Positions 1-31,796 of a stretch of 31,796 nt of DNA are shown here, one piece after another. The notes beneath the pieces are model-generated. The model was not told the DNA's origin and ran no database searches. It worked only from the letters and a program-made list of their open reading frames with translations. Position numbers and translations under genes: made by a program. Numbering within the stretch: position 1 is the stretch's first letter; every line of letters begins with the position of its first letter. The stretch lies in assembly GCA_037441385.1 (NCBI GenBank), contig JBBISH010000079.1, positions 1-31,796 of the forward strand, written 5' to 3'. This stretch comes from Myxococcales bacterium. Its GTDB lineage: Bacteria; Myxococcota_A; UBA9042.

Positions 1-2412
1 GTGGCGGTGAATTGTGACGATGGGAATGGTTGTACTACGGACAGTTGCAATGCGGCGGTGGGGTGTCAGTTCGTCAACAACACGGCGGTTTGCGACGACG
101 GCAGTGTGTGCACGGTTGGGGACAAGTGTGGCGGCGGCGTTTGTCTGCCCGGGGCGGCGACCGTGTGCAACGATGGGAATGGGTGTACGGATGATTCTTG
201 CGACAAGGTGAAGGGGTGTCAGTTTGTGAACAACACGGCGACGTGTGACGATGGCAGCCCATGCACGGTGGGCGAAGTCTGCGCAAGCGGAGCTTGTGTT
301 GGCGGCAAGCCGATTCTCTTCGGACCGACCAAGTTCGGCGGGACAGGAGCGGACCTGTTTTCTGCGGTGGTTGAGTTGCCTAATGGATACCTTGCGGCGG
401 GTGAGACAACGGCAAAGGGTGCGGGCGGAAAGGATATGTGGCTGGTCGCAACAGACAAGCAGGGTTCTGTCATGTGGGAAAAGACATGGGGTTGGATCAA
501 ATCTGACTCGGCTCGAGCCATCGTTGCAGTGGTCGATGGTGCGGTCGTGGCGGGCAAGTCCGACGCGGAAGAATATCCTGGTGGAGCGGTAGGTGTGCCC
601 GTGCTCATCAAGTTCGACAATCTGGGGAATTTCCAGTGGAGTCGACCATTCGGGCCGAATTATTCCGGCACAATCGAGGCTTCCTACTTTCGAGTCCTCA
701 CGAACTCAACTGGCTTGGTTGCTGTGGGTGCCGCCCAAGTGCCCAATCACGGCAACGACTTCTTGCTTGTCCAGGCTGATTTCGACGGCAAAACGCTTTG
801 GTCCAAGACTTATGGCGGCGGTAACTACGAGCGGGCCAACGATGTACTAGTGCTGCAAGACGGATTCGTCATAGTGGGGGAAACCATGTCGAAGGGTGCT
901 GGTCAAGCAGACTTCTGGATGGTCCGAACGGACGAACTTGGCAATGTGCTGTGGGATCAGACGTTTGGGGGGGGCGATTACGACCAAGCATATGGAATAA
1001 CGGCGGTACCGGGCGGGTACCTGCTGACGGGAAACACGTTGAGTATTGGGGCGGGGAAGGTTGATCTTTGGCAGGTGCGCACGGATTCTGCAGGGGCAAT
1101 CATTTCAAGCAAGACATTCGGCGGCGCCGACGACGATCAAGGGTACAGGCACTCCAGCTACGGCGAAGACTTTGTGTTCACAGCCCAGACGAAATCATGG
1201 GGTACAGGAGGGTACGACGCGTGGATTCGAGTCGGGAACTCGGACGGGGCGACAGTCTGGGAACGCCTGTTTGGCGGCCCCCTAAACGACCGTCTTGGGG
1301 CAGTGGTACCCCTTTCGGGCGGACTGGTCATGGCGGGCTTTACTGACCAAGTCGCTGGCGGGACGTCGGCCGGGTGGCTAGTTCGCGCCGACTCGTGGGG
1401 CAACGCGAGCTGTTCAGAGTCCGGACCCTGCGCACCGAAGAAACTCTCCGACTGCGCCGACACCAATCCCTGCACAGCTGACCTTTGCGACGCCGCGCAC
1501 AACGGCTGCTACCACACTGCCCTGCCCATTGGCTCGCCTTGCGCGCCGGGCAAGATGTGCAATGGTTCCGCGGCCTGCTCGATTGCACCGCCGGCCGGCA
1601 TGACGTTTGTCCCCGGCGGCACGTTCTGGATGGGGTGCAACGATTCGGGCTGCTCCGGCCCGTCCGACGAGAAGCCACAGCACAAAGTGACGCTGTCCCC
1701 GTACTACATCGACACCACCGAGGTCACCGTCGCCGAGTACACCAAGTGCTACGCGGCCGGCCAGTGCGCGGAGCCATTCGGCGACAGCAAGTCGCAGATG
1801 TGCAATTGGGACCAGGTGGGACACAAGGCCAAGCCGGGCCGCGACCAACACCCGGTCAACTGCTTGAGTTGGAAGGAGTCGCAGAAGTACTGCAAGTGGC
1901 GCGGAGGTCAACTCGACGGGTCCAACGGCAGCAAGTACGATTTGCCGACGGAGGCCCAATGGGAGATGGCTGCGCGAGGGGATTGCGAAAGAAACGGCAA
2001 GGCGGCGACCGACGACTCCGGGTGCGCCGCTGCTATGCGAATGTACCCGTGGGGTAGCCAGACAGCGACATGTGCCCATGCTTCCATTTATGACGGTGTC
2101 GCATTTGGGTGCGGCACGAACGCCACCTTCCCGGTCGCCAGTAAGGTTGCCGGAGATAGCCCGTATGGGCTTCACGACATGGCAGGAAACGTCGACGAGT
2201 TCGTCCTCGATTGGTATCTCTTTGGCTACTACCAGAATTCGCCCACGACGGATCCAGTGAACGCTGTCCCGCCGCAATACGGCCAGCGGGTGGTCCGCGG
2301 GAGCGACTTCTCGGACTATGCAATTGCGGTCCGGTCCTCGCAGCGCAGAAGCACCGATCCAAGCAACGCCAACTACACTACCGGCCTCCGCTGCGCCCGA
2401 ACCTACCCCTAA
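1..2412 (+). CDS. Large mosaic secreted/surface-type protein, 5'-truncated by the window: Cys-rich CDDGNxCTxDxC repeats + 7-blade beta-propeller-like repeats + C-terminal FGE-sulfatase (SUMF1/EgtB/PvdO, C-type lectin fold) domain
   Basis: Open frame from base 1 (the GTG is probably an internal Val). Has CDDGNGCTTDSC-type repeats, seven ~50-aa W-x-K-T-x-GG...D-x-W-x-V-x-x-D-x-x-G repeats (~320-1410), and FGE motifs GMTFVPGGTFWMG, DEKPQHKV, LPTEAQWEMAARG, YPWG, DMAGNVDE, RVVRG, GLRCA (~1590-2409). Confidence 0.9.
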   Translation: MAVNCDDGNGCTTDSCNAAVGCQFVNNTAVCDDGSVCTVGDKCGGGVCLPGAATVCNDGNGCTDDSCDKVKGCQFVNNTATCDDGSPCTVGEVCASGACVGGKPILFGPTKFGGTGADLFSAVVELPNGYLAAGETTAKGAGGKDMWLVATDKQGSVMWEKTWGWIKSDSARAIVAVVDGAVVAGKSDAEEYPGGAVGVPVLIKFDNLGNFQWSRPFGPNYSGTIEASYFRVLTNSTGLVAVGAAQVPNHGNDFLLVQADFDGKTLWSKTYGGGNYERANDVLVLQDGFVIVGETMSKGAGQADFWMVRTDELGNVLWDQTFGGGDYDQAYGITAVPGGYLLTGNTLSIGAGKVDLWQVRTDSAGAIISSKTFGGADDDQGYRHSSYGEDFVFTAQTKSWGTGGYDAWIRVGNSDGATVWERLFGGPLNDRLGAVVPLSGGLVMAGFTDQVAGGTSAGWLVRADSWGNASCSESGPCAPKKLSDCADTNPCTADLCDAAHNGCYHTALPIGSPCAPGKMCNGSAACSIAPPAGMTFVPGGTFWMGCNDSGCSGPSDEKPQHKVTLSPYYIDTTEVTVAEYTKCYAAGQCAEPFGDSKSQMCNWDQVGHKAKPGRDQHPVNCLSWKESQKYCKWRGGQLDGSNGSKYDLPTEAQWEMAARGDCERNGKAATDDSGCAAAMRMYPWGSQTATCAHASIYDGVAFGCGTNATFPVASKVAGDSPYGLHDMAGNVDEFVLDWYLFGYYQNSPTTDPVNAVPPQYGQRVVRGSDFSDYAIAVRSSQRRSTDPSNANYTTGLRCARTYP
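13..300 (+). repeat. Intragenic tandem repeat, 153-nt (51-aa) period, Cys-rich units
   Basis: gatgggaatgg at 19 and 172; ggggtgtcagtt and aacaacacggcg recur at the same offset; peptide CxDGNGCTxDSC..GCQFVNNTAxCDDGSxCTVG occurs twice. Confidence 0.85.
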
Positions 2413-2428
2413 CCAACCCCAGGAAACC

Positions 2429-3217
2429 ATGCAACCTCCTGAAACCCAAATCCCCCTCTCCACCATCCACGACACCTCCCCCGAGTTCGCCACCCGCCTA
2501 GACCTCCACCCCAGCGACCTCGCCGCCGACCTCGAAGCCAACGGCCAGATCAACGCCATCCACCTCTGGTCCACCACCGGCGAGCCCCCGTACCTCATCC
2601 TCGCCGGCCACCGCCGCACCGCCGCCGCCAAGCTGCTGCAATGGCCGACGATCCGCGCCATCGTCCACCAGGGCCTGCCCCGCAACGACGCCTGGCGCCT
2701 GGCCTGGCAAGACAATGCCGCCCGCCGGTCCCTGACCGCCAGCGACCGCCAATGGACCGTCGCCCGGCTGCTCGCCGAGGGCCACAACCAGGCCACGGTG
2801 GCGGCGATGCTGGGCGTCAGCAAGTCGGTGGTGTCGCGCGACGCCGGCTGGCTGCAGCTGCCGCAGGTGGTCCGCGACCAGGTCGGCGAGCAGGGCTTCA
2901 GCCACGGCCACGCGGTGGCGCTCATCGACCAACTGGGCACGCTGTCGGCGGCGGCGATGCACAAGCTGGTCGAGGCCTACCGCAAGGACCCGTGTGAGCG
3001 CGAGGAGTTCCGCAAGCGGACCCTGCAAGCCGCGCGCACCGGTCGGGTCCGCTGGCCCAAGGCGGCCAAGGTGAGCGGCGACAGGCTGACTTTGGACCTG
3101 GCCGCGCTGCGGGCCGACGACCTCAGCGACAGCCAACGCGAGCAGCTGGTGGCGCTGCTGCAGCGGGCGTTGGCGGCGGTGGTCGTGCCGCCGGTTGCGG
3201 TGGCGGGCGAGGAGTAG
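2429..3217 (+). CDS. Orphan ParB/RepB/Spo0J-family protein (CTP-binding N-domain + HTH + C-terminal region), 262 aa
   Basis: ATG at 2429 after AGGA. Box I-like LAADLEANGQINAI, Box II ILAGHRR, DNAARRSL (ENxxRxxL-like), and HTH NQATVAAMLGVSKSVVSR followed by LPQVVRDQV...SHGHA. Confidence 0.88.
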   Translation: MQPPETQIPLSTIHDTSPEFATRLDLHPSDLAADLEANGQINAIHLWSTTGEPPYLILAGHRRTAAAKLLQWPTIRAIVHQGLPRNDAWRLAWQDNAARRSLTASDRQWTVARLLAEGHNQATVAAMLGVSKSVVSRDAGWLQLPQVVRDQVGEQGFSHGHAVALIDQLGTLSAAAMHKLVEAYRKDPCEREEFRKRTLQAARTGRVRWPKAAKVSGDRLTLDLAALRADDLSDSQREQLVALLQRALAAVVVPPVAVAGEE

Positions 3218-3226
3218 CCGGGCCAA

Positions 3227-3244
3227 GAGTTGCGCGCGCAACTC
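3227..3244. promoter_or_regulatory. Perfect 18-bp palindrome GAGTTGCGCGCGCAACTC, candidate parS-like ParB loading site
   Basis: Exact inverted symmetry, 9 bp after the parB stop. The 16-bp core AGTTGCGCGCGCAACT keeps the GTT-N-C-N-CG-N-G-N-AAC skeleton of parS (TGTTTCACGTGAAACA). Confidence 0.6.
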
Positions 3245-3358
3245 GGGGTCTAGCGCCTTGAAGTTGCAGCGGGTTTTGGAAATGGAGTGCGGTTTGGCGA
3301 TTTCAGCTCAGTATCTTGGCATGCACCTGAACCGTGTAACGTCATGATCTTGTCCGAC

Positions 3359-3417
3359 ACCCCTTCGCCCAAAGCTTTGGGAGAAGGGGTCGCGCCGGAG
3401 GCGCGGGGGATGAGGGC
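3359..3417. repeat. REP-like extragenic palindromic element (CCCTCATCC...CCCCTTCTCCC...GGG.GAAGGGG type on the minus strand)
   Basis: 32-bp palindrome at 3359-3390 (ACCCCTTCGCCCAAAG|CTTTGGGAGAAGGGGT, one mismatched pair), then hairpin CGCGCC-GGA-GGCGCG and GGGGATGAGGGC. Confidence 0.65.
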
Positions 3418-3444
3418 CTCGAGCGCCGCGGCGATCACCCGACC

Positions 3445-3473
3445 TTGCCCCAACCCCGCGCGACCGCTACTCT
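3445..3473 (+). promoter_or_regulatory. Putative sigma70-type promoter of the TA operon
   Basis: TTGCCC-17 bp-TACTCT, followed by AGGAGG (3481-3486) and ATG at 3493. Confidence 0.55.
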
Positions 3474-3492
3474 GATTCGCAGGAGGCCCCCG

Positions 3493-3717
3493 ATGGACTG
3501 GCACGAGCGTATCACCCTGGAACCCGGCAAGCGGTCGGGCAAGCCCTGCATCCGCAACCTGCGCATCACGGTCGGCGACGTGCTCGGCTGGCTGGCCTCT
3601 GGGATGAGCTACGCCGAGATCCTCTCCGATTTCCCAGAGCTCGAGCAGGCTGACATCTTGGCGTGCCTGGCTTGGGCGGCCGAACGCGAGCACTCAACGT
3701 GGAGCGCGGCGGCGTGA
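3493..3717 (+). CDS. DUF433-family antitoxin (VapB45-like)
   Basis: MDWHERITLEPGKRSGKPCIRNLRITVGDVLGWLASGMSYAEILSDFPELEQADILACL is the typical DUF433 pattern; strong SD. Confidence 0.92.
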   Translation: MDWHERITLEPGKRSGKPCIRNLRITVGDVLGWLASGMSYAEILSDFPELEQADILACLAWAAEREHSTWSAAA

Positions 3718-4052
3718 AGCTCTTGCTTGACCAGCACTTGTCGCGGCGCTTGGTAGTGCGGTTGGCCTGGGCGTTCCCGGGAACCATGCACACCTCGGAC
3801 CTCGGCCTGTCCTGCGCGGACGATATCGCGATTTGGCACCGGGCGCGGATTGACGGGTTCGTGCTGGTCACCAAAGATTCGGACTATGCGGCACTTTCTG
3901 TCCGATTCGGTCGCCCGCCGCTGGTCGCCTGGCTGCGTGTGCCAAACTGCGACGTTGCTTCCCTGGAGGCCTTGCTGCTCCAAAGCAGTGACCGTCTGCA
4001 AGCTGCGGAGGCAGACTTGGCGGTCGCCGTGATCGAAATTCGCGGCCGCTAG
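3714..4052 (+). CDS. DUF5615 PIN-like toxin (VapC45-like)
   Basis: GTGA overlap with the antitoxin stop. Motifs KLLLDQHLS, GLSCADDIAIW, VLVTKDSDY, PPLVAWLRVPN. Confidence 0.9.
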   Translation: MKLLLDQHLSRRLVVRLAWAFPGTMHTSDLGLSCADDIAIWHRARIDGFVLVTKDSDYAALSVRFGRPPLVAWLRVPNCDVASLEALLLQSSDRLQAAEADLAVAVIEIRGR

Positions 4053-4153
4053 CCGCCAACCTCGCGGGGAACAAGCCCCTCCACCCAGTTGCACCCAGCC
4101 CCCAACCTTGCCATCCTACCCAGCTTCAGGCCCTTTGCCCGCCAGCTGCCGCG

Positions 4154-7100
4154 ATGACCGCCAACCCCACCGTAGACGACCGCTTCGAGCTGCACAGCAT
4201 TGCCGGGCGCGGCGGCATGGGCATCGTCTATCGCGCCTCGGACCGGGCCACCGGCCGCGAGGTCGCGGTCAAGGTGCTGCAGGCCAGCGACGCCGAAGCC
4301 AGCGAGCGATTCCTGCGCGAAGCGCTGGTGTTGGCGACCATGGCCCACCCCGGTATCGTCCGGCACGTGGCCCACGGTTACACCGCGGCGGGCGAGCCCT
4401 ACCTGGCGATGGAGTGGCTGACGGGCGAGGACTTGTCCGAGCGCCTGGATCGGGGCCGACTGGGCATCGACGAGACGGTCCATCTTGGCGCCGATATTGC
4501 AGAATCGCTGGCCTATGCCCACGGCCAGGGCGTCGTCCACCGCGACCTGAAGCCGGCGAACGTCTTCTTGCTCGAGCGGTCGCTCAAGGACGTGCGGCTG
4601 CTGGATTTTGGCATCGCCCACCTGCAGAGCGGCGAGTCCGAGGCGACCCGCACGGGTACGGTGATCGGCACGCCCGCCTACATGGCCCCCGAGCAGGCCC
4701 GCGGCGAGCGCGGTTTGGACGGGCGGGCTGACCTCTTTTCGCTTGGTTGCGTGCTGTACGAGTGCTTGACTGGGCGGGCGCCGTTCGTGGCCGCCTCGGC
4801 GATGGCGGTGCTCATCAAGGTGCTGCTGGAAGAGCCGCCGCCCCTGAGCGAGCTGCGCCGCGACGCACCCCAGGGCCTGGTGCGGCTGGTCGAGCGGCTG
4901 CTGGCCAAGGATCCGGCCGATCGGCCGGCCAGCGCCGAGTTGACCCGCGCCGCCCTGACCGATGTGGTGCTGCTGCAGGCGCCCGCGGACCCAGCGGGCC
5001 CGGTGGTGGCGCTGACCCAGAGCGAGCGGCGGGTGGTCACCTTGCTCGTCGTGGCCAATCCTTGGCCCAAGTCGGCCGAGGTCGAGCCGCAAGATCAGGC
5101 GACGCGTCGCGATTTGGTCCCCGCGGACGCGCCCACTACGGTGCTGGACCGGCCGGCCGACGAGGGCGACGAGGGGGCGACCCTGCAAGTGGTGCCGATG
5201 GGCCCGCTGCTGCAGCTACAGCGCCGGCTAGGGGCAATCGGCCTGCGCTTGCATCGGCTGCTCGACGGTACGTTGCTGGCCCTGGCGCACAGCCGCGCCA
5301 CACCGGCCGAACAAGCCGCGTTGGCGGCCGAGGGCGCGCTGCTGCTGCGCGAGCGCATCCCGCGGTTGACCGCTGTGATTGCGACCGGTTACGGCACGTC
5401 CAACGCCCAAGACGGCGGCGAAGTGGCGATCGGCGCGGCCATCGAAGCGGCGGCGGATGCGCTGCGCGACCTGGTGGCGGCCAATTCCGGGCTCGTCGCG
5501 CTGGACGACAACACCGTGAGCCTGCTGGGGGATCGCTTCGCCATCGACGCCGAGACCGGCCTGGCGCCGCCCTTTGCGTGGCGTCTGGGGCGCGGGCCGC
5601 AGTCTTCGCGGACCAAGCATTTGCTGCTGGGCAAGCCGACGCCCTTGGCGGGTCGCGGCCGAGAACTGGCCATTTTTCGGGCTCTTTTTGACTGCCTGGC
5701 GCACGACGGCGGCACCAAGGTGCTGGTCACGGGCGATCCTGGCTATGGCAAGTCGCGACTGCTCGAAGAGTTTGCCCAGTGGGTCGAGCACAATCACCGC
5801 GAGGCCCAGGTCTGGCGGCTTCGTTCCGAGGCCGGTGCGCAAGATTCGCCTTATGCGTCGTTGGGTTCCTTGCTCACCCAAACGGCGGGCCTCCAGGCCG
5901 GCATGGGCGACGCCGAGCGGACCCAGCGCGTACGCGTGCGGGTGGCGCGGCTGGTACCTGCCGATGAGCGCGAAGCCGTGATGGATCTGGCGCGGGCGAC
6001 CCTGGGCATCGATCCCGGCGGCGCGTCGCAACGCCTGCGCGCGGCCCGCGAAGACTCCAGCTTGATGGCGGACTTGGTGCGCGACGGCTTTGCGGCGTGG
6101 TTGCGGGCCGAGGCGGCCCAGGCGCCCCTGGTGGTGGTGGTCGACGACTTGCAGTGGATCGACGCGCCGTCGCTGCACGCCATCCGGCTGGTGCACGAGG
6201 CGGTGTCGGACGAGCCCGCGCTGTTCGTGGGCGTGGCGCGGTCCGAGATCTACGAGCGGTTCACGTTCCTCCGTGGCAATCCGCGGGTTTGGCACGTGCA
6301 TCTGGGGCCGCTGTCGCCGCGGGCCTGCCGCGAAGTCATTACGGCGGTGCTGGGCGAAGGCGTGGCAGCCGAACAGGTCGACAACCTGACCCGGCTGGCG
6401 GCCGGCGAACCCTTCTACTTGGAAGAGCTTTTGCGGGCGGTGGCGACGGGCAAGCAGGCGCAGGCGACCACGTTGCTGGCGATGGCCCAGGCACGCATCG
6501 ACGCCCTGAGCCCCGACGCGCGGCGTGTTTTGCGGGCTTCGGCCGTGTTTGGGATGCGGTGTTGGTCCGAGGGCGTGGCGGCGCTGGTCGGCGCACAGAT
6601 TCGCCAGCAACTGCGCGAGCTCGCCGCGGCCGAGATCTTGGGGTCGGCAGACCGCAACACCCTGCAGGGTCAACATGAACTGGTGTTCCGCCAGGCGTCG
6701 CTCCGCGATGCCGCCTATGCCAGCCTGACCGACTCGGACCGCCAGTTGGGGCACCGCTTGGCCGGCGAGTACTTGCAGAAAGTTGGCGAGACCGATGCGG
6801 TAGTCCTGGCGCGCCACTTCGACCTGGGGCACGACCCCGAGCGCGCGCAGATGTTCTACGGTCTCGCGGCCGAAAGTGCCCTGGCCGCCCACGACTACGC
6901 CGCTGCGCGCCACTGGGTGGACCGCGGTTTGCAGTTCGATGTGCCTGGCGAGAGCCGCGCGCGCTTGCACCTGGCGCAGGCGGACCTGGCGATGACGGTG
7001 GGCCAGCCGATGAACGCCTTGGTCACGGCCCAAGCGGCCGCCGATGGCTTCCAACCGGGGACGCGGCACTGGTATCGCGCGATGGCCGAGGTGGGGCGAG

Positions 7101-8122
7101 CGCTGGTGTACTCGGCGCAGGTGCTCCGGGTGGCGCCGCTGGTCCAGGCGTTCCTGTACCCAACGCCCGAGCCGACTTCGTACGAGGGCGCTGTGTTTGC
7201 CGCCGCGCGGCTGGCGGTGAACGTGATGTTCGCCGACCAGATTGGCCCGGCCGACCAACTGATCGCCTTTGCCGAGGATCTGCAACGCCGCGCCGATCCT
7301 CCGATTGGTGTGGCAGCCCGAGCGCGGTTGGCGGGTGCGGCGTCCTCGCGGCTGGCCCTGTATGGCGACCTGGGCGACGCCCTGCGGGCCACGCAACAGG
7401 CGCTGACGGGGTTTGCCAGCATCGCCGACCGCCGCAACGCCGCTGCCCAGCGCCTGGATTTGGGCGTGATGCTGCTTCGCATCGGCGATCACGTCCGCGG
7501 CGAACTGGAAATCCGCCAGGCGACGGACGAGTTGCAGACCCTGGGCTTGCCGGGTACCGCCGGCGTTGGGCGCGTCTGGCTGGGCGTGGCCAACTGGCGG
7601 GCCGGTCGCGATGTCCAAGCGCAGGCGTTGCTCGAGGGAGCGATCGGCGAACTGGCCGACGGCGGCGTCGCGCTGACCCGGAGCTGGGCGCTGGCGGCGT
7701 TGGTCAGCCTGCACTTGCGGGCCGGGGCACTGGCCCAGGCCGATGCCCACCTGCAGCAGCTTCAGGCAATGGTCCGCGGCGCGCCGCCGATGTGGTCGCA
7801 GGCTGCGGCGCTCACCGCCGAGGTTCGCCTGGCCCAAGGGCGCCTGACAGAGGCTCTAGAAGCCGCAAAAAGTGCTCTGCAAATCTGGCGCGAGGGGGTC
7901 CCCAGTTCCGAGCGGGCCTTGCGCGCCCTCGCCGTCTTGGCCGAAGTGCAAGCCGCCTGTGGTCAGCGCGACGACGCCCGCGCTGCCGCCGACCAAGGCC
8001 TGGCGATGGCCGCCAAGATCCGCCGCAGCCTGCAGGACCCGCAACTCGAGGCGTGCTTCGACGTCAGCGGCGAGGTGGTGCGTCTCAACCGCGTCGCCTC
8101 CCGCATGCTGGGTATTGCGTAG
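4154..8122 (+). CDS. Ser/Thr protein kinase fused to a degenerate cyclase-like region, STAND-type AAA ATPase and TPR-like helical C-terminus
   Basis: Kinase motifs GRGGMGIVY, VAVK, HRDLKPAN, DFG, YMAPE, DLFSLG. Linker SERRVVTLLVV. GRGRE, Walker A GDPGYGKS, Walker B VVVVDDLQWID, GEPFYLEE. Ala/Leu-rich repeat C-terminus. Confidence 0.92.
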   Translation: MTANPTVDDRFELHSIAGRGGMGIVYRASDRATGREVAVKVLQASDAEASERFLREALVLATMAHPGIVRHVAHGYTAAGEPYLAMEWLTGEDLSERLDRGRLGIDETVHLGADIAESLAYAHGQGVVHRDLKPANVFLLERSLKDVRLLDFGIAHLQSGESEATRTGTVIGTPAYMAPEQARGERGLDGRADLFSLGCVLYECLTGRAPFVAASAMAVLIKVLLEEPPPLSELRRDAPQGLVRLVERLLAKDPADRPASAELTRAALTDVVLLQAPADPAGPVVALTQSERRVVTLLVVANPWPKSAEVEPQDQATRRDLVPADAPTTVLDRPADEGDEGATLQVVPMGPLLQLQRRLGAIGLRLHRLLDGTLLALAHSRATPAEQAALAAEGALLLRERIPRLTAVIATGYGTSNAQDGGEVAIGAAIEAAADALRDLVAANSGLVALDDNTVSLLGDRFAIDAETGLAPPFAWRLGRGPQSSRTKHLLLGKPTPLAGRGRELAIFRALFDCLAHDGGTKVLVTGDPGYGKSRLLEEFAQWVEHNHREAQVWRLRSEAGAQDSPYASLGSLLTQTAGLQAGMGDAERTQRVRVRVARLVPADEREAVMDLARATLGIDPGGASQRLRAAREDSSLMADLVRDGFAAWLRAEAAQAPLVVVVDDLQWIDAPSLHAIRLVHEAVSDEPALFVGVARSEIYERFTFLRGNPRVWHVHLGPLSPRACREVITAVLGEGVAAEQVDNLTRLAAGEPFYLEELLRAVATGKQAQATTLLAMAQARIDALSPDARRVLRASAVFGMRCWSEGVAALVGAQIRQQLRELAAAEILGSADRNTLQGQHELVFRQASLRDAAYASLTDSDRQLGHRLAGEYLQKVGETDAVVLARHFDLGHDPERAQMFYGLAAESALAAHDYAAARHWVDRGLQFDVPGESRARLHLAQADLAMTVGQPMNALVTAQAAADGFQPGTRHWYRAMAEVGRALVYSAQVLRVAPLVQAFLYPTPEPTSYEGAVFAAARLAVNVMFADQIGPADQLIAFAEDLQRRADPPIGVAARARLAGAASSRLALYGDLGDALRATQQALTGFASIADRRNAAAQRLDLGVMLLRIGDHVRGELEIRQATDELQTLGLPGTAGVGRVWLGVANWRAGRDVQAQALLEGAIGELADGGVALTRSWALAALVSLHLRAGALAQADAHLQQLQAMVRGAPPMWSQAAALTAEVRLAQGRLTEALEAAKSALQIWREGVPSSERALRALAVLAEVQAACGQRDDARAAADQGLAMAAKIRRSLQDPQLEACFDVSGEVVRLNRVASRMLGIA

Positions 8123-8235
8123 GATTGCCGATCGCGTCGTCAGGAATGTCCCTGCAAAGTCAGCCAGTAGAAAATGGCCGCCATCGTGATCGGAGCGGTG
8201 ATGCGACGCAATGAGGTGGGTCCGGCCCTGCGGGT

Positions 8236-8946
8236 CTAGCCGCCAAACCGCTTGCGAATCGCCTCGCGGAGCCCGTCTTTGGCTGTGTCGCGCAGTACGG
8301 CGCCGTGGGCGGGCACTAGGTGGGCAAACGGCTCGTTGCACAGCTGCTCCAGGTCTTGCCGCACGTCGGGGCCCATTTCTTTGGTCCACGGACCGCCCAC
8401 GACTTTGGGGCCAAAGCCCATGCCACGCATCATCACCTTGGCCACCAGCGAGCAGCCGTCGAACGTCTCCCAGTTCTGGTAGCTGTCGCAAGTCAGCAGA
8501 ATGCCTCCATCTTGCTCGAGCAGCAGGGCCACCTCGGGCTTCTTGCCGTGGGCGAAGGCGAACACCCGCAGATCCGGGCGCGGCTGCACGTGCGGCACCA
8601 ACTCGGCCGTATGGTGCAAGTCGCCCTCGTGTCGCGAGCCCGGCGGCGCCCAGAACGTGGGGTGGTAGTGGTGCACATAGAACGGGTCGTCGATGCCGTG
8701 GAATACGCCCAATTTGAACAGGTGTTTGACCTGGCCCAGCGAGTCGAGCTCGCGCAGGCCGCTTTCGCTCAGCCTCACCGAGTTCACCAGGGTAAGGTCG
8801 TTCCCCTGCCGTAGAATCGCCATGTTGCGGGTGATCGTGACGCCAGGGGCAAAGCGGAATCGACCCTCTACCAGAAAGACATTGGGGAACACTTCGCGGA
8901 TCGGCCCGTGGGGCAGCGCCGGCGCGTAATTGGCCAAATGGGTCAT
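8236..8946 (-). CDS. Metallo-beta-lactamase-fold-like protein (DUF4336-like)
   Basis: ATG at 8946 with GGAG upstream. Motifs RNMAILR..LTLVNSVRL, LGQVKHL..LGVFHGIDD, LLTCD, LVPAHG. Confidence 0.72.
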   Translation of the reverse strand: MTHLANYAPALPHGPIREVFPNVFLVEGRFRFAPGVTITRNMAILRQGNDLTLVNSVRLSESGLRELDSLGQVKHLFKLGVFHGIDDPFYVHHYHPTFWAPPGSRHEGDLHHTAELVPHVQPRPDLRVFAFAHGKKPEVALLLEQDGGILLTCDSYQNWETFDGCSLVAKVMMRGMGFGPKVVGGPWTKEMGPDVRQDLEQLCNEPFAHLVPAHGAVLRDTAKDGLREAIRKRFGG

Positions 8947-9031
8947 TGCGGTCTCCGCGACGGCATCCATGCTCGCCCTTGGCACATTGGCAGAGGTGCG
9001 CAGTCCTGTCAACGCTAGATGTTTCAACTGG

Positions 9032-10321
9032 TTACGCCGTCTGCGCCGCCGGATCCACGCCTGTGCCGTCGCGGGCCCGGGCCGAGGCGCGCAAGGTCGC
9101 CGCAAATTGCGGGTCGTGCTCCACGGCGCGCTCGAAGCCGGCGCGGGTCAGGCGGAACAGGTCACAGTAGTCCATCGCCACCGCCGAGGCGCTGCGTGGC
9201 GCACCGCTGAGCAGCGACATCTCGCCAAAAAAGTTGCCCGCGTGCAGGGTTGCGACCTGTTCGCCGCTACCCGCGACGATCGCCACCGCCCCGGACCGGA
9301 TAAAATACATGCCGTCGCCGGGCTCGCCCGCCGCAAAAATGCGCTCGCCCGGCACCGCGACGGTCGCCTGCATTTCTTCCATCAAATCCTGCACAAACGT
9401 GTCGCTCGCTCCGCGCAAGAGCGGAATCTTGCGCACCATGTCGCGATTGAGGTGCATCGTGATGGCGCCGCGCAGCTTGGCCGGCAAACCGGTCAGCACT
9501 TCGGAGTCCTGATAGCCCTGGCGCGTGTTCCACATGTAGCGGAAATATTCGCGCACCTGCGACCGCAAATCGCCAGGTAACCGGTTGTAATTCATATAGG
9601 TTTCTAGTCGGTCCAGCTGCGACATGTGGTGCTCGCGCGCCGCGTCCAAGCGGGTCAGCACGCTGGCCACGTTGCTGATCACAAAGCCAAAAACGCCCAC
9701 GCCTAGTAGCTGCGTGCCGCACACGTACACCATCTGCAGGGTGGTCTTGGGTGTGATGTCGCCATAACCCACGGTCGTCAGGGTCGAAAGCGTCCAGTAC
9801 ACGGCCTTGACGTATTCAGTTGGCGGGTCGGGGTCATGCCCCGCACTCCCGCTGCCCAGGGCGATCCAACCGCAAGCCAGCAAGTGCACGAACGGCGGCA
9901 GGTACAGCAGCAGCGGCACCAAGCGATGCAGGACCGGGTGGCGCGAGGCCAGCGTCTCGAACCACGCCCGCACCTGGGCGATCCGCCCCAACATCAACAA
10001 CTTGACTAGCAGTACGCGGCTCGCCTGATCGCCCAGCCAGGGGTGCAGCAGCCAGTCCAGGGGCAGCGCCAGCGCCAATTCCAGCGCGGCACCGCTGACC
10101 CGTTGCCACAAGCCCGCAGGTTCGCTGGGTTGCCCGCGCCGCTGCAGCCAGGCCACCGCCACCACCGCGGCCGAGGCGACGTCTACCGCGGCATCGGCGC
10201 CGCTGACCAGCGGCCCGTACAGCAACCGCAGTGGCACCCAGCCCGCCACGCTGACCACGGTCAACACCATGGCCGCGTCGACCACTTTGTGGATCAAGCC
10301 CGTTTTGCTGTGCGAGACCAT
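9032..10321 (-). CDS. Cyclic-nucleotide-gated K+ channel (SthK/LliK-like: TM segments, pore, C-linker, CNBD)
   Basis: Selectivity filter TTVGYGD, C-linker (YMNYNRLPGDLRSQVREYFRY), CNBD FFGEMSLL..PRSASA. Confidence 0.93.
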   Translation of the reverse strand: MVSHSKTGLIHKVVDAAMVLTVVSVAGWVPLRLLYGPLVSGADAAVDVASAAVVAVAWLQRRGQPSEPAGLWQRVSGAALELALALPLDWLLHPWLGDQASRVLLVKLLMLGRIAQVRAWFETLASRHPVLHRLVPLLLYLPPFVHLLACGWIALGSGSAGHDPDPPTEYVKAVYWTLSTLTTVGYGDITPKTTLQMVYVCGTQLLGVGVFGFVISNVASVLTRLDAAREHHMSQLDRLETYMNYNRLPGDLRSQVREYFRYMWNTRQGYQDSEVLTGLPAKLRGAITMHLNRDMVRKIPLLRGASDTFVQDLMEEMQATVAVPGERIFAAGEPGDGMYFIRSGAVAIVAGSGEQVATLHAGNFFGEMSLLSGAPRSASAVAMDYCDLFRLTRAGFERAVEHDPQFAATLRASARARDGTGVDPAAQTA

Positions 10322-10369
10322 CCGATTCCGTGACGAAGCCGAGCACGTCCGCCGGCCCGGCCTGCACTG

Positions 10370-12772
10370 CTACTTCAGCGCTGCGCCGCCCGGATAGCCG
10401 TACGACACGTAGTCGGCCCACCCGTACACCACCAAGCCCACCTTCTGATCGGCAACGAGCTGGTGCGAGCCCACCGGCACCGCCAGCCGCGCCACCTGCC
10501 AACCGGGCGCAAACGTGGTGAACTGGGCCGGCGCAATCGCGGTGTTGTCCAGCTTGACCACCGAGCCAGCGGGCGCCACCACGTTGATATAGTTCTCGGA
10601 ATAGGCGCTGGGCACCAAGAACACGTAGCTCTGCAGGTACTGGTCTTGCGCCACGCCGTTGATCATGTCGGGGTCGCCGATGCCCGCATCTTGGTCGGGC
10701 TGCACGATGTTGGGGCAATCGGCGTTGATCGCGCACGACATCGGCGTCTGCAGCTTGTTCCAGAAGTAGTTGCAGACCTTTTGGCCCAGGTACGAGCCGG
10801 TGCACTCGTCGTTGTTCGGGTCAGGCGCGTTGGCCGACGCCATGAACTGCATGACTTCCACGGGGTTGTTGGCCGTCAGCACAAAATCCTGGTCCGACTC
10901 GAACTCGTACCACTGCCCCTGCATCAGCTTGGGAATGTCGGCCTGCTTGGGCGTTGTCGTGACCACGGTGTCGTTGGCCGAGGCTAGCACGCGCCAGGCA
11001 TCCTTCTCTTTCTTGCGCTTCTTCAGCTTGGTGCAGTTGTAGACCTTGCCCCAGGCCGACACCGGGAACAACTGCTGCTCCATGTGGTCGGCGCAACAGG
11101 TCTTGGGGCAGTCGGCGTTGGTGGTGCAAGCCCAGCCTTGGTATTGGCATTTGCCGGCGACGCAGTGGTCCGTGTTGGGCGAATTCGACGCCTCGGTACC
11201 GCCAAACGCCGCCACCGGCTTGTCGGCCTTGATGTAGGTGCCGGTCGGATCGGCGCCAATCGCATTGGTTTCGATGTTCAGGACCTGGCCCTGCATCAGC
11301 GTGTAGTTGGCCGTGTCGCCCACTTTCAGCGCGGCAATCGACGGACCGGGCAGGGTCTTGGCCGACGACACCACCATCACCTCGGTCTTGCCCGGCGCGG
11401 TCGCGATGACGGTGAAGTACGACTTGAGCAGGTCGTGGCTCTGCTCGCGCGCCATCACCCAGTACTCCTTGCCGATCGAGTTCGATGGCAACAGCAGCGA
11501 GGCGCCGTTGCTGAATACTTCGTAGTTCTGCAGCGGGTTGAACTGGTACGCGACGATCGGCTGGTCCGACTTGATGCGGTACACGTTCTTGTTGATGCTG
11601 GTATTGTCTTGATTCAGCGGCGGAATCTTCCATGCCGGGTCGGGCAGGTTGATGATCTTCAGCCCGTTGCCCTGCACGGTGTACTTGGCCGTGTTGCCGG
11701 TACCGGCCTCGACCGTGACCAGCGCCGCCTTGGGTTTGGTGTTCGAGATGATGACGGCGAACTGCGAGTTCTGCGCGTCGTAGTAGCCGCCCGAACCGTT
11801 GGGCACCTTGGCGTTGTCCAGGTCGATGGCCCAGTAGTCGCAGCCCACGTTGGTGTTCGACTTGATGTCCTTGTCGCACGCGTTGACGCAGATGCCGCCT
11901 TGGCAGACCAAGCCTTTGGTGCCGCAGTCCTCAAAGATCTCGTAGCCTGAACCGTCGCTGGCGCAAACCAGAGCGCGGTCGTTGTCGCAGACCTTGTTGC
12001 CCGGCACGCACACTTGGCAATAGGCCTTGAAGCCCTTGTTGCCCGGCAGGGGCGCCAAGCTGCAGGTCTCGTCGTCGCCACACTCGGACTGGACTTGCGC
12101 GCCCGATCCGTCCGATGCGCACTTCATCACCGCCTTGCTGACCTGCTGGCCGGGGGGAATCGGCGCGCAGAAGGTACTGTCTGGCAGGCACTGGATGCAC
12201 GCGCCGTCTTTGCAGATGGGCGCCTCGTCCGGGCATTTCTGCACGTCGGCGCCGTCGCCCGACTCGTTGCACGTGACCAAGAACGTGTCGCCGTCGCACC
12301 AGGTGGTTGTGGGGTCGCACTGCACGCCTTGGCAGGTGTGGTTCAGGCACTGCTGGCCTTCTTTGCAATTGAAGTCGGTCAGGCAGGCCACGCACTGGTG
12401 AATGCCAATGGCGCAAAACGGCGTGTCGGGCAAGTTCTTGCACGCGCCCGAGTTGTTGCAGGTGGGGCCGGTGTAGGCATCTTCGGGGCCGGTGTCCTCG
12501 GCGATCTCTTCGGCGTCGTCCACACTGTCTGGATCGGTGGCAAGCTCCGTGTCCTCGGGTTGGATGTCGCTGACCGCGTCGATGCTTTGCTTGTCCTGGG
12601 TCTTGACGTCGGGGGCGACGAGTCCGCCGATGACGTCCAGGCCGCCGCTGTTGTTGTTGGCCTGCTGGCTTTGGGGCTGCGAACAGGCCGCGGCCAGGCA
12701 GAGGCTGCCCCACACCAGCCAACCCAAGTCGACAGCGGGCGCGCGCGAGTTGCTGGTGGCCATTTCTGACAT
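10370..12772 (-). CDS. Cys-rich lipoprotein with C-terminal IgGFc-binding-type domain
   Basis: Lipobox-like CLAAA-C, acidic linker and Cys repeats. Motifs SNVGCDYWAIDLDN-like (TNVGCDYWAIDLDN), SDQPIVAYQFNP, SNGASLLLP, ADHMEQQLFP, YVSYGYPGG. Start chosen by GAGG upstream of 12772 (alternatives 12787/12763). Confidence 0.85.
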   Translation of the reverse strand: MSEMATSNSRAPAVDLGWLVWGSLCLAAACSQPQSQQANNNSGGLDVIGGLVAPDVKTQDKQSIDAVSDIQPEDTELATDPDSVDDAEEIAEDTGPEDAYTGPTCNNSGACKNLPDTPFCAIGIHQCVACLTDFNCKEGQQCLNHTCQGVQCDPTTTWCDGDTFLVTCNESGDGADVQKCPDEAPICKDGACIQCLPDSTFCAPIPPGQQVSKAVMKCASDGSGAQVQSECGDDETCSLAPLPGNKGFKAYCQVCVPGNKVCDNDRALVCASDGSGYEIFEDCGTKGLVCQGGICVNACDKDIKSNTNVGCDYWAIDLDNAKVPNGSGGYYDAQNSQFAVIISNTKPKAALVTVEAGTGNTAKYTVQGNGLKIINLPDPAWKIPPLNQDNTSINKNVYRIKSDQPIVAYQFNPLQNYEVFSNGASLLLPSNSIGKEYWVMAREQSHDLLKSYFTVIATAPGKTEVMVVSSAKTLPGPSIAALKVGDTANYTLMQGQVLNIETNAIGADPTGTYIKADKPVAAFGGTEASNSPNTDHCVAGKCQYQGWACTTNADCPKTCCADHMEQQLFPVSAWGKVYNCTKLKKRKKEKDAWRVLASANDTVVTTTPKQADIPKLMQGQWYEFESDQDFVLTANNPVEVMQFMASANAPDPNNDECTGSYLGQKVCNYFWNKLQTPMSCAINADCPNIVQPDQDAGIGDPDMINGVAQDQYLQSYVFLVPSAYSENYINVVAPAGSVVKLDNTAIAPAQFTTFAPGWQVARLAVPVGSHQLVADQKVGLVVYGWADYVSYGYPGGAALK

Positions 12773-12941
12773 GAAGACCTCGAACATTGCGTGGCGCGGC
12801 TGGACCAGTACGCCGCCGGGCTGCGACCGGCCGCTGCTGCAACCCTACAGCATACCGTTGCGACACCGCCGGTACAATGGCAAAGCCCGGCGCGTGAGGC
12901 TTGCAGGACCCGCACGGCAGTTGGCTGATCTGCAAAGGGAA

Positions 12942-13937
12942 CTACGCCACGGTCTGCCTGCGGTGGTGGCCATGGCGCAGCGACTCGAACGCGCTGGGGT
13001 CGGCGCGCAGCGCAGCCGCGACTTGGTCCAGCGGTTCCCATTCGGCTGTACCGGGCGGATCGGCGGACACCTGCGGTGGCGGCAAGCCAAACTGCCGACA
13101 CAAGCTGCTCACGGCCAAAAGCGCCACATCGCGCTTGCCTTGCAGGCTGTGTCCCGCCACATGGGGCGTCGCCAGATCGCACGCCGCGACCATGGCGTGG
13201 CCGATCCGTGGCTCCCCAGCAAACGTGTCCAGGGCGAGCCAGCTCAAGCCACCTTGGCGCCTCTGTTCCGCCGCCGCCGGGCCGTCCAGCACGTCGCCGC
13301 GGGCGGCATTGAGCACCACGCCACCGGCCAGGCGCCGCAGCCGCGCCGCGTCCAGAAGTTGCAGGGTACAATGCGGGCCTTCGCGGACCAAGGGAACGTG
13401 CAAGGTCACGGCGTCGACTCCGCGCTGCAGCAGCAAGTCCAGATCATGGCTGACGAATCCCGGCTCCCGCTCCGCCCGCGGCGGGTCACAGGGCAGGGCG
13501 CGCGCACCCCGTTGCCCAAGGCGCTCGACCACAAGGCGACCGACTGCACCCACCCCAACGACGGCCACTCGCAGTCCGTCCAACGGCCGCCCGGCGCGGG
13601 AGAGGGCCCACTCGACCCAATCCGTCACCGCGACCGCGTTGCCGCCGTGGCCCGTGTGCAGCGCCACGCCGGCTCGCTGCAGGGCCGCCACGTCGATGTG
13701 ATCGGTGCCCGACGACAATGTCGCAACACCTTGTAGATTTGGGAACTTGTCCAGGTCTTGGCTCGTCAGCTTGCTGACGGAACGCAGCAGGACCGCCTGC
13801 ACCAGCGGATCGCGAGCGATGGCCGCCAACCCTCGCGGCTCGTACACGTGCACGTCAAAACCATCCAGCCAGGTAAGCGGCAGGGCGCGGGCGCTGCCGT
13901 CGGCCACCGCGCGATCGATCAGCAGACGCGGCTTCAC
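12942..13937 (-). CDS. pdxB: Erythronate-4-phosphate dehydrogenase-like D-2-hydroxyacid dehydrogenase
   Basis: LLRS, SGTDHID, GGNAVAV, GVGAVG, CDPPR, LHVPL, LNAARG, LDTFAGEP, TPHVAGHS. GTG start overlaps the EVE stop. Confidence 0.8.
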   Translation of the reverse strand: MKPRLLIDRAVADGSARALPLTWLDGFDVHVYEPRGLAAIARDPLVQAVLLRSVSKLTSQDLDKFPNLQGVATLSSGTDHIDVAALQRAGVALHTGHGGNAVAVTDWVEWALSRAGRPLDGLRVAVVGVGAVGRLVVERLGQRGARALPCDPPRAEREPGFVSHDLDLLLQRGVDAVTLHVPLVREGPHCTLQLLDAARLRRLAGGVVLNAARGDVLDGPAAAEQRRQGGLSWLALDTFAGEPRIGHAMVAACDLATPHVAGHSLQGKRDVALLAVSSLCRQFGLPPPQVSADPPGTAEWEPLDQVAAALRADPSAFESLRHGHHRRQTVA

Positions 13938-14377
13938 GCGGGCTCGTCGGTGTGGGCCATCTCAAGAATCCGCTGCCACTCTGCGTAGTTGAGCGGTACT
14001 ACCGACAGCCGGTTTTCGCGGAACATGCGCAACTCGGCCAGCGGCCCTGGCACTCCGTACTCTTGCCTGAGTTCCTGCAAGGTCACAGGCTGGCGCAGTG
14101 CACACACGGGCGCCACGTCCACTGCGGACCAGCGATCGCCCTCGATGGTGGGGTCGGGATAGGCGGTGCGCACGACTTCGGCAATGCCCACGGCCTGTTT
14201 GCCCACGTTGCTGTGGTAGATGAGGACGCGGTCGCCCACTTGCATGCTGCGAAGGAAGTTGCGCGCGGTGTAGTTGCGCACGCCGTCCCAGCAGCCCCGT
14301 CCCTGGGCGACCAACGTCTCCCAGCTGTAGACGTCGGGCTCGGTCTTCATCAGCCAGTGGTTGCGTTGCTGCAGCAT
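13934..14377 (-). CDS. EVE domain-containing protein (THYN1-like)
   Basis: WLMKTEPDVYSW, WDGVRNYTARNFLRSMQVGD, YHSN, AYPDPT, RLSVVP. Confidence 0.93.
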   Translation of the reverse strand: MLQQRNHWLMKTEPDVYSWETLVAQGRGCWDGVRNYTARNFLRSMQVGDRVLIYHSNVGKQAVGIAEVVRTAYPDPTIEGDRWSAVDVAPVCALRQPVTLQELRQEYGVPGPLAELRMFRENRLSVVPLNYAEWQRILEMAHTDEPA

Positions 14378-14380
14378 GGA

Positions 14381-14980
14381 CTAGCGAACACTCCAGATTT
14401 CTTCGCGACCGCCCGGCGGTGTCGCCCACAGCTGCAGACCCAAGACCGTGGCCGGCCCCTGGAAGAACTGCATCTCGACGCGGTGGTCGCCCGCGCCCAG
14501 GTTGATCTCGCCTTCGACCCACGGCGCCACCCGCTGCGGATCGCTGTCGGCGACGACGCGACCGTCGATGAGCCAGCGTGCGCCTTCGTCGGCGAGCAAG
14601 CGGAAGGTCCACACGCCCGCCGTGGGAACGGACCACGTGCCCGTGTAGCGCAGGGCGAACCACTCGCTGCGGTTGCTGACTCCAGGGAAACCTTCGGTGT
14701 AGTCGCGCGGCGCTACGTCGAAGCGGGTGGCCCAAATGCTGCCAACTGGGGTCAATGTGCTGAAATTAGGGAGTTTGTCGGTGCCTTCGGCCAGGTAGTA
14801 CAGCTTGCCTTCCAGCGCGCCTTCGATGCGCTCTGCGCTGCCCAAGGTGCCCTGGCTGCTCTGTTGGCCGCCCTGCGTGGCCTGCAAAATCGCCGAGCAG
14901 CCCGGTCCGACCAGCGCCGCGGTGATCGCCAGACTGGTGACCATCCCGATGTTGGCCAAGGTCGCCCAGAGTTTGCGCAT
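14381..14980 (-). CDS. PA14-domain lipoprotein
   Basis: Signal peptide with lipobox-like VGPG-C. Motifs GFPGVSNRSEWFALRYTG, FRLLADEGARWLIDG, LGAGDHRVEMQFFQGP, LQLWATPPG. Confidence 0.82.
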   Translation of the reverse strand: MRKLWATLANIGMVTSLAITAALVGPGCSAILQATQGGQQSSQGTLGSAERIEGALEGKLYYLAEGTDKLPNFSTLTPVGSIWATRFDVAPRDYTEGFPGVSNRSEWFALRYTGTWSVPTAGVWTFRLLADEGARWLIDGRVVADSDPQRVAPWVEGEINLGAGDHRVEMQFFQGPATVLGLQLWATPPGGREEIWSVR

Positions 14981-15080
14981 CGTCGCCCTCGCTGCCGCCG
15001 ACAGCTAAGGCAGTGTGCCCGACTTGCCGCCCGCGCCACAAGTGCCGCCGCCCTTTGGCGCGTCCTTTCGGCGGGCGTTG

Positions 15081-15109
15081 TTGAAAACGCAGCGTGCGCC
15101 GCGTACTGT
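15081..15109 (+). promoter_or_regulatory. Putative sigma70-type promoter of glmS
   Basis: TTGAAA-17 bp-TACTGT; GGAGG SD before ATG 15159. Confidence 0.5.
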
Positions 15110-15158
15110 CCCGGCCGCTGTGCGCCCCAACCGTGGGCGCCCACCTCTGGAGGACGCA

Positions 15159-17720
15159 ATGTGCGGTGTGGTCGGCCTGATTTTTGAGCGCAACCGGTCC
15201 GATTTTGGCCAGATTGCCGGCGAGCTGCTGCGAACCTTGGAGTACCGGGGCTACGACTCGACCGGCGCGGCGATCCAAGGCGAAGGCGAGAGCGTGGATT
15301 TGCGCAAGGACGTGGGTGCTCCGTCGAACCTGGTGCACCGCCTGGGAATTACTTCGTTGCCGGGCCAGATTCTGTGTGGTCAGGTGCGCTGGGCCACGTT
15401 TGGCGCGGTCGACGCGGTCAATGCGCAACCGCACGTGGTCCGGTGCAAAACCTACATGTACGGCGCGCACAACGGCAACGTGACCAATTGCGATCCGCTC
15501 AAGGCTTGGCTCACGGCGCAGGGGCACGACGTCAAGTCGGACAACGACGGCGAAATGGTGGTGCACGCCGTGGAACACGGCTTTGCGGCTCGCTTGGAGG
15601 TCGCCTCGCCGGCCCAGCGCAAGGACCCCGAAGTGCGCCGGAAACTGATGCGCGGCGCCATCTTAGAGGCCGCGTCGCGGTTGCATGGCTCGTACGCCGC
15701 GGTGTTGGTGGACCCGATCAGCCGGACGCTGTGGGCCGTCAAGCAGGGCTCCAGCCTGTATTTTGGCACCGGCGCCGACTCGACCGGTGGTCAGTTTCGC
15801 GTGGCGTCGTCCGACCTTTCCAGCGTGCTCAAGTTGACTCGGACGCTCGTGCCGCTGGGCGAGGGTGAATTCGCCGAGTTTACCGCTACCTACCACCAGG
15901 TCTACCGCATCGCCCACCACGGCGAACGCCCCGACGACGCGGTCCCGATCGATCGCAAGTCGGTGCGCAGCTTCTTGCGGACTGCCGACACCGGGCTGGT
16001 GGCGCCGTTTACCACGTTTATGCAACAGGAGATTTTTGCAGAAGAAGATACGTGTCGCAGCGTGGTGCGCCTGTTCAGCGGTGGCAGTCGCCTGGCGCAC
16101 AGCCTGGCTCCGCTGATGGATCAGCTTGGGGCAGAACCGAAGGCGCAACTGCGCAAGGCGATTGCGGATCTGTTCGAAGCGACGAGCGACGTGGCCTTGC
16201 GCGGCGTGCTGGAACGCCTGCACCGGTTGCCGGTAGCGCAAGGCTTGGTGAGCAGCTTGGCGGCGCAGTTGGGCGGTATGGATCGGCACGATCAAGCGCT
16301 GTGTTCGGCGGAGCAGGGCTTGCTGGCTGACCTTTTGGCCCTGGCGGGCAGCGCGGCCCAGCGGCAGTCGGTGCGGCTGGTCGACGGCATCTTGGAGCAC
16401 GACGAGGCGGTGGCCTATGGCCGCGCGGTCGAAGAGCTGACCCAGCGCTGCGCCCAGGCCGTGGCCAACCACCGGCGCATCTTTGTCCTGTGCTGCGGGA
16501 CGTCGTTCCATGCGGCCAAAACGGCAGCACTGTTCTACAACGAAATTGCCGGGTGCGAGATCACGCCCCTGTTGCCCGGCGAGTTCCGTGCCCAGGCCGC
16601 CCGCAGCCTGCGCGACGGCGACGTGGTCATTGCGGTGAGCCAAAGCGGCGAGACCAAGGACCTGATCGACGTGCTGAACGACATCATCCGCGGCGGGCGC
16701 GACGTGTCGCGGGTGGCGGTGGTGAACAACGTCAACTCCACGCTGGCGCAAGAGAAAAGCCACTTGGTGCTGCCGCTCCGCTGTGGACCCGAGATCGCGG
16801 TGGCGGCGACCAAGAGCTTTACCAATCAGCTGGCGGTGTTCTATTGCCTGGCGCTGCGCCTGGGCGAAGTCCTGTCGCAGCAGCACGCCGAGATTGGGGC
16901 GACGATTGACGCCGAGATGCTGGCCGAGCGCCGGCGGCTGCTCCCCGAGCTGCCCGAGCTGATACGCACCACTTTGGCGACGACGAACACCGGGCTGGAT
17001 GCCGCGGCAGAGATTCTGTACCTGGTGCCCAGCCTGCACATTCTTGCCACGCGCCTGGTTGCCGTGGCCAAAGAGGGCGCGCTCAAGGTGCGCGAGGTGG
17101 TGCTGAACCACACCGAAGGGTTTGAAGCGAGCGAGTTCAAGCACGGGCCCAACACCATCCTGGGCGTGAACACGGTCTACGGCATCGCCCAGGTCAGCCG
17201 GGCGTTGGAGGCCGCCGCCAAGTTGGCCGCCGAACTCGGCCAGGCCGAAGCGCAGCAGGGGCTGGCGCGGCAAGTGAGCCGTGAGCTTGCCCACCTGTTG
17301 CACGCCAGCGAGGCCCGTGCCTTGGACCGCACCTCGATCTTCCAGGCCCTCTATGCGGACTATCCGCTCCTGTTCGTCACCGGGCCGGATCCGCGCGATG
17401 TGGACCTGACCATCTCGCAGATCAATACCCACAAGATTCGTGGGGCGACGTGCGTGGTCCTGGCCGAAGAGGACGCGCGCCTGCGCCAGGCCGCGACCAA
17501 GGCGCCGGCGGACAACCCCAACTACACGGCGCTGGTGGTGCCGCTCCCGACTACGGGCGACACCTTGATGACCGCGTTTACCGCCAGCGTGGCGCTGCAG
17601 CACTTGGCGCTGAAGATGAGCCTACGGAAAATGGCCTACTTGGACGCTTTGGGCATGCGCGACCACGGCGTGCACCCCGACGTGCCCAAGAACGTTTCCA
17701 AGTCGATCACGGTGGACTAA
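15159..17720 (+). CDS. glmS: Glutamine--fructose-6-phosphate aminotransferase, elongated form (853 aa)
   Basis: N-terminal MCG (Ntn Cys), LEYRGYDS, RWATFG, HNG, CGTS, SQSGETKD, EIAVAATKSF, EGALKVRE, EFKHGP, and C-terminal PKNVSKSITVD. Confidence 0.9.
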   Translation: MCGVVGLIFERNRSDFGQIAGELLRTLEYRGYDSTGAAIQGEGESVDLRKDVGAPSNLVHRLGITSLPGQILCGQVRWATFGAVDAVNAQPHVVRCKTYMYGAHNGNVTNCDPLKAWLTAQGHDVKSDNDGEMVVHAVEHGFAARLEVASPAQRKDPEVRRKLMRGAILEAASRLHGSYAAVLVDPISRTLWAVKQGSSLYFGTGADSTGGQFRVASSDLSSVLKLTRTLVPLGEGEFAEFTATYHQVYRIAHHGERPDDAVPIDRKSVRSFLRTADTGLVAPFTTFMQQEIFAEEDTCRSVVRLFSGGSRLAHSLAPLMDQLGAEPKAQLRKAIADLFEATSDVALRGVLERLHRLPVAQGLVSSLAAQLGGMDRHDQALCSAEQGLLADLLALAGSAAQRQSVRLVDGILEHDEAVAYGRAVEELTQRCAQAVANHRRIFVLCCGTSFHAAKTAALFYNEIAGCEITPLLPGEFRAQAARSLRDGDVVIAVSQSGETKDLIDVLNDIIRGGRDVSRVAVVNNVNSTLAQEKSHLVLPLRCGPEIAVAATKSFTNQLAVFYCLALRLGEVLSQQHAEIGATIDAEMLAERRRLLPELPELIRTTLATTNTGLDAAAEILYLVPSLHILATRLVAVAKEGALKVREVVLNHTEGFEASEFKHGPNTILGVNTVYGIAQVSRALEAAAKLAAELGQAEAQQGLARQVSRELAHLLHASEARALDRTSIFQALYADYPLLFVTGPDPRDVDLTISQINTHKIRGATCVVLAEEDARLRQAATKAPADNPNYTALVVPLPTTGDTLMTAFTASVALQHLALKMSLRKMAYLDALGMRDHGVHPDVPKNVSKSITVD

Positions 17721-17808
17721 GGACGGCGCAAACCGCGTGCCCGAATCCGCGTTTACCCCATGCCTGTGCCGAATTGTCGCGGCTTGGTCACACCTTCGCC
17801 TATGCGTC

Positions 17809-17837
17809 TTGATCGGATTGGGGGCCGGGCGTAACGT
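17809..17837 (+). promoter_or_regulatory. Putative sigma70-type promoter of the EF-G paralog
   Basis: TTGATC-17 bp-TAACGT, about 135 nt upstream of GTG 17974. Confidence 0.4.
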
Positions 17838-17973
17838 CCCCGAGCAGCCCGAATTGGCATGTGCCTGCGGGCGCCTCGCCGGACAGTAACGCCTGCGCCG
17901 GCCCCACGTTGTCGCCAAATTCGTTCGATTTTCAGGCTCGCCAGCGAACAGGCAGGGCCTCAAAGGGGGAACC

Positions 17974-20013
17974 GTGCCCACCAAGAACCCAGCTACACCC
18001 CGCGTTGCTGCCATCGTCGGCCCCTATCTGGGCGGCAAGACCTCGCTGCTCGAGGCCTTGCTGCTGCAGGCTGGCTCGCTCACCAAGAAGGGTAGCGTCA
18101 AGCAGCGCGACACCGTGGGCGACGCCAGCGCCGAAGCGCGTGCCCGCGGGATGAGCACCGAAGTGTCTGTTGCTACGTGTGAATATCTGGGCGAGACCTG
18201 GACCTTTCTGGACTGCCCCGGTTCCGTGGAGTTCCAGCAGGATGGCTTGAACGCGCTGCAAGTGGCCGATATCGCGATTGTCGTCGTGGAGCCGGATCCG
18301 AACAAGGCCACGACGGTCAGCCCGATGCTCAAGGTGTTGGACCAGCGCAAGATTCCGCACATCCTGTTCATCAACAAGTGCGAGCAGCCCGGCGTGGGTG
18401 GCAAGCTGCCGGAAGTCTTGGCGGCGCTGCAGGCCGTGAGCGACCGGCCGTTGGTGCTCCGCGAAATCCCCATCTCGGAAGGCGAGTCGATCAGCGGCTT
18501 TGTGGACTTGGTCTCGGAGCGCGCTTGGGGCTACAAGCCGCACGCCGACGCCCAGTTGGCCAAGATGCCCGAGTCGATCGTGCCGGCCGAGGGCGATGCC
18601 CGCCGCGAAATGCTGGAGCATCTTGCGGACTTTGATGATCACCTGATGGAAGAGCTGCTGGAAGACGTCACACCGGCCGCGGACGAGGTCTACCAGAACC
18701 TGTCGCGCGACCTGGCGGCCGACCTCATCGTGCCCGTGTTCTTTGGCAGCGCCGAGGAAGACCATGGTATCATGCGCCTTTTCAAGGCATTGCGTCACGA
18801 GGCGCCAAACGTGTCCGCGACCGCGGCGCGCCTGGGGCTGCCCGACGAGCCGGTGGTCGCGCAGGTCTGGAAGACCGTGCACGCCCAGCACGTGGGCAAG
18901 CAGAGCTTTGTGCGCGTGTGGCGCGGCGACGTGATGGACGGCGCGAACTACGGCACCAGCCGCACCAGCGGCATGCTCAAGCTCTTTGGCGCGCAACAGA
19001 GCAAGATCACAAAGGCTTCGGCCGGTGAGATCGTGTCGATGGGCCGCATGGACGACGCCAAGACCGGGCACTGCCTGGCGCCGAACCGCCTCTTGGACGC
19101 GGCGTGGCCGGAGCCCCTGCAGCCCTGCATGAGCTTTGCGCTGCGCGCCGGCAAGCAAGGCGACGACGTGAAGCTGGGCGCCGCCCTGGCGCGCATTTGC
19201 GAAGAAGACGCCTCGCTGCGCTACGAGCAGACGGCCGACACGCACGAGCTGGTTCTGTGGGGCCAGGGCGAAATCCACCTGAAGAACGCCCTGGATCGAC
19301 TGAAGAACCGCTACGCGGTGGATGCCAAGGCCGAGCGCGCCCAGGTTCCGTACAAGGAGACGCTGCGCAAGCCGGTCATCAACCAGCACGGGCGCTACAA
19401 GCACCAGACTGGCGGCCACGGCGCCTTTGGCGACATCTACATCGACATCAAGCCCTTGGACCGCGGCGCTGGCTTCAACTTCAACGAGTGCGTGGTCGGC
19501 GGCGCGGTGCCGCGCAACTTCTTCTCGTCGGTCGAGAACGGCTGCCGCGACTTCTTGAAGCAGGGCCCGCTCGGCTTCGAGCTGGTCGACATCGGCGTGA
19601 CGTTGACGAACGGCAGCTACCACCCTGTGGACTCGAGCGATATGGCCTTCAAGGCCGCCGCGCGCGTGGCGATGACCGAGGGCACGCCGCTCGGCTCGCC
19701 CGTTCTGCTGGAACCGATGGTTGCCATCGAGATTAGCGTGCCCAGCGACTTCACCAGCAAGGCCCAGCGCATGGTGACCGGTCGTCGCGCCGGCCAGATC
19801 CTTGGCTACGACGGCAAAGACGGCTGGAACGGCTGGGACGTGGTCAGCGCGACGTTGCCGCTCAGCGAGATGCAGGACTTCATCCTCGAGCTCCGCTCGC
19901 TCACGATGGGCGTCGGTACGTTCACGTGGAAGTTCTCGCACTTGGCCGAGCTCGACGGGCGCGATGGCGAGGCCGTGGTCAAGGCGCGCAAGGCCGCGAT
20001 CGCCGCGGGATAG
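17974..20013 (+). CDS. Elongation factor G paralog (EF-G2/EFG-II type)
   Basis: Full-length 679 aa. G1 GPYLGGKT, G2 RGMST, G3 DCPGS, G4 NKCE, GQGEIHL, VPYKET, QTGGHG, YHPVDSSDMAF, PVLLEP, ELRSLTMG. Not in a str operon. Confidence 0.92.
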   Translation: MPTKNPATPRVAAIVGPYLGGKTSLLEALLLQAGSLTKKGSVKQRDTVGDASAEARARGMSTEVSVATCEYLGETWTFLDCPGSVEFQQDGLNALQVADIAIVVVEPDPNKATTVSPMLKVLDQRKIPHILFINKCEQPGVGGKLPEVLAALQAVSDRPLVLREIPISEGESISGFVDLVSERAWGYKPHADAQLAKMPESIVPAEGDARREMLEHLADFDDHLMEELLEDVTPAADEVYQNLSRDLAADLIVPVFFGSAEEDHGIMRLFKALRHEAPNVSATAARLGLPDEPVVAQVWKTVHAQHVGKQSFVRVWRGDVMDGANYGTSRTSGMLKLFGAQQSKITKASAGEIVSMGRMDDAKTGHCLAPNRLLDAAWPEPLQPCMSFALRAGKQGDDVKLGAALARICEEDASLRYEQTADTHELVLWGQGEIHLKNALDRLKNRYAVDAKAERAQVPYKETLRKPVINQHGRYKHQTGGHGAFGDIYIDIKPLDRGAGFNFNECVVGGAVPRNFFSSVENGCRDFLKQGPLGFELVDIGVTLTNGSYHPVDSSDMAFKAAARVAMTEGTPLGSPVLLEPMVAIEISVPSDFTSKAQRMVTGRRAGQILGYDGKDGWNGWDVVSATLPLSEMQDFILELRSLTMGVGTFTWKFSHLAELDGRDGEAVVKARKAAIAAG

Positions 20014-20054
20014 CCACGCCGACCCTCCACCCCGCAGCCTGACGACTGCTGCCT

Positions 20055-20107
20055 CCCCACTTGCCAACAGTCCACTGGACTGTCGGCATCGCTTCGCGAC
20101 CGTGGGG
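20055..20107. repeat. Structured extragenic palindromic element (branched hairpin)
   Basis: CCCCAC (20055-60) pairs with GTGGGG (20102-07), enclosing TGCCAACAGTCCA-C-TGGACTGTCGGCA and TCGC-TTC-GCGA hairpins. Confidence 0.5.
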
Positions 20108-20108
20108 T

Positions 20109-20148
20109 CCCCTCCTCCCGACGCGCCGGGAGGAGGGGCGCTTTTCTT
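20109..20148 (+). terminator. Putative intrinsic terminator or REP-like stem after the EF-G paralog
   Basis: Perfect 12-bp stem CCCCTCCTCCCG/CGGGAGGAGGGG with a 6-nt loop, followed by CGCTTTTCTT; lies between convergent genes. Confidence 0.6.
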
Positions 20149-20276
20149 CAGAGATTCAGAGGAATTCGAACGGTGCTCGTTTGGGCCTTGTGGTGGACGG
20201 GCTTGAGGCTCCGCGGCGGGTTCTGGCGGCGGTTGGCAAGTGCGTGTTGAAAATGCCCCCCAAAGGTGCAGAGGGC

Positions 20277-21275
20277 TCACCGCGCCTTGCGCAGCAGCAG
20301 CACGTCCAGCTCGTACTCCACGGTCATGCGCCCGTGCACGGGCAGGCGCCAGGGAATGCGCGGAGCGCGGCGCTCGACGTGCAAGGCCGCGCCCAATCCG
20401 GGGATGACCGCACCGGTGAGCAGGTCGGCCAGGCCGGCGTCCAGGTCATCGCCCGGGATGAAGCGCTCGAGCTGCCGGTTGGGCGGCGTCACTGCGGCTT
20501 GCCAGTTCCAGGGGGCGGCCAACAGCCACACGCCACCTGGGGCCAGCAGCCCCTCGACTTGCTGAATCAGGGCAATCGGGTCAGCCACCGAGTCCACCAG
20601 CCCAACGGACACCACCGCGGCCATGGAACCCGCCGGCCACGGCGGCCGCAGGGCATCGCAGCAAAGCCAATGCGCCCGCTGCAGAATGTTCCGCTGCGAC
20701 TCGCTCAGGCGTGCCGTCGCCCAGCCGAGCCGGGTCGCGGACGCGCGGTAGGGGAGCGGCACGGCGCCCAGTTCGGCCAGCAGCCGGCCCCACACCAGGG
20801 CGGCCAGGTTGGCATCGGCCAGCCAGACGGTCCGACCCGGTTCGATAGCCTTGGCCAAGGCCAGCAGCTCGCCGCCGGGCCCGCAACCCAGCAGCGCGAC
20901 ATCGCCGGCGGGAAGGTCCGCCGGGAGCCAACCCTGCAGCCAACTCAACTCCGCACCGGGCAGAGCGGGCTCGGCGAATTCGCCAAAATGCGCCTGGGCA
21001 TACGTGGTCAGGCCGCCCGCCAGGCTGTGCCGCAGCTCGTCGTCGCCCTCCAACCAGCCCAGCAGGTGGCGCGGATCGGCAAAGAGCGTCGCTACCTCGG
21101 TCGCCAGGCGGTCGCTGAAGGCGGCGTCGCCGTTGACGACCGGTATCTCCGCCGCGCCGACCCCGAACGCGACAAACTTCGCTGCGCAAGCGGGACAGCT
21201 CCATTCCGCTGACAACGCCGCGGCTTGCACGCCGTGCCGGGGCCCGCACGCGGGGCAAAGCAGTGGGGCGCTCAA
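20277..21275 (-). CDS. Class I SAM-dependent methyltransferase with N-terminal CxxC...CxxC Zn-ribbon (Trm112-like)
   Basis: TTG start overlapping the matrixin TGA (TTGA). Motifs LLCPAC...WSCPAC...IPVV, LLGCGPG, CDAL, GLVDSV.DP, LAPGG..LLAAPWNW. Confidence 0.75.
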   Translation of the reverse strand: MSAPLLCPACGPRHGVQAAALSAEWSCPACAAKFVAFGVGAAEIPVVNGDAAFSDRLATEVATLFADPRHLLGWLEGDDELRHSLAGGLTTYAQAHFGEFAEPALPGAELSWLQGWLPADLPAGDVALLGCGPGGELLALAKAIEPGRTVWLADANLAALVWGRLLAELGAVPLPYRASATRLGWATARLSESQRNILQRAHWLCCDALRPPWPAGSMAAVVSVGLVDSVADPIALIQQVEGLLAPGGVWLLAAPWNWQAAVTPPNRQLERFIPGDDLDAGLADLLTGAVIPGLGAALHVERRAPRIPWRLPVHGRMTVEYELDVLLLRKAR

Positions 21276-23539
21276 GGCAGGCGCAGGCGGCGAATGACGA
21301 GCCAAACTCCGCCCACCAAGGCAACCAGCCACCAGCCGGACGACGGGCCCACGGGACTGGCGCTGCAACCACTCGACTTGGGCGTCCCAGCCGCATAGCT
21401 GGTGCCGGTGGCCTTGGGGCCCCCGCCGCCGCTCACACTGGTGTCGGATGTGGTAGCCGCGTCGCTGCCTTCGGGCGCTGGGGCGTCGCCCAAGAAGCAA
21501 GCGCCCAAGGTGGCATACAAGGCGTTGCAGGCGAAACCGGGGCCGCACACCGGCGCCGCTGGGTCGCAGGGCTTGATGCAGTGGAACTCGTTGTTTTGCG
21601 AAACGTCCTTGTCGCAGAACAGCGAGGTGCAGTCCGCGTCGCCCGAGCAGGGGCCGCTGAGCGGAACGTTGCCCGCGCCGGTGCAGTAGCCTTGACGATT
21701 GCCGGCCTCTACGCGGGCGCAGCCTTCGCCTGGGCCGCAGCCCTCGGCCGTGACCACGTCGCAGCCCGCGCGGCACACGTTCTCGATGCACAAGCCGCCG
21801 GGAACGCACTCGGCGGTATCCCCGCAGCCGCTGCCAATCTCGACACAGGCCTGCTTGGCGCCCGCGAGGCACAGGTTGCCGGCCGTAGACGCCTGGCAGA
21901 CCATGCCGCACGGGCAGCTGGCGGCGTCGCCCAAGTCGCACGACTTGCTGCAATATTGCTGTCCATCGGCCAGGACGCACGGGCCGGTGGCGCACTGTTC
22001 GGGGCCCGTGCACGCGCTGCCGGGTGGCATCTTGTCGCTGCCGGGCAGGCACGCCTGCTTGCCGTTGCTTTGTGGGACGCACGCAAAGCCGCTCGGGCAC
22101 GTGAACTTGCCGGTGCACAGCTGGCGGCACACGGCGCCGGTGGAGCCGCCCGTGTCCGAAAGGCAAATGCCCGACACGCACTGACTCCCGGCCGTGCAGG
22201 CCGAGCCGGTGGGCAACAGCTTGGGCGTGGTGTCGGGCACGCACACGCCCACGCCGGCCGATGGCACTTTGGCGCACATCTCGGTCTTGCTGTTGCATTC
22301 CACAGGGTTACTGAGCGTGCACTTGGTGCGGCAGAGGCCCGACACACACATCAGCGACTTGCACTGCGACGAAGCGGTACAACTGTCGCCGGGATTCTTG
22401 GTGGGCGTGGGCTGGGTCTGGCCTTTGATGCACGCGCCCTGGTTGGGCGTGCTCTGGTAGGCATAGCAGGCAAAGCCGCTTGGGCAATCCTGTTGCTGCG
22501 GCGAGCAAGTCTGCGAACAGACGGACGAGTTGCCGTACGGCTGGCAGAACAGCCCCTGTTTGCAGTCGATGTCGTCGGTGCAGGCGCCGCCCAAGGCCGC
22601 TGTGCCCGTGGGGGGTTCCGTGCTGACGCCGCCGGCAAAGACGCAGGCGCCGCTCGAGCAGGTCAGCTTGGCTTCGTAGTACTCGTTGCCGGTCTGGGCG
22701 TTGTTCTGCAAGACGTAGGGGCAGTCGGCATCGCTTGAGCACCCGTACTTGCCTGAGCTGGGGTTCAGGAAGCAAATCGCCTTCTTGTCGTCGGCATTCA
22801 GTGTTGCCGTCGCGCCATAGGGGTCGACTGCGGGCGCCATCGTCGGCGGGTCCGAGTTGCCAAAATAGCCCGGCAGCGCGTGCTGCACACCAAAGAAATG
22901 GCCCTCTTCGTGGATCGCCACGCTCAAGATATCCATCGTGCTGTTGCCGATCTTGTTCGGGTCGGCGAGCCACTTGTAGTTGTAGCCGTTGAACGCGATG
23001 TCGGCCTCAAAGATCGCGCCGTTGTTGTAGAAGATCGGCGAGGTGACACCCAGCACATATTGGCCAAAGCTCCACGAGCTATTCTCGATGAAGACCAACT
23101 CGTTGCGGCCATTGCTGTTGTAACCCATCGGGATGACTTTGACGTTCGCCGACGAGGCGCAGTCGCTGTCTTGGCTACAGCTCGTCTTGTCGATGGTGCA
23201 CTTGCCGGTGCTGGTGTTGCAGAACGCGCCTTCGCTGAACTTCAGGGCGCCGCAAGGGACGGCCATCCAGCCCTGGAAACCGGCGTTCAGTTGGGCCTTG
23301 CAGGTGGCCGGCGGCAGATCCGCCGAGCACGCTGGGTGCAAGTAGTACGTAATGTTGTTGCTCGCCCAGCGCACGATGGTCTTGGAGCCGGCGCTGACCG
23401 TCTCGATCGCAAAGGGCAGCGCCGGTCGCGGCCAGCCAAGGGCCACCAGGGCGAGCAAGCCGACGAGACTCAGCCGGGGCCGCGGCTTGGACCGTGGCGG
23501 CAGGGCGGCGTTGAGCGAAAAGCGGGCGGGGTCGTTCAT
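21272..23539 (-). CDS. Matrixin-family (M10-like) zinc metalloprotease with Cys-rich repeats and MYXO-CTERM sorting signal
   Basis: Signal peptide, EADIAFN, HEEGHFFGVQH, Met-turn PTMAP, L..DD..AIC. Multiple G-x-x-C-x4-C...CP.GF.C repeats. C-terminal SSGCS...WWLVALVGGVWLVIRRLR. Confidence 0.9.
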   Translation of the reverse strand: MNDPARFSLNAALPPRSKPRPRLSLVGLLALVALGWPRPALPFAIETVSAGSKTIVRWASNNITYYLHPACSADLPPATCKAQLNAGFQGWMAVPCGALKFSEGAFCNTSTGKCTIDKTSCSQDSDCASSANVKVIPMGYNSNGRNELVFIENSSWSFGQYVLGVTSPIFYNNGAIFEADIAFNGYNYKWLADPNKIGNSTMDILSVAIHEEGHFFGVQHALPGYFGNSDPPTMAPAVDPYGATATLNADDKKAICFLNPSSGKYGCSSDADCPYVLQNNAQTGNEYYEAKLTCSSGACVFAGGVSTEPPTGTAALGGACTDDIDCKQGLFCQPYGNSSVCSQTCSPQQQDCPSGFACYAYQSTPNQGACIKGQTQPTPTKNPGDSCTASSQCKSLMCVSGLCRTKCTLSNPVECNSKTEMCAKVPSAGVGVCVPDTTPKLLPTGSACTAGSQCVSGICLSDTGGSTGAVCRQLCTGKFTCPSGFACVPQSNGKQACLPGSDKMPPGSACTGPEQCATGPCVLADGQQYCSKSCDLGDAASCPCGMVCQASTAGNLCLAGAKQACVEIGSGCGDTAECVPGGLCIENVCRAGCDVVTAEGCGPGEGCARVEAGNRQGYCTGAGNVPLSGPCSGDADCTSLFCDKDVSQNNEFHCIKPCDPAAPVCGPGFACNALYATLGACFLGDAPAPEGSDAATTSDTSVSGGGGPKATGTSYAAGTPKSSGCSASPVGPSSGWWLVALVGGVWLVIRRLRLP

Positions 23540-23606
23540 GGCTGCGAGTCCAAGTGGGCGCTCATGCGGCGCGCTCTGGCGAGGCAAGCTCGGCGCGTCA
23601 AGTCGG

Positions 23607-24272
23607 CTATTTGACGGTGGCACCCTTGGCAGGCGGTGCGGTGGTGGTCGCCGCCTTCTTGGCTGCTGCCACATAACCTTGTACTTCTGCACGCACTTCG
23701 TCGAGCGAGCGCAGAATGCTGACCGGCTTGCCGGCCGATTCCATGCGGCCAGTGGCGGGGTCCTGGCGGACGAAATTCACGTCGGGCAAGTCGCGCCGCA
23801 CGATGCGGGTGCCATTGCCGCGGGCCTGCACCGTGAATTTGCCCTGCGGTCCGCCCGAAATCACGTAGGATTCGCTGGTCTTCTCCAGGACGACGATGAC
23901 CTCTTCGCCTGCGGTGAACGTGGGCATGCCCGGCACGGCCACCGTAATGCCGTCCGCGGTGGTGCCGCCGACATGCCGCCAGGCAAAAGGCTTTCCGGCC
24001 AACTTGGCGTCGCCTTTCCACACTTCGCGGACGTCCAAAGTGAACTCGGTCCACACGCCGTGCCCGGTCTTGCGCTGATCCAGCACGCGGGTCTTGGCGA
24101 TCGGCCCGTACAGCACCAAATCCGCCGTGGCGACCAGGGCTTTCAGATCGACCTGCAGCACCGTCATCGCCTGTGCCGGCTGCGCCTGCGCCACCAGGGT
24201 GCCTGCCGCTGCGGCCAGGGCCAACACCGCGCCCATCGCCAAACGTCGCCAGCCACGCACGTCGCCACGCAT
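23607..24272 (-). CDS. Secreted hypothetical protein (small beta-rich partner upstream of the matrixin)
   Basis: Signal peptide ending AQA-M, then LKALVATADLVLYG, V.EVWKG, GG....VPGMPTFTAGEEVIVVL, QGKF. Start uncertain (24272 or 24236). Confidence 0.72.
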   Translation of the reverse strand: MRGDVRGWRRLAMGAVLALAAAAGTLVAQAQPAQAMTVLQVDLKALVATADLVLYGPIAKTRVLDQRKTGHGVWTEFTLDVREVWKGDAKLAGKPFAWRHVGGTTADGITVAVPGMPTFTAGEEVIVVLEKTSESYVISGGPQGKFTVQARGNGTRIVRRDLPDVNFVRQDPATGRMESAGKPVSILRSLDEVRAEVQGYVAAAKKAATTTAPPAKGATVK

Positions 24273-24457
24273 CCGGGGTCCACACGCCATGCAACTGCGT
24301 ACCAGGCTCTGCAACACCATGCAACCTCCCGTGATTCTGCGCCTCCACCTAGTCGCGGTGTGGCCCGCATAGCTTAGCAGATGCCGCCGCTGCCGGTCAC
24401 GCAAAAACGCGACGCCAAAGCCGCGGGGAGCGCCGGCGCCCGCATCGGTGGCCGATT

Positions 24458-24486
24458 TCGACATAGAACGGTTTTGGCGGTAGACT
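24458..24486 (+). promoter_or_regulatory. Putative sigma70 promoter giving a leaderless transcript
   Basis: TCGACA-17 bp-TAGACT with ATG 24494 only 7 nt after the -10; no SD. Confidence 0.5.
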
Positions 24487-24493
24487 TCCGCCC

Positions 24494-25375
24494 ATGAACC
24501 TCTTCTCCCTATTGCTTCAAGTTGCTGTCGCTGCCTCTCCTTCTGCCCCGGCGACCCTGCCGCCGCCCGCGGCCGCTCCAGCGGGTGTCCAGGCCGCCGC
24601 TTGCGAGCCCGCCCCGGCTGGCATGGCCTGCATTCCGGGAGGGCCGTTCTACCGCGGCACCGACACGGGGCCCAAGAACGCCCATCCCCTGACCAGCGTA
24701 TGGATGTCCACGTATTACATGGATATCTACGAAGTCACTTACGGCGACTACCTGGCTTGTTCCAAGGCCAAGCAGTGCAAGCGCTCGCACCCGGCCTACA
24801 ACGACTACGACCGCCCCAAGCAGCCGATGGTGGGCATGAGCTGGTACGATGCGGTGCAATTTTGTAAGGCCCAGGGCAAGCACCTGCCCAGCGAAGCCGA
24901 GTGGGAAAAGGCGGCGCGCGGTCCCGATGGCAACACCCACCCGTGGGGCAACGAGCCGGCGGACTGCAAACGTGCCGTGATCATGGACAAAACTGGTCGC
25001 GGCTGTGGCACGCCCAAGCTGCCGCCCAGCCCCGAGAAGGGCCGCACGCTGGAAGTCGGCACGCGGCCCGCCGGCGTCTATGGCCTGTACGATATGAGCG
25101 GCAACGCGTGGGAGTGGGTCGCCGACTGGTACACCACCAGCTTTGCCAAGTGCGGCAAGGACTGCCTGGGCGTGGACCCCAAGGGCCCGTGCGGCGGCAA
25201 AGCAGAGTGCCCCGGCCACGAACAGAAGTTGGTCAAGGGCGGTTCGTGGTACTGGCCGCCGCACATGGCCACGGCGGTCTGGCGGCGTCCGCACTACCCC
25301 GAGAACAAGCCGTACCATCACTTTGGCTTCCGCTGCGCCGCTAGCCTGGCGGAAGTGCGCGCCATGAAGAAGTAG
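24494..25375 (+). CDS. Secreted FGE-sulfatase (SUMF1/EgtB/PvdO) domain protein
   Basis: Signal peptide and Pro/Ala linker. Motifs GMACIPGG, YYMDIYEVT, LPSEAEWEKAARG, HPWG, DMSGNAWEW, KGGSW, FGFRCA. Confidence 0.9.
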   Translation: MNLFSLLLQVAVAASPSAPATLPPPAAAPAGVQAAACEPAPAGMACIPGGPFYRGTDTGPKNAHPLTSVWMSTYYMDIYEVTYGDYLACSKAKQCKRSHPAYNDYDRPKQPMVGMSWYDAVQFCKAQGKHLPSEAEWEKAARGPDGNTHPWGNEPADCKRAVIMDKTGRGCGTPKLPPSPEKGRTLEVGTRPAGVYGLYDMSGNAWEWVADWYTTSFAKCGKDCLGVDPKGPCGGKAECPGHEQKLVKGGSWYWPPHMATAVWRRPHYPENKPYHHFGFRCAASLAEVRAMKK

Positions 25376-25388
25376 CAGTCATTTTCTA

Positions 25389-27602
25389 CTATTTGAAATC
25401 GTTGCCTTTTTGTTGACGCATGGTCAGCGCGATGCGCTTGCGACCCAAGTCGACTTCCACCACCGCCACCTCGACTTTTTGCCCCACCGCAACCACCTCA
25501 TGTGGGTCCTTGACGAATCGGTCGGCCAGCTGCGACACGTGCACCAGCCCGTCTTGGTGGACACCCAGGTCGACGAACGCCCCAAAAGCCGCAACATTGG
25601 TCACGATTCCCGCAAGACGCATCCCGGGCTTCAGGTCTGCCAGGCTGCGCACGTCGTCGCGAAACTGCACCACTTCGAATTGCTGGCGCGGGTCGCGGCC
25701 CGGCTTGTCCAACTCGGCAAGGATGTCGCGCACGGTGGGCTCACCCACGTCGCCCCCAACGTAGCGCTTGGCGTCGATCTGCTGCAATAGCGCACGGTTG
25801 CCAATCAGACGAGCGACGTCGGTGTGCAGGTCGCGGGCCATCTGCCGCACCATCGCGTACCGCTCGGGGTGCACGGCCGACGCGTCGAGCGGTTCCTTGC
25901 CGCCAGCGATGCGCAAGAAACCCGCCGCCTGCTCAAAGGCTTTGGGGCCCAAGCCCTTGACCTTCAACAGCGATTGCCGGTCGGCGAACGGACCGTGTTC
26001 GTCGCGGTGCGCCACGATTTTCTTGGCCAGGCTGGGCCCGATGCCCGCCACATGCTGCAGGAGCGACTCGCTGGCCGTGTTGAGCTCGACACCCACCCGA
26101 TTGACGCAGGACTCGACGACTTCCCCCAGTTTTTGTTCCAGCAGTCCCTGGTCCACGTCGTGCTGGTACTGACCCACGCCGATGGCCTTGGCCTCGATCT
26201 GCACCAACTCGGCGAGCGGATCCTGCAGCCGGCGGGCGATGGACAGGCAACCCCGCACAGTCACGTCGAGATCCGGGTGTTGCCGCCGCGCCAGCTCAGA
26301 GGCACTGTACACGCTCGCCCCCGCCTCGCTCACCATCACCACCGGCACTTGGCTGCTCCCGCTTTCGCGCAGGGTTTCGCGTACAAACGCCTCGGTCTCG
26401 CGGCCCCCGGTCCCGTTGCCAATCGCGATCGCCGCGGGCGAAAAGCGCTGGACGGCCCGCAAAAGGTCTTGCCGTGCCCGGTCTTGCGCCACATCCCCCT
26501 GCACCAGGTACAGCACCGTGTGGTGCAGATGGCGGCCCTGCGCGTCCACCGCCGCCAACTTGCAGCCGGTGCGCAGCCCTGGGTCGATGCCCAGCACTGG
26601 CTTGGGCCCCAGCGGCGCGGCCAGGAGCAGGTTCTCCAAATTCTGCGCAAACACAGCGATCGCCTGCCGATCCGCGCGCTCCTTCAGCTCGCCGCGCACC
26701 GCCGAGGTGATGGCCGGCCAAAGCAGCCGCTCCCAGCCGTCGACCACGGCCTCGCGCAGCAATTCGGCAAAAGGCGAGCGGGGTTGCTCGCCCAGCCGGC
26801 GCAGGGTCTCGGCCTGCCACGCCCCAGCGTTGCCCAGCAGATCCACAGACAACGCCCCCTCGGTCTCGCCGCGACACAGCGCCAAGTAGCGATGCGAGGG
26901 CAGTTGCGCGGCACCTTCGCTGTACTCGAAGTAATCGCGAAACTTCTGCGCCTCGGGGGGCAATTCACCGCGCTTCTTCTTGCTCGTTACGTGGCCAAAG
27001 CGCATCGCCGCCGTGCGCAATTCGGCACGAATATCGGCGCGCTCACTCATGTTTTCCGCCACGATGTCGCGCGCACCGGCCAGCGCGGCCTCCGCGTCGG
27101 CCACACCCTTGGCTTGGTCCACACCCTTGGCTTGGTCCACAAAGGCCAAGGCTTCGCGCTGCGGCGACCCCGTCAGCGGTTGCGCCAGGATGCGCAACGC
27201 CAAGGGTTCCAAGCCTTTTTCGCGCGCCACCTGGGCACGGGTCCGCCGCTTGGGTCGGTAGGGTAGGTACACATCCTCTAGCGCCGCGCGATCCACGGCG
27301 GCTCGCACGGCCTGTTCCAGCGCCGGAGTCAGCGCGCCCATCTCGGTCAAGCTGTTGAGGATCGCGGTCTTGCGATCGGCCAGGGCCTTGGCCTCGCCGT
27401 GGGCGGCCTGCACGTCGCGCAGCTGCTGCTCGTCCAGCCCGCCAGTGGCTTCCTTGCGGTAGCGCGCCACAAACGGGACTGTCGCGCCGCCGTCGAATAG
27501 CGTCACGGCCGCGGCCACGGCCTGCGCGGCCAAACGCAGTTGCACGGCCACTTGGTCGATCAGAGCTTTGGCTTGCGGATCAACTGGGAGAGGAGCAGTC
27601 AC
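25389..27602 (-). CDS. tex: Tex/YhgF RNA-binding transcription accessory protein
   Basis: GATVPFVARYRKE, LEDVYLPYRPKRRT, GIDPGLRTGCK, EAGASVYSAS, RRLQDPLAELV, GVGQYQHDV, HhH repeats, and S1 domain FGAFVDLGVHQDGLVH. Confidence 0.96.
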   Translation of the reverse strand: MTAPLPVDPQAKALIDQVAVQLRLAAQAVAAAVTLFDGGATVPFVARYRKEATGGLDEQQLRDVQAAHGEAKALADRKTAILNSLTEMGALTPALEQAVRAAVDRAALEDVYLPYRPKRRTRAQVAREKGLEPLALRILAQPLTGSPQREALAFVDQAKGVDQAKGVADAEAALAGARDIVAENMSERADIRAELRTAAMRFGHVTSKKKRGELPPEAQKFRDYFEYSEGAAQLPSHRYLALCRGETEGALSVDLLGNAGAWQAETLRRLGEQPRSPFAELLREAVVDGWERLLWPAITSAVRGELKERADRQAIAVFAQNLENLLLAAPLGPKPVLGIDPGLRTGCKLAAVDAQGRHLHHTVLYLVQGDVAQDRARQDLLRAVQRFSPAAIAIGNGTGGRETEAFVRETLRESGSSQVPVVMVSEAGASVYSASELARRQHPDLDVTVRGCLSIARRLQDPLAELVQIEAKAIGVGQYQHDVDQGLLEQKLGEVVESCVNRVGVELNTASESLLQHVAGIGPSLAKKIVAHRDEHGPFADRQSLLKVKGLGPKAFEQAAGFLRIAGGKEPLDASAVHPERYAMVRQMARDLHTDVARLIGNRALLQQIDAKRYVGGDVGEPTVRDILAELDKPGRDPRQQFEVVQFRDDVRSLADLKPGMRLAGIVTNVAAFGAFVDLGVHQDGLVHVSQLADRFVKDPHEVVAVGQKVEVAVVEVDLGRKRIALTMRQQKGNDFK
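27101..27141. repeat. Perfect in-frame 18-bp tandem duplication inside tex
   Basis: CCACACCCTTGGCTTGGT x2 plus CCACA, encoding VDQAKG-VDQAKG-V. Confidence 0.9.
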
Positions 27603-27659
27603 GATGGTGCCTTGGCCGCGGGCTGCGGCGACGGTAGGGTAGGGATCGAGGGCTGTTGG

Positions 27660-28823
27660 TTACGTAGCCAGCCAGGCGGCTTCCTCTTGCTCTAGCTGGC
27701 GGCGCTCGGCGTTGCTCAGCCGTTGCGCGCTGGGTTGCCAACCCGGGCCCAGCTCGCTTGCTGGCGCGGTCGGCAGCAGGGTGCCCAAAAGCTGCTTGCG
27801 CGCCACCAAGGCCGCCTCGACGGCCGCTCGCTGAAGCAGGGCCGGATGCGTTGGCTCCACGAGGGCCGCTGCCTGCCGCGCCACCCGCGCGTCGCGCGAG
27901 GCCACCCGCTCGACCAGCCCCGGCACCGGCGGCCACATGGGCGCCGCCATCGCCGCCGCCGCTTTGCGCAGCGCCGCCTCGCCACTTTTGGCCAGGCTGG
28001 GCTCCAGGTGAATAGCCAAACTCAGCAAGCCGCTTAGGTAATCGCCAGGCAGGTCGTCGCCGCCGGCCCGCCAGGCCGCCAGCACCTGCGGCAACGCCTC
28101 GGCACCGCGGAGGTAGGCCAGACCCTGCACGGCCGCCCAGCGCGCGGTCGCGTCCAGCCCGTGGTCGGCGGTGGCCACGGCTTCCAGCAGGTCGGCCGCC
28201 GCTGCGCTGTCGCGGTCCATGAGTTGCGCAGCGGCTTGGATGACCTCTAAGTGTGCACAACCGCTCCGCACCAACGCTCTCAGCCAGTTCACGACTCGCG
28301 GATCGGCAAACCGGCCCAATGCCGCCACGGCCAGCAGACGGTCGTCGGCATCTTCCGGGCCGTGCCGAAACGCCGCCAGCGTCACCGTCGGCAACGCCTC
28401 GGCCGGACCGTGGCGGGCCAAGAAGGCGGTGGCCTCGACGTCGGGCAGCGTTTGCGCCCGCTGTGCGCTCGCCACCTTGCCCAGTTCGCACCACTGTTCG
28501 GCCACCAGCGTCGCACCCTCGCCCAGCACCCGCAGCCCCGCGTTCGCCGAGCGAGCATCGCCCTGCGCCACGCTGGCCACGGCTGCACGGGTCAACTCTG
28601 CGCCCGGCGCCGCGCCGTCGCACAGCGGGGCCAGCAGGGTCGCACGGCTCACGGGTGTGGCAATTTGCCACAGTTGCGCGACGGCCCGGTCGCACGCGTC
28701 GCCGTGCTCCGCAAGTAGCAGGAAATAGGTAGCCCGCAGGCTATTGAATTTCTGCGGAGTCTGCTGAGGATCCTCGCACAGCGCCGCCAGCTTCTCGTAC
28801 CAACTGCGAACGTCTGCGTGCAT
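27660..28823 (-). CDS. Hypothetical all-helical HEAT/ARM-like repeat protein
   Basis: Long ORF with GAGG upstream of ATG 28823. Ala/Leu-rich with HEAT-like units (DRLLAVAALGRFADPRVV, ARWAAVQGLAYL, DARVARQAAAL). Confidence 0.65.
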   Translation of the reverse strand: MHADVRSWYEKLAALCEDPQQTPQKFNSLRATYFLLLAEHGDACDRAVAQLWQIATPVSRATLLAPLCDGAAPGAELTRAAVASVAQGDARSANAGLRVLGEGATLVAEQWCELGKVASAQRAQTLPDVEATAFLARHGPAEALPTVTLAAFRHGPEDADDRLLAVAALGRFADPRVVNWLRALVRSGCAHLEVIQAAAQLMDRDSAAAADLLEAVATADHGLDATARWAAVQGLAYLRGAEALPQVLAAWRAGGDDLPGDYLSGLLSLAIHLEPSLAKSGEAALRKAAAAMAAPMWPPVPGLVERVASRDARVARQAAALVEPTHPALLQRAAVEAALVARKQLLGTLLPTAPASELGPGWQPSAQRLSNAERRQLEQEEAAWLAT

Positions 28824-28868
28824 CTTCAACCTCGACCCGGTGCGTTGGGTGGCCTGCGGCGGTGATCT

Positions 28869-30527
28869 TCAAGCTGCGGCCTTGGCGGTTCGCGACCGAC
28901 GCCGCCGCCACAGCAGCGCAGCCACCACCACCAGCAGCACGCCCGCGCCGGCCTCGGCCGGCAGCACCCAGGCTATGACTTCGGTCTTGCTCGCCAAGGG
29001 ACCTGGACTCTTTAGGTATTTCGCCACGCGGCCGTCTTCGGCTTCCATCCGATCCAGGCACAGCCGCCGCAGCCGCCGCGCCGCCGCGTCGCCGTTGCCC
29101 TGGACAAACGCTTGCCAGTACAACCGGGTGGCCGTCAGAGCCCGCCGCACGGCCGCCGCATGCAAGTGGTCCAGCGCCGCCAGTCCTGCGGCCACGTCGC
29201 CGCGATTGGGGTCACCCAGGTCGCCGGGCTGCATCGGTTTTTCGTCGGGCAGGCGCAGGCCCAACTGGGTCGCTCGCGGACCGGCAGCGCGCAGCATCGC
29301 CTCGTACATGGCGGCGCCGTCGCGCGAGCCGAGTTTGGCCACGGCCCGCACCAGCAGTTGCGCCGCCCCCTCGTGCCACGGTTGCGCCTTGAATGGCCCG
29401 GCCAGGTGCGGCTTTAGCTTGTCGCCGAGCTCGGCTAGCAGCGCCGGGTCGTCCGTGTCACCGCCGGTCCAGGCCGCCACCAGCTCGGCCGGGGCTGGGC
29501 GATGGCCGCGGACATCATCCAGGCGGTCCTGCAGCCAACGCTCGGAAAGAAGGTGCAAGTTGCTCAGCAGGTCCAGGCCGATACGGACGAAGGTCGGCTG
29601 CGGCGCGAAGCGGCCGCCACCTGTGCGCAAAGCCTCAAGAAACCACATGATCTTGGCCTTCTTGAACACCTCGTAGCTGCCGACTTGGGTGTTGTGCAGC
29701 GGACCCGCCGCGTCTTGCACGTAGTGCAGCCCGGCCGACGCCCACATGAGGGCCAGGTACTCGCCGCCCGAGTTCTGGTTGAGGTCTGCCCAAGCCAGCG
29801 CCAGGACCGCCATGTCCAGGTGAACTTGTGCCATTTCCGCGGCGCTGGTCACGACGGGCCCCTCAAAGCCCGCCGCCACCACAAAATTCCACGGCTCGCT
29901 CTGCAGCACGGCCACGTCGGCGCTGGGTTTGTCGGCAGCCAACTGGTAGTGGGCATGCGCTTGACTTGAAAGTCCTTCCAAATCACCCATATTCAGGATG
30001 AGCGGGTCGGCCGGCACTTTGCGACCGTCTGGCAGCAGCACGAGTTGCCGCTTGTCGTCGTAGGCAAAGCGACGCTGGTTACGCTGGTCCAAGTCCGGTT
30101 GCGCGCTGCCCTGCACGACCAGATTGAGGCGATCCGGCGCGCCTTCGCGATCGAACTCTTCCAGGCCCCATACCGCCGGGGTCGGCTCGCGCGACAGGCC
30201 CAGAAAGCCACGAATTCCAAAGGCATCAAACGCCCGCGGGTTCTTGAAACGCTTTTGGAACCGCTCGGGATCGCCTTGGTCTTGCTCGGGCGTCGGCGAC
30301 GGCGAGGCCAGCGTCTGGCCCAGCCACAGGTAGAACGCGACCAGTTGATCTTCGGTCGGGGGCGTGAGCTCGCCCAGCTTCACGTGTTGGCGCAGCGCCC
30401 GCTCGGTCAGCCAGCGGTGGACCGCGACGGTGCTCGCTTGGGCGACGCTGGGCCAAGGCAGCAGAGCCAGCGCCACCAGGCTGGCCAGCCAACGCAACGG
30501 AATATTCGGGGCAGGGCGGTGCAGCAT
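28869..30527 (-). CDS. Membrane-anchored Zn-dependent phospholipase C / S1-P1 nuclease superfamily protein
   Basis: Signal peptide (AQA-S), N-terminal VHRWLT, QPD, HAH, LHYVQDAAGPLH, HLLSE, and C-terminal TM + RRRR. Start uncertain (30527 or 30539). Confidence 0.65.
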   Translation of the reverse strand: MLHRPAPNIPLRWLASLVALALLPWPSVAQASTVAVHRWLTERALRQHVKLGELTPPTEDQLVAFYLWLGQTLASPSPTPEQDQGDPERFQKRFKNPRAFDAFGIRGFLGLSREPTPAVWGLEEFDREGAPDRLNLVVQGSAQPDLDQRNQRRFAYDDKRQLVLLPDGRKVPADPLILNMGDLEGLSSQAHAHYQLAADKPSADVAVLQSEPWNFVVAAGFEGPVVTSAAEMAQVHLDMAVLALAWADLNQNSGGEYLALMWASAGLHYVQDAAGPLHNTQVGSYEVFKKAKIMWFLEALRTGGGRFAPQPTFVRIGLDLLSNLHLLSERWLQDRLDDVRGHRPAPAELVAAWTGGDTDDPALLAELGDKLKPHLAGPFKAQPWHEGAAQLLVRAVAKLGSRDGAAMYEAMLRAAGPRATQLGLRLPDEKPMQPGDLGDPNRGDVAAGLAALDHLHAAAVRRALTATRLYWQAFVQGNGDAAARRLRRLCLDRMEAEDGRVAKYLKSPGPLASKTEVIAWVLPAEAGAGVLLVVVAALLWRRRRSRTAKAAA

Positions 30528-30647
30528 GGCCGCCAGCATAGCGCCCGCCGCCGCTGCTGAAAACGGGGGCCGTGTCAGCCACGCCGTGCGCTCAATGGCT
30601 TGATATGTTTGGAGACTATCAACCAAGTCGGTGGACGCGCCTGCGCG

Positions 30648-30995
30648 CTAGACCCGCGGCAACTCGAAGCGAATCGGCCGGCCCAGCTCTGCCGAGACCG
30701 TCTCGCCCAAAAGGTCCTGCAAATCGCCGCCGTGGACCGGATCGACCCAGCGACCCTCTTGCAGCTGGCAATGCCAGGCCCGGTCGCCGGCGGCATACCA
30801 CAACTCGCGCAAGGGCGCTTGATGGTTCAGGATAAACACCTTGCCGCCCTCGGCGTGGCCGTGGCCCAGGCGGATGCGCACCACGCCGGCCTGCAGTTCG
30901 GCCTCGACCTCGTCGGGGTCCTCGCGGTCCAGGCGCGCCAGCACGCTGCGGTACACCGCATCGGCGAGTTTGCGAAAAGTGCTTTCGTCCATCAT
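30648..30995 (-). CDS. cyaY: Frataxin-family iron donor CyaY
   Basis: MDESTFRKLAD..., GVVRI, ILNHQAPLRELWYA, G..WHC, W; SD AGAGG. Confidence 0.85.
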   Translation of the reverse strand: MMDESTFRKLADAVYRSVLARLDREDPDEVEAELQAGVVRIRLGHGHAEGGKVFILNHQAPLRELWYAAGDRAWHCQLQEGRWVDPVHGGDLQDLLGETVSAELGRPIRFELPRV

Positions 30996-31019
30996 CGGTT
31001 GCCTCTTTCTGCGGGGGGC

Positions 31020-31427
31020 CTACTCGCCCTCGCTGACCGCGTTGCGATTCCAAGTCGGAATCTCGACTTCGATGTCTTGGCTGCCGTTTGGCACGCACTG
31101 GCAGGCCAGCCGCGATTGGGCGGTCAGCCCCGGCGCCGTGTCCAGCATGTCTTCTTCGGCCTCGTCGGCCGGGTTGCACGAACCCAAGCCCTTCTTGACC
31201 ACCACGTGGCAAGTCGAGCACGAGACCACGCCGCCGCACGCGTGATCCACGCGCACCCCGTGGTGCAGCAAAATGTCCAGCAGCGACCCGGGACGTCCGT
31301 CGCGGCCATAGGGCAGTTGCTCGGGCGCCACCGCGATGGTTTGGCCGCTATTGGCAATACGCAAGGTAAACGCTTGCTTGGCCACAGGAATTGCTCGTTG
31401 AGCCAGGTAGGGATTGACGCCACCCAT
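31020..31427 (-). CDS. fdx: 2Fe-2S ferredoxin, ISC/adrenodoxin type
   Basis: HACGGVVSCSTCHV, EEDMLD, SRLACQC, IPTWNRN; N-terminal MGGVNPY extension. Confidence 0.92.
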   Translation of the reverse strand: MGGVNPYLAQRAIPVAKQAFTLRIANSGQTIAVAPEQLPYGRDGRPGSLLDILLHHGVRVDHACGGVVSCSTCHVVVKKGLGSCNPADEAEEDMLDTAPGLTAQSRLACQCVPNGSQDIEVEIPTWNRNAVSEGE

Positions 31428-31796
31428 CGCTTCACCGCTGCCGCTGACCTCGGCGTGGTGCCGAGCGCGGACCATTTTGGTCCGATTTGGCCGCCCGCGC
31501 AAGTCGCCGGTGGGCATGTAGCGACAAGGTCATACCAATTCCGTCCGAATCGGATCGAAAACTCGGGCAATTCTTCGGGCCCGAACCGGGGTCCCCGCCT
31601 GATTCTCGCCAGTTGCAGAACGGGTCAGAAAAGCCGTACAGGCGCGAATCAGGTGAGGTGCGGATTAGGTGATTGCGGGCGCCACGCCACGCCCGTGTCC
31701 GGACCGGGACGAACTCGGCTTGGCTCGGCCCAGGCTACCGCCCCAAATTCTTGCGAAGCTGTTCGCGCTGACTTTCAAAGGTCAGAGCCGCCAGGA

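Follow-up and report, generated by a model that had tools for sequence, protein, structure and literature searches.

What does a ParB protein do when its gene stands without parA and is followed directly by a perfect palindrome? The question arises from the window analysed here, a stretch of 31,796 nucleotides that forms the entire contig C79 of a 6.6-Mb, 91%-complete myxobacterial genome (the host, G000), so that the available sequence begins at position 1. A parB gene encoding 262 amino acids (2429..3217, plus strand), assigned by Pfam, fold search and alignment to a clade of orphan ParBs in which G[FH]RR replaces GERR, begins 16 bp beyond the TAA that closes the preceding gene, and a perfect 18-bp palindrome (GAGTTGCGCGCGCAACTC, 3227..3244, unstranded) begins 9 bp past the parB TAG as its candidate binding or loading site. 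These features, the single palindrome copy returned by a search of the window, and the lack of a nearby parA (zero ParA-family matches on contig C79, which begins at position 1) all agree with the original prediction, made from the letters of the DNA. A single unitig runs unbroken over 957-3406, although it comes from a run that may be the assembly's own source and is hence not independent.

The GHRR Box II, the DN..R motif and the HTH that had been predicted are all borne out, the first two as G60-H61-R62-R63 and D95-N96-x-x-R99 and the third by an HTH_ParB match above the Pfam cut-off. ParB_N stays below its cut-off (20.8 vs 26.3 bits, E 4e-4), as do the NCBIfam models for ParB (50.4 vs 58.45 bits), Noc (TIGR04285, 50.9 vs 315 bits) and RepB. 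An AlphaFold model (pLDDT 91) has helices at 121-143 and a folded C-terminal part, consistent with a C-terminal domain following the HTH, and the top PDB matches in a fold search are M. xanthus ParB-CTPgS, Noc and KorB (8qa8, 8qa9). With its N-terminal ParB/Srx fold and GxxR Box II, the modelled product appears to belong to the ParB-CTPase fold superfamily. Alignment with the canonical ParBs of relatives showed neither a GERR Box II nor an LGRGL-type N-terminal ParA-binding peptide; the general-base glutamate of the canonical GERR, E93 in M. xanthus (bioRxiv 10.1101/2021.05.05.442810), is replaced by a histidine, and the glutamine of Box I has moved from its usual position. KorB is described as also being without that glutamate and still hydrolysing CTP (PMC11790492). 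By motif comparison, R63 and N96, which together with G60 are invariant over 38 aligned clade sequences, would correspond to R117 of the KorB GARRYR motif (CTP binding) and to KorB N146 (hydrolysis; PMC11790492).

Sequences gathered with a profile were used for a FastTree tree (152 sequences, 200-400 aa in length), which places parB in a subclade of eight (support 0.998) whose sister is a group with two Cas6 fusions, both lying inside the large G[FH]RR-for-GERR clade. Six homologs share 46-54% identity with the parB product, whose N-terminus is ~20-25 aa shorter than in five of these six closest relatives; five of the six lie on contigs shorter than 2.4 kb. For intact members of parB's own subclade no DNA context was found in viral, metagenome or genome contigs, and a second search of 400 genomes of the phylum for this subclade returned only a fragment in G003, where such a palindrome is absent. 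Broken parB copies occur in G016, G025 and G003, which suggest that the clade gene is often dispensable, and its distribution is patchy (11/107 class genomes). In the sister subclade, two distinct proteins (P0009/P0161 and P0013) are fusions of a ParB with a CRISPR Cas6 domain that exceeds the Pfam cut-off.

The proposal that a ParB without ParA is coupled to a palindrome beside its gene is supported by the clade as a whole, in which such pairing lies far above background. We searched 401 phylum and 107 class genomes, which gave 23 clade genes at E<1e-40 with the window parB and a chromosomal-type gene (G098) left out; the broken genes of G016 and G025 were added by hand after their sites had been seen, making 25 genes in 19 genomes, and the G003 fragment, a weaker orphan in G270 and a second host gene on contig C39 were excluded. 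A gene was taken as paired when a perfect palindrome of at least 16 bp lay no farther from the profile match than 350 bp on the upstream side or 250 bp on the downstream side. Paired genes number 15 of the 25 (10 of 13 genera), or 13/23 without the two hand-added loci, compared with 48 of 2,149 host genes (2.2%) in the same windows. Both the windows and the ATCGAT motif described below were picked after viewing the loci and kin are not independent, so that binomial P-values overstate the significance of these counts.

The expectation that each homolog would have a downstream palindrome held in part: a site is present at a gene end in 15 of 25, with eight of these sites downstream and seven upstream of the gene, and a perfect 16-bp palindrome is missing from the other 10 relatives. 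An ATCGAT core is shared by 14 of the 15 paired sites. A degenerate form of this motif occurs at 21/25 clade loci compared with 8.5% of host genes and 3/26 chromosomal-type ParB loci, a comparison that is partly circular because the motif was built from the clade loci. The 3' sites of relatives begin 11, 12, 23 and 29 bp past the stop codon, and within the window's family four genomes each have a single exact GGAAATCGATTTCC site, located at the ParB locus, while G009 has one without a ParB. A Walker-A ParA was found at 0/26 clade loci, as the original prediction would have it. One locus (G418, L274:4587-6900) holds a tandem pair of clade ParB genes preceded by a single ATCGAT palindrome.

The window palindrome differs from the ATCGAT type yet occupies the usual 3' position, and no ATCGAT-type site lies within the pairing windows around parB. 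The proteins differ in parallel: most of those with ATCGAT sites have a recognition helix like GLxxRQxRNL, and that of the window ParB reads GVSKSVVSRD. Specificity switching through the HTH region is established for ParB and Noc, where specificity is set by few residues in and after the HTH (PMC7383237). The combination of a different helix with a different palindrome would fit a switch of this type, at this one locus; the switch reading implies that AGTTGCGCGCGCAACT-like sites would lie at the gene ends of the helix-sharing homologs P0002-P0008 and P0160. On these sequence comparisons we consider it quite probable that an HTH dimer recognises the palindrome, the altered helix going with the altered site.

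At the scale of the host genome the single-copy claim did not survive: what is a single palindrome in the window is one of four copies, and a ParB stands beside only this one. The 16-bp core occurs four times (contigs C79, C60, C134 and C154) compared with zero occurrences for each of 30 composition-matched shuffled palindromes, and perfect palindromes of at least 18 bp lie near the ends of only 15 of 2,149 sampled host genes (0.7%). Each copy heads a non-coding element of ~65 bp (3227..3291 in the window, plus strand), composed of the palindrome, a TAGC-N4-TGAAGTTGCAG segment that supplies a third half-site, and TTGGRAATGGRGTG; over the four copies 31 of 47 downstream flank positions are invariant. 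A terminator, a sigma-70 promoter, a stable RNA fold and an Rfam match were all sought in the element and none was found, and a conserved reading frame was ruled out as differences between copies are spread beyond third positions. No ParB adjoins the copies on C60, C134 and C154 (the other host ParB sits on C39); their surroundings include accessory genes, a group II intron and a REP-like repeat. In the C60 copy the similarity extends back through the spacer into the final ~25 bp of parB, as would be expected of a relic. The three ParB-less copies may be remnants of earlier insertions, or they may serve as additional loading points.

Several further observations concern these surroundings. On C154 (L240:4769-5328) the 3' part of a group II intron lies ~140 bp past the palindrome of the element copy, and just upstream of the C60 copy (L238:3122-3257) there is a ~135-bp repeat with many copies in G007. 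In the window a dispersed REP-like hairpin repeat (3359..3418, unstranded; 47 BLAST hit lines at E<1e-3) is separate from the palindrome element. The possibility that the palindrome is the REP or TIR end of a Y1 (HUH) transposase was tried and rejected (0/6 Y1_Tnp loci with the palindrome within 900 bp). Beyond the host, the 16-bp core was found in 3/37 family genomes, all of the host's genus and including the host; the genus relatives G001 and G009 have one core copy each, without the downstream block. The 18-mer has at least 117 matches across genomes of all species plus one in a virus, and a clade ParB stands beside none of the 118 listed (81 of these loci examined over >1 kb, the others over ~600 bp); most of the matches elsewhere we read as chance, coding for ELRAQL. 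The pattern of the whole element gave 0 matches in metagenome contigs.

These copy numbers count against our main reading, in that three of the four genomic copies are without a ParB and two relatives (G001, G009) hold the core with no host-type ParB detected. They lend weight to an alternative, in which the palindrome belongs to a family of dispersed repeats that another protein reads, with ParB next to it by chance at a hotspot of insertion, a setting also suggested by the REP-like repeats, toxin-antitoxin-type genes and group II intron around the copies. The most likely reader would come from a second family of ~230-aa proteins that has a weak HTH_ParB match and is without the ParB N-domain. 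The host genome encodes 11 full and 3 partial copies of this sister family (C23:21257-21943, C18:31898-32587, C106:7513-8250 and 11 more), and all five genus relatives searched have it (11-19 matches each in four, two in one; genus loci L281-L310). A 20-bp palindrome with the same arms as the window site (AGTTGCG...CGCAACT) and a 4-bp spacer is present in about 12-14 copies on C23 and C64, depending on the mismatches allowed, and one copy lies 25 bp after the gene for a 228-aa family member on C23, which makes that protein a rival reader of the window palindrome. We nevertheless regard this alternative as unlikely. The 18-bp copies carry their own conserved flank, which was not detected with the 20-bp family, and a 2-bp change in half-site spacing normally alters recognition by a rigid dimer. 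The position of the palindrome just past the parB stop is moreover the pattern of the clade, with no ATCGAT-type alternative site near the gene.

Like the clade ParB genes, those of the sister family often have a private palindrome. Perfect palindromes of at least 16 bp lie at the gene end in 13/30 cases (the best 30 of 60 matches) compared with 10/828 host genes; they are up to 52 bp in length, mostly stand 50-90 bp upstream, and have differing cores that group with protein subclades. When the profile of one member was compared with that of the ParB clade, the probability was only 23% over 117 columns, so that homology of the sister family to ParB is a lead and not a result. Atlas clusters for the ~230-aa family are unnamed Myxococcota apart from one viral cluster, in which 21% of members have DUF1016_N, and among 30 viral contigs with an ATCGAT-type 16-mer none had a clade ParB beside it and one had a weak sister-family match. 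For a sharp third-position gradient running from C-rich at the 5' end to G-rich at the 3' end (positions 2340-3300), parB ranks third of 1,409 genes and sister-family members hold ranks 1, 2, 4, 6 and 7, while most ParB relatives elsewhere are without it. The 20-bp palindromes at C23:4563-41060 and C64:10530-21372 part toxin-antitoxin, defence-like and RHS-like genes in the manner of cassette borders.

Comparison with known systems indicates how a ParB and its site might work in the absence of ParA. With Noc/NBS and canonical ParB/parS the window protein shares its best sequence and fold matches and a palindromic site of 16-18 bp. Unlike these, it scores below the NCBIfam cut-offs, has no LGRGL-type peptide, is patchy in distribution and is not origin-linked. 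It falls outside ParABS and Noc, and by analogy would be expected to work like KorB/OB or VirB/virS. The likeness to KorB and its OB site of plasmid RK2 comprises a ParB fold, a P-motif without the glutamate (GARRYR in KorB, GHRRTA here), the conserved arginine and asparagine, and a palindromic site (PMC11790492). KorB regulates at a distance by sliding (PMC11790492), a mode that for the window ParB is only proposed. An IncC/ParA partner, a ParA-interacting peptide, the clamp-locking KorA and a plasmid location are described for KorB only (PMC11790492); the window ParB, by contrast, is encoded on a chromosomal contig with its site beside its own gene, and neither a ParA nor an evident locking partner accompanies it. 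Shigella VirB with virS likewise offers a ParA-less ParB-like protein, a defined loading site and control of neighbouring genes (the last two being proposed here by analogy), whereas VirB anti-silences H-NS on a virulence plasmid and the window locus shows no silencer link or fixed target set. The window gene further resembles the orphan ParBs of Kaljevic et al. 2025 (PMC12704722), which are widespread, stand alone outside parAB, are often mobile, and have a nucleotide preference that is reported as not predictable from sequence. The terms 'palindrom', 'integron' and 'Cas6' are absent from the main text of that paper, where cognate sites of orphan ParBs are thus not treated, and the present clade may still be in its datasets. 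Our literature search found no paper on this clade's sites or on an integron link.

Our best reading by analogy is that the module is a mobile KorB/VirB-like protein-plus-site unit acting locally. We give roughly even chances to the specific proposal that the lone ParB, encoded in an accessory stretch of the chromosome, binds the adjacent palindrome and then slides locally under nucleotide gating to repress its own gene and the accessory genes around it. If the palindrome is recognised, it is fairly probable that the bound DNA would stimulate ParB to close as a CTP-dependent clamp and to slide, on the model of KorB and VirB. Sliding would let a site work from either side of the gene, in keeping with relatives that have it upstream in some cases and downstream in others, so that the likely output would be autoregulation together with damping of nearby acquired genes, whichever those are. 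This freedom of placement speaks more for a sliding or position-tolerant mode than for a classical operator; the upstream sites, however, would also suit plain autoregulation. More broadly, and with considerable doubt, myxobacterial chromosomes might hold a hidden set of mobile protein-plus-private-palindrome modules, comprising CTP-gated ParB clamps and the sister family, whose sites and helices would co-diversify and which would coat and control the DNA that varies most, namely integron integrases, swappable surface genes and toxin-antitoxin islets.

Orphan ParBs are common, yet the DNA site is known for few of them. This clade brings predicted sites beside its genes, so that binding, nucleotide gating and sliding become directly testable with a short oligonucleotide. 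Its naturally occurring helix and site variants would add to the ParB/Noc specificity code, and orthogonal protein-DNA pairs could be drawn from them. Should the link to integrases and variable surface genes hold, the module would point to a new layer of control on the accessory DNA of myxobacteria; should binding alone hold, it would be one more KorB/VirB-like regulator.

As to which genes are affected, the original prediction was that the module regulates, or marks for exchange, the adjacent variable surface-protein gene. That gene (1..2412, plus strand) is 5'-truncated and encodes a secreted-type protein in which Pfam confirms the Cys repeats (Dicty_CTDC) and a C-terminal FGE-sulfatase domain, with a middle region that is probably propeller-like, a label carried over from the prediction. 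Its low-GC, foreign-looking composition was likewise confirmed (GC3 0.70 vs a 5th percentile of 0.81 for 255 Cys-rich genes) and is unlike that of parB (GC3 0.93), 16 bp away. A tie to surface genes would be in keeping with this composition and proximity and with four genera of the window's family, in which a Cys-rich gene directly follows the 3' site (5/10 3'-site loci, all in this family) compared with a Cys-rich neighbour for 11% of host genes; the Cys-rich lipoprotein-like genes in question differ at their C-termini. The gene order is however reversed in the window, where the surface gene precedes parB and the site, and the five Cys-rich loci may descend from one event. The predicted coupling to an upstream FGE gene was not supported: in three genus relatives the FGE homolog is not followed by a ParB, the subclade fragment in a relative has another upstream gene, and the Cys-rich genes elsewhere lie downstream of the site. 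Many relatives have other neighbours, including PIN, HicAB, McrBC-like, RadC and metabolic genes (54 of 73 listed neighbours scanned). The FGE gene is probably co-transcribed with parB yet is no conserved partner, and a role centred on it is in our view quite unlikely. The FGE gene was also considered and rejected as the target of a diversity-generating retroelement (DGR), as 2251-2412 has no second copy in the 91%-complete genome and the lone RT match is on another contig.

The module might instead be an accessory to site-specific recombination or to the traffic of cassettes, for instance by controlling or aiding integron integrases. This reading draws on the three loci in three families (genomes G042, G070 and G124; loci L051, L056 and L087) where an integron integrase (TIGR02249, over cut-off) adjoins the clade gene. 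In G124 (L087:2415-3613) five site copies spaced at 45 bp lie directly before intI. The top ranking of parB and the sister family for strand asymmetry points the same way if it reflects repeated single-strand exposure, as it may. The integrase is nevertheless absent from most loci, tyrosine-recombinase searches of the contig and the genome gave three host matches (26-34% identity) with none on contig C79, and a perfect palindrome is not attC-like. We judge this role to be very unlikely and retain local action of the ParB at its site as the preferred reading.

Alternatively, parB could be a partition gene left behind by a plasmid or prophage that integrated, or it could substitute for a missing chromosomal ParABS. 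The host genome contains neither a parAB pair nor a sequence within 2 mismatches of the canonical parS consensus, to which the window palindrome is unrelated; a ParB_N match is found in only 13/37 family genomes, and many of the myxobacteria searched seem to be without ParABS. The clade loci without ParA argue against partition, as do plasmid matches that are only partial (27-33%) and sites that are few and located at accessory islets. No close viral relative of parB was found, the one viral match covering only part of the query at 31% identity, with its locus yielding no ATCGAT palindrome. It is moreover a different orphan ParB, on C39 (C39:42064), that has apparent counterparts in some genus relatives. 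We consider a partition role extremely improbable.

Downstream of the element the window encodes a DUF433 protein (3493..3717, plus strand), which we take to be antitoxin-like, and a DUF5615 protein (3714..4052, plus strand), presumably its PIN-like toxin partner, both assigned by Pfam. These are followed by a 1,322-aa Ser/Thr kinase-AAA-TPR gene (4154..8122, plus strand; Pfam), which marks the right edge of a lineage-specific block. In 4/4 relatives holding that kinase the block is absent upstream of it and other, unrelated genes precede it; together with the FGE homologs that occur without ParB, this indicates that the block is lineage-specific and that the FGE link looks incidental. In two relatives the kinase comes after a TolC/MacAB-like operon, which in the host lies on C134 (4902-6200) before a different kinase, and this separation from the window kinase at 4154 is a rearrangement. 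A swap between C79 and C134 at their shared repeat was considered, as unitigs end there and TolC precedes the kinase in these two relatives, and is not favoured because the kinase-PEGA-like adjacency in G007 fits the C134 assembly.
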